A stretch of 63,421 nucleotides of DNA, the filler included, from Sluysia triapertura (lineage: Eukaryota): the NCBI GenBank assembly GCA_046118255.1. It is 5 parts of 5 records of this genome, joined end to end, with 100 filler letters (N's around TTAATTAATTAA, not from the genome) between each part and the next. Parts side by side here need not be neighbours in the genome. Positions count along the whole stretch, not along the records: positions 12,666 to 23,732 come from JBJNIA010189397.1; 4 more parts are not named here. One strand, written 5' to 3'. Below are positions 1-63,421 of this stretch, piece after piece. The number at the start of each line of letters is the position of its first letter. Within the stretch, counting starts at the first letter, position 1. Under the pieces are notes generated by a model that saw nothing but the letters and a program-made list of their open reading frames with translations, had not been told where the DNA came from and made no database searches. Both the position numbers and the translations under genes were made by a program.

Positions 1-3000
1 TCACAATTTTTAAGGGTTCAGTTTATTTGAACCCAAGTAAACTCTTTATTATAAAAGGTTTGTATACTCAAACCTGAGTAATATCAATCATTATAGGATT
101 TTTAAAATTTAAATTAAAATCAAGCTAAAATCTGAATTGCCCATAAAATCATTTACGTAATTAAATTATTTGATATTTTGTTATTATTGATCATTTTTTG
201 ATATATTAAATTTTAACTTAAATTTGTCATTAATCTAGCCTAAGTTTGTGATAAGCCAAAGAGACTTGATTTATTAATTAATTAACCTCCATTTTTACTT
301 TTACGACAAAATCCAACGCTTGGCCGTTAAGTCGGTAAGACCAAGACGTTGGTGAACTCACTTAACATTTTTCGATTTATTCTCGCATCACATACATATT
401 TCTTGCAGTTATAATTATGAATAAATAAAATATTTAAAAATATTATGATAAGCCATTGGTTATATTTTGCTATAAAAAATATAAAGTTAACTTTCCTTGA
501 TTAACTTATGTTGTACATTACATTATTTGTAAATAAATTATTATTCGAGCGACTAAAAATATTTATGGTCGAAGAATTATTAGTTGTAACGAGATAACTG
601 CAATTTGCTTTGATCGATTATTAATACTTTGTAATATTATGGAAAAATTGCGTTGTTTCATTTTAATTTCATTCAACACTTCGATTTTGTCGCTGCTTCT
701 TTGAATATTTTCTTCTTCAGATCATGAAAAAATTAAATATTATGTTCGATAAATTTACAATTTATATAATTATTTATTTATATTTAAATCAAAATTGATG
801 CATTATATAATTTTGATTTGACAAAAATAAAGTAATAAAATAATAATAATTATGTAACATAATTTTGTAAAACATTTGTTATTTCATTGCATAGACAACC
901 AATTTAAGTTTGCAAATAACAAATGATATTAATTTTGAATTTTATAAATATCATTTTAATTAAAATTTAATTTTTGCTTTATTTAATTATTATTTAATAT
1001 AAAAATAATCAAATTTAATTAAATATTGTTTTTCTTAGAGTCACTCCAACATGAATATTCGATAATATTAATGGACTCTTTAATTATAAATTACTCATAC
1101 TTTCAAATATTATTATGATTGGATTATTGAATGCTTACTTCAAAATATAAACTTGATCTGATATTGAGTTTTTATAATATATAATGTTGATTATTATTAT
1201 TACTATTATTATTATTATTATATTAATTTATTTGCGCTAATACAAAATTTTGATTAATATGATTGTCAGTAGATAATTTGTACAAATTGAAAAACTGTAA
1301 ATAGCAACGATTTTGATAAGTTATTATAATTACATAAATGGTAATAATAATGTTAATAAAATTATAATAAAGTCAATAATAATAATACAAATTAAATTGA
1401 TCAAATAATAAAATTAAGAATAATAATAATAATAATTAATACAAAGAAAATACATAAACTTAATAAATGTTTCTCTTCTTTACATAAAATTCTATCTATT
1501 TTTCTTAAAATAAAATAAACATGAAAATAACGATAAATAATGCAAAGCATAAATCTTCAGTAAATATGTACACACAATTTTTGTGTGAAATAGTAATTGT
1601 AAAATGTGTTTTATTACTTTAAATATTGCTTAAATAAGTTTATTTTATTTTACTTCATTGTACAAAGTTATTTTTTTTCAATTATCGTACTAAGTTTCCA
1701 ATATTTATCATTATATTTATCACAATTACTTGAGGTGTAGTAAATAAAAGTTTTAAATATTAATTTCGCACAAATTCTATTAATAGTAGAGGTTCATGAT
1801 TGAGGTGTAAATTTATAATAAAACTTGATCTTAAAATTGAACTGTTTGATCATAAACTTAAATTGATCTTGAACTGTTTGTAACTTGAACCTTGACATGA
1901 GAATGTTACAAGTTCATATTCAGCTACACCGTAACATTGAAACAAGAAATAAGAATCGACATTGTTTACTTGATTACATTCTCATGTCCTATTAATTAAT
2001 TACATTCTAAATATGGTACTAATTAAATCGTACATGTTAGAAATCATTTTGTTTCTTAGAGTAATACATTTAACAAATATTTTAATTAGCTACTTTAGTA
2101 AAGAGTAGCTCTTTTAATTCAAAAGATTTGACATTGGAATTTTAAAAAGGAATATTAAAAAATTGCGAAGTATCTTAATTAATACAACTAACGACAAAAA
2201 TACAAATGGGTTTTTCCATTTTGATAGAACAGTTCTTGTACGATGCTTCGTCTTAAGTACTAAAAATGTGATCTTGAAGGTCACTAGCTATTTTAAATAA
2301 AATAAAAAGCGATTTTAATTATTTTATTCCAAAAAAAATTAAATTATTTTATTATATTATTATTTATAAAAATAATTTAAAATATTTTACTTTAAAATTA
2401 CAAAATGAAAATCAGTAAATCTTATGTAATACAAACTAGTATTTATAAATCAATACTAAATGATTTGTTATTTTACAAATCTAAATAGCGTGTATGAATT
2501 AAAATACATATTAACATAAATCGATATTTTATTACTACAAATCTAAATTTAGCTACAACTAACATAATCGATATTTTATTAAGAGTAATAATTCGGTAAC
2601 CATTATAATTAAATAATAATAGTTATCTAACTTTGCTGTTAAATTTTGATTGTATATATTATATATTCAATCTTATTTTAATATGATTTTTTCCGATTAT
2701 AATGATTTTAATCTTGAAATACTTTTGTATTACATTATTCTTTCTACATTATTCTTACATTATTCTACCCATTCCTTAATTTAAGTTGATTTTGATCGAA
2801 AATAATGATATTAATTTTTAATTGCGCATTAGTTTTATTCAATCTCAATTTAATATAATTTTAACTCTCATATAAGAATGATCCTCATGTTCTTAAAATT
2901 TGAAAATGACGTTTTGTTTAATTTCAATTTAAACTAGTTACTATTTGTTATTAAATTTTGAATTTATACTAATTCTATTAAATCTCATTTTAAATTGATA

Positions 3001-4069
3001 TAAAGCATTATAATCTTCATGATAATATCAAAATAATATTTTAATTTTACTTTGAAATAATTTTATTTTAAATTAAATAATTGAAAAATTAAAATAGGTT
3101 GAATATTATGTTATAGATTTATAAGCACGAATATTCTTAAACGTAAATCTGATGTGAAAGAAAAGTAAAAAAGAATAAAGAATGAAACAAGTAATGAAAA
3201 ATAAATTAATAAGTTTCATTACAACATATAATAAACTATAATTTGCTATTACAAATGCATTGGGCTAAATAATATTCCACAACATTCTGGAGTTTTCGAA
3301 AACTTTCACTGATTTTGATTGGCTGGTGTTTAGTATATGTACTTGATAATACTAACTATTTGTTTTACAATAGCTAACTATTTATTTATGTGTGTATTCA
3401 TTTGTTATAAAAATAATCGATAAATTTTATTGTAAAAACTTTAACATTTATTGTATTATATATATATATATATTGTAAAATTTTGATATTTGGAATAATA
3501 TTATAAAACTTTGATAGTTTTAAATATTTTAAATGTTAGTTTCATAATTAAATATTTTGATTATACATTATCTAAATATTTCATATTGTTTTGTATAATT
3601 ATTTTGTTTTATTTTTTAAAATGATGTCAAAGGTAAGTTAAAATTAATATAAATATAAGTACAATTTATACACAAAACAAAACTAAATTTTTTGAAAAAT
3701 CTTAACAAGAATTTAATAGTTTTTCTTTGGAATGAGATTAACTCGTGTTAATATTATCAAGAAGCAAAATTTTTGAAAGAAAATTTTTGGAAGAAAATTT
3801 CAAACGTTTTTGTGAAATATATAAATTGTCGTTACTTTGTTTTCAATTAAGTTTAAGTACATTTTATGTATACGATAATATTAACGTAAAATATTTATAA
3901 ACAATTGTAGAACCATTTAAAGAGGTTTAAACTTTAATTAAAATATATTTTTAATAAGATTAACAGCAATATTGTTGATCTAGCAAATATTTAATAATTA
4001 AACCTTAACCTTGATTTTAAGTTGTGCAAGTTTTATCCTTGATTGTAATTGTGTTTAATCTAATATTAT

Positions 4070-5466
4070 AATATATAAATTGTTTCAAATGTTCATATTA
4101 AAAAACAATATGAACAATTCTATTTATTACAATTTTTATTTATTTGACACCTAATAAAGTCTGATTTTTAATTGCCTAGATGCCTTTTCTCCTTGAATTT
4201 CATCAATCAGATCCCTTATTTTGTTCATCTTATCAGGAACATTAGCTTGAAAGTATTTTTCGAGATTGTTTTTGCATACTAGTAGGTGTCTTATCCTCTC
4301 ACTACTGCATCTTCAACAGAATTATTATTTGTTTCCTCTTTTCTTCATTAGAACTTTCTTTTCATACTTCTCTACTAGATCAAATAAGAGATGTTTATCA
4401 AATTTTGGATTAATCTCAAAACATGGAAAATCATCACATGCAGCATTCACTTCTTTAACACACGCATTTTCGAAAAACTTGGTAAAACAATTAGATAGAT
4501 GCTTTCGAAATCCAAACCACTGCTTTATATGAATCAACCTTTTTGCACCATATCTCTTGTATAACATTATTATCTAAATTAAAATTCATTGGCATACTTA
4601 AAAACTTCTTTCAATCTTTTTATAATAAGAGATGACGTATAATTTGATTGGAAGTCTTTAGGGTGAATAGGTGCGTTCTCTAACATTAATTTTTAGAAAA
4701 CTTGCCATATGCTTTATCCTCTTTAGAAATTATATATGTTCTGTTTAGTGAACATTTCCAGAATAGTCTGGTTTCGTCACAATTATAAACATTTCTATCG
4801 TCATATTCTTTTAAATTTGGCATGTACAACTCCTTTAAATTAAAATATACATTTCATCCACGGTTTTTGATTCCTCAATAATTCTTTTAGACGATATCAT
4901 ATAACTGGAAATAAAAGAATTAAGCCAACTGTTTGATGTTTTAAAATCATGATTTTCTAAGTGTTATGCTAATTCTAATGCTTTCTGTTGCAATACATCA
5001 CCACTGATACTAATATTTCATGTTCTTTGAATCTGGTATCAACTTGTTAACCACTACATAAATGTGTTTTTCGTTTATGTTTGGTGTGCAAGTTTGACTT
5101 CTAGATTTCGTAAGATTATTTATACAACCTAATGAAAGATTGTATTTTGATGAAAGAAAGCGTTGAGAACAACCTTTATCTTCAACGAATAATTTTAACA
5201 ATTTCTCTTTCTCTTCGATGCTTAAATCCTTTCGAAGCATCGTTTAGGATTTGTATTTTTCATGTTCATAAAAAACAGTTAATAATGAATATTTAAACAA
5301 AAAGTGGAAAAATTATTAATTTATTATACACTAATTATTGCTCACTGTTCAAAATAAACAGTGTTTATATTACAAAACTCAATTTTCCATGAAAACTATA
5401 TGGCTTTCAATAATTTTTGACTTCAATGTTCATATTAAACTCTGTTCATATTAAGCAGGTTTCATA
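4070..5466 (-). mobile_element. Degenerate pogo/Tigger-family DNA transposon (CENP-B-like HTH + DDE_1 transposase pseudogene)
   Basis: Minus strand gives MLRKDLSIEEKEKLL..SQRFLSSKYNLSLGCINN (HTH), VSGDVLQQKALELA..FKTSNSWLNSF (CENP-B HTH), VYNCDETRLFW (first catalytic D) and LENAPIHP. Many stops and frameshifts; ends approximate. Confidence 0.8.
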
Positions 5467-7436
5467 TATATTATTAAAACTATTTAGCCGTAATTGTTTT
5501 CGCAAAAGCCTATTTTTCAACATCGGAGAGAGTAACATTAAATTGATTGATCCAGTTTAATAGGATCAAACGTAAAATTATTTGTACATTTAATTACTAT
5601 TAAATCAAATTAAAATTTTTGTATAACAATCCTATTTAAGAAGGATCTTTGATAAATTCTATAGTTTCAATTTATTGAAACTGCATCCCTTGAACTGATT
5701 TTTTAAATACGAGATTTCATAACAGATATTTGTAAATTACTGAATTTTGTAGATCCCAGACAATCAATAACCTATGAAGAATTTTAATAAACCCCATCAT
5801 TTTGACGTAATTATTTACACATTCGTAATAAATACCACTAAACGTCGTTTCTAAGGCATTTGAAATTAAGTTTAACTTGCATTAGTTTCATGTTGCTATT
5901 TCTTTAAAATCTAACTGTCTACCCATAATTTGTAAGCCTAGATACGTTTGTATCTACTTTTATTCGTTAAATATCCAACATACTTATGCTTTGTAATAAC
6001 CTATACAACAAATTCGTAAGTTTTATCCAATTGTAAAATAGATTCACTCATTGAGTGTAAATCATAAAATCCACTCAAAATCTCGTTCACAAATTTTTAT
6101 GATCTCCGATCACTTAAGACTAAAATCAATTTTAAAATATTAGTTAATAAAATATTAAAGGCCAATAAAGGCTTTAATTATAAAACCCCTATGATCATTT
6201 TTATTCTTTTATATATTAAATTCTGAATCTGTTGAATTTTGTATTTAATAAAATTTTGATAATAGTCGAGTTATCAGTTGTGTAAAAGACTAAGTTTAAA
6301 CCAATTTATTTATATCAACTTTAAAATCTTTATGTGCATAAATTATATCAGGAATTTCAATTTAAGAAGTTTACATTATTGAGAGAATTCATTTAAGTAA
6401 TTACATATTAAAATTTAAATATTAAAGGTGAAAATTTACATTAAGATTTGTCATTTATGGTTACTGGAACACCCAGTCTACGTTGTAAGGCATTTACTGT
6501 AACAAGACCTTTCTGAAAATTATTTTTCCATAGGTTAAGAATAAAGAAAACCACAGTAATAGATTAATCCTTGCAGTTCACTGACCATATTTCATTACCA
6601 TCGTCTTTATTTTCCATTTATTCAAACTAATTTATTTCGTTATAAAAATTAAAATGGACCTGGCTATCAGCACTAACAAAATTTTAGATATTTACTTTAA
6701 CTCAATATTATCATTAATTATTGACTTTTATTGGATTTTGTTTTTTATGAGTTAATTTAATTCACTTTCACTTTTCTAACCCTTTATTACATAATTTATA
6801 CCTTAAACCCAGAAAAAAATCAAAATACTCAATGTAAATTATTTATTTTAATGTATAATTATACACTACCTTTAGAATAAATAAAATCCATTTTACATTT
6901 TAATTCTACACAATTTTGATTTATTTATGTCAGAAAAATATACATTAAAAGAAATGCGTTATTGTATCAATATGGTTTCGAAAAAGTGAAATTACATTTA
7001 CTAAATAATGGAAATACAATTCCAAGATTTATCATGTATAATGAATGTCCAATATAAGTGTATTTAAAAAATTGAAAGTATAATATTTTCAAGCTGGTAA
7101 TTTTGAACAAGCATTGAAAAATTTTATAAAATATTAAGTAAACAATTACAATCTAAAACCATTAATTTTAAGTCTAACTATTAACATTTAATCTTTATAT
7201 ATTAATTTCATATTTATATTTAGAACCATATTTATATAATTGCTAATACTTTATAATTTAAACTGTTTCATCATTTCATCTAATAATTTTTGTATCATCT
7301 GACATAAATTTTTAATTTCAACACATTCTTTTTATATATATAGCACAAAAAATTCATCTCATTTTGACTAAATTTTGAATCTTTACTGCTTTACAAAAAT
7401 ACGTAAAGCGACTATCATTTTATTTTTAGTCAAAAT

Positions 7437-9322
7437 TCACAGAGTATCAATAGCTGATACACATATTCTTGTTGCACATGATCTTGAATTGAGTTTGAAC
7501 AGAGGAATAGCTAAAATGTAATTAAATATTAATTTAATTAATTTTTTTTAATTTTATCGACCTATTTAAAATTGTCGTTTCGAATTACAAGAAAAGATTT
7601 TACGTTGATTTTAGTACGTTATTAACCGTACAAAATTTAATAAAAATCTAAAGTGATCATTAAAGAGAACTGAAAATATTGAAGTTCAAAATAAAAGTCA
7701 AAAACTTTTTGGTTTAGAATAGTATAAACTGTTGAGTAGAACAATATGGGGAAATTAACTAATATTGGATGAATAGGCGAATTAAAAAACAGTAACCAAA
7801 ATTGAGAAAATGAAATAATAAAAATTTATGTAATTAAATGCTGATTAACACACTGGTGTCTACAAACATTGCGAGAAAAAATGATTTTATAATTTGTGTT
7901 TTTCTTATAATAAAGGGTTAGATTTGTTCATTTTTAAATTATTTTGTTATATTAATAAAAAAATTAGTTAATAATGTTAAGTTAATGTTTATACAAATCA
8001 AACTAAAGTTAAAGAAAAATTTTCTTAGTAAATTAATAAAAATGAAATTTTTTAAATTATATATTCATACGCACTCGCCAAAATATGTATGTCACCCTTC
8101 ATATCCATTTATTTATTTAATATAATTACAATGAAACTTTATCTGAGTATTACGTCTTTTAATAATATTTTAATTTATTAATTTTTCATTATAATTAATT
8201 ATTATTTTTTTATTATCATTTGTTATTTTAATTGTTATTAATTATTATCATTACTTTATGTTCTTATTATCATAATAATTTAGGATCTGCCTGACATTTA
8301 TTTTTTAAGTTTTGCTAAACTAAGTTATCTTTAAAGTAATTATGTAAATATCATATAAAATAATCTAATAAAAATAGCAGTGAAAATGAACCCATTTTTT
8401 AAATTTCTAACCTTCATCGTTGAATTTTTTGAAATGATCAAATGACTTCCACTGAACAATAACAATAAAATCTGGATTTCGAGTTCCAAACCAATGCTGA
8501 ACATTTTCAGTGGCACAAAGCAAATAACCATCATATTTTTGAATTAATTCGCTTAAATCAAGAATGTAAAATTTAAATGCACTATCGTCTTTCGTTCTAT
8601 AAAAATCAAATTGAAGACAGTGATATTCTGAAATATAAATTAGTATATAAATTTTCTTATATTAATTGTAAATATTACCATAGTAAAGAATATTTTTGCT
8701 ATGCGATAAATTATTAACTACCATGTTATGCAATGTTCAATTTTCTCTCTATGATTAATTAATTAAAATTTACTAACAATTTTCAGATTATTCCGTATAC
8801 AATTTATTTTAAATTATCAATATTTTGATAAAAAGATCTACTAAGTTTTGAAGCATAAATCACTAACTTCCTAATTAACGCACTTTTCTTAATTATTTAA
8901 TTTAATACAATGTAAAAAATTGTAAAATATATTTGCATATCACTTTTAGAATATAACTAACCTATTGCTCGTCTAAGTGGTAAGCACAAATCAGCAGACA
9001 TTATTTCGTATGTTCCAGGTGTAATTGGTGATCGCAATTCAGTTGTAGTATGAACAAATTTTATTGCATTATCCGAATTGTCGAAACTAATAAGGATTAA
9101 TGATAATTACTTGACCATAATCCATTAGAAACATAATCTTTCAAATCTTGTTTCTCAGTAATTAATAATGTAATATTATCCATAGAAAGTACCGACATAT
9201 CTCTTTTGCGACTGTGATATTCGAATAATTGACTTTCTATGAGACAGTTCAATTGAAATGTTGGAGTTATCAAAAGAACAAATTTTATAACAGATACCAA
9301 ATGCATACTTTGTCGATTAACA
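7437..9322 (-). CDS. DUF1330-like (dimeric alpha/beta barrel) protein gene, three 3' exons; one frameshift near 9103 (pseudogene or assembly error)
   Basis: Exons 9322-8962, 8627-8412 and 7510-7437 have GT-AG ends and matching phases (1,1). The middle exon is open: YHCLQFDFYRTKDDSAFKFYILDLSELIQKYDGYLLCATENVQHWFGTRNPDFIVIVQWKSFDHFKKFNDE. The last exon ends AIPLFKLNSRSCATRICVSAIDTL*. Domain call is by motif resemblance only. Confidence 0.55.
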
Positions 9323-10799
9323 CTGGAAAAACAAAAAAATAAAAAAAGGTTGATAATAAGGATAAAAAAATAATAATGATAACAATAACGTAATTATTAT
9401 TAAATGTTTTAAAATAATGTTGATGTTAATGTGAAAGTTATTATGTGGTAATCGTGGCATTTATATTACACGACAATAATCCTAATAATTATTATATATT
9501 TTAATACGACTGGAATTATAATAACAATAGTTATAGTTCATGATAATTATGTACAATGGTTATGTTTGTTTTTTGAATGAGTCTAATAGTTTTTTTAATG
9601 TTCTGTGTAAGTAAGTGATGTTTTTATGTGATGAAGTATAATGAATTTTATATGATTTCCCTACACAAGTTATAGTCTTTCAAAATAATATAATTATTAT
9701 AATAAAATAATCTTGTTGATTTGGATATTTTAAAGAGATTTTACTTAGCAACAAATTTAAACTGTTGCTGAAATAAATTATGAAATGATTTTAAGTTTAC
9801 TTAATCACCACTACTATTAAATTCCTGGTTATTAAAACTTCAAGCAAATAAAACTAACGAATAAACTAAAAAGATTGACAGGATATTAGTTTACGAATAT
9901 AATTTTTCCGTAAACGTTATGCAGTATTAGTTTTCTCCAACAAAATAATTTTTTTTGACATCACGATACAATATTATTTCCAGAAAAAATTTTCAAAATA
10001 AATAATGTGTTCATTCTAGATTTAGGTTGTTTATATACTTTAACATAACACTGACCTTGAAAAAATGTTTAATTGAAAAATTAAAACAAATAATTCTATT
10101 AATTTGTTAGTTTTAGTTTTTTAATTTTATTATTTTATACTTTAGAATTTCGAAAATCAATCAATTTTATATTATCAAATACCAATTAAATATAATAAAA
10201 AATAAACAAAATAAATATTAAAATAAAATAAACAAATTATAATTGTTAGAGTATAAATAGATATCAACATAAATATTGATTATACAAAATAAATACACAA
10301 TTGTTTAGAATAGTTATTTGCATATAAATATTGATTTACATATGAATATATAAATATTACATAGTGACATAACTTTTGCATACTGACAGTGTGTATGTAT
10401 GTTTATTTTTATTACTTCTACTATATTATTAATTATATTTATTATTATTTATTCTTTTTATATTTTTAATTTTTTAAAGCAATTATCTACTTACAAATGA
10501 AAGTAGGATATTATAGTGATTATTATTATAACTATTATTATTATAACTATTGTTATTATTTATTATTGCTATTATTGTTTATTATTTTTATCATTGATAT
10601 TTATAATTATTGCAAATATTAAAAAGGAAATAAAAATTAGTTATAATTTGGCAACAAAAAATCAATGAACTTAAAAATACCAGAAAGCAGTGTTATTTTT
10701 ACTATTACATGTTTATTAATATTACTTCATTTTATATGTGTTGCTCTATCCGATTCACGTTTATATGAACAATCAGATAATGGATATTATAAAGATCGA

Positions 10800-10960
10800 A
10801 TTTAGTATCTGTTATAAAATTTGTGCCACATTGTTTTTCTTAAATAACTCCAACATTTCAAATGAACTGTCTCGTCGTAAGTCAATTATCCGAATATCAT
10901 GATCGTACTAAAAATAGGTTATTTTCTATTGATAATATTACCATATTAATTACTGAGAAA
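10800..10960 (+). pseudogene. Inverted, decayed duplicate of part of the 9322-8962 exon
   Basis: LVSVIKFVPHCFS*ITPTFQMNCLVVSQLSEYH..IDNITILITEK here versus LVSVIKFVLLITPTFQLNCLIESQLFEYH..MDNITLLITEK on the minus strand at about 9150-9300; clear nucleotide similarity. Confidence 0.75.
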
Positions 10961-12565
10961 ATATTTTCGTTATTGTTCGATTAGATGTTCCAACTATTTA
11001 TGAATATAATATATTAGCTCAGATAGAAACACTAAAATATCCAGGATTTTCTGTTATTTGTAAGCCTAATTTAAAATCACATGAAATATTATTAAAATTT
11101 AATTCTAATTTAGTTAGTGGATTGGATTAATCAAAGTAAAAATTCGTTACCTGATAATCTAAAATATTTTACTGATGATTTTTGTTTATTGTGTAAAATT
11201 GTCATTAAATCTGATTTAACACCAAAAGCAATAAGATCTATGAATGATTTAACATCATTAGTTAAATTTGTGAAAATGATATTATTTTTGTTAAATGTCA
11301 AATATTTCTATTAATGTATCAATTTAATATAAAGTTATATTTAGCATTTTCTAAAGTATCAGTTGGATCATAGTATAGAGTCTGTGGAACCAAAAATATC
11401 AATATCACTGACAAATTTTCGTTCATTTTAATTTCATATGAAATCTTATATCTTGAAATAATTGTAACCACTTTGATTGTACCTCTTTCTAGCAGATATC
11501 TTACCAATGGATATTTTAAATCATTTCATGATTGAAGGTTAGAACCAACTTGACCAAACTCAATAACTTTATCGATTGGAGATATTTTATTTGAAAACAT
11601 CTTTCATTTGAAATATTCGTGTTTCAATTTTTCCAATACAGTGATTACTAAAAACATTATCAAGATTTTTCAATAATAGATAATCGTTTTGACATGTCAT
11701 AATAATAATGCAATCTTTTTTCACAAGCTACGTTTTTAAATAAAAAACGTATAATATTTCTGTTTGGTTGTCATCACAACCCTTTAAAATAATTTAAAAA
11801 TGACAAAATTATTTAAAAATATTTAAAACCATCAAAAAATTAATTAAAAGCATATAAAATATTTTAAAACCATTTATTAATTTTTAAAATTACTTAATAA
11901 ACAATTATTTTCCAAAAAAGAAAATAAAATTTCTAGAATATTTTAGAACATTCCATCTATTTTCAATCGTTTTATTAGTTTTGATAAAAAATGTCTAAGT
12001 AATTAATTATGTGAAGAATTTTAAAGCATTTATTTGGTTAATTCGTAGGCTTTAATTATGTACTTTTTTCTCTTATTTACTTAAGGAATAACGTATACTT
12101 AATATCATTTTGCTCTAAGGTTAAGTTAAAGTATTTTTACTCTTGTAATTTATAATAATATAAACGTAAGAAATTCCTCAAAAAAACTTATAACAAAAGT
12201 TTTAAGGTTATTAAAGGCATATTTGGAACGAACATTCATATAAACAGTGTTACGGAGACTTTATCTGAAATTATCTCTCCTTATTTGTTCTCAGTATTGC
12301 TACAAAATATTTTTGGAAAAAGAATTATTAACTCGATGCTTTGTCAATTCCCATTATAAGTAGTGAGTTTTTATTACATACATTTTGATGTTTTTTTAAA
12401 GGAAGATTTAACGTTGGACTTAATTTTAAACAATTACTGACTAGATTAAAGCTAGCATATTAACATCTATTTAAAATTTTATATTGATTATTGTGAATAT
12501 TTAGATTTTTGTTTATATCTCAATACTGATCTTTAAAACTCTGCTCATCAATCCACAATAAGATC

Positions 12566-12665
12566 NNNNNNNNNNNNNNNNNNNNNNNNNNNNNNNNNNN
12601 NNNNNNNNNTTAATTAATTAANNNNNNNNNNNNNNNNNNNNNNNNNNNNNNNNNNNNNNNNNNNN
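12566..12665. other. Artificial contig-joining spacer (N44-TTAATTAATTAA-N44)
   Basis: 100 bp, identical at four sites; the 12-mer has stops in all six frames. Confidence 0.95.
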
Positions 12666-14110
12666 TTGTTGATAATTAATATTTGAATATAGTGAATACA
12701 TAAATAATTGATTTATTTTTGCAGTTAATTAAATTAATATCTACTTAATTTAAATAATATTTTGAATGAAAACTGCAACAATTTATTAAAAATTTTATTA
12801 TTATTATTAAAGCAAATATTAGTGACTAAATACTACTATGGGTACTATTTGTTTGTAAATACAAAAAAGTATTAAAAAACAAGATTTTATAAATTTCACT
12901 CACAAAAAATACAAAGGAAAATGTCGATAACAGTTATAATTAAGCCTCATTTTGGAAATATTATTATTTATGTTTAAGAAACTCTGCAGTTTATTTATGT
13001 AATAGATTTGGAAAAAATTTCAGTTTAAATTTGATCGTTTCTAAGGGAAATTTTAATTTATGAAAATATAAAATAGGTGCAACTTTAAATTAAATCTTTA
13101 GTAATTTTTATATACAACATAAAATCATTTTAAAAAATTTGTAACAGCTAAATATTAATTAATAAAATTAATATTATTAAACATCCCCTATATAATATCA
13201 TGTATATTACTACTAAAGTCTAACATTCGACACTATATAAACTTACTTAATTTACAATTTTCATAATTTAACAAGTTTTTGTAATTAGAGTTGAATTGAA
13301 TATTCATCTAAGAATTGTAATTGAATTAATATTTTTTATATCAAAGTTTGATTTACCTATATAATATTTTGCGTTATAATATATACAGTTTTGTTATAAA
13401 CTTACCTGATTTAAAATTTTTAGGAATAATAGTTTTTTATTTATAATCTAATTTTTCTAAAGCTTATAAATGACTTAATTTAAAATTAAATTAATATTTT
13501 TGTATCTAAAGGTTCATATTATTATTTTGTATAATTGTTTTAGTTTAGTATAATATTTGGTGTTTATTAATAAATAACCTTAGTATTAAAGTGTGTATTC
13601 TCTTGATATTGAGTAAGATAAAATTTGAATAATTGAATTAATACTTTATAAAGTCATACTAAGTCTATTCCCTGAATTATAAGAAGTTCCTTATCAGGAA
13701 AGTTCAATAACAGCTAGATCTAACAAATAGGTAAAATCCAGAATAAATATAAGCAAAAACATCCAGTAAACGATTGTTCTATAAGTTTTATTGTTCCCTA
13801 AGTCATTCTTAAATAAGTTTTATATACGAATAATATTACAAGTTTATTATAATCTTGTTGAATAAGTTCTAATTTTATACGAATATGGTTTTTATTATTA
13901 TCACATAAGTTGTACCTGAATAAGTGTTATAAGTTTTGACTAAATTTATAAGTGATTACTCAATTAATACGAATTAATTTAAGAGTTTTATAAGATTTAA
14001 AGGATAAATCATATTACTAAATCCTAATTTCATAAGAATTGTAAGATTTGAATAAAATTGCTAAACAAATTGTACCTTTTGACGATTACAGAGCTAAATT
14101 AAGAAACTAT

Positions 14111-15794
14111 ATGGCTTTGCCAAATAATTTTAAAGATTGTATTTCACAATGGTCTTACCAGAAATGCGCAAATTTAGTGGAGCAGAGGAAGAACTCTGCG
14201 ACTTATGTGAATACGATAGTATCGCCGAAGCTATTGGATGAAACGAAACAGAAAAAGTTAAACGAATACAAAATTACCTTACTGGCGTGGCGATTCAGAT
14301 TTATAAAGACATAAATGAACAAGATAAAGCAACTTGGAACTCTTTTGTTAATGCATTTACCTAGGAGATTGCCCACGATGACATGGAAAAATGTTAAATT
14401 TAAGAAAGCAAAAAGCTAATGAATCTGTTCATGAATTCGCAAGAGCATTAAAAAATCTAGTAAATAGAGCAAAGATTGCTGAATATAAAAAAGAAATGAT
14501 TTTAAAAGATAAATTAAAAACCAGTTTACGTCCTGAATTGAGAACTTATGTTACTTTAATTGAAGAAGCATCTTTCAAAGAATTAGCTAAGAAATGAAGA
14601 AGTATAGAAAAATCTTCATGTAAAGATAAAGATAGTATTAATTATGTTAGTTATAGTGAAAGTAAAAGCCCACAGAAATAATAGAGATAAATTTATTAAT
14701 TCTAATAATCGACATGATAATTATAATAATATTAATTATAATAGAAATAATAGTAATTATAAATATAATAGTCCGCGCAGAGGTATTTTTAACTATAGGG
14801 GAATCTTAGAAATTTTAATAATAATTTTAGAGGAAATAATTTTCAGTCAAGAAGATTTCAAAATAACAGAGGAAATCGAAATGGCATGACAAATTATAAA
14901 CAAAGACCAGAACCAAGATGGCCACCAAATACAAATATAAATAATTATAGAGCTCGAAGCAAAAGTCCGGATAGATATAATGATAAGGCACAAACCAATA
15001 TTGATGGGGAAATACGCTGCGATAATTGTAACAAATATGGGCACTCTATAAGAAATTGTGGTAAGTTAAAACAAAATACTTTTAGTCAAGATTTCTCTAA
15101 GGTAAGGGGTTCTCAACAACAAAAATATCAAAGCCCTAATAGGAAAGTAAGGTTTAATAATAGTAGTAATAAAAATGAGAAGGGCCAAGTAAATGGTAAC
15201 TGTATAAATCAAAGAAAATACAACGAATATGAAGATCAATATCAATATGAAGATGACTATTACGAAGACGAAGAAGAACCTAACAGAAATAGAAAGAATA
15301 ATAAGAAGGAACAAAGAAGACATGAATCTAGTAGCGAAGAAGATAATGACTACTCAAAATTGATAACAGATAAAGAAAAGAATGCTATGCTACGAGAATT
15401 CTATATCACTGGCTTAGATTGCGATAAACATCGATATCGGGAATTCAAGAAAGATAGAAAACGAAGAGAACAAAAAGAAAGAGAAGAAAATCGATTAACA
15501 ATACAACTAATTCAAGTAAGAATCCAAGAAATATTTAATAAAGCTATAGAAGAAAGGATCGAACAGATTAAAGAAATCAAAGATGTAATTACAAATGAAG
15601 AAATGAAACGAAGAATTCAACAATTAATCGATAAATTGGAAAGTAAAACACAAAAGATAGAGCCAGAAGTAGAAGAAAGCAGTACAGAACCGAGTAGCAT
15701 GGAAGAAGAAATGAATGATAAAGAAAGTGAAATGAGTAACACAGAAGAAGATGAAACACAGGAAAAGAATTTACAGGAGAAAATGATGTTATAG
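14111..15794 (+). pseudogene. gag: Retrotransposon Gag (capsid-like domain + CCHC zinc knuckle), frameshifted
   Basis: LPEMRKFSGAEEE..AEAIG*NETEKVKRIQNYLTGVAIQIYKDINEQDKATWNSFVNAF; LRKQKANESVHEFARALKNLVNRA..LRPELR; knuckle CDNCNKYGHSIRNC at 15018-15059; then an acidic/coiled-coil tail. Confidence 0.85.
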
Positions 15795-16879
15795 AAAATG
15801 ATGTTATCAGACAAACAGATGACGAAGAATTACGAGCAGAAGAAATAGATATCGATTCAGGAGAAGAATACTACAGTGCCACCGAATATATGGAAGAAGA
15901 AATAATCAATAAAGAAATAAAAATAATTAATAAATTAGAAAAGGAACCTATATTTCTTCTTGGCAAATGAGAAAATTGATACCCTAGAATTACAAAGAGA
16001 CTAAAAGGTCGAAGAAATTTTATTAAATTTGGCTAAAGGTAAAACAAAAGCTAAACATTTAGATGAAAATTTGGATGAATTATTAAAATTAAATTTGAGT
16101 ATTTACAGTGGATATGATATTAAAATGATACTTGCTATATTAAGCAATGAAGATAGCTTATAAAGAAATAAGGCTATAAAATTATTAAGAAAAATAGACC
16201 GAAATGAAAAAGAAAATAATCCCAAAGATTTAATGAAAATGAAAATAATTATTAATGATATTACAAATATTTTAATGGAACCCCAATTATTTCAAAAGTT
16301 AAAGATAATATTGAATTAATTAATTCAAATGATACAACAATAACCGATGTTGATTTATATTTCTATGAAAGAAAATTAATTCCATATGAATTTATAAATG
16401 ATTATGGTTATCCAACTATAAAAGGAAATCATGAGGAAACAGTAATAGAATCAGCAATATTCATGGCTTATACTAAATCTAAAGAAACAAACAAATTTAA
16501 TAATAAATTTTTTGATAATTTGGCTAAGAATAAACCAATGATCAGCCCACATTAAGATAAAATATCCGACGTTGATTTAGATAATTCCCAGGTTCATTAC
16601 TAAAAGAATTACTTGAAGATAATAATAATGATAATAAAAATGAAATTATAGATATGACTAAAGATAATAATGATAATTTTGATAAATAAACCCGATTAAA
16701 TTCTTGATTTAAATAAAAACCCTCATATTGAAACAGAAAACAAAGAAACTAATACCTTCAAAAGAAAAACTGCTAGACCCAGAAAGAATAGAGACATTGA
16801 TGAAACAATAACCCCCAATCCAATACAAAGAAAACCTGTTGATTTAACAAAAATAACTTATAAAAATAATAGTGAAGAA

Positions 16880-17330
16880 ACACTTAATTCAAAAAGTGTA
16901 ATGTATACTTTATTATCGTATAAGTTTACTAATTTTGACAAATATAAAATATTATTACCTGAATTTAAAACATAAAACTGCATTACTCAAAATAATTGAT
17001 ATAGTGGAAGAAAAATACAAACATACAGATATAAGTGATCATTTGGATAACGGACAATACAAAACCATTATTAATAAGCAAATTAATGCTGGTATTAATA
17101 GAGAAAGATTTAAGATTATAATATCTTATGTGATGTTCCAATGTAATAAAGCTGTATTGGTAAATAAAGAGAAAATAGATAACGTTATAAATTTTATAGA
17201 TAAGAAACTTGGTAATTGGATAAAAGAACAAGGAGGGTGGAAAAATATTATTAAAGAAAAAGAAAAAGAAGAGAAAAGCAAACTTAATGAACCACTTAAC
17301 TTAATATCAAAATTAATTAATTACCAATAA
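16880..17330 (+). CDS. Bcl-2-family (BH4-BH3-BH1-BH2) domain carried by the retroelement; frameshift near 16970
   Basis: BH4-like NSKSVMYTLLSYKF (16886-16927, upstream frame), BH3-like ALLKIIDIVEEKY, BH1-like GINRERFKIIISY (17091-), BH2 LGNWIKEQGGW (17208-17240), in the correct order and spacing. Confidence 0.8.
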
Positions 17331-17358
17331 TTCAAATGAAATAAACCCATAACTTGGT

Positions 17359-18500
17359 ATGTCAATCAACAATATGCTTTTTATAATTGTTCTACTGGCT
17401 TTATTTGGAATCCATAAAACAAATTCTATTAAAGCTTGTGATTGCAGTCAACCACAGATTAGAAGAAAATTTTCATTATTGGATACTGAAGACTGCCCTG
17501 AAGCGAGACCCAATAAAGTTAAAATAAAAGATATGAAAATACTAAAAGTTTATGAAGAAGGAAATCTAGTTACAACTTTAGTTCGAGAATGTTCAGTTAA
17601 AAGATCTGTAGTTATATGGTATTGTGGACATCATAGTCATTCATCATTTATCGATATTTTAATGTGTTGAAACCATTTAGGATTTTACCCTATAATTGTC
17701 GTGATGCTTTTGAAACTGGGTATATAGGTTTAAATAATGGAGATAAACTTAAAATTAAAAATAATGAAAAAATAATTTATAATATAAAAACTGCAGGTAA
17801 TGTAGTATTAATGGCACTTGCGAAAGAGGTTCGATAGAATACGAAGGGAAAATTTATAACAATGTAGTAGCGCAAGAAACATAAGTTGTAAGTCTAAGAT
17901 CTTTTAATGAAAGTTTTGATTTAGAAAAAGGAACTATGATGTCACGACCATTTTGTAAAAGTGACCAAATTAGTTGTGATAGGTGTAAATCAACACTAAT
18001 ATATGAATTGGAAACTTTTCAATGTCCTCTAGTATTTTTAAAACTAATCAAATTTAATTTAGTTTCAGGACTTATGTATCAAGATGATGATGAATTAGCA
18101 GTGGAGGAAATAAATGAAAAACAAATTCATAAAGATAATTTAGATTCACCACAAAGAAAACGACTTAATGAAGTGGAAACACCGACATTACCAATGGCAA
18201 ATAAAGAAGAAGATGGATTAATATTTGTTGCAAAATGTCAGTAATTAGATGTAGTCGGGAAATTGCAGAAACTAATTATCAAAGTATTTATTTGTCTGAA
18301 AATAAAATAATGCAAGCCAAAAAAAGTATAAATAAAAATAATTTGAAATTAAATACCTACTTTAATAATAAAATAGATTTCTATTACCAATTAGGATTAA
18401 TGTCACTTGAGAAAGTGTATCAAGCAATGATAACAAGAGATTGTCAATTAAATAAAGAAATTTTAAGGACAAAATTAGCAGTAGCAATTACTAATGGACG
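17359..18500 (+). pseudogene. env: Envelope-like glycoprotein related to chuvirus-type (class III) fusion glycoproteins; frameshifted and 3'-truncated
   Basis: Signal peptide MLFIIVLLALFGI, then ACDCS..FSLLDTEDC, ECSVKRSVVIWYCGHHSHSS, NCRDAFETG, TAGNV..NGTCERG..NVVAQE, and NLKLNTYFNNKIDF..LEKVYQAMITRDCQLNKEILRTKLAVA. This Cys/motif pattern matches chuvirus-like glycoproteins. Spans ORFs 17359, 17936 and 18235. Confidence 0.7.
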
Positions 18501-19894
18501 TTATAAATAAATTAGAAAATATTATTATTCACGGTAGATTAGGATTTTTAAAGATGCCAACAAATTCACAAATATCATTACCATAAATCATATTAAATTA
18601 TCCACCAAGACCATGTACACCAATTCCAAATTGGAATAACTTAGATTGGTGGGACAGGGATGCTTCGGTGACATCAACGTGTGGATCAGCATCTGAATCA
18701 TCATATACATCAGGAATAGAAAAAGGCAATGGTAATTATAGTAATAGTAATACTAATAGTAGTATAATGCTAATAACAGGGATACAAAATAATAAATCTC
18801 TTTATATTATTACTTTAATGCTATTATTTGTGCAATTAATAACAATGATAACTTCGGATCCATCAAAATTAATATCTTAATTTTAATAGATACTGGTCAA
18901 TAGAGTTAAACATAAAAAATGAAATTCCGAAGTATTATTTGGGTATATATTGCATCTATACCAACCCATTCTTAATAAAACCACCGTCAGACATAAACAA
19001 TATTTATTACTGTGAACATTCAATTCATTATAATACTATTTTAATTATTTCATTACATAATAATAAATCTCAAACGGAACATTTTAAATATGTTTAAAAA
19101 TGTCAAATACCATAATATTACTATTGATGATTGTAATCCACCTGGCTAAACGTTAAACTTTGAATCTAAATGATTAACCGACTCAATACAACAAATATCA
19201 ATATCAAAAACACACAAAAAACGAAAACGTTTTCATCAGGACATAAAAAGTGTTTCAGAATCGCCTAAGTAGACAACATCACTCAGCATCATTGCAACAT
19301 CCTGATACTCATCAATTTCAAAATAATCATGTCTCCTTGTATCATTAGGTCTTAGGTTTCATATCATGTTTTCTTGTATCATTAATAGGTATGTGGGTAT
19401 TCTTTGATTTAACATTCGTTGACCATCAACATGACACTGAATTTTCGATCTTGATTTGTCATTTTCATCAAAGGTCATCAATATATAAGACTTGAATTAA
19501 TTTTTTGATACGCACTTTCTAAGGAGTTCACTCCTAAAATTTAAAAATATCAGCATTAAGTTTGAAAATTTTATTGTGGATGACGTTATATTATTATTAT
19601 TATTATTAACTTTATTTATAATATTAATTTCATTATTAAAATTGTTATCGTTATCCACATTGATAGTATTATAAAACGAGTGCTTAATGCACGTAAGAAA
19701 TTTATTATCATTATTGTTATCGAAAATATGAACATAAAAATAACAAAAATATACTTAATTAATTTTAAAAGGATAAAAAGAAGGCGTAACACGTATTAGT
19801 TCATGTATCACTTTTGATTAAGGATAGATCGATATTTCATTTATTACACTAATTTCACTAACATAATTGTTTAAGAACAAAATTAAATGCCTTG

Positions 19895-20737
19895 TTACTG
19901 CATTTTCCGTTTCACCACGTAGACCATATCTTGAACGTTTCTCGATTCCAAACAGAAAATTCTCAGACCAAAATTATGGCGTGTGATGAAGAATTGATGG
20001 TGTGACCATAGCTGTTTAAAGCATAGTCGTGACCAGCAGGACCATGGCATTGCTCGCCAAAATAAATTTGGATTTGGACCAGTAAGTGGTGTTGTGTAAG
20101 AATAAGACACAGGTTTTGTCACATTAAAAGAAATTACATAATTAATCTCCTCCTGTAGTGGTGGTTCCATGACCGTAGCTAGTTCTAAACCAGTAGACCA
20201 TACATCTTGTAAAATTACGAATTTAACAATATTTTTATAAACTAGATAAATCAATTCACTTTTAAATGAATGTTTCATCACCGTATCTGGGTCTGAGTCA
20301 GTAGGTGATACATTATACAAAATTATAAACTTAGTTTTATTAGATTCAAATATATGACAAATTGATGGATATGAATTCAATAAGTCGATACTTCGTAAAT
20401 TTGTTTCAGAAACATAAACAAATCGTGATATTATAACTTGATTTGAATTTCGTATTAAACATTCATCTTTCGCAATATCTGTAGTTGATTTTCCTTCAGT
20501 TAAATCTTCTATTGTATCCTTAGAATTATTTGTGCAATCACTTGTAGGAGATTCAACACTTCTATTATTTTCAAAAATTTCAATGTCCTGTAAATCTGAT
20601 AATTCTGGTTTATTATCATCGACTTTAATTAACTTTTTCTTTTTTAGCTTTCTACCACTGATAGCTCCTTGTAATGGCCGGTATACAATTATTTGGGCTA
20701 GTAATTTAAAATTTAAATTTAAATTATTTAAAAACAA
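19895..20737 (-). CDS. Uncharacterised 280-aa intronless ORF, convergent with the retroelement env
   Basis: 843-bp open frame in roughly 75% AT DNA; no recognised motif; true start uncertain. Confidence 0.45.
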   Translation of the reverse strand: MFLNNLNLNFKLLAQIIVYRPLQGAISGRKLKKKKLIKVDDNKPELSDLQDIEIFENNRSVESPTSDCTNNSKDTIEDLTEGKSTTDIAKDECLIRNSNQVIISRFVYVSETNLRSIDLLNSYPSICHIFESNKTKFIILYNVSPTDSDPDTVMKHSFKSELIYLVYKNIVKFVILQDVWSTGLELATVMEPPLQEEINYVISFNVTKPVSYSYTTPLTGPNPNLFWRAMPWSCWSRLCFKQLWSHHQFFITRHNFGLRIFCLESRNVQDMVYVVKRKMQ

Positions 20738-23732
20738 TACTACAGTACTTTAAATTAAATGTTCTTGCTTTAACACAGAAAAATAAAAAAGCGCATGTTT
20801 TATTTAATGTAATAGCTACACAAATTGAATCTAGCCGTGCGTAAAAAAGTAAAGCGCACAAAGAACTTACATGATAGCAAAGATGGGCGTAATTTTTAGT
20901 AGCATAAAAATTGCGACCAATAAATCTCTTTTTATAAAAGTTATGGGTTTTTTCAAAGTTATGGTAACAAATCAGGAACATAAGAGGTTTAAAGCCATAA
21001 AAATTCAAATCTAAGCCAAAAAAATTGAGACAGTAGATAAATGGTCCATTGAGTTGCTTCGAAAATCATTCCCATGTCTTCTCATGCTAATCACCCCACT
21101 CAGTACGTAAAATAATGGCCATCACTTACATTGTTGTTGGGTGGATTCACTTGGAGAATTATTCTCAAAAAACCACCATAAAATTCGGATCCGAATCCAT
21201 TTAAAACTACCTTTGTTCTGGGAAGAATTTTGATCCAATCTGTCATTTTTCAAATAGTTTTTAGAGATAAGACTTAAACATATATCTTGCACGTCTTCTA
21301 AAAATGCAAGATATAACTTTCTGATACTTTGTAATTAATTTTTAAAATGCAATTTCTAAATTTTTGAATTTCTTTGTAATTATTAATTAAAAATGCAGAA
21401 TATAACTTTCTTTATAATTAATATTATTTAAACAAGGGATTTTCTTCTTTCTTTTCTTTAAAATCTTTAAAACTTTCTTTTTCTTTCCTTTTTTTCTTTA
21501 AAACTTTTATGATTTTCTTTTTATTATCTTTAAAAATTTTTATAATTTTCTTTCTCGTTTCTGTAAAATCTCTACAATTCTCCTTCAATTTTCCTCAAGT
21601 TTAAGTGAATCTTTTATTGAAAGACTCACTACAGACTAATTTAACTTTGTCTTACAGACTAATAGCAATAGGACGAAGAGTGAGAGTAATTATGTTTCGG
21701 AACCAAACGCAACTATTTATAATAATAATTTATATGTTGGAGATTTTTATTCTTATTAATTATTTATTTATTTTTGGTCTTGTAATGTGTGTGATAATAA
21801 GTTAAAGTTGTGCGATGTAAAGAGTATTAGCGAATGACTTTTATACAAATACATGACTGTAAGAGGGAACAAAAGTACGGTATATGACTGAGACACCACA
21901 CTCCTGACAGGGAATTAATTGTTAGAATAAACGGTTTTAAAATTTTTAAAATTGTTTTCAGATTTATTTTTGTAGGTAAATGCTTTGACCGAAATTTTAC
22001 CAAAAAAAATATGAAAAAAATGTGAAAAATAATTAGAGGTCTACGAAAGATAAAAAATGCAAAAATAATAAAATATAAAATATTAATGTATAAAATTGTT
22101 ACATCATTTTTTAAAGAAAACTTAAAATATAAAAATATGAAGTTCCACAATTACAAAAATTATAAAAATACATAAATATAAAATTATATAATTATGCAAT
22201 TATAAAATTTCAGAATATAAAATGATACGATTAGACACTTCTAGAATTGCAAAAAACATAAAAGTGGAAAATTGTGAGGCACAAGAAAAAGTGTTGCGTT
22301 GTAATGATGATTGGATGACAGCGGGAATCATGCTTAATGTACCAATTTGGAATGTTGATGAAACAAATCTTATCAGACAACTGTGAATTTATAATGTTAA
22401 AGGGCGATGAATAATGTAGTGTTATGGGATGATGTAAGCGAGACATATGATGAGGTTTGTGTGTAATTGATTGTTATGATTTATGCGATGTGTACATAGT
22501 CGTGGGCTGAACCACCAAATATATTTATTTTATAAAATAATATAAAATTTAAACTAAATTATTTCTTTTGATAAATGCTATAATAATTCGACTTCTTTCC
22601 GCAATTTAATTTGTCTCTCACTTCTACTTTTTTTGATAAATTTTGATTTCACTTGGTTTTCCATTACTTAAGCTTACCCTGATCAATAATTTACGAGTTA
22701 CGGTTAGTCCGTAGGATTTTTAGAAAGTAAGGTACAGTGGAGGATTAATAAGTCTAAATTTGTTTAAGGTTTATTTGCAAGTTTAATAATATTAATTTGC
22801 AAAATATTATTAACTGCGATAACATATTTTCTGATAAGATAAAAATAAATAATGATTCTTTAAATATTTACAACTACATTGTTGAGATGTTTGTAAAATT
22901 TAAAATATAAAATAATAATTCGTTAAATATTTACCAAAAAACTTTTTTTTATTTAAAATACTTCTCGAAATACTCGAAAACTAACGTTTGTAAAATGTTT
23001 TATATGCCAATTTAATGAGGAAGATAAAAATTAAAGCCTTACAAACTTTAATCATTAGTTAAAAATTCATGTATTATCTTCCATCAAAATATATTTTGTC
23101 GAATTTCTTTACTTCTACAATACGGCATTGTTAGAATCATTGTAATGATTTGCTTTGTAGTCCGAATTCATCCCTTTCAATTTGATATGCAATTTTAATG
23201 CTCACACAGCATTTTGTGATTTTTCTCCTGTCCAAGATTTTTTATAATAACCCTCTGCATCTTTATCTTTTAATTTTTTCTTTGTAAATTTTTATCTAGG
23301 CAAGTTATTTTTACTAACTTATTTTTTTCACAGCCATTTTTAATTTTTCTGCTAATTTTTTATTGGTTTAATTTCTTTCTTTATTTTCAAATTTGGCCAG
23401 TTGTATGAAAGCACACCCATTATTTTATTCGATTTTAGCCAATCACAAATACATCAGCATGACTGAAAAATTCCTTATCAAACAAAGTAGCCATATTGGC
23501 CTTAGATGAAATGAAATATTAGATATTGTAATTATTATTTTCATGATTATTATTATAATTTTAATTCTTATAGTTATATTTATTATTATATTTATTATAT
23601 TTTGTAAATATTAAAAATTTTAAATAAATTTTGGATCATAATAATTAATTATTTATTTAAATAGAAAAATAATTGATAATAATCTAATAAAAGTTAAATA
23701 AAAATTAATTAAATTAAAATGTTTAATTTGAA

Positions 23733-23832
23733 NNNNNNNNNNNNNNNNNNNNNNNNNNNNNNNNNNNNNNNNNNNNTTAATTAATTAANNNNNNNNNNNN
23801 NNNNNNNNNNNNNNNNNNNNNNNNNNNNNNNN
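23733..23832. other. Artificial contig-joining spacer
   Basis: N44-TTAATTAATTAA-N44. Confidence 0.95.
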
Positions 23833-26800
23833 AAAATTTATCTTCAATTTCCACAATGTGTGTTTTTTGTTTTAATTTTTACTCCTTTTATACTCTTTGT
23901 GCAGTATAGTAGTCAAAATTAAATAATCAGTATAAATAGTTAATACGAATTCAAAATTTTTGTAATATTAAATAGTCAATAATAATAATCATAATTTTTG
24001 TATTACAACTCCAATATCATACTAATAATTTTATAGTATAAGTCCAATAATACATACAAGTCAATAATAATCATAATTTTTGTAATATATACTAATAATT
24101 TTATATAGATTCAATAATGCATACAATATCACATGTTAATAATAATAATCATAATAATACTTAATTATTATTTCACTCTATTCTGGAATATTATATTTGA
24201 AAATATTTATTACTTATAATTAAAATATTACAAATATTACTTTACTTAAAATTTATTATAATTAATATATTACACATATTAAAAATTTACATACATTGCA
24301 GTTTTTATTTGACATTTACAGTCTATAGCATTTACAGTTTATAGTTTATTTATAGTTTACAGTTAAATAAAATTTTATATTTTAAACTTCGAAAGTTCAA
24401 ATTGATTCGAATATTATATAATTTAACAATGCATGGAATTGCTGATAAAATCGAATAAATGTTGTTTGGTTAATCTTGCCAAAGTGTTGAATAGACTGAA
24501 TTTCTTAGAATAAGTGTTTTAAATCCTCGAAACAGATGAACTCTTTTAAATTTGCTTCATTAAAAATAGAAGCCTTTCTCATAATAAAAATTAATTTTGT
24601 TTTTATAAAGCTATTAATAATAATATTAATAATATTATTAGTAATGTTAGGAATAAACAAAAATGATAATATAATATCTTATATAACTAAACCAATCACA
24701 ACTTGATAAAGAATAATATCATCTGTACTAAGTAAATTTATTATCTTAATACTTAAATCACAGGACATTATGAATAAAATAATAATTATAAAAACTAACA
24801 TTAATTTTTTGTGCATTATTTTTGGCGAGGGAGTAATAATATTTATTTTAAAATATTTAGACTTTGTTAGATTTCCAAAAATTTTTCTTTTCAATTTTAT
24901 TTTATTTTAATTCTAGCAACAATAAAATTAACATAATCAACTAAATTTTTATTTATCGTAACATTAGAAAATTTAATAATAAAAAGTTTTTATTGTGATT
25001 AATAATCAAAAGAATAAAAACAAAACAAAAATATAGTACGTAGACAATCACTATTCATATATGGTTCATAAATGTTAAGTTGGCCCTCAAACTCTTCCTT
25101 AAATAGATCTCTCAAACTTCTTTTATTTGGCCCAGCAAACCACATTTTGTATCACATAATAGCTGGACATCGTTGTTAGAATATTTATATGAAACATCAT
25201 GTACTTTTGTTAAGCTTTGATTGTCGCACATTTAACATAAATTTAACATTTAAGTAAAAAGATTTAGCAATTAGCAATATCGATTTTTTAATTATGCCTC
25301 TTAGGTAATTAATTTGTATTAATTATTATTGATATTTTATTTTATAATTGCAGATACCGGCTCCGCACACGTTCCAACCTGATTCAAAACAATTGACTTT
25401 AACAAATATTGACCTATAACAAATTGTGTTATCATTTTACATGAACAAAACCTCGACATATCCCGAATCTCAGCAATTTTATCTGTTCATAAATTAATGA
25501 CAAAATTACATATTTAACATTTTGTTTTGTATCAAAAAAATTTATCATTGAGATAGATAGTTTATTGTCAGATTGGCCATTAGTTATATGATTAGACATA
25601 TAACGGCGGTTATAATTATGACTAATAATACAATGCATTTTAAGTACAGTTTCAAATCGTGCACTTCATGATTATTGTCATCATTGATGGCCTAAATAAT
25701 TTATTATTTATTAGTAGAGTCTTCATGATTTTTATTATCGGTAAGAGCTGTTGTGAGGATTGAATAGTGCATTAATAATCGATTATGATGATACTTAATA
25801 CATTTGGAAAATAAACAGCAACTGGTAGCAGTAGCTAAGTCATAATTTGTATCTAAATTGTTAACGAAATTAGAGTCTGTGTTTATGACATCTTTTCCAC
25901 AGAATACTTTGATTATTAAGAAGCGTGATCTTGACAGATTCATAATCATAATATCTAATTAATGTTGTAGGACATGACTGTGGTAAGAAATTCATTTTAA
26001 AACTTTCTTCACTTTCTTGATCTAAATCTTTAGCTGTAGCATTATTTGGAATTTCTTCTGTCTCTAAATCTTCGACAGATTTTGTATCAAATTTTATTAT
26101 CACTTAGTTCAGAAATAAACATTATATTTTTAACTTGATTAACTTGGTCAAAATAATATTTACTGATTTGTCAAAAACTAAATCAAGTATTTTTTAAATT
26201 TAACTGCAATTAAGCTACATTTTATTGTGACTGAACTTTTTTAAATTTTAGTTTTTAATTACTAGAACTTTTGATTGAAAAAATGTGCTGTTGCAACAAA
26301 ATATTATGTCCTTTTAAATAATTAAAAAGTCGTTTTAAAATATTTTAAACAGCCAATTAGAAAGCAATTCTTTGTTGCTACTTCAATCTTTACTCTAAAT
26401 AGCTGACCATTAATGACTGAAAATGAAATATAAGATAATTAAAAACTGTCAAAATTGATAGTTTAAATAACTACTGGTAATGTTAATAATTATAATAATA
26501 ATGATAATAATGATAATAATAATAATAATCGTCATAGTAATAATAATAATAAAATAAAATTAGAAATGCGTATTTTGCATAAGTATTTATCCTAAAACAT
26601 ATCCGTTTCTTTCTAAAAGTCTTGTGATTTTTCTTCATAGATATATTTTAGCAATAATGCCGAACTTAAAACTTCATTTTTAAGCTTCAGATTATAAGTT
26701 TCTTTCTGCAAGTGAATATTAGGAGAAAAAAGATTAGTTATTTCATGTTGCATTTCTAAAAATCTTGCTTTAATTGATCGAAAAGCACTACTCTTGAATT

Positions 26801-28461
26801 TTACAGAACGATTTTCAATTTCATTGATAAATGATTCATAATTATTTGATGCATATTGAAAATGTGAACAATCTTTTTTACTACCGATGCTTTGTTTTCT
26901 GTAGAACTAGAAAATAATGAACCGTTTTGCGCCTTTGTTGGATAATTGTATTTCTTCTACTTTAATTTCTTGCTTATCGCATTACTTCTAATTCTATTCG
27001 ATCCGATAACTCTAGATGATATTCTTATTCTTCTACTGGTTAATCGTTTTTTTTGATAAAGAAGTAGCACGTCTGTGCAAAATCGTAGTGGAAGAAGTGT
27101 TAGGTAAAAAGGAAAAGAAGGAAAGATATAAAAAAATGAAAGAGAGTTATGATAGAGAATTAATAAAGTTATTAATAAAGAAATTCCATTTAGTTTATTG
27201 TTATTTTGAATTTTAAATACAAATTTAATGATTTTGGATGCAATAAAAATATGGTTTTTAGTGTATTGTAATGTATTACGAATTTTGTGTAAAGATGTTT
27301 GCCACCACATACATACATCATAAGCCAACTAATTTTTGGTATAGTACCAACACACAAGTTGATCACACAGAAGCGTTTTTTCAAATATGATCGCACAAAT
27401 TTAATTACAAAAATAAGACAAAAAAAAAGAAAATTAGTAACAATTGAATTTTAATAAAAAAAAGTTTCGATCTACGTTATTGGAGAAGTTCTTCAATAAT
27501 AAACAAAAGTAAATCCACTATTTTATTCTTCAACTACTGCGAGATACATTCTTCAAAATTTCTGACGATTCCATGTTAAATTGCATTAGTTCATTGTTGT
27601 ACAAGTATATAACATTTTAATAAAGGCTTACAATCATTTTTAATTTTTCAAAAAGCTATTTTAAATTTTTAAATAAAACTACATTATTTGATATTAAAGA
27701 AGATTACCTCAATTTTTTAAATTGATTATACATTTATTACATTTTTGAGAAAATATTTTCTTAAATTTTTAACCTTAAATTAACAATGCCATTTTCAAGA
27801 GCTATTTTTAATAATTTATACAGATATAAACATAAAATATGTTGAGTCATTTTAAAGAGACTCATAAAATCAATTTTCAAGTTCTGTTTTAAAGAAGGAT
27901 ATAACATCTTTAGATAAATAAAATTTTGAATATTATAAGTAAACAAATTATACAAAAAGTGATGTATAGAGAACAATCATAATACTTTGATAACCATTAA
28001 AACATCAATTATTAACCTTAAGTAAGTAATCTTATTCTATAGCAAAATAATGTGGACTTATTGAATAAGAACAAAGGTTACATTCCAAGTGATGCAACAC
28101 AAAGCAATACTAATTCGGAAAAGTCTTCTTTTGTGTACTTGCTTCAGTGACAACTTAGAAAATCCAAACACTTTGGGACTGTTTTTGTTTAAACATTTGA
28201 TTTGGCCTCAATGATTATTCAAATTTTCAAACATTGAAGCACGATAGAAGAATTGCTAAGAAAAATAAACTTCATTCAGTATTTTATTTTTATTCGAGTT
28301 TAAGGACTCAGTGAGTATATAAAGTATTTAAACACACATTCTTAGATTCTTTCTTATTTATATTTATAGATATGTACACAAATTAATTCCAGGTGAAAAA
28401 GGTTAAATCTGCTAGAGTTAATTCGAGTGTACGAGTTGATGTATTTCAGGCAATTGAATCT

Positions 28462-28650
28462 TTAACGAATGAAACTAATTACATATGCATTGATAACATC
28501 ATGTGTAACTGTCCATATGCAAAAATCGCGAAAAAGTAGTTGAATTCCAACTTTATTAAACGTTTGTTCTTGAGATTTGTTAATTGTCATTGTGAAAGAC
28601 AAGCAAATAAGAAATTGATTTTGCTGAAATTTAAATGGAAATAATTCAAT
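28462..28650 (-). mobile_element. Helitron PIF1-helicase remnant, downstream part
   Basis: FPFKFQQNQFLICLSFTMTINKSQEQTFNKVGIQL matches the RQFP..FAMTINKSQGQT motif of Helitron helicases. Confidence 0.75.
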
Positions 28651-28653
28651 AAA

Positions 28654-28710
28654 TGGATTCACCTGAATTCGAACCCGGGACCTCTCGCCTCCCAGCTGTG
28701 CAGTTCGGTG
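28654..28710 (-). tRNA. 3' half of a split tRNA-Cys(GCA)-like pseudogene/repeat
   Basis: Minus strand CACCGAACTGCACAGCTGGGAGGCGAGAGGTCCCGGGTTCGAATTCAGGTGAATCCA: CT-GCA anticodon, AGGTC variable loop and B-box GGTTCGAA. Confidence 0.6.
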
Positions 28711-29807
28711 AATTTGAATGTAATATATGTATTTTAAAATTATGACAATGTAAATAAGAATTTTTGGTCCAAGATCACAAATATATTGTCTATAGTGCTT
28801 TTGTTGTTGCCGTTGATTGAAGTACGTTCAAGATTATTTATATACATTCTTAAAGTGCAACATAGTTAAATTATATAGAAATGGAAAAATATATAAAGGG
28901 TGTACAAACATTCCTGAAAATAGGTACATATTCATAGAGAGAAAAAGGAAGTCAAAGTTTACAAACATCATAGTTATATTTATAAAAAGCGTGGAGGAAA
29001 ATATTGGAAAATGTTTAACAATTCATTACATAAAGGGAAAAATTGAAAGATTCACAAACATTCATATAAGAAGAAGAGATACTTGTGGTATTGTCGTATC
29101 GGATTTTATTAATGTATTGAAGGGTAAAAAAGAAAGAAGCATATATTATTCAACGGAAACACAAAAGTACCAAAGTGGGATATTGAAGGGAATGATCGTT
29201 TTAGATATTAAAGGAAGATATTAGGGATAGCTTGCTATACTCGCGTGCCAAACCAGTAATATCGGTACAGTACTACCAGTACAAAATCATATTCTTGATC
29301 CCAAGAACCAAGAGCTCCAACTACAAATGTGTCTACGGAGACGGGACATCTGAGTTGGTCTTGGAGTTTTTGGGCCACTTGAAAGTTTTCATAGGGGATT
29401 TGATGTACATGAAAAATAGTTGGGAAGAATTAGTACCTTGCTCTTGAACATCAGGTTGTCTATAATCTCCAAATATAGGGGTTTGGGTATCTTTCTTGGC
29501 TGAGAAGCCTATTTGCTTTAGTTTACTAAGTAAACATTCAACAATTTTATTATGTCTTACTGTAAGACCAGTGGTAGTATGTGGGAAAAGACATAATACA
29601 TAGCCAAGAGTTTTTCTTTCGAAGCCACACCAACGACAGGTACCAGGAAAATTAAGTCGAATATTCTAGGGCCAAAATTTAAGTTTCAGGTGATTATTCC
29701 TGGCTTTAGTCATAAAAATCTAACACTAGTTTCCTAATTGTAGGGGAAAATGACAACCAGATCGAGGACTTCTCATAAAGCAACCGACAAATCGACCTTG
29801 GACTTCA
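28711..29807 (-). mobile_element. 5'-truncated non-LTR retrotransposon with restriction-like endonuclease (NeSL/Utopia/R2-type): C-terminus + 3' UTR
   Basis: Minus strand: KARNNHL..CRWCGFERKTLGYV..RHNKIVECL..RQPDV..IPYE..VDTFVVGALGSWDQE (CCHC-RHN-PD-VGALGSW signature). Flanked by direct repeats cagctgtgcagttcg (28693-28707) and cagccgtgcagttcg (29808-29822). Confidence 0.8.
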
Positions 29808-29853
29808 CAGCCGTGCAGTTCGATACTTTGACCACTGAGCTATCAGCCTCGTC
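29808..29853 (-). tRNA. 5' half of the split tRNA-Cys(GCA)-like sequence
   Basis: Minus strand GGCTGATAGCTCAGTGGTCAAAGTATCGAACTGCACGGCTG, with A-box TAGCTCAGTGG. Confidence 0.6.
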
Positions 29854-29899
29854 TAACAATTTTATTTTATTATAGTCAGTTATACTATCATTATTCTAA

Positions 29900-30150
29900 A
29901 TGGCACTTTAGCTCTTTACGTCAATATTAGTTCTAGCAAAACTTCTAATAACAATCCATAATGTTTGACAAAACGAACTCCATTGCAACGGCTGCCTCGA
30001 CATTCAAATTTCTGAAGAAAATTACAATATCTCCCTTTTTAGGTATAGTTTATCGGGATCACAAATTGTTTGTTCAATATTTTTTACTACAGTCAATTAA
30101 ACAGGAAGTTTTTGAATAATTTGGTTATTTAACAGGTTAACTTTAACATG
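29900..30150 (-). mobile_element. Helitron PIF1-helicase remnant, upstream part (collinear with 28462-28650)
   Basis: PDKLYLK/KGDIVIFFRNLNVEA..CNGVRF matches the P.HKL.LK.G..VMLLRNL....LCNGTRL motif. Confidence 0.65.
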
Positions 30151-30546
30151 TGTTGATTGTAAATCTTGAATATTGAATTTTCAAGAGATTCAAAATCAAA
30201 TAGCAATCCCATTACTAACTTAACAATAATTTGCTACCTAGATCTATACTTTGACACATATTTTTAAACTTATCTGTTTCCTTCAATGTGATTGGTCAAT
30301 ATTTTTGTTTTACATTTACTATTATAATTACGAAAATTATTATTATATAATCGTATTATTTATGACGAAGCATTAAATAAAATTATCGATTTTTTATCTT
30401 CAACAAATAATTGTGTTTTGATAACTTATACGATTCATTAACCTCCAAAAATCGATAATATAAAGTGGAACATACTTTGTAAGTGCGATCTTAATTTACG
30501 ATGCAATAACGATGGATTAATTAATTGCATTAAAGTTTTTATTTGT

Positions 30547-30616
<70 letters not shown>

Positions 30617-30620
30617 TCAT
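30547..30620. repeat. (AAT)n microsatellite
   Basis: Perfect trinucleotide run. Similar runs at about 31048, 39240, 41960-42595, 49087-49353, 55030, 59567, 61828 and 62342. Confidence 0.95.
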
Positions 30621-30644
30621 TATTATTAATTTCGTACATAAAAT

Positions 30645-30760
30645 CGTTATATTTAGTAGCCAGGATAGCTGGTGTCTGCAAGGTCCTCCTTTGAGTCTAT
30701 GTGAAGTAATATTTATATATCCGGGCTTCTTGTCGGAATCAACTTTTTCATTGTAAACTT
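30645..30760 (-). mobile_element. Possible LINE reverse-transcriptase N-terminal remnant
   Basis: KKPGYINITSHRLKGG..LSWLLN resembles the KAPG.D.I....LK....L..LFN motif preceding LINE RT domains. Confidence 0.35.
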
Positions 30761-31046
30761 CATTAGTTGTTGCTATGTTATAAAATCTTTTGATGTATTT
30801 TTGATTGGATTGTGATTGGATGATTAAGTAGAATATTAATTCGAGTATCACAGATTACGCAATTAAATTTGAAAAATGGTTGTGATTGTGTAATTATAAA
30901 TAATTAATAAAATATATTATCATAATATTTATTATCAACTAGTTATTACAGCAACCATAAATTAAACAGGCTAGGATTAAGTGGGTACACTTAATAGAGT
31001 GGCACTCATCGCAAAAAATATTTTGTTCTGGTACACGTACATTTAA

Positions 31047-31107
<61 letters not shown>

Positions 31108-34100
31108 TTCAAAATAATAATAAAATGTAATAAAATATTTCTAATAATAAATATTTGATTGTCGCGCGATCATAACGTATATAATAAATTAAATTAAATT
31201 GTTTTAATACAAAACTTAGAGTCGTATAGATGAAGAATTTACGAATCCGAAAAGAAAAGGAAAATATTTAACGGATTTGAACTATAAATGTGTCAGGGAG
31301 ATCTTCATCATTGCTTAGTAACAAAGTGCGATTCTATTGTTGATTAACTCGACGGAGTAATTCCACTTTTGATCAATATTATTTAAAATTGGATTTCGTA
31401 AGTGTTGTATGCATTTCAGGTTTTATTTACTTCCTTAAGGAGCAAAGTATCACTCAAAATTGAAGAAGCCTCCTCCTGGTAGTCGCAAAAAATATTTATT
31501 AAAATGTACTTCTGATGCAACTTTATTTATTTATTATTATATAATGATTATTTTATTTCGAGAATAATATTATTGCGGTTGCTTACCATTATTATGTGTA
31601 GGGTCATTTATTTATTTTAGAATTGTTACGAATATCGCTGTTTATTTGCTTCTGTTAGAGATTGTCATTACGACCATTTAAAATCGTTTAAAATCTCATT
31701 TCCAAAAAGAATAACTTATTTTTAGAAAAAATTAAAATTAGCTTCTAAAAATAGTTTATAAACTAGCACCTGTTTAGTTAAAATGCCAGTCATATTAGAT
31801 TTTAATAATCATTTTGCAGCTAGTTTGTTACAGCTGCTTCATTTTTCAAATTTTATTGGAGTCACCCGGATATTCAGTCAATTAATCGATTGCATTTTTG
31901 GTATTTTTAGTTTGGTTTTCAACATCACAATTGGAGTCCAATTTCATCCATTCTTCCGTAAATTCTATTTGTTTCAATCTTCTGGATTGAAAGCCTTTAA
32001 TAATTTTTAAAACTCGCTATTTGTAAATATCCACTTTGAATTTTGTACAATTTTTTATTTTGCAATATCACCGTTTTGATTCCTTGGAAGAATTGTGAAC
32101 TTTTAGTAATCTGTTGACAAGTAACAGTCTATTAAACACTTGGGCAATATTCACCGAACAACAATTATTCGATTTTAACTACAATTCCAAACATTGGTAA
32201 ATTATATATTGTTAGGATCAATTTCAATTTTCGAAGTTGAAATTATAAAATTTAACTCAAATTTTCAGTTAAATTTAATTATTGAGTCAACGATGTATTG
32301 AGGGTTAATGTATACGTAACATAATGCATTCATTAGATTAAACGCCCTTGGAGATTTAATTTTTAATATACTGTTTTCTATCATCATTAGTCTTATTATT
32401 ACTATAATGCATTTTGTATAATAAAGTTATTATTTTTGTTTTTATTTAATTATTGGAAGTTATAGAGTAAATTAGTAAAATTTTTGAAAAAATTATTTAT
32501 TCTACACTAGTTGAGCACTTGTTAAGACCCTATCTAAGGAGAATTTCTATTCAGATAAAATATTAGTTTATATAGTTACAGAAACGCCCTATTCACAACA
32601 TAAGACGTTTACTTTAACCGGATCCTGCTCAAAAACACTTTGCCGTCAGTTAAGTGTTAGAAAAAACCGCAGCACTTCCATACTTAATATATTGGGGTTC
32701 ATCTTATAAGCTTACTTAAGAAATTTGTTTGAAATAATCATCAGATTTGTTGACATTAATTTAGTATCGTACTAAATATGGTAAAGACGAATATGTTGGA
32801 CTGTATTTCTGAGAGAATTCAATCACTCGTTAGAGAAACTCTCAAACATTGAAAACGTACAGGTGTTCCTTCTAATACAATAAGTCGAATCTTATGGGCT
32901 AATTCTAAACTGAAAAACAAATTTTATAAATAGTTTCTTAAATTTATTAAGTGGAAACGGACATAACTAATAAAATAAGATCTAAACGACAGATTACAAT
33001 TTTATACATTTCTATTTACGGTGGATTCGATAATGAGTAACTTATCTTTTAAAATATATGAATAATTTAATTATCAAAGGAGATGTAGTAATACATCTCT
33101 TTATATCTGTTAGAATAAATACGATGGCTACTTTATATGTACTAAAGGCGTAAACATATGCTTGTTTTATTTCTTACTAAATGAGAACCAGAAAATAAAA
33201 CGACAAAAATTCTTTGGGTTGGTCTGAAGTCAGTGATTTATATACGAAGATGAGAATGCTTCAGGATTTTTAATGTCAATTCTAAGAAAGAAATTCTTAC
33301 TCTTAGCAGACCGCAATTGCTACAAGTAGGTACGTAATAGTAAATATTTTTAGGTAAACCTCGATCGTTTATTCATTTTTTAAAAAGAAAAAATTTGCTT
33401 TTATTATTTGTTTTTTAATCAGTGGTAATATTCAAAAATCACATAACAAAATGTCGAAGTTTTATCAATCAAAATATTCGAAAACAAATTATAAAATAAG
33501 ACACAAACAATAGTAGTAATAATAATTAATAAATTAAAAAAGATTTCGCTTATTTTGAACACTAATCTTTTAAAATTTAACGTTTAGTCAGGATGAATTC
33601 TTGGCTTTAAAAATTAATAGAATTTAAGTATAATAATCATAGGACAAAACCTTAATCTTGAAGCTGCACAGATAACAGTTTGAAGAATTTTCGAATAGAT
33701 ATTGTCCACCGGAATGAATAATAATGCTTGGTATAGAATCACATACGAAATTTTATGACATAGCAGTGCCTTTGTCAGTTCACTGAATAGCCCTGTTGAT
33801 AATAATGTTCACCTTCTTGTTTAAAGTCGTCAGAATGACCAATTGAAAACCAAATGAGAATATCCAACGTTAAAATCTCCAAATATCAATTTCCAATCAC
33901 TATTTTCCGCCTAGCGTAACGTATAACACGAACTTTGCGAGTGATGATTGATTTTACATTACTTACTTTTATGTCATTACGAGTCCATTCATTCGCAATA
34001 AAATTACGATATATTTGCTGTCTTGAGATAATAACTATAACATAAAAATAAAATAACAGTTTTTTAAACCAAATTATTTACACTAATTTTTATTTAACAT

Positions 34101-34759
34101 GAATTAAATGTATTCATTATTATTAGGACTACAATTCAAGCTACATTTATATAAATTACATTCAATTTTATAATTGTTATTTGAAAATTATTCGAACTGA
34201 ATTTAAAACTGTGCATTTTTATATCTTATTACTAATATTTGTCTTTAGAGCACTGAACTTGGGCTAATAGTAATTGTATTCTAACACTTATAATAATAAT
34301 CTGGAGGTTATGGTTCACTCGTCCTTGGTGTAAGAGATTGAGGTGCGTTCTTACTTAATAATATCGAAGTTCAATTTCTCTTCTTTCCTTTTAAAATAAA
34401 ACGAAGTACTTTATTTATTCAATATAAAAATAGTTTATATAGAACTTTACGGATTCGAATAAAAAGTTATTGATAAAATAATTTTGGAAAGATTTAGTTT
34501 ATAAAAATGCAATAAAAATAATACTACACGTAACTACTACTTATAATGTTGTTTAGAAGTTTTTATTAATTCAAATGTTCCAATGAAAATAATCAAGGTA
34601 TTTTCAAGTGATATTATACTTTGGAAAATCCTTTTTGAATTATTTGTATTTTTTCTACTGATATTTTTATAAATAATGCTTATTCATGCATTATCGCAAC
34701 AATTTAAGAGTTTCATCTATATATTTATTAATTTCTTCTAGAATACTGGTGTAGGCATA

Positions 34760-34823
34760 AATAATGGTAGTTTAATTGACTATAATAAAACAAACTTGTT
34801 CGACGTGGCTGATAGTTCAGTGG
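34760..34823 (+). repeat. Second copy of the tRNA-like 5' head plus its upstream flank
   Basis: 56/64 identical, ungapped, to the reverse complement of 29832-29895. Confidence 0.75.
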
Positions 34824-35289
34824 CTCTGATTCCTCGTCAGTCCAATTTTATGAAGATGTGTTTTTGTTGCTTGTCCTTCATTTCCATTCTAATAAAATCG
34901 CATATTTTTCATTCATAATTTTCTCTGCCTGCTCATTTGTTTTGCTTTCTCTATTTCAATTTTTGAGACATTTCGTTTTTTCTTAAATGTGTTTAATTTA
35001 CGTCCGCAAATAATTTAAATCAGCGAGTTCGTCTGTGGTCCGAGACTTGCACAATTAAGGACTTGTCGACAGAATTTAAATGTTTAAAAGTGACATAAAG
35101 ATGTGTAGGTATTATAAAATGTGAAAAAGTTATTTCTTCTATTCGTAAAGGCTTAACAATTAATTGAACAATAAATTTATTTTAAGTTTAAGATTTATTA
35201 ATGTCTTTATATCTTCTTATTAATGAGGGTTAATTAAAATAAGATCCTTTGTCAAAAAGGATATGAAAATAATGAATTTACCACCATAT

Positions 35290-35720
35290 TTAAATGAACA
35301 CTATCTAAGAAGACTTTTTCAAACCAAGCATGCAACCTACGCACAAAATTTAAGTGAAGAAAGCCTCATATTTAGTAATAAATTTGACTCGACAGCAAAA
35401 TCGCTTAAATGAATTTGCTACTGAAGCAAGTTTCTTAGTGGCAAACCTTTTGCTGGAAGAGAATTTATTAAAAAATGCCTGTTGGATATTTGCGATGTGA
35501 TGTGTCCAGAAGTGAAAAATAAATTTGAAAATATAAGCTTGTGTAAACAAACTATCGCTATATGAGTAGAAGATTTAAATGCTAATATAAATAATCAGTA
35601 TCAGATAATTTAAAATCGGCCAATTTTTATGCAATATAAAAGTTACTGCTCAGTTGTTAACTTTTATCAGGACTAACATCGAAGATTTTTAAATTTCAGA
35701 GGAACTTCTGTAAATTGTTC
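35290..35720 (+). mobile_element. hAT (SPIN/Charlie/GTF2IRD2-like) transposase remnant
   Basis: YLRRLFQTKH..ATEASFLVA..PFAGREFIKKCLLDICDVMCPEVKNKFENISLCKQTIAI*VEDL. Confidence 0.75.
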
Positions 35721-36767
35721 AGATTGCAAGTGTTTTCTTATTGAAAATTTAAGCTTACACTTACAAAATTAATCTGAAGGTTTAGTTCACCTAATAAGCA
35801 CGGCTTAAATCAATAAAGATGACGTCCTATTTATTTAACTTTGAAAAATTCTTTAGATTAATCTGAGAAATTATCTTAACATTAAAATAACTAAAATAAG
35901 TAAACTAAAGTTTATTAAAAGAAAACATGCCCAAAAGTTAATATAATAAAACAATAAATACAAAAATGTTGTGGCTGGAGCTGAACCTTTAGTAGAATTA
36001 ATTGCTTTACCCATTACTTTGTGTCCAGCTAAAACTAGACGCTGATTTTTTAAATTTGAGCACTTTTCTTCTAACAGAAAAGATATACTTACTACAATTA
36101 ACTTATTGATGATTCACAAAGTTTTACAGATGCAGTTTATTAAAATTGATTAATTGTTGTCAATACGAATCTCGATCAAAATAACTCGAACAATGCCGCG
36201 ATCACGGATTATTACCAAAATAAAATAGAATCAGAATAACGCACCAAATAGTACCAAATCTTTTGTTAAAAATTATTTTGCGTGAAACATTTAAAATTCT
36301 GGCTTTAAATCATACTTTTATGAGCCATCGTGAGTTTACGTATTAATTTAATATTTAAATTAATTTTTAGGTACAATTGATAAAATGCTAAGTTAATATT
36401 TCTCATAATATAAATAATTAATTATTTTAGATAATACAAATCTAGATGTCGAATTTCAGTTTATTATTTTTTATTTTTTTGGTATTAATAATAATATTAT
36501 TATTTTTCTGTTTCCGGATTCTGATACAAGGTACAGATAATGTATGAATTACTTGCATTGGAACATAAATTCTAGAAGAAGTGTGTCCATAAATCGGTGG
36601 TGAAGCAGATTAGAATGATACGGTTACATTGTTATTAAAAATATAAAAATATAACTTAATAATAATTATTTACTTAAAATGTTTTAGATACTTATACTTA
36701 TGTTTATTTATCTGGGATCGCTCATTCACTCGTCGTAGATGGAACGATGGAAGTGCAAAAATGTGGT

Positions 36768-36867
36768 NNNNNNNNNNNNNNNNNNNNNNNNNNNNNNNNN
36801 NNNNNNNNNNNTTAATTAATTAANNNNNNNNNNNNNNNNNNNNNNNNNNNNNNNNNNNNNNNNNNNN
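36768..36867. other. Artificial contig-joining spacer
   Basis: N44-TTAATTAATTAA-N44. Confidence 0.95.
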
Positions 36868-38012
36868 GTTTGGTATAAAGCGTATATACTAAGCGAACTG
36901 ACCCTACAGATAATTTGTTAAGATTAAGGAAAAATCTAACAACTATAAGCTATAACCCTTATGTCAACTTCAGCTTTAGCGAAACCCAACATTACCTCAC
37001 TTATATTAAGCTTTAATTGTTTTTCTTTACTTTTTGTATTTTACTCTATGTACTTGTTAACCTTATTGAATTGCCTTTATCTCCGCGATACTCGCATTTT
37101 AAATACTGAGACACGCATTTAGTTATTCGCTTTAAAGAATAATTCTAACTTTAAAGTAATTGTCTAAATTTAAGTTTGGCAATCCGATCATTATTATTAA
37201 ACAAGTCTTAAATAATATAAAAGAATTAAAATTACTACTGCCAATTAATTATTTATACCATTATTTAGAGATTTTACGCTAAATGATATTTTATTTTATA
37301 GCAGCAAATTGTTTCATTATTTGTGTAAGTTAATGAAAGCAAATTTAAGTATAATTTAATTTGATATTTTTTTGGGGAAACGTATTTACTTATTTTAGCT
37401 CAACTAGGTGCTAAGATTGTAAATCAAGTTTAAAGCAACAAATTTCATCCAAACAGTTTCAAGTTGATCTTTGTTTCCAAATTCGAAAATCCTTTCTTAA
37501 TAAAATTCACTATATATAAATCTAATACTAAATAACAAATATTGAATATTAAATTAGACAAATAATTTCAATATTTTACATAACTACTTTTAGTGTACTT
37601 ATTTAGTGTTTTATGAAAGAATTATAAAACTTGACAATATTAACTCACGAATATTATAAGATTAGTAATAGCATATAAATGGATTAAAATTACAAATGCA
37701 TTCTTTGAACAATGAAAATATTATGTATATCAAATTTATATTCGAGTAATTAATATGTTTTGATTAACTAATTTTAATTTAGTATAAATTCTTAAAATTT
37801 CAAATTATCATTTTATTTATTTAAAATTTTTGATTTAAAATTCCTATAACGTAATGAGTAGATTAATTAAAAAGTATTTTATATATCACTTTTAATAATA
37901 AAATATAAATATAGTTATTATTCAGAAAAATTGCCTAACATAAGAATTAAATAATCTAACTATATAGCTTTATTGATATAAAGACACTTAAATGTTTTGA
38001 AAGTATAATAAA

Positions 38013-50827: not shown

Positions 50828-52379
50828 TAGTTAAATTGTTAAACTTCATTAGATTGTCGTATTAAATATTGAAATCCAAAACTCTTATTTTGCACTTTTT
50901 CATAATGATAATAACAAAGTAAGACATCTTTCTTTCAAGTAAACTAAACTAAAGTAAGACATCTTTCTTTCTATGCACTAAGTACAATACAAAGCTTTGT
51001 TTATAAATAATAAGTAATTAATTTCAAAAAAATTAATGAAATAATAAATATATTATATTATAATGATAGTAATAATTATTATTATAAGTTATTATGCAAC
51101 TTTAGCTTGAAGATTTTATTAAAAATTTGATGTTTCAATTATCTTTCTTAAACCTTTTAAACCTAATTTAACATAAACATTGAAACGTTTCATGTAATCT
51201 GTTATATGTCGAAGATGATTTGATAAGAAAATGTTAACATTTGAACCGATCTGTTATTATCGTCAAGTTCAGACCACTATACTACCACTGTACTATATGC
51301 GAAGTATGCAGATTAGTTTTATCGTAGTTGTGCAAGTGTAAAATCGTAAACAAATAGGAATATTCGTGTTATTATATTGGTAAGTTAGAATTATTATTTT
51401 TATTTTTATATTATATAAATATTACATAAATAAATAAATCATTTAAATTCGATTTGGGTATGCTATTTTTTGAGTCAGGTGTTTTGTTGTGAAAATTTTG
51501 TGTTTTCGCTGGAATTAAATAGGACTTGTAGAGAGGACCGCACAGGGTTAATCTATAATACTTTTGATATTTTACGAAAAAGTTATAAAATTATAATTTC
51601 AATTCAAACTTATCGCGAGTACTTTTCGTTTGGCAAAAGAAGTGGGAGTGTGGCTGAAGTAACAGTTACACTAATAATTAAGGCTTTTTTTGATTTAGGT
51701 GCACCTGATTTTATCTTATGAACATGATCAATAAATAATGACAGTCTTAAAAATCATGCATTTTCATTATCATTCTTCAGTGTTTTTTGAAATAAAATTC
51801 TATAATATTTACAATACATTTCTAATTGGGTAATCAATGTTTTATAATGCAAAACATGTCTTATTTTAGAATGTGTTTCATTATATACTATATAATAAAC
51901 ATACATAGTATAATAAATACATCTGGTTCTACCTTTATTTTATTAAAAAGCCATCGAAATTCATAACGTTACATTGTAATTTCATTCTTGTTTTTATTGT
52001 ACTACATTTAACTGAAAAATACATTATTATTAAATCATTATTAATTATAGTTTATTCCAATTAGTAATGCGATAGTAGGAATTAGACTTTGGACAAACAA
52101 CGTAACAAAATGAACAACGATACTTTTTAAAATATTGAAGATATGTATTGAAACAATATCGACAGAACACTTATTGATAAATTTCGAAACAATATTCTGA
52201 AGATTGTTTACAAAATAAATAAACTAAATATAAAACATTATTTTCTTTCAATTCATTTTTTTTGCTAAATTAAAAGGCACAAATTAATTGGACTAATGAT
52301 GATAATAATGATAATAATGTTAATGATAATAATAATAATAACAGCTCAATTATAAAAATTCATATTTTGGGACTATAAA

Positions 52380-52900
52380 ATAAAGTTTAAAATATAGTGA
52401 ATGTTTTGCAGATGAGTGAAGAGTTTTGGAGAAGTGTAATAGGTGTTGAATGTGACTTGATGAGTGTTTCTGATACAATAAAATTATCAGTAATGATTTG
52501 AGCTGCCACAACCTCACTAAAAGCGCTCTTGTAAGGCTTTTAAGAAAGTCGGATATCAAAAGTGGCCATCGTTTCAAAGTTTATCGTATTTTATCAAACA
52601 TTATAGATTGTGAAATTGTTACTTGAAGTTTTGCTATCAAAAACTAAGTTAGAACCAACTGATGATTGATTTGTTTCTCTTTATATGTCAGCAAAATCAG
52701 TTTCGCAATGACAATGAACAAATCTCCAGGACAAACGATTAGAGAAGCTGGATTATCCCTTTTTTGCATACTGGCCAAATCAATACATTTGTTAAAGATT
52801 CAATTATCTGAAAATACTTCAAAACCGAAACTATTGTTTACAAAGAAGTATTCGAATAAAATTTAGTTTATTTAATTGTATGAATTGCTTACACACGCGC
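52380..52900 (+). mobile_element. Helitron PIF1-helicase remnant
   Basis: SALVRLLRKSDIKSG..NIIDCEIVT..ISFAMTMNKSPGQTIREAGLSL; possible Rep trace (GAPDF) near 51700. Confidence 0.65.
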
Positions 52901-53107
52901 ATATCGTAGTTAATTGATTCGTATCAATTGATATCATGGATTTATGATGTTAATATATGAAAGGTTTTCAGGACTTATTACTATCTCAAAATATCTGGTA
53001 ACAAGAAACTTATGCTGCATTTTTTAGTTCCGTAGAAAATGACAGAAACTACGATAATATGGCAAATACAAATTGAAAAGTACAAAATAATTTTCAATTT
53101 ATCATAC

Positions 53108-53387
53108 CTTTTCATTAGTATTTTCAACTACACATTCTTGACCATCAAGTTTAGAAAAATCACCAGGACACCATTCCGAGGTTCCAGAACAGAATTCAGG
53201 TAAATCGCATCCAGGATGATTTCTGATTGGCAAATTGTTTTCGTATTTTCCACGACAAGTGACCCCTGACTTTTTATATTGGCATGTAGATAAATCACAA
53301 CATGATCCACTGGCACATTTAGCATTTCCGATCAATTTACATGTGCGATAATCACAACAACGACGTACTGCTTCAGGACATGTGTTT
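53108..53387 (-). CDS. ADAM disintegrin exon
   Basis: NTCPEAVRRCCDYRTCKL..CASGSCCD..CDLPEFCSGTSEWCPGD. Confidence 0.92.
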
Positions 53388-55029
53388 CTAATAATAATAA
53401 TAATGATAATAATAATAAATAATAATAATAACTCATTTCCACAATCACATTCTTCACCATTTTCTAAGATACCATTACCACATTTCGTAATTGGTGGAAT
53501 ACTTAATGGTTTTATATTCCAAGAATTTTCACTAAGAAATGCTTTCTCCAATAAATACGTACTATTATTTGGATAATTGTTAAGACATTTCAAATAACCT
53601 ATTTTTAACAATGCATTCATATCTCTTACTGAACAATCGGACCAGATCATTTTCATGTCATTATATCTGAAAAAATAAAAAACGTATCATTGAAATTAAT
53701 TACTTCCTTATAGTAGTATGTTTTCTAAAATTTATTTCTAAGAATAACCTCTCAAATTTAAAAAAACAATGAGCTTAGTGAAATGGTTCGATCAGTCTAT
53801 CTGTTAGAATTGTATTAGAGTGATTGAAACCTCTACATAACAAACACTTCATTTTATGAAAAAGTGTAATTAACGCTTCAAGAATATATAAATAAAATCA
53901 AAAAACATTTTGTTTTAATATTAAATTTTATTAAAATTTACTTCACAATCTTCAACCCTTAAATGAAAGTACGGAACAATCAGAAAAGAGTAGGAAAAGA
54001 TACACTATTGACCAAAGAGATATGGCAACAAAATTCTCAAAAATGAAGTGGATATTATAAATAAAAATGAGTTTAAAAATGCAAAGAGTTTACGAAAACT
54101 TCACTTTAAAAATTGATCGCTTAGTGTATGAGTGATTTGTTAAGAAAAGACACAAAAACTTCATTATATCTGGCGATATGTTCCAGACTATGGCACTACG
54201 AATTTCAACGAAAATGAGTAAGGGTACTTTTAAAGCTTCAAATGGATGGCTTGAACATGTTTCAAAAGTAGACATAATATAAGCTCAAAAGTTATTTCAG
54301 AAGTCTTAGTGGATCAAGCATTAGTAGACAATTTCAAAATATAAATACGACAGCTCATTTTTGTTTGTTTATTAGATTGTTTGTTATTTCTTTTAACGAC
54401 CAAATTCAATAACTTCCAATGTAACAAGATTCAAATGATACTACAGTTTCAGAGAGAAATATTTACCAAATAGACAATGATGAATTCGTTTTTTGAAAAT
54501 GTGAAAACTATTGACAGATTTTAGCAAGTTTTTGATGAAATATTAAAATAGTGATTGGTTAAATTTTTTAGTGAGTAAGACTTGACGAATATATCGTTAG
54601 CAGAAATTTTCGTAGAGTTTTTTGATCTATTAAATAATTGTTTTAATCTATTAAATAAAAATTAGAATATATTAAAATAAATAAACAAACAATTACATAC
54701 AATATTATTTTTCTAGTTGTAGAGTGAAATAAACAACCACGCATTTTTCTATAGAAACCAGCAGAATGCTCAGGTTCACCAAACTTTCTAAGCTCATTTT
54801 CATTAGAAGCCTTGCTTCGAATTGCAAAATAATTCCTTACGTGTCATCATTATTTTTCTGCTATTTGCTAAATTGTCATTAATATTATCCTATCTACCAA
54901 TTGCATTAGTTATCTGGCTTTGATTTATTTCTGCATTTTGTTTCGTTTCTCTTGAATTGGCGAATGCAATTTTAGGAAAATAAAAAACTAGAATTTTGGA
55001 AGCAATCAAAATAAAGTGAGCAACAAATA

Positions 55030-55082
<53 letters not shown>

Positions 55083-58000
55083 TAACTCTTATTTATTGAT
55101 TGTAAATATGATTTAATAGATCGAAAAACCCTATAATATTAATTGTAAACGTCGTAGACTTGATCAATGTAAATAGCCGAACACACTAATAATAATAACT
55201 AACGTAATGCCAGTGGACATTATACAATCAATACAATTACATTCTTCTGTATCATGTTTAAGACCAAATGTGTGACCTATTTCATGAACCACAGTTCGAG
55301 CCGTATCTAAAACAGTTAGATATTTGTTGTCCTAAATTAAATTTAATTGCATAAGACAACTAAAAATACAAATCTATATCTATCAACAAATATGATAAGA
55401 TCTGTAAGAATAGCTAGAATATTATATAAAGGTGACTTAATATTCGCATAAGAAATACGCAAATACAAACTAATTATATTATATTATATTATATTAATGA
55501 AAAATGACTATTTGTCCCTTTTCATAAGTACAAACCGTCTTTAAGCATTGTATGTAAGATTTTCAAATAAGTGTATGCAATTAGAATTATATAAAATAAA
55601 TTGACCAATTAAAATTGAATAATTTGTTTTTGTATTTTTACCATTTTGGTATGTTTGGTACACATTTGTACTACTTACGATCACTGAATCGTACTTAAAT
55701 TATTAAGCGACTGTTAGGACTGTACCACACCGTAATTATATTCTTTCCCATATAATATTAGAGTTTTTCAGCAGATTTATGCTTACATTTGGCAACATTA
55801 TTATTGACATTATTGACATTATTACAGTGTTATTATAAATTTATTTGCAATTCCAAGTGTTTTTTAAAATAATCATATTTCTAAACACTTGGCAAAAGCA
55901 GATAATTTGTTACACATATTTTTTACTATGCATCATATTGAGTGGTGCTAAGGAAAAATAAAACATAATTTATCTTTACATTTATTTGCTGTAATTTTTG
56001 GTATCAATTCTATGAAAAATATGCTGATTGTTTGTTTTGTTTTATTTTATTGAAACGTTTCTAGGAGTCATTTGAGTCATTTAAGCATGTTCATAAAGTC
56101 CAAAATCAAAATTTATGAAAATTGGAAGCTTAGCAAATTTTGTAAATGGTTCCCATTTACTTTCATGTTGGTGAGAAAGAAAAACCTTATTCCAAGTATC
56201 CGAATTCAATTCAGACAAAGCATGGATCAATGAGTTCACAGTTTCACAGGCCGATTCTTGCTGCAAAGAGCTTAACCCTTTCAATACGACTTTTGGCCAG
56301 TGAAGATATTTCTGTATTATTGTACTAAATGTGCTGTAAATAAGTAATGGAGCATGTTTACATAATTTCAGACTTTAAGAAAATATAAATATCCCCGTAG
56401 TATTGAAAGGGTTAAATCTAAGATGTTTATCTTGTTTTACATTTATTGAGGCTTGCTTCAATTTAATTGTCATGTGCTTTTTGCCGAAAACCTCACTATA
56501 AAAAGTGTTTTCGAAAGTGGTTACTTTTAAAATTCGAAATCGGACACTTATTTCAGACACTTAATATGTGAATTGAATACATTATTATAGAGGCATTATT
56601 AAAACTCAAATCCAGTATTGTGTGGAATTGTAAATTGTATTTGTATTACAGTTTGATAATTAACATATTCTATGCGGGCTATTTTACTCTAATCCAAGCT
56701 GAAAAGCGGGAGTGATTTTTGATTATTTATAATTTCTAACGGTTCCGCGATACTATGTGCAGAACGTGTTACCTTGTTTCCCGCAGAAAATGTTTTTTAT
56801 ATAACTCATTTTTTCTTGTGTCATAATTATTTTTATTTTCATATTTTCATATTTTTCGCACAATTTGCTTATCCTACATATCCTAAATTTTATAATCTTA
56901 ATATTATTCGCACATTTGAAACATTTTCACTCAATGTCTTCGTGATAAAAGTAAAAGAAATTGTGATACTGCCAACAATATGTTACCATTATTCTATTAG
57001 ACGACATATTTGAAAAGACTCATAATTTACATGTCACAATGACATTCCTTTCTAATGATTTTAATGCTGTTGTGGTCGTAAAGAAAGCATTTTGTTACCT
57101 GTTCACTCGTTGCTGTGTTAAAAAATCTGACCAAAAAGGCAGTTTTGATACATCAAACATAATTTATTAATGATCAAATGTATATAATACATCAAAATGC
57201 AAATTAACAATATAATTATCCCTATATATATGTCATTTGAATATAACATATGTACAAAACATAGATATTTATGGTTACCATGGTTGCACATAGAACCCCA
57301 ACTCTGATTAAAAAAAATTTTCAAAAACCTTCCCGGGGATATAATTTGCCAAAGTTGGATGTATAGTTTTTGAATCTATCGAGTACAGACAGGCAGACAT
57401 TAATTTCTCTTTGATATAATATTTTAATGAAATGTAAATCTTACTTACTTGAACAACAGCTGTACATTTCATTGGACTACATATTGAATTTGCATTTGCT
57501 TCTCCCACTCCATTTTTCATCCTTGCATCACTTCTGCAAATTAGTAAATTAATGTTTAATTTTTTGTGATTTAAAAAAACTAGTTTAATTAATTAATTCA
57601 TTTTTCTAAAAATATAAACAAACAAACATCATTAAATTTTTTTAATTCTACTTTTGTTCTATAACTTTATTTATGTAGAATTAATAATTTATCTCTGCAT
57701 TCCCCGAAAATAAGACAGGGCTTATATTAATTTTCACTCCAAAATATAACACTAGGGCTTATTTTTGGGGGGTGTCCTATTTTCATATATCGAAAAGAAA
57801 AATTATGCAACCTCTAAATATACAAAAAACCGATCTACATTTACTAATAAATTTACTTGATAATACGAACATACAAAAATATAATAAACATTTATACAAC
57901 AAAGATTTTTCAAATTACTATTTTTCTGCAGCATGTACTTTTCTTAAAAATTCATCGTTATCCTTAATAATGTTTGTAAATTCTTCACAAGATTTTGAAA

Positions 58001-59564
58001 TATTGCACTTTACAATAACCATTACTTTCAATGTGTCCAGTTTTAAAGTGCATTTTTAATTTCAACATTCTAAAAAATATAACTGATTAATCCGCGACAA
58101 ATCGGGACAATGATAAAATCCAGGATATCTGGTCACTCTAAATATGTATGTAATAAAAATTAACAAAAACTATTATAATCCTTCATCTATTCTTGCCATT
58201 TACTACTTCAATTAGTTACTGACTAATCATAAGCAATACAACTTTTGTAAACAATATAAAAATATTAATTTAATTTTTGTACCGATAATTCGATTAACCT
58301 TTTACATTTCCATCATAATGTTAAAATTAAGTAATATTTATAAAATTTATTTTTCCCAATAAAATAATTACATTTTAATAAAATGATACAATTACATATA
58401 CAATTACAAATAAATTCATGTAATGTACTAATGGATTATTTTAAAAAAGTATTTTATTCACAATAACAATACAATTTTCATTTCATTATGTTTTATAAAA
58501 ATAATACATTATTAAAATCTGTCATTATTTAACCAACTTTAATATGCGTAACTGAAGTTATAAAGTGTAGAATTTACTTTAAAAATTCGATAATATTTTT
58601 GATAATAGATCTTTGTTGGTCACGTTTCGGAAGCATGAGTAATTTATTTTATTTACTCTAGACTTGTTCAAGCAAATGTGATATCAGGACATCTTTATAT
58701 ACGATCTTAGCATACGATCAAAAGGAACAAATTTTCAATACTTAACTTTCAACTTCTTTTGGAACTGTGTAAAACGAGAGATAAGTGTATTTCTAAGCAC
58801 TTAAAAGAAAACTTTTAAGATTATATTAAAATGCATTATGTTCGTAGGGTTTTTTTACAATTATCAAAAATGCATACTGATCAAGAATAAAAACCATGCA
58901 AAAAATTCCAGATAACAACAAATATCTCAGTCTCAATCGGTGAGATATTCTCCGCCACAATCGATCACTTCTTTACACCGTTCTGGTAGTTTGTCAATCC
59001 AACGTTTATTGAAGCTTCGTCGAAAAATTATTCAATCCACGTTTTTATTGCTTCTTCGTTTTCAAATGTGATGGTTCGACATTGAGTGGAAAAGATATTG
59101 GAATAGATGTCAGAAATGTTCATTTTTAGCTACCTGACACTCCATTTTAATGAGGGTAATGAAAGTGAAAGTTAGTCTAAAATAATTAAGCTTAATGAAT
59201 ACAACTCAAATAAGTTAAAACAAGAAGTTGGTATGTTTTCTTTGAAACAAATATTTTATAAAACATACTTATTATATAAAAGAAAATAAAGCAATTAAAA
59301 TTAGTCGTAGCAGAATTCCTTGGCAACACTGCTTCCACCAATAACAGCAACTATACATAAAAACAATAGTAACTAACACAAGACCAATAACACAGTTATG
59401 CTTCGTTGTTATTTTATTTTGTTTATAATTCGTTAAAGTGAAAAGATAATCATTTTGTTGGATATATCTATTAAAATTGGTCTTCCAAATTTCTATTTGT
59501 ACTACCATAAAATAAATATTAAATTGACTGAAGGCCTGCAAAATTAAAACAAATGTCACCAATG

Positions 59565-59621
<57 letters not shown>

Positions 59622-61864
59622 TCGAAGTTCTTTTATATTTATTAGTCAAAAAATGTTAGCAGCTTTTTATTAAAAAATGTGAATAAAATATCTCGAATAT
59701 TAATGAAGATTTATGTTGCATCCATACATTATCTAGTATTCGAGATTTAGTAAAGAATTCTAATTTAATAATAATAATAATAATAATCACACTTTCAATA
59801 ATAATTATTCAAATCTATGAAAGTAATTATGCATTATACACTAATGTTACATTGTTTATAACCATGCACATAAAAATGTTATTATGTAAACAATTTGTAT
59901 ATATTTGTTTCAATTTTCAATTATTAAGTTTTGTAATGAAACTAATTTTCAATATTATGCTTGATGCACACCCATTACATCAGGATATTGTATTAGAATT
60001 CAATAATTAAACGAAAATATTAACATTTCAATAATTGTTTCACTACAACATTTACATATATCAGGGGTGGCCAAGTTCCTTGACAGTTAGAACCATTTTT
60101 AAAAATTTGAAATTTTCGCGAGCCGCAATTAAATACGCATTAAAAAAATTTTTTTCTATGAGTCATAGCATTCTTAACTTGCACGGAAATGAAATTTGTT
60201 ACAACGCTACACTTAATCTTTCATATTTGTTGTCAGTAATTTAAAAATACTTTGAAACATACGGAAACTATAATAATTTTTTAAAATATAGCAACACAAA
60301 AATGAAAAGGGAACTCGGGTACCTTTACTGAGAGCCACAAATAATCCTTCAGAGCCTCAGTTTGGCCACCCCTGATATATATTTGTCTGAATTCTTTATT
60401 ATTTTATAACACTACAGCATCCTAGTTTTGAAAAAATTTATAAAAATCGGCATTAAACTTTTTTTCAAAATCCAAACACATTTCTAGATGCACTGAAAAC
60501 GACAATATAATTGCTATATATTCGATTTCAGGTTAACGTATTGGCTAATAAAAATTATTTCCAGTAGTATCGTTAAAATTCGTATTGATAATTATTGATA
60601 AGATTATGTGAATTGATGATTTTTGGATATTGACTCACCACAACATATTAGGCCATTGATAATAAAATGATCAATTGATTGATGGATTTATGTCCCAAAT
60701 TATGTTATATAAAACTCTCAAAATTAATATAATAGGGTAAATTATAAAGAAATACTTTTATTGAGTAGTATTCGCATCCAAAGTTGATGATACTCGTTTT
60801 ATATGATTACCCTCCTTAAATCTTCGAAGGAGTGTCGACTAAGAACCACGAATTATACTTCGACGATTAAGAGGAATACCTCTAATTTTGTTTAAATTGG
60901 CGGAATAATCTTTGCGTTTTCGACTACATTTCTTTTTATTTGATGACACATCTGCAGTAACTTTTCCTTCTTCGTATTGTTTTTTAGCTCTTTGGCATAT
61001 TTTATGAACAGTCAATCCAGAAACTGTTTGTTTTGATTTGATACTCGTTCTGTGAACAGGGCTATGCTTTGAATTCATATCTTTTTAATTTAAAACACTT
61101 AATTATCATTGGCAATATTGAAAATATTTATGAAACAGAAATAAAGCCATCTACTGGTACACAAGAACACTTAATCCTAAATAATATACACTTATAAAAA
61201 CCTATTATTTTATTTAAACATTCACAATCATAACGTTTTTATGTAAATGTATACCATATTTTGGGACAAAGTGAGTATAAATTTATTTGTTGTTTAAATT
61301 TTGTCATCATTTTCAGACGACCAAAGTGAATTTGAAATAGTGTAAGTTGCAAAGAAAGTCGTACAAGAATCAGTACTGAAAACTGTGTTGAATCTGATGC
61401 AACCCTTGTTTTAAGAAAAAATAACAAGAAACGATTGGTTGATATCTTATGACTAATAATAGGAGGGAAAAAGTGTGGATTTTTAATTTTATCAATTATG
61501 TGAATGGAAAATAAAATTAATGACAATATTTATGAAATTTATTTCACTATTTCATTAAGTAATGCTACTCTTAATACTCTTTAATAAGTTTAGAAAGTCG
61601 GTTTATTGTCAGAAAATATAAAGCATTACCAAAATAGAAAACTAATATTAAAAGCAATATTATATGCACACAAACTTGGGAAGTACAATTAAAATATAAT
61701 AAAATTCACAGTTGAATTTATTTACATAATTATTCTGGCCTAATTGCACGACTAAATGGCAACTCTGTTATGGTAACCTTTGAATACAATGACTGTTTGA
61801 GGTTTTGAAGTAACTATACTTTGATGGTAATAATAATAATAATGAAATAATAATAATAATAATG

Positions 61865-61914
<50 letters not shown>

Positions 61915-62342
61915 CTAACCAAGTTAAGCTGATTGATAATAATTGAAATTCTATCAAAAAGATTCTTATATGGAGTATTTCCACCTTGATATAGAGACCC
62001 CTGAATATTACGTGAATGTGATTAATTGAATTTTTCTCAAGTTTCCACAAGCATTCTTAACTCATATAAATTAAAAATACAATTTTTGGATTAATTTTTA
62101 TTCTACCGAAGAGGATATGTTTGAATGATACACGTACGACATGAGATTAAAATAAATAATTTTAATAATAAACTAGCTACTTATGAATAATGAATAGTTT
62201 ATAATATGGAAAATTAAAATTTATTTCAATACAGAATTATACACGATTATTGTTATCACGACATGGTTAAATAATCAACTCTGATGGATGTATATAATCT
62301 GTGCCAACTTTTGTTAAATTATATAATAAAAATAAAAATAAA

Positions 62343-62399
<57 letters not shown>

Positions 62400-62493
62400 T
62401 AACCAATCCTGCTTCTACAATAATGTATAAATCTACAATAAATGGTCCTGGATATTTGTGATGGATTGGAAATTGGAGCGAACGTTTAGATCT
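53108..62493 (-). CDS. ADAM metalloprotease-disintegrin, partial; join 62493-62404, 62000-61920, 59535-59378, 57533-57449, 55331-55204, 53666-53433, 53387-53108
   Basis: GT-AG junctions with consistent phases. Furin site RSKR, zinc motif HEIGHTFGLKH, Met-turn CIM, WSDCS, CGNGILENGEECDCG, disintegrin CASGSCC..CDLPEFCSG. Paralog not assignable. Confidence 0.92.
53433..53666 (-). CDS. ADAM exon (protease end / disintegrin start)
   Basis: WSDCSVRDM..CLNNYP..CGNGILENGEECDCG. Confidence 0.9.
53825..54360 (+). mobile_element. Tigger/pogo remnant
   Basis: GAAACCTCTACATAACAAACAC end-like sequence; ISGDMFQTMALRIS..FKASNGWLE (CENP-B HTH). Confidence 0.7.
55204..55331 (-). CDS. ADAM catalytic exon
   Basis: DNKYLTVLDTARTVVHEIGHTFGLKHDTEECNCIDCIMSTGI; absent from the ORF track. 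Confidence 0.93.
56276..56411. mobile_element. 136-bp piggyBac-type MITE
   Basis: TTAA TSD on both sides; TIR CCCTTTCAATAC(G/T)AC, 14/15. Confidence 0.85.
57449..57533 (-). CDS. ADAM exon
   Basis: SDARMKNGVGEANANSICSPMKCTAVVQ|gtaagt. Confidence 0.85.
57695..57860 (+). mobile_element. Partial copy of the 45967-46483 Tc1/mariner-type repeat
   Basis: TTCCCCGAAAATAAGACAGGGCTTATATTAATTTTCAC shared with about 45973-46010. Confidence 0.7.
58830..59255 (-). mobile_element. Second copy of the deleted mariner (inverted relative to 50387-50827)
   Basis: Long collinear similarity, including CTTTCACTTTCATTACCCTCATTAAAATGGA and GATTGTGGCGGAGAATATCTCACCGA. Confidence 0.85.
59378..59535 (-). CDS. ADAM exon
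   Basis: AFSQFNIYFMVVQIEIWKT..HNCVIGLV (reprolysin IEIW motif). Confidence 0.85.
60062..60374. mobile_element. 313-bp hAT MITE
   Basis: TIR CAGGGGTGGCCAA / TTGGCCACCCCTG; TSD ACATATAT / ATATATAT (7/8). Confidence 0.88.
60790..61078 (-). mobile_element. DD39D-type (plant-like) mariner transposase N-terminal remnant
   Basis: TVHKICQRAK..ADVSSNKKKCSRKRK..IPLNRRSIIR..STLLRRFKEG resembles the VSS.KK..CGRK / IPL..R.TIR / STL.R.LKEG pattern. Confidence 0.55.
61920..62000 (-). CDS. ADAM exon
   Basis: GSLYQGGNTPYKNLFDRISIIINQLNL; phase 0-0, AG/GT ends. Confidence 0.75.
62404..62493 (-). CDS. ADAM exon with furin site
   Basis: RSKRSLQFPIHHKYPGPFIVDLYIIVEAGL; AG/GT ends. Confidence 0.8.
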
Positions 62494-63421
62494 CTAAAAA
62501 TAACAATAATTATGATTGCTTAAAATGAATAACCTTATTAATGATTTGTTAAACACATATTTACTAAGTGAGAAAAAAGATATCACACAATCCCATCAAA
62601 TTGAACTTATTTGACGCATACTGAAAAGCAAAAACACACGGACATCGTAACACAACTAACAGTTTGTTTGATAAAAAGTTAATCAACAGTTATGTATTGA
62701 AATATTAGAAATTTATAATTTAAAATACATTAAAACAAACATTTAGTGAAATACAATTGCAAAAACGTATATCTCATATCAAGAAAATATATTACAACTT
62801 CATCGTTATTGTTATCTTGAACTTTTTGATTTATATAAGCTTGATTTTTCCGATAATCCGAAAGATCATGGTGGCCAGTTCATATTTTTTAATATTATCA
62901 TTATAATTCTCTGATTCCGGTAACACTCTTATCGGAAATATCTTGAAAGAAAAAATTACTAATAAAAAATTCTTCTAGATCAGAAAATGTATATTGTTAT
63001 AAAATGATTGCTTATTAAATTAAAAATATCACAATGGAGCTTTGATTTTGAATTATTTTATTAAGACATAAGGATATTAGTTGAAGGAATAAATTTCTAC
63101 ACTTGCGAAATTAATTAAATTAAATAATTATCTTTAAAATTCCTAAAATCATTCATGGAAAACATTTTATAAATTATTAACACCCATACATTGTATATTT
63201 TCGTTGATAAACACGGTGCTAAATGAAAATAAAATTAATTACTGTTGACATAGTGACTTGAAAGAGATAATTAATCATTATTATCCATTGTTAGACACTT
63301 CGAAAAATGATATATTATTATTAATTTTATAAATAAATAATTTTATATTGGGTTGAGGAATAATTCATGAGCGTTTTTTTTCAAATTTATTTTAAACAAA
63401 AAAACTACAACGATTTAATCA

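Follow-up and report, generated by a model that had tools for sequence, protein, structure and literature searches.

A decayed and truncated copy of a multi-copy repeat in a Sluysia triapertura assembly, most likely a Burro-like planarian retroelement with a Bcl-2-like domain

The window analysed here is a stretch of 63,421 nucleotides from the Sluysia triapertura assembly GCA_046118255.1, in which five parts are joined by filler. All parts of the element lie on the plus strand within one N-free contig at positions 12666–23732 (JBJNIA010189397.1). Translations and profile matches give the order along this strand as CCHC knuckle (15018–15059), Bcl-2-like stretch (16974–17327) and glycoprotein (from 17359). 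A previous inspection of the DNA, the sequence-only reading, had placed these three parts on a single strand in this order and without introns, and both points held: the pieces are colinear and no space is left for introns. The purine share amounts to 0.58–0.65 across the gag, Bcl-2-like and env parts compared with 0.49–0.50 in the flanks, and repeat-family cover of the element extends upstream to at least ~13230 and downstream to ~19142.

The 5′ leader (13600–14110, plus strand) is multi-copy and bears a degenerate short repeat: TAAGT occurs nine times in 13600–14060, whereas 2000 shuffles yielded a mean of 1.3 and a maximum of 5. Variant sites at 13228–14003 are present in 7–25 contigs. Self-BLAST of the window revealed no flanking repeat pair that would mark the 5′ end or an LTR of the element, and gag is preceded by six TGG sites, none of which resembles a primer-binding site by eye. 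The following region (14111–14680, plus strand) is a broken, capsid-like part of gag that runs through three frames with premature stops; judged by eye, it resembles a gypsy capsid. The frame of the capsid motif (from ~14140) differs from that of the ATG at 14111. An Asn/Arg-rich stretch (14680–15059, plus strand) ends in the CCHC zinc knuckle, which is the sole C-X2-C-X3-GH-X4-C motif in the six frames of the window, and 0 of 200 block shuffles contained one. Against the zf-CCHC profile the knuckle remained below the cut-off (E = 0.0078). Of the gag with knuckle that had been proposed, the knuckle is present, whereas the putative capsid was recognised by its motif, by eye, the 14111–14680 region having no Pfam, NCBIfam or PDB match.

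Downstream of the knuckle, translation shows a charged linker rich in Glu, Lys and Arg that is likely a coiled-coil (15060–15970, plus strand), with an AT skew of 0.4–0.55 and no family match in profile searches. It is followed by a broken coding stretch with no assigned family (15970–16970, plus strand, from translation), in which ~16237–16435 appears ubiquitin/SUMO-like and ~16890–16970 BH4-like by eye; no Pfam, NCBIfam or PDB match supported 15970–16970. Searches with 16237–16435 for ubiquitin-like families returned no match, and neither MATH, BIR, ankyrin nor SUMO-like cargo gave a profile match in these short and decayed pieces. About 1.1 kb of charged coding sequence had been described in this region. 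A charged part is indeed there, but it makes up about half of the ~1.8 kb that separate the knuckle from the Bcl-2-like domain.

The Bcl-2-like domain (16974–17330, plus strand) was identified with PF00452, TIGR00865 and phmmer searches of the PDB. Against PF00452 the piece gave an E value of 7.1e-4 and a trimmed piece 3.4e-4, both under the gathering score; TIGR00865 was matched with E = 4.8e-4. In the PDB search the best 60 of 66 matches (E ≤ 10) were all Bcl-2-family chains, with a top E value of 0.019. Of the four-BH domain described earlier, the BH1–BH2 half is the part that scores, while BH3 and, in another frame, a BH4-like part were recognised by eye alone. In BH1, two of the four NWGR signature positions are changed, the glycine among them. 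In this copy the frame halts at a stop (17328–17330), and it contains no tail anchor (top hydropathy window 1.45). Single-sequence folding of the piece produced a low-confidence model (pLDDT 49.9). With this model, all 36 matches listed by Foldseek belonged to the Bcl-2 family and none was significant (best E 0.3, rmsd ~11), an outcome that is likely driven by the sequence. A VIA fold search with the same model returned nothing at Z ≥ 5; the best hit (Z 4.5) was not a Bcl-2. Protein searches with the piece for longer relatives (1193 candidates) and near relatives (52 candidates) yielded no relative.

The env part (17359–18493, plus strand) encodes, in four frame pieces, the N-terminal half of a class III glycoprotein (gB-type, Monjiviricetes-like). 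It opens with an ATG at 17359 in a frame differing from the Bcl-2-like frame, ~30 bases past the Bcl-2-like piece and 2.3 kb past the knuckle, with no pol between. Two pieces match PF24664 (Monjiviricetes_fusion) above cut-off, with E values of 4.3e-11 (profile positions 3–94) and 9.9e-8 (267–355); a third piece gave E = 0.04 (149–207). Together with a signal-like hydrophobic stretch beginning at ~17371, these matches bear out the signal-peptide glycoprotein that had been predicted. Profile searches return both families in question, Bcl-2 below and Monjiviricetes_fusion above the cut-off. The env breaks off at ~18493, at profile position 355 of 653. A metagenome scan detected one decayed relative, L001, which matches env at 44% over 54 residues and whose own env extends across profile positions 390–609, to its membrane anchor. 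No relative was found in a scan of viral contigs, and a protein search with the env piece identified no longer relative among 32 candidates. With a one-frame X read-through as query, HMMER gave 0 matches among 1.84 billion representatives; this search was probably blunted by out-of-frame residues, because long read-throughs lost the env match too. No close intact relative of the element emerged from the protein searches.

In order to describe the repeat family, contigs from two runs, X1 and X2, were placed on the locus. On 12700–23700 we found 12,826 X1 contigs, 9,720 of them less than 95% alike, and all 30 bins of this interval are covered in both runs. A chimeric contig had been named as a possible source of the combination. 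However, the Bcl-2/env junction recurs letter-perfect in the second run: an X2 contig covers 17229–17488 across it with 0 differences, and this junction is therefore no assembly chimera, although X2 could be the source of the assembly and its independence is unsure. Variant sites 17353 and 17395 occur in 19 and 20 X1 contigs, respectively, where their distance to the contig end reaches 70 and 64 letters, from which we infer that diverged siblings cross the Bcl-2/env boundary. No single contig in the runs spans the gag, Bcl-2-like and env parts.

A junction lies in this copy at 18493–18495, where sibling contigs end or start. X1 record 7 matches as far as 18494 and has a further 76 letters beyond that point, X2 record 13 matches as far as 18495, and the match of X2 record 14 begins at 18494. 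Sibling env contigs continue past the junction in different sequence and other siblings start at it, so that in these contigs the junction does not represent the state of the family. The stretch 3′ of it (18494–19142, plus strand) is multi-copy, as judged from cover and from records of both runs that stop at 19142, and carries no assigned identity. It contains a 97-codon frame (18587–18877) with a strong hydrophobic segment (hydropathy 2.6) and gave no supporting family match, including protease and dUTPase, which follow env in Burro elements. This stretch probably belongs to the same element, further towards its 3′ end, or possibly to another repeat.

The copy is dead, as had been concluded from its sequence: the frame changes at least 10 times and is broken by several stops, env is cut off at ~18493, and the window holds no pol. 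RT, RNase H and integrase were absent from 145 window pieces searched singly and from 12 contig read-through frames. Because of the frame changes and stops, the loss of the C-terminal half of env together with its membrane anchor and the lack of an adjacent pol, the copy is unable to make the proteins.

We consider it very probable that the stretch represents a multi-copy repeat in decayed and truncated form, with a likely gag, a Bcl-2-like domain and env in this order, most likely a Burro-like GAG-ENV-POL gypsy retroelement of planarians. The core of the sequence-only reading, a gypsy-type retroelement that carries env and a Bcl-2-like domain, is supported in this form, as kin to the planarian Burro elements. 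Based on the env class, a planarian flatworm is the likely host. In intact members, translation of an LTR-driven RNA would yield Gag-linker-Bcl-2-like-Env(-Pol). The glycoprotein would be routed to the ER by the hydrophobic stretch at ~17371, which, were it in frame like that of Burro, would also be the Bcl-2 tail anchor. Gag would build particles, which could bear the class III fusogen. In the cytosol, the Bcl-2-like domain would likely hold back the death of the host cell during expression of the element.

For the last step there is another reading: the Bcl-2-like domain could be real but not death-blocking, acting as a structural spacer, a membrane tether for env or a decayed passenger. We regard this as possible, though on balance doubtful. 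The BH1 of the copy is non-canonical; this motif is described as crucial to pro-survival function in most family members (PMC9027176), and a comparable change in human Bcl-2 is listed as abolishing Bax binding (PMC6825947). The anti-death activity of Burro1 is credited to another region, the RING/BIR region (PMC13465017). Summed contig depth is far lower over the Bcl-2 core than over env, a weak hint, as depth is not copy number. On the other hand, the copy is decayed and its BH1 may differ from that of the family, and ORFV125, a viral homologue with altered BH1, retains binding of BH3 peptides, though more weakly. Furthermore, a BCL2-like domain is reported for several Burro families (PMC6431247), which suggests selection to keep it. 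Rather unlikely, though a layout variant compatible with a Burro-like element, is a family with a separate env gene, in which ORF1 would stop behind a Bcl-2-like domain that is soluble or tethered to Gag, while env would be started independently and bear a signal peptide of its own. The stop of the Bcl-2-like frame and the env ATG in another frame would fit, and the gap table has no entry between 16971 and 17806 although ~19 diverged X1 contigs lie over 17353. However, in a copy with so many frame changes another one is expected; the gap table also misses a known frame change near 17660, seen there as loose ends; the sibling evidence consists of the rows listed, beyond which lie another 867 loose-end and 415 substitution rows, with 17244–17283 left out as repeat; and the Burro env is in frame (PMC6431247). 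More speculatively, and in our estimate improbable, the copy could stem from a lineage that is sister to Burro, compact and high in copy number. Its Gag ORF would have a single knuckle and end with the Bcl-2-like domain set free, its gB-type env would be started separately, and a second unit, of membrane or secreted type, would lie at the 3′ side; in such an enveloped flatworm retroelement, Bcl-2 instead of IAP would keep the host cell alive.

Other readings concern the nature of the element as a whole. A non-autonomous, always pol-less family, with the gag-Bcl-2-half-env unit as the amplified element, would account for the missing pol and for multi-copy sequence on either side of 18493; it is very unlikely, as siblings leave or begin at 18494–18495, where the junction is not their family state, and the L001 env runs on to its anchor. 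That the copy is an Anakin-like BEL/Pao element which captured a chuvirus glycoprotein is highly improbable, even though PF24664 includes chuvirus-type glycoproteins. In Anakin-like BEL/Pao elements Env lies downstream of pol, and BEL gag carries several knuckles. The copy has one gypsy-type knuckle, and the Anakin-like order is absent: env follows the gag side immediately and pol does not intervene, which is why such a capture misfits. Captures of this kind have been published for Anakin-type elements of mosquitoes (PMC7642597; mentioned in PMC13524379), which share the broad glycoprotein family PF24664 with the copy and differ in gene order and env lineage. By eye, env instead resembles all six Platyhelminthes_C1a rows of the flatworm gypsy errantiviruses, while the nematode rows compared do not match; the comparison covered these C1a and nematode rows. 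The position of env does not suit the BEL/Pao capture that the sequence-only reading had cited as background, and its sequence aligns with the HSV/gB-type envelopes of flatworm errantiviruses. Unrelated pieces nested by chance, or an assembly chimera, are hardly credible: gaps and artificial spacers do interrupt the assembly, no contig covers all parts and the junction at 18493 is real, but the parts share one N-free contig, one strand and a raised purine content, the X2 bridge shows no difference and the order is identical to that published for Burro (PMC6431247).

A Burro-like element thus remains the preferred reading. Burro elements of Schmidtea mediterranea and Dugesia tigrina are giant gypsy-like LTR retrotransposons of over 30 kb with paired LTRs. 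They encode Gag with CCHC, Smc-like, SUMO-like, BCL2 and Env parts and then PR-(dUTPase)-RT-RH-IN of gypsy type, and cargo such as MATH, SUMO-like, BIR and ankyrin domains varies between their families; Arkhipova and Yushenova (2019) placed the Env, which has mononegavirus fusion glycoprotein matches, between BCL2 and protease (PMC6431247). A provirus reading and interference with apoptosis were already proposed there, and decayed Burro fragments with stops and frameshifts were described in Dugesia japonica (PMC6431247). The copy has in common with Burro/GYPSM1 the CCHC, a charged stretch (Smc-like in Burro), a BCL2-like motif directly upstream of env, which scores below cut-off, and a mononegavirus-type Env after it. 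In contrast to the two or three knuckles of described Burro elements it carries one, it spans only ~3.2 kb from gag start to Bcl-2 end with no MATH, BIR or ankyrin match, its decayed env is out of frame, and the window, with a contig of 11 kb, holds no pol or LTRs of the element.

Among the env rows compared, the best matches are those of the flatworm GAG-ENV-POL errantiviruses Smed_errantivirus_1–6 (class Platyhelminthes_C1a), described in a 2026 eLife paper (PMC13524379). In 17813–18070, 30 of 86 ungapped positions are identical to Smed_errantivirus_1 and 8 of 8 cysteines are shared, counted by eye and not from a computed alignment. A colinear env ectodomain, an env 3′ of gag without intervening pol and a multi-copy state are common to these elements and the copy. 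However, they are intact (45, 215, 3, 8, 1 and 1 intact copies listed), whereas the copy is broken and cut short, and the main text of the paper uses neither the word ‘bcl-2’ nor ‘burro’. Novelty of the combination, which had been left to a literature check, does not stand: the gag/BCL2-like/Env layout has been public since 2019 (PMC6431247) and the env class since 2026. The combination is a further example of the published Burro order and no new kind of element, and the copy adds little as it stands; what it does add is a divergent, abundant family in another genome, its env being ~35% identical by eye to the best relative among those listed there. For Burro1 (Lee et al. 2026, Dev Cell), an anti-death cargo is said to protect stem cells and the function is ascribed to the RING/BIR (B-IAP) region, as summarised in PMC13465017. 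Its active cargo is accordingly RING plus BIR and not Bcl-2, and the copy has no BIR match. If intact members of the present family do use Bcl-2 for stem-cell survival, planarian retroelements would possess a second anti-death strategy, independent of the first.

The element lies on the + strand, entirely inside one contig free of N (12666-23732), in a genome with a G+C content of ~25%. Reading of the translated contig places a leader upstream of 14111, followed by a broken gag-like region from the ATG at 14111, a single CCHC knuckle (15018-15059), a charged linker up to ~15970, ~1 kb of coding sequence without assigned family between ~15970 and 16974, then a Bcl-2-like piece at 16974-17327 and, starting with the ATG at 17359, a glycoprotein. 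The order gag, Bcl-2, glycoprotein on one strand is the one claimed by the sequence-only reading; gag start to Bcl-2 end spans only ~3.2 kb. The leader carries a degenerate short repeat at 13600-14060, with TAAGT nine times (shuffle maximum five in 2000) and ATACGAA three times.

The knuckle, found by pattern search, is unique for its pattern within the window (0/200 shuffles contained one) and matches the zf-CCHC profile with an E-value of 0.0078. The capsid region found no support from Pfam, NCBIfam or PDB; we take it to be capsid-like from motifs recognised by eye only.

The envelope family is clear: two pieces score above the Monjiviricetes_fusion cut-off (E 4.3e-11, profile 3-94; E 9.9e-8, profile 267-355), as the glycoprotein claim implied, and a third matches weakly (E 0.04, profile 149-207). 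Their spacing is that of one gene without introns. For six errantiviruses of Schmidtea, all in class C1a, the PMC13524379 supplement gives the env ectodomains. A hand count, without a computed alignment, finds identity to Smed_errantivirus_1 at 30 of 86 ungapped positions over 17813-18070; by eye, likewise without computed alignment, the cysteines match the C1a rows 8/8, and the nematode rows, the other set in this comparison, do not fit. A metagenome contig of 1806 bases, L001, holds a relative (44% over 54 residues): a decayed env at 202-1236 (profile 298-609) with a likely membrane anchor, extending through profile 390-609, beyond where the window env breaks off. The sequence after it gave no family match.

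The piece at 16974-17327 is likely a Bcl-2-like domain. Profile searches returned the family, below curated cut-offs (PF00452, E 7.1e-4 and 3.4e-4; TIGR00865, E 4.8e-4), and in PDB Bcl-2-family chains were the best 60 of 66 matches at E<=10 (top E 0.019). The scoring part runs from BH1 to BH2; of the four BH motifs proposed, BH3 and BH4 are recognised by eye only. The predicted fold (pLDDT 49.9) gave a best Foldseek E of 0.3 (rmsd 11) and a best VIA Z of 4.5, to unrelated chains. In BH1 two of the four NWGR signature residues, the glycine among them, are replaced, though this copy is decayed and may not represent its family; PMC9027176 and PMC6825947 describe this motif as important for pro-survival binding.

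The stretch is a decayed, truncated copy of a repeat represented in two sequencing runs, X1 and X2. On 12700-23700, 12,826 X1 and 1,042 X2 contigs were placed, covering all 30 bins, counts inflated by low-complexity A+T sequence; by identity, 882 X1 contigs reach at least 99%, 2,224 lie at 95-99%, 4,678 at 90-95% and 5,042 below 90%. From 17229 to 17488 an X2 contig matches without a single difference and so bridges the boundary between Bcl-2 and env, but the assembly itself could derive from X2; variant sites adjoining the boundary in 19-20 X1 contigs suggest that diverged siblings cross it too. No X1 or X2 contig spans all parts, and no LTR pair was found in the window. RT, RNase H and integrase gave no match in 145 single pieces or 12 read-through frames. 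Counted by eye, the reading frame changes ten times or more and is interrupted by several stops, in agreement with the earlier verdict that the copy is dead. At 18493-18495 sibling env contigs continue in different sequence and other contigs start, so the window copy is cut there; family cover has a second edge at 19142. The piece past the cut at 18493-18495 has a hydrophobic segment. A 97-codon frame there (18587-18877, +) combines a Ser/Asn-rich part with this strong segment; it gave no family match, and sequence comparison found no look-alike. A 284-codon frame in multi-copy sequence (19898-20749, -) gave no Pfam and no meaningful NCBIfam match.

Elsewhere the window holds host exons encoding a guanylate/adenylate cyclase domain (44338-47963, +), exons of an ADAM-type host gene (53105-55331, -; reprolysin 55167-55331, disintegrin 53105-53686), DUF1330 above cut-off (8410-8661, -; E 7e-6) and inverted old-repeat pairs 73-84% alike (50416-50818/58832-59253, 24370-24498/32125-32253 and 9151-9302/10800-10960). 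The scaffold joins at 12566, 23733, 36768 and 49162 are each a 12-base spacer with stops in all frames, flanked by 44 N on either side; order across them is no evidence of linkage.

Intact members would be gypsy-type LTR elements whose product is Gag-linker-Bcl-2-like-Env(-Pol). Their env signal would be the hydrophobic stretch seen at ~17371, which, if in frame, would also act as Bcl-2 tail anchor. The Bcl-2-like domain of intact members probably damps host-cell death, and their envelope may allow spread between cells; the window copy itself performs none of these functions. Env may be a separate gene in the family, though with low probability; in favour of this the sibling gap table lists nothing at the Bcl-2/env boundary, but it also omits a known break nearby. 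Another reading of low probability is a compact lineage in which the Bcl-2 domain is free, env stands apart as its own gene and a further membrane unit is present.

The fused Gag-Bcl-2-like-Env layout is already known from Burro (GYPSM1), the giant gypsy-like elements of planarians, so the combination is not new; of the earlier interpretation, an env-bearing, Burro-like retroelement in a decayed copy is what stands. According to PMC6431247, Burro Gag has two or three CCHC knuckles, then Smc, MATH, SUMO-like and BCL2-like motifs; Env, in frame between BCL2 and protease, matches mononegavirus fusion glycoproteins; decaying fragments occur in Dugesia japonica; and the elements were proposed as integrated proviruses meddling with apoptosis. 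Further papers group flatworm elements with GAG-ENV-POL gB-type errantiviruses (PMC13524379), report that Burro1 shields stem cells via a RING/BIR region (PMC13465017, citing Lee et al. 2026) and place BURRO1 under PIWI control (PMC8532177). The window copy, in contrast, has one knuckle, an out-of-frame env and no match to MATH (as in Burro), BIR (as in Burro1) or ankyrin; with pol absent from the window, it is a probable Burro-like member.

Follow-up and report, generated by a model that had tools for sequence, protein, structure and literature searches.

Burro, or GYPSM1 (Jurka 2007; Grohme et al. 2018, per PMC6431247), is a group of gypsy-like LTR retrotransposons of giant size that occurs in planarians of the Dugesiidae. 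According to the passages of PMC6431247 consulted, one ORF of 4,873-5,140 aa encodes, in this order, Gag, a Ubi2/SUMO-like domain, a BCL2-like motif, env and pol. Two to three CCHC knuckles are present, PR-dUTPase-RT-RH-IN follows env, and the elements have long LTRs and a total size of >30 kb. The env of Burro matches mononegavirus fusion glycoproteins. BIR and ubiquitin-related domains are also carried, and interference with host apoptosis is put forward in that paper as a proposal. For one planarian, the paper also reports Burro fragments in decay, interrupted by stops and frameshifts. A BCL2-like domain just before env is thus already published for planarian Burro, and the arrangement described below is not new. 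The same passages give no BH-motif detail, and the likeness to Burro drawn here is one of domain order, not of the state of BH4 or BH1.

Chary and Hayashi (PMC13524379) describe, in the part consulted, GAG-ENV-POL errantiviruses with an HSV/gB-type ENV in flatworms, of cysteine type C1a. Six such elements, Smed_errantivirus_1-6 from Schmidtea mediterranea, are intact with pol. A Bcl-2 domain is apparently not discussed in the main text of that paper, nor is a BCL2 domain mentioned in the consulted passages of PMC8532177, PMC11410931, PMC13238120 and PMC10175614. No functional test of a planarian retroelement BCL2-like domain was found in the literature searched.

The window analysed here, a stretch of 63,421 nucleotides of the Sluysia triapertura assembly with a GC content of 18-33%, holds what we consider with good confidence to be a decayed, pol-less copy of a repeated flatworm gag-env retroelement, likely of Burro type, with a polyprotein that likely ended in a captured Bcl-2-like domain before env. 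The contig holding the element is bounded by gaps at 12566 and 23733. All four gaps of the window (12566-12665, 23733-23832, 36768-36867 and 49162-49261) consist of two 44-N runs around a 12-base linker with stops in all frames; as these are artefacts, the sequences on their two sides need not be neighbours. The features of the element and of its immediate flank are as follows.

14045-14594, + strand: decayed gag capsid-like region, with open stretches in three frames and several frame breaks and stops
15018-15059, + strand: single CCHC zinc knuckle (gag nucleocapsid), an exact C-x2-C-x4-H-x4-C within the 331-aa open stretch 14799-15791
16259-16552, + strand: candidate partial ubiquitin-like domain, from by-eye resemblance
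16700-16885, + strand: polar linker in the same frame as the BH4-like helix (frame scan)
16886-16927, + strand: BH4-like helix (alpha1) NSKSVMYTLLSYKF, in register with the BH4 of Bcl-xL
16960-16975, + strand: frame break of the window copy at the BH4/BH3 boundary, where frames switch and other copies vary in length
16980-17009, + strand: BH3-like helix, from the 7y99_A alignment; Leu and Asp five apart are kept, the small residue before Asp is replaced by Ile
17097-17108, + strand: BH1 position, reading NRER; Asn and Arg are kept, Trp and Gly replaced
17217-17240, + strand: BH2 motif WIKEQGGW, from PDB matches and pattern scan
17353-17430, + strand: hydrophobic signal-peptide-like segment opening env (19-mer, mean 2.07), about 40 codons past BH2
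17353-18507, + strand: decayed class III (gB/mononegavirus-type) env, matching PF24664, interrupted at several points and apparently truncated
18587-18877, + strand: 97-aa open stretch ending in the hydrophobic segment 18794-18850 (frame scan; no Pfam match)
19895-20749, - strand: 284-aa open frame just beyond the element, with a Trp/Cys-rich end and no Pfam match

Purines are enriched on the + strand between about 14045 and 18900, and a series of open stretches that switch frame covers this region. No Pfam match was obtained for 14045-14594, and the gag capsid-like label is inferred from its position before the zinc knuckle. The knuckle is the sole site with three or four of the four ligands in 13900-17400, and its Pfam scores are E 0.22 for zf-CCHC and E 0.012 for CLIP1_ZNF. 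The ubiquitin-like candidate found no support in the PDB sequence search, Pfam or Atlas. The env is identified by two PF24664 matches, both above the cut-off (E 4.3e-11 for profile positions 3-94 and E 9.9e-8 for positions 267-355 of 653), and the 18587-18877 stretch is possibly its membrane anchor. A homologue search with the env piece gave no relative among 29 candidates, and a search of viral contigs gave none in eight stretches. Six-frame comparison of 18900-23601 and 23850-26851 gave no pol match, and a pattern scan of the window gave no pol motif, nor does 12667-23732, compared with the window, contain a repeat pair that could represent LTRs; gypsy membership is therefore unsupported in the window copy. 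This copy is a decayed, pol-less and dead one, which may be internally deleted.

Two public sequencing runs, X1 and X2, cover part of the window, and no RNA data set is listed as doing so. Run X1 may come from the same or a very close genome, as one of its contigs, of 504 bases, matches the flank 19098-19578 without a difference; the evidence for many copies is not lessened by this. Run X1 provides 9,917 contigs on 12700-20500 and 404 on 16840-17440, the latter covering 29 of 29 bins, with 341 of the 404 less than 95% alike. The domain is covered in run X2 by 10 contigs, which are short pieces and mostly less than 90% alike. The Bcl-2-like domain is a feature of a multi-copy family, not a lone retrocopy. 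The counter-case named in the earlier note, a single-copy host retrocopy with its own poly(A) and TSD, fails, since hundreds of diverged contigs span the segment and its junctions. No A run of at least six occurs in 16800-17500, and flanking repeats reach only 9-10 bases, the background level. Length differences among the X1 copies lie at 15959, 16586, 16971 and 18231 (12 of 114 such rows are listed), and these four places coincide with frame changes between open stretches of the window copy. Loose ends of other copies are found at 18474 and 18493, in env. In both runs, the summed contig depth, which is not a copy number, is roughly 10-30x higher over env (17398-18702) than over the Bcl-2 segment; in related env-bearing families, the sequence before env may be more diverged or a different one. 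The 19895-20749 frame may be another repeat, as X1 contigs with many differences cover it.

The motifs first reported for the domain (BH4-like, BH3-like, NRER at the BH1 position and WIKEQGGW at BH2) were all recovered by frame translation at the positions claimed. The idea of a transposon-borne Bcl-2-like domain is supported by profile and PDB sequence matches and by the repeated retroelement family in which it occurs. The BH3-like helix, NRER and WIKEQGGW share one frame, open from 16902 to 17327, and the BH4-like helix lies in the neighbouring one; as had been claimed, no intron is needed, the domain being tiled by open frames. When the core was compared with Pfam, as the earlier note had proposed, the top match was Bcl-2 (PF00452, E 7.1e-4), yet its 20.5 bits fall below the gathering threshold of 31.4; reading through the break with X gave 20.2 bits. 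All 60 PDB sequence matches listed (86 at E<=10) belong to the Bcl-2 family, with a best E of 0.014. None of these 60 is a viral Bcl-2, and the suggested resemblance to compact viral Bcl-2s finds no backing there as a kinship. Six-frame translation of the whole 63-kb window gives a single instance of the pattern W[ILV]xxxGGW. In Atlas, the first-ranked cluster (0.88, 196 of 256 features) has PF00452 in 12% of its members; recognition was low, and the match is to be read as a lead only. Each of these results is weak by itself, but they are mutually consistent, and the domain is probably similar to Bcl-2.

Searches for relatives of the domain returned none among 59 candidates at E<=0.1 and none among 1.84 billion representatives at E<=0.001. 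One metagenome match, in 1 of 371 stretches, was put down to chance, being a bacterial contig with a 28% match and without BH motifs, and weak Pfam matches to intron maturase, MGDG synthase and others (E 0.005-0.2) were judged compositional.

In comparison with the cellular and viral Bcl-2 family (Bcl-2, Bcl-xL, Hydra Bcl-2-like 4), the window domain has BH4, the BH3 core, Asn and Arg of BH1, and BH2 in the same order and spacing. Its alpha1-alpha2 loop is similarly short to that of loop-deleted Bcl-xL constructs in the 7y99_A alignment, and here too a hydrophobic segment comes after the domain. However, the identity is about 20% and the Pfam score lies below the cut-off, BH1 has lost its Trp-Gly and BH3 the small residue that precedes Asp, and the domain sits inside a retroelement frame.

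The BH4-like helix was said to be hidden in an upstream frame and joined to the rest by a frameshift near 16970. Its frame is open from 16700 to 16972. With an X placed at the break, Bcl-xL 7y99_A aligns with query residues 6-125, from BH4 to BH2 (16.9 bits, E 0.05), and LSYK is identical, whereas the control, in which the upstream part is read in the ORF's own frame, gives an alignment over BH1-BH2 only (12.8 bits, E 1.1). The extension supports the upstream BH4; the gain of 4.1 bits over the other frame is small, and in register. The 35-residue BH4 piece alone has no match in PDB or Pfam. BH4, BH3, BH1 and BH2 are thus all present, in order and spacing, in one sequence alignment to Bcl-xL. 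The frameshift was also found where expected: the frames switch there, four X1 contigs differ in length at 16971, and loose ends of other copies lie beside this break. Several contigs also turn into other sequence just upstream of the BH4 helix (loose ends 16898-16913).

Two single-sequence AlphaFold models of the domain are of low confidence (pLDDT 42.0 and 49.3). The second one has eight helices in a pattern compatible with a Bcl-2 bundle. These low-confidence models superpose on Bcl-xL at a TM of 0.22-0.27. Each of the 37 Foldseek rows listed for the second model is a Bcl-xL or Bcl-2 chain, with E never below 0.1 and TM never above 0.27, and the result for the first model is similar; this ranking leans on sequence and is hence not independent of the sequence matches. 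The Foldseek-independent VIA search contained no Bcl-2 chain among the 50 matches listed, only generic helical bundles, the best with Z 7.7 (rmsd 2.4, 76 aligned) and Z 5.5 (rmsd 3.6, 114 aligned).

Selection was assessed on the 40 of 52 difference rows that are listed, each scored singly against the window codon. It is sites that are counted here, not independent events, and rows with good support are over-represented in the table. Of 23 differences in the core frame, 12 are synonymous, against 5.8 expected (P 0.004), and the other two frames are not enriched. When three codons with two listed places each are dropped, 10 of 17 remain synonymous against 4.6 (P 0.005), corresponding to a rough omega of 0.26. 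On the BH4 side, the BH4 frame has 4 of 9 synonymous differences (1.6 expected, P 0.046-0.049) and the ORF frame 2 of 9 (2.3 expected); with one codon dropped, the BH4 frame gives 3 of 7 against 1.2, which is marginal (P 0.085). At the start of env, 5 of 7 differences are synonymous in the env frame, with 2.1 expected (P 0.022). One row, at 17325, falls outside all segments. The dN/dS comparison across copies that had been called for thus yields a synonymous excess in the core and a marginal one on the BH4 side, and purifying selection held the protein sequence of the domain in check as the family diverged.

At BH1, Gly is replaced by Glu and Arg is kept in NRER (17097-17108), so that xxGR with its glycine does not occur. 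The proposed check whether a family consensus restores NWGR gave no sign of it: among the 40 of 52 listed difference rows, from contigs at least 80% alike, no difference falls in 17094-17108. Differences are present in 28 and 31 contigs at the nearby positions 17109 and 17114, and rows with only four contigs are listed too. With no listed BH1 difference despite such variation beside it, NRER is probably the state of the whole family. According to the consulted parts of PMC2836074 and PMC9609553, the BH1 glycine is required for pro-survival activity and GR is very strongly conserved; variola F1L has LGVR at BH1 (PMC9609553). A classical anti-apoptotic action of the Bcl-2-like domain is therefore doubtful, its BH1 glycine being replaced, apparently family-wide. 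We regard the chances that its role in the once-active family was a pro-survival one as about evenly divided.

The rest of the window identifies the host and contains the following exons.

38001-47963, + strand: exons of host adenylate cyclase type 9 (PF00211), with a membrane exon at 38001-38726 and catalytic exons at 47156-47434 and 47754-47963
53102-53686, - strand: ADAM-type disintegrin exon(s) (PF00200, E 1.2e-12)

For the adenylate cyclase exon 47754-47963, all 11 rows of at least 82% identity among the 120 matches listed are from Platyhelminthes, and the best other phylum reaches 80%. With 70 aa compared, flatworms lead by two identity points, and the rows with the lowest two E-values come from a mammal and a nematode (67-70% identical). 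By this sequence comparison, the host is a flatworm; it is likely a planarian. A long Asn-repeat insert is located near 41900-42600 within the cyclase gene. The disintegrin exon(s) lie between two pairs of inverted-repeat arms (50478-50701 and 58931-59187) that are 84-92% complementary; the left arm region 50556-50723 resembles a mariner transposase end by eye, without a Pfam match. Other pieces were also judged by eye and are without Pfam support: 29238-29665 (- strand) holds fragments that resemble the C-terminal part of an R2-type non-LTR element, with its zinc knuckle and restriction-like endonuclease, and 4154-4853 (- strand), 35425-35562 (+ strand) and 41585-41737 (+ strand) look like short, decayed pogo/Tigger and hAT transposase pieces.

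Set against Burro as it appears in the consulted passages of PMC6431247, the window element has the same order of a gag with CCHC knuckle, a BCL2-like domain and a mononegavirus-type env, in a flatworm host, and it is decayed by stops and frameshifts, as are the Burro fragments of one planarian. The by-eye ubiquitin-like candidate at 16259-16552 stands at the position of the Ubi2/SUMO-like domain of Burro. In contrast, the window copy has one knuckle instead of two to three, about 3.3 kb from the gag start to env compared with the giant Burro ORF, and neither a MATH, BIR or ankyrin match nor pol or LTR. The window element likely works like a Burro-type enveloped Ty3/gypsy element, with membership in Burro itself unproven owing to the single knuckle, the short gag region and the absence of pol. 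Smed_errantivirus_1-6 likewise have a class III gB-type env directly after the gag region, and in a by-eye comparison with the published sequences, the env block 17581-17649 is identical to Smed_errantivirus_2 in 14 of 23 residues and to Smed_errantivirus_6 in 13 of 23. Those elements are intact with pol, whereas the window copy is pol-less.

The earlier note had also suggested that the domain was part of a polyprotein. The open BH4 frame upstream (16700-16972) and the length differences where frames change agree with this, and the Bcl-2-like domain was probably part of a Gag-side polyprotein. In the window copy, the Bcl-2 frame is separated from env at 17317-17352 by a stop together with a change of frame, and no length difference is listed there. 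Of the listed differences, three lie before the env ATG and are compatible with the env frame; one of these three sits at the stop, where other copies differ. This suggests that env was read within a longer chain. A hydrophobic segment is absent from the domain's own frame; the env signal segment follows in another frame and is a candidate tail anchor for the domain.

In the once-active family, one long frame would have been translated, and the env signal peptide would have brought the chain to the ER. Signal peptidase would cut behind the segment, leaving it as a C-terminal membrane anchor of the Bcl-2-like domain. In cellular Bcl-2 proteins, this is the task of the tail anchor. The domain might then damp a death or stress response of the producing host cell during particle making, and with the BH1 glycine replaced, it would do so more likely via BH4 or an altered groove than by canonical BH3 capture. 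Taken in full, the picture of a compact Burro-like family that lost the BH1 glycine family-wide under purifying selection, and whose domain, anchored by the env signal peptide and tethered to the ER, acted on the host without canonical BH3 capture, is tentative and, as a whole, rather unlikely to be right in every part.

The main rival to a pro-survival role accepts the same element and supposes that the domain is a Bcl-2-fold scaffold unrelated to cell death, binding an innate-immune, silencing or ubiquitin partner, or folding or anchoring the polyprotein. Some poxvirus Bcl-2-fold proteins have such death-unrelated roles. The apparently family-wide change of the BH1 glycine to glutamate points this way, as do the constraint still acting on the protein sequence and, in the consulted parts of the sources, the very strong conservation of GR, the need of the glycine for pro-survival activity (PMC2836074, PMC9609553) and the ubiquitin-related domains of Burro (PMC6431247). 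On the other hand, BH4, Leu and Asp of BH3, Asn and Arg of BH1, and BH2 are all kept; the LGVR of variola F1L implies that viral pro-survival proteins tolerate an altered BH1, and the BIR domains of Burro point to apoptosis. We see the scaffold as a possible explanation, though not a probable one. It is improbable that the domain is a canonical, viral-type pro-survival Bcl-2 in which NRER reflects decay of the window copy or of a subfamily: all four BH regions are in register, the copy is heavily decayed, and the BH1 evidence covers 40 of 52 difference rows from contigs at least 80% alike, but differences of 28-31 contigs at 17109 and 17114, and rows of only four contigs, are listed while 17094-17108 has none.

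Very little likelihood attaches to a host Bcl-2 retrocopy inside one element, or to a chance likeness of a Lys/Asn/Ile-rich helical linker, both of which are largely refuted. The weak Pfam and PDB scores, the failure to find a relative at E<=0.001 in 1.84 billion representatives and the low-confidence folds (pLDDT 42.0 and 49.3) would fit such an origin. Against it stand the hundreds of diverged contigs across the segment and its junctions, the lack of A runs and of flanking repeats above background, the frame-specific synonymous excess, and a position that matches the published BCL2 motif of Burro in the consulted part of PMC6431247.

To the published arrangement, the present analysis adds the BH4 helix, the purifying selection within the family and a BH1 that departs from the pro-survival motif, although the original supplements on Burro may already show BH motifs. 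Should the domain be functional despite its missing BH1 glycine, it would be a case of a retroelement employing a captured death regulator in a non-canonical way, in an animal whose tissue turnover depends on stem cells and cell death.

Follow-up and report, generated by a model that had tools for sequence, protein, structure and literature searches.

A decayed retroelement with an internal env

The window, a 63,421-nucleotide stretch (filler included) of five joined parts from the Sluysia triapertura assembly GCA_046118255.1, holds the remains of a retroelement in which gag, Bcl-2-like, and env pieces are collinear on one strand and env is broken. Its parts, in order, are:

14203-14609 (+), Ty3/gypsy gag capsid region, frameshifted and with stops, identified by tblastn to relatives' gag
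15003-15083 (+), Gag CCHC zinc knuckle (one), within a 331-aa open stretch at 14799-15794
15084-16901 (+), decayed coding spacer of charged/helical character that separates gag from the Bcl-2-like domain, purine-rich on the plus strand like the rest of the element
16902-17327 (+), Bcl-2-like domain, a 142-codon open frame directly upstream of env
17359-~17655 (+), env piece A, N-terminal ectodomain with a hydrophobic signal-like segment at ~17377-17410
~17667-17804 (+), env piece B, in a second frame
~17810-18235 (+), env piece C, in a third frame, with an in-frame stop at 17882-17884
~18217-18495 (+), env piece D, ending where the long central helix ends and where env homology stops
18494-18535 (+), likely the end of a retropepsin-type protease domain, joined to the broken env at a junction near ~18493-18496
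18536-19100 (+), remaining repeated 3' part of the element, the repeat ending near 19.1 kb

Three-frame translation and tblastn with relatives resolved 17359-18495 into four collinear env coding pieces totaling 379 codons, with neighboring pieces always in different frames and three frame changes and one stop overall. An earlier note had rebuilt about 380 aa with a set of motifs from four frameshifted segments, and every one of these motifs was recovered in its place: DC..SLLD..C at 17440-17496, YCGHHSH at 17620-17640, AG at 17793 with G.C..G at 17813-17830 (a motif split by a frame change), N.K...Y at 18364-18384, and C.L...L...LA at 18442-18480. Pieces A and D each matched the Pfam fusion glycoprotein family PF24664 (Monjiviricetes_fusion), at E 4.3e-11 (model positions 3-94 of 653) and E 9.9e-8 (267-355), and were 37-47% and 40-52% identical to their best relatives, seven of them for piece A. 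Piece B alone gave no Pfam match and was placed by a collinear tblastn match to relative P0007 (41% over 44 aa, E 6e-5); for piece C the PF24664 match was in register though weak (E 0.037, model 149-207), and tblastn aligned the piece to relatives at 25-34% identity, with E values down to 5e-17. Read through together, A and D reached E 4.4e-16 and 58.4 bits against a curated cut-off of 27.

A glycoprotein profile scored the env at 63.7 and 43.4 bits, compared with a best of 12.7 in 20 shuffled windows, which is well beyond chance, a result less independent than that of Pfam because the profile was built from matches to the same env query. All 11 conserved cysteine columns defined from 49 relatives are occupied by Cys in the window env, in its N-terminal half. 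A short-word protein search with piece A found nothing among 32 candidates, a weak negative superseded by the whole-library HMMER search described below.

Homology to the seven best matches stops at 18495-18498. In all eight close relatives checked, env continues for ~190-200 aa past this point to a TM-like segment, and in intact relatives PF24664 coverage extends to model positions 585-650 of 653. The stop in homology, together with the longer env of the relatives, means that the 3' part is missing, as had been proposed from the abrupt end near 18496 and the absent TM. This comparison of sequences confirms the window env as the N-terminal ~55% of a predicted class III fusogen whose C-terminal ~45%, TM anchor included, is gone. 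The absent TM shows that the copy is dead; it is no argument against the family assignment.

Predicted fold of the fusogen

Fold class was assessed on the closest intact relative, P0002 (44% identical over matched stretches), rather than on the broken copy. Its model, built from a 41-row alignment, had a mean pLDDT of 81. Against the PDB, herpesvirus gB occupied all listed rows, with HSV gB best at E 1.7e-14; against BFVD, chuvirus glycoproteins ranked first, led by the G of Tacheng tick virus 4 at E 1.3e-43. The model places a helix at 124-140, at the start of env, and another at 665-720, near its end, and piece D corresponds to its helix 444-491. With the Pfam match, these comparisons bear out the suggestion of a chuvirus-like class III fusogen, and its assignment as a chuvirus-G/herpes-gB-type fusion protein holds at the level of profile and predicted fold.

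Gag, spacer, and Bcl-2-like domain upstream of env

The association with a Ty3/gypsy-like gag, also part of the earlier description, is real. Gag lies upstream of env on the same strand, and its capsid region, which alone gave no Pfam gag match, was matched by tblastn to P0016 (E 1.3e-6), P0008 (E 3e-4 and 1e-3), and P0013 (E 0.005). A knuckle of the form C-x2-C-x4-H-x4-C is visible in the open frame; the Pfam zf-CCHC match is weak (E 0.22), and the knuckle of P0016 aligns to it by tblastn at E 5e-4. Relatives P0016 and P0008 are both collinear with gag and knuckle together.

Three read-through frames of 15800-17004 gave no Pfam match at E<=0.1, and sub-pieces gave matches only at E>0.08; Pfam detected no MATH, SUMO, BIR, or ankyrin domain in the decayed spacer. 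A CARD/death-like reading of 15969-16316, made by eye, found no Pfam support and was dropped.

Directly upstream of env, and absent from the earlier note, as was the protease-like tail directly downstream, is an open frame that resembles Bcl-2. Pfam Bcl-2 matched it at E 5e-4 to 7e-4, under the curated cut-off, and its best matches among PDB sequences were Bcl-2 (E 0.019). Its model had a pLDDT of 62; all listed Foldseek rows belonged to the Bcl-2 family, the best at E 0.029 and none reaching 0.001, and the top VIA rows were KSHV Bcl-2 (Z 7.7), GIV66 (7.6), and Bcl-xL (7.3), with unrelated helical proteins intermixed and every Z below 8. The BH1 consensus is NWGR. We saw a BH2 motif in the domain; NWGR was absent from it and from the relatives inspected. 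The same BH2-bearing domain stands directly before env in 4 of 18 relatives, the motif being absent before env in the other 14, and in the window and those four relatives it lies 30-55 residues ahead of the env signal segment. These signals from sequence and model are individually weak and mutually consistent, and we describe 16902-17327 as Bcl-2-like.

The break at 18495 and the downstream part

When a profile of the protease tails of 17 relatives was run over the six-frame translation, the 14 codons from 18494 ranked third of 126,754 positions; two unrelated positions outscored them, and the signal spans only ~14 residues. When 18494-18720 was aligned directly to 13 relatives, none of the frames matched significantly (best z ~2). 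One contig of search run X1 ends loosely before 18493, and the alignment of one X2 contig starts at 18494. For 18536-19100 there was no Pfam or tblastn match; RT, RNase H, and integrase were absent anywhere in the window by tblastn with 88 relative queries, and when 12-21 kb was searched against the window by self-blastn, no LTR pair emerged.

A large internal deletion that joined mid-env to the tail of a protease domain is the likely origin of this junction. In relatives such as P0080, protease-like repeats, with protease-end motifs, follow the integrase as well, so a single deletion could have removed the entire pol core. The copy keeps about 5-6 kb, without pol core or LTR pair.

Relatives of the env and its place among them

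A whole-library HMMER search with the env gave 78 matches, the best seven being proteins of 748-2855 aa in which env is internal. Pfam was run on 34 of the 78 and found PF24664 in every one. Gag/knuckle, protease, RT, RNase H, or integrase domains accompanied it in 12 of 17 higher-ranked relatives and in none of 17 lower-ranked ones. Domain order in such polyprotein relatives is env-PR-RT-RH-IN, and the closest relatives of the window env are domains of Ty3/gypsy polyproteins with the order gag-env-protease-RT-IN; two members of the cluster, P0080 with 4844 aa and P0162 with 3003 aa, carry env-PR-RT-RH-IN in a single ORF, and pol follows env in P0004, P0006, P0013, and P0015 as well as in these two. 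Pao-type carriers are marked by Peptidase_A17 and Pao DUFs. The 39 relatives scanned carry gag-asp_protease/RVP, RVT_1, RT_RNaseH, Integrase_H2C2, and rve, and no BEL/Pao Pfam family was found among them.

P0006 (HBK71150.1) is a polyprotein of 2627 aa with the order env-PR-RT-RH-IN and a knuckle-like motif near its N terminus. Its record labels it a hypothetical protein from a Flavobacteriaceae MAG, and it likely stems from a mis-binned animal retroelement contig. P0080, P0003, and P0004 have several retropepsin-like domains each, P0080 with seven Pfam stretches, which is unusual for Ty3/gypsy.

For a tree of the env N-terminal half we kept 49 of 82 relatives (50 rows), excluding 33 whose matched part fell outside 270-480 aa. 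In this tree, which is unrooted, includes only one named chuvirus, and consists of rows gathered with the window env as query, the window env nests among polyprotein-internal envs, and stand-alone chuvirus-type G is separated at an SH-aLRT of 99; nodes local to the window env have support of 80-92. Identity of the window env is 33-39% to its 12 nearest rows, compared with 20.8% to the G of Hubei chuvirus-like virus 1 (P0084). An independent env capture, raised as one implication when the locus was noted, is not supported by where this env falls, among the envs of retroelement polyproteins and apart from stand-alone chuvirus-type G.

A diverged repeat family in a flatworm genome

Run X1 placed 9,901 contigs on 13-21 kb, 7,690 of them under 95% alike, and the number and divergence of these contigs point to a large, diverged repeat family ending near 19.1 kb. 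Summed X1 depth, which is not copy number, was 1,671-116,411 over 13.8-18.6 kb and fell from 70,828 (18340-18606) to 3,349 (18607-18873), 1,495 (18874-19140), and 32 (19141-19407); over 19098-19578 a contig of depth 19 matches the window exactly. No RNA data set was listed as matching the stretch, which speaks neither for nor against expression. Related sequence is present in two other organisms, in 698 and 321 contigs.

An adenylate cyclase 9 gene with several exons and Pfam Guanylate_cyc matches lies at 38001-47966 (+). Named flatworms supplied 18 of the top 19 matches to one adenylate cyclase 9 exon in the window (best 84%), with no triclad among the named matches. These matches show the host, until now only a probable flatworm, to be one on the evidence of its own coding sequence. 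Planarian genomes fit a GC content of ~24%, and from the ~24% GC seen here the host is likely a triclad. A word-indexed search with an N-terminal adenylate cyclase exon found nothing among 1835 candidates, a weak negative superseded by the adenylate cyclase 9 exon search.

Exons of an ADAM-type gene with a disintegrin domain lie at 53102-53686 (-). The stretch 8407-9393 (-) holds an exon of a DUF1330-domain gene at 8407-8661 (Pfam E 7e-6) and another open frame at 9097-9393; DUF1330 is better known from bacteria. A 284-codon open frame at 19895-20749 (-), with no Pfam match and repeated in run X1 at a depth of ~460-920, is probably another transposon adjoining the element. From the list of open frames, we take 4151-5243 (-) by eye to be a pogo/Tigger-like transposase relic, 28462-28827 (-) to bear a PIF1-helicase motif as in Helitrons, and 29333-29665 (-) to be a zinc knuckle with an endonuclease tail as in RLE non-LTR elements; the frames at 4328-4573 and 29336-29665 gave no Pfam match. 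Inverted repeat pairs at 50478-50701 and 58931-59187 (83-90 nt, 84-92%, ~8.3 kb apart) may be transposon ends or a small repeat present twice. Runs of 44 N, a 12-base linker, and 44 N occupy 12566-12665, 23733-23832, 36768-36867, and 49162-49261, and the 5' side of the element runs toward the first of these.

Discussion

We conclude that the element in this window belongs to a multi-copy, Burro-like family, as a decayed copy with an internal deletion. Although the copy has no RT by which to judge it, we are confident from the order and kinship of its remaining parts that the element works like, and most likely descends from, a GAG-ENV-POL Ty3/gypsy element of the Burro type. The copy can neither make a fusogen, because of its frame changes, its stop, and its missing TM, nor replicate, because it has no pol.

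Intact relatives suggest an ancestor that would have encoded one long polyprotein, gag - Bcl-2-like - env - protease - RT - RNase H - integrase. In such a protein, as the model of P0002 would have it, the hydrophobic segment at the start of env may act as an internal signal that sends the ectodomain into the ER lumen, and the env TM may bring pol back into the cytosol. Particle and target membranes would be fused by the trimeric class III fusogen, and apoptosis might be dampened by the Bcl-2-like domain. One large deletion, from mid-env to the protease tail, would have crippled this copy, with neutral decay following. The env likely came with the element from an old capture common to other flatworm elements, and not recently from a chuvirus.

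Several other histories could be proposed for the same remains. A flatworm Ty3/gypsy lineage unrelated to Burro might have acquired a Jingchuvirales-type glycoprotein in a capture of its own and reached the gag-env-pol order by convergence, a history that would suit the mere 39% identity of the nearest env in the tree, the undetected MATH, SUMO, BIR, and ankyrin domains of Burro, and the non-monophyly by POL of GAG-ENV-POL elements in the available text of PMC13524379. We nevertheless regard it as very unlikely: the window env sits in one clade with many polyprotein-internal envs, its Bcl-2-like neighbor is common to four relatives and to the published Burro (PMC6431247, as excerpted), and its motifs align by eye with the six Smed errantivirus ENV rows shown in PMC13524379. 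The PF24664 match, the chuvirus G proteins that lead the BFVD fold matches of the intact relative, and the report of a Jingchuvirales virus infecting a tapeworm (PMC7305300, in part) would all suit a history in which a chuvirus glycoprotein mRNA was reverse transcribed and integrated as a nonretroviral EVE beside an unrelated gag fragment. Such an origin is still more improbable, given that the window env is 33-39% identical to retroelement envs and ~21% identical to stand-alone chuvirus-type G, that these are split at SH-aLRT 99, that gag, Bcl-2-like, and env lie collinear with individual relatives, P0016 among them, and that the entire block is multi-copy.

The remaining two alternatives concern what became of the copy. 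The end at 18495 might be an assembly chimera of two repeat copies instead of a deletion, with the identity of the element unchanged; the repeat is high copy, N runs lie near the locus, and none of the contigs listed bridges the junction. There is, however, no N gap at the junction, and both sides apparently come from one element family, point the same way, and follow the expected sequence of env and then protease, as a simple internal deletion would give, so that we consider a chimera unlikely, if less so than either of the origins just discussed. To the idea that the env or the Bcl-2-like piece was domesticated as a host gene we give next to no credence: the Bcl-2-like frame is indeed open for 142 codons, but env is interrupted by three frame changes and a stop and lacks a TM, the adjoining gag and spacer are equally decayed, and the copy is one among many diverged ones.

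What this locus adds is one more dead copy, probably of an uncatalogued family. The class it joins is already published and consists of Ty3/gypsy elements of flatworms in which a gB/chuvirus-type env precedes pol and a Bcl-2-like domain has been captured. The locus shows no new capture and leaves the chuvirus host range where it was. The novelty implied by the earlier note fades against the excerpted text of two papers, in which an env of this kind is already published in Burro (PMC6431247) and in flatworm GAG-ENV-POL elements (PMC13524379). Nor does the locus imply a wider host range, as that note had suggested, for a Jingchuvirales genome listed from a Platyhelminthes host (PMC10084718) is reported from a tapeworm (PMC7305300), in the parts of those papers available, so that chuvirus-order viruses in flatworms were already known.

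The only value of the copy lies in pointing to a high-copy family in this flatworm, for the questions of whether such elements make infectious particles and whether they use Bcl-2 mimicry. At its most ambitious, the proposal would be that the host has a high-copy Burro-like family that is undescribed, may include intact members, and works as a true enveloped invertebrate retrovirus. The 30-55 residues between the Bcl-2-like domain and the env signal segment would then be explained by a second role of that segment, which after signal cleavage would tail-anchor the Bcl-2 domain in the membrane, so that the element could block death of the host cell during budding. We think this doubtful, if somewhat less so than any of the alternatives above. 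Among the titles and abstract openings listed in searches of the non-subscription literature, there was no functional test of an anti-apoptotic role for the Bcl-2 domain of Burro.

Comparison with known systems

The window env and the G proteins of Chuviridae/Jingchuvirales belong to the same protein family (PF24664), with a predicted class III fold and all 11 conserved cysteines of the N-terminal half in common, but the viral proteins are ~21% identical to it, are encoded as stand-alone genes of negative-strand RNA viruses, and form a separate branch of the tree. The mosquito BEL/Pao 'Anakin' elements (Dezordi et al. 2020, as cited in the available text of PMC10084718 and PMC13524379) are likewise LTR retroelements with a chuvirus-derived glycoprotein. 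They differ from the present element in superfamily and host, the relatives of the window env having Ty3/gypsy-type pol and an env ahead of the protease.

Closer parallels come from flatworms. A survey of errantiviruses (Chary and Hayashi, eLife 2026, PMC13524379) describes, in its available portions, only HSV/gB-type ENV and GAG-ENV-POL order in Platyhelminthes. It lists nine elements from flatworms, of which S. mediterranea supplies six, and favors an ancient acquisition of env. Smed_errantivirus_1-6 share with the window a gB-type env before pol in a flatworm Ty3/gypsy element, and by a comparison made only by eye, the domain I-II motifs of their ENV (REC..KR, CG..SH, G.C.G, P.C) match those of the window env. 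As reported there, they are intact and present in 1-215 copies, whereas the window copy is broken and probably belongs to another family.

The nearest published counterparts are Burro/GYPSM1, giant Ty3/gypsy LTR retrotransposons of Dugesiidae planarians (Arkhipova and Yushenova 2019, PMC6431247, as excerpted). Burro is a single ~4,900-aa ORF with long LTRs in an element of >30 kb, compared with the deleted copy in the window, although a relative of 4844 aa, P0080, exists. We find one CCHC knuckle rather than two or three, and the MATH, SUMO, BIR, and ankyrin domains of published Burro went undetected here; domains located after env would fall in the missing part. In the same source, the Burro env stands between BCL2 and PR and has matches to mononegavirus fusion glycoproteins, and D. 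japonica carries decaying Burro fragments with stops and frameshifts. As far as that text describes it, Burro shares with the element in the window a gag with a CCHC knuckle, a BCL2-like domain, a mononegavirus-type fusion env, likely a protease after it, a flatworm host, and decayed copies.
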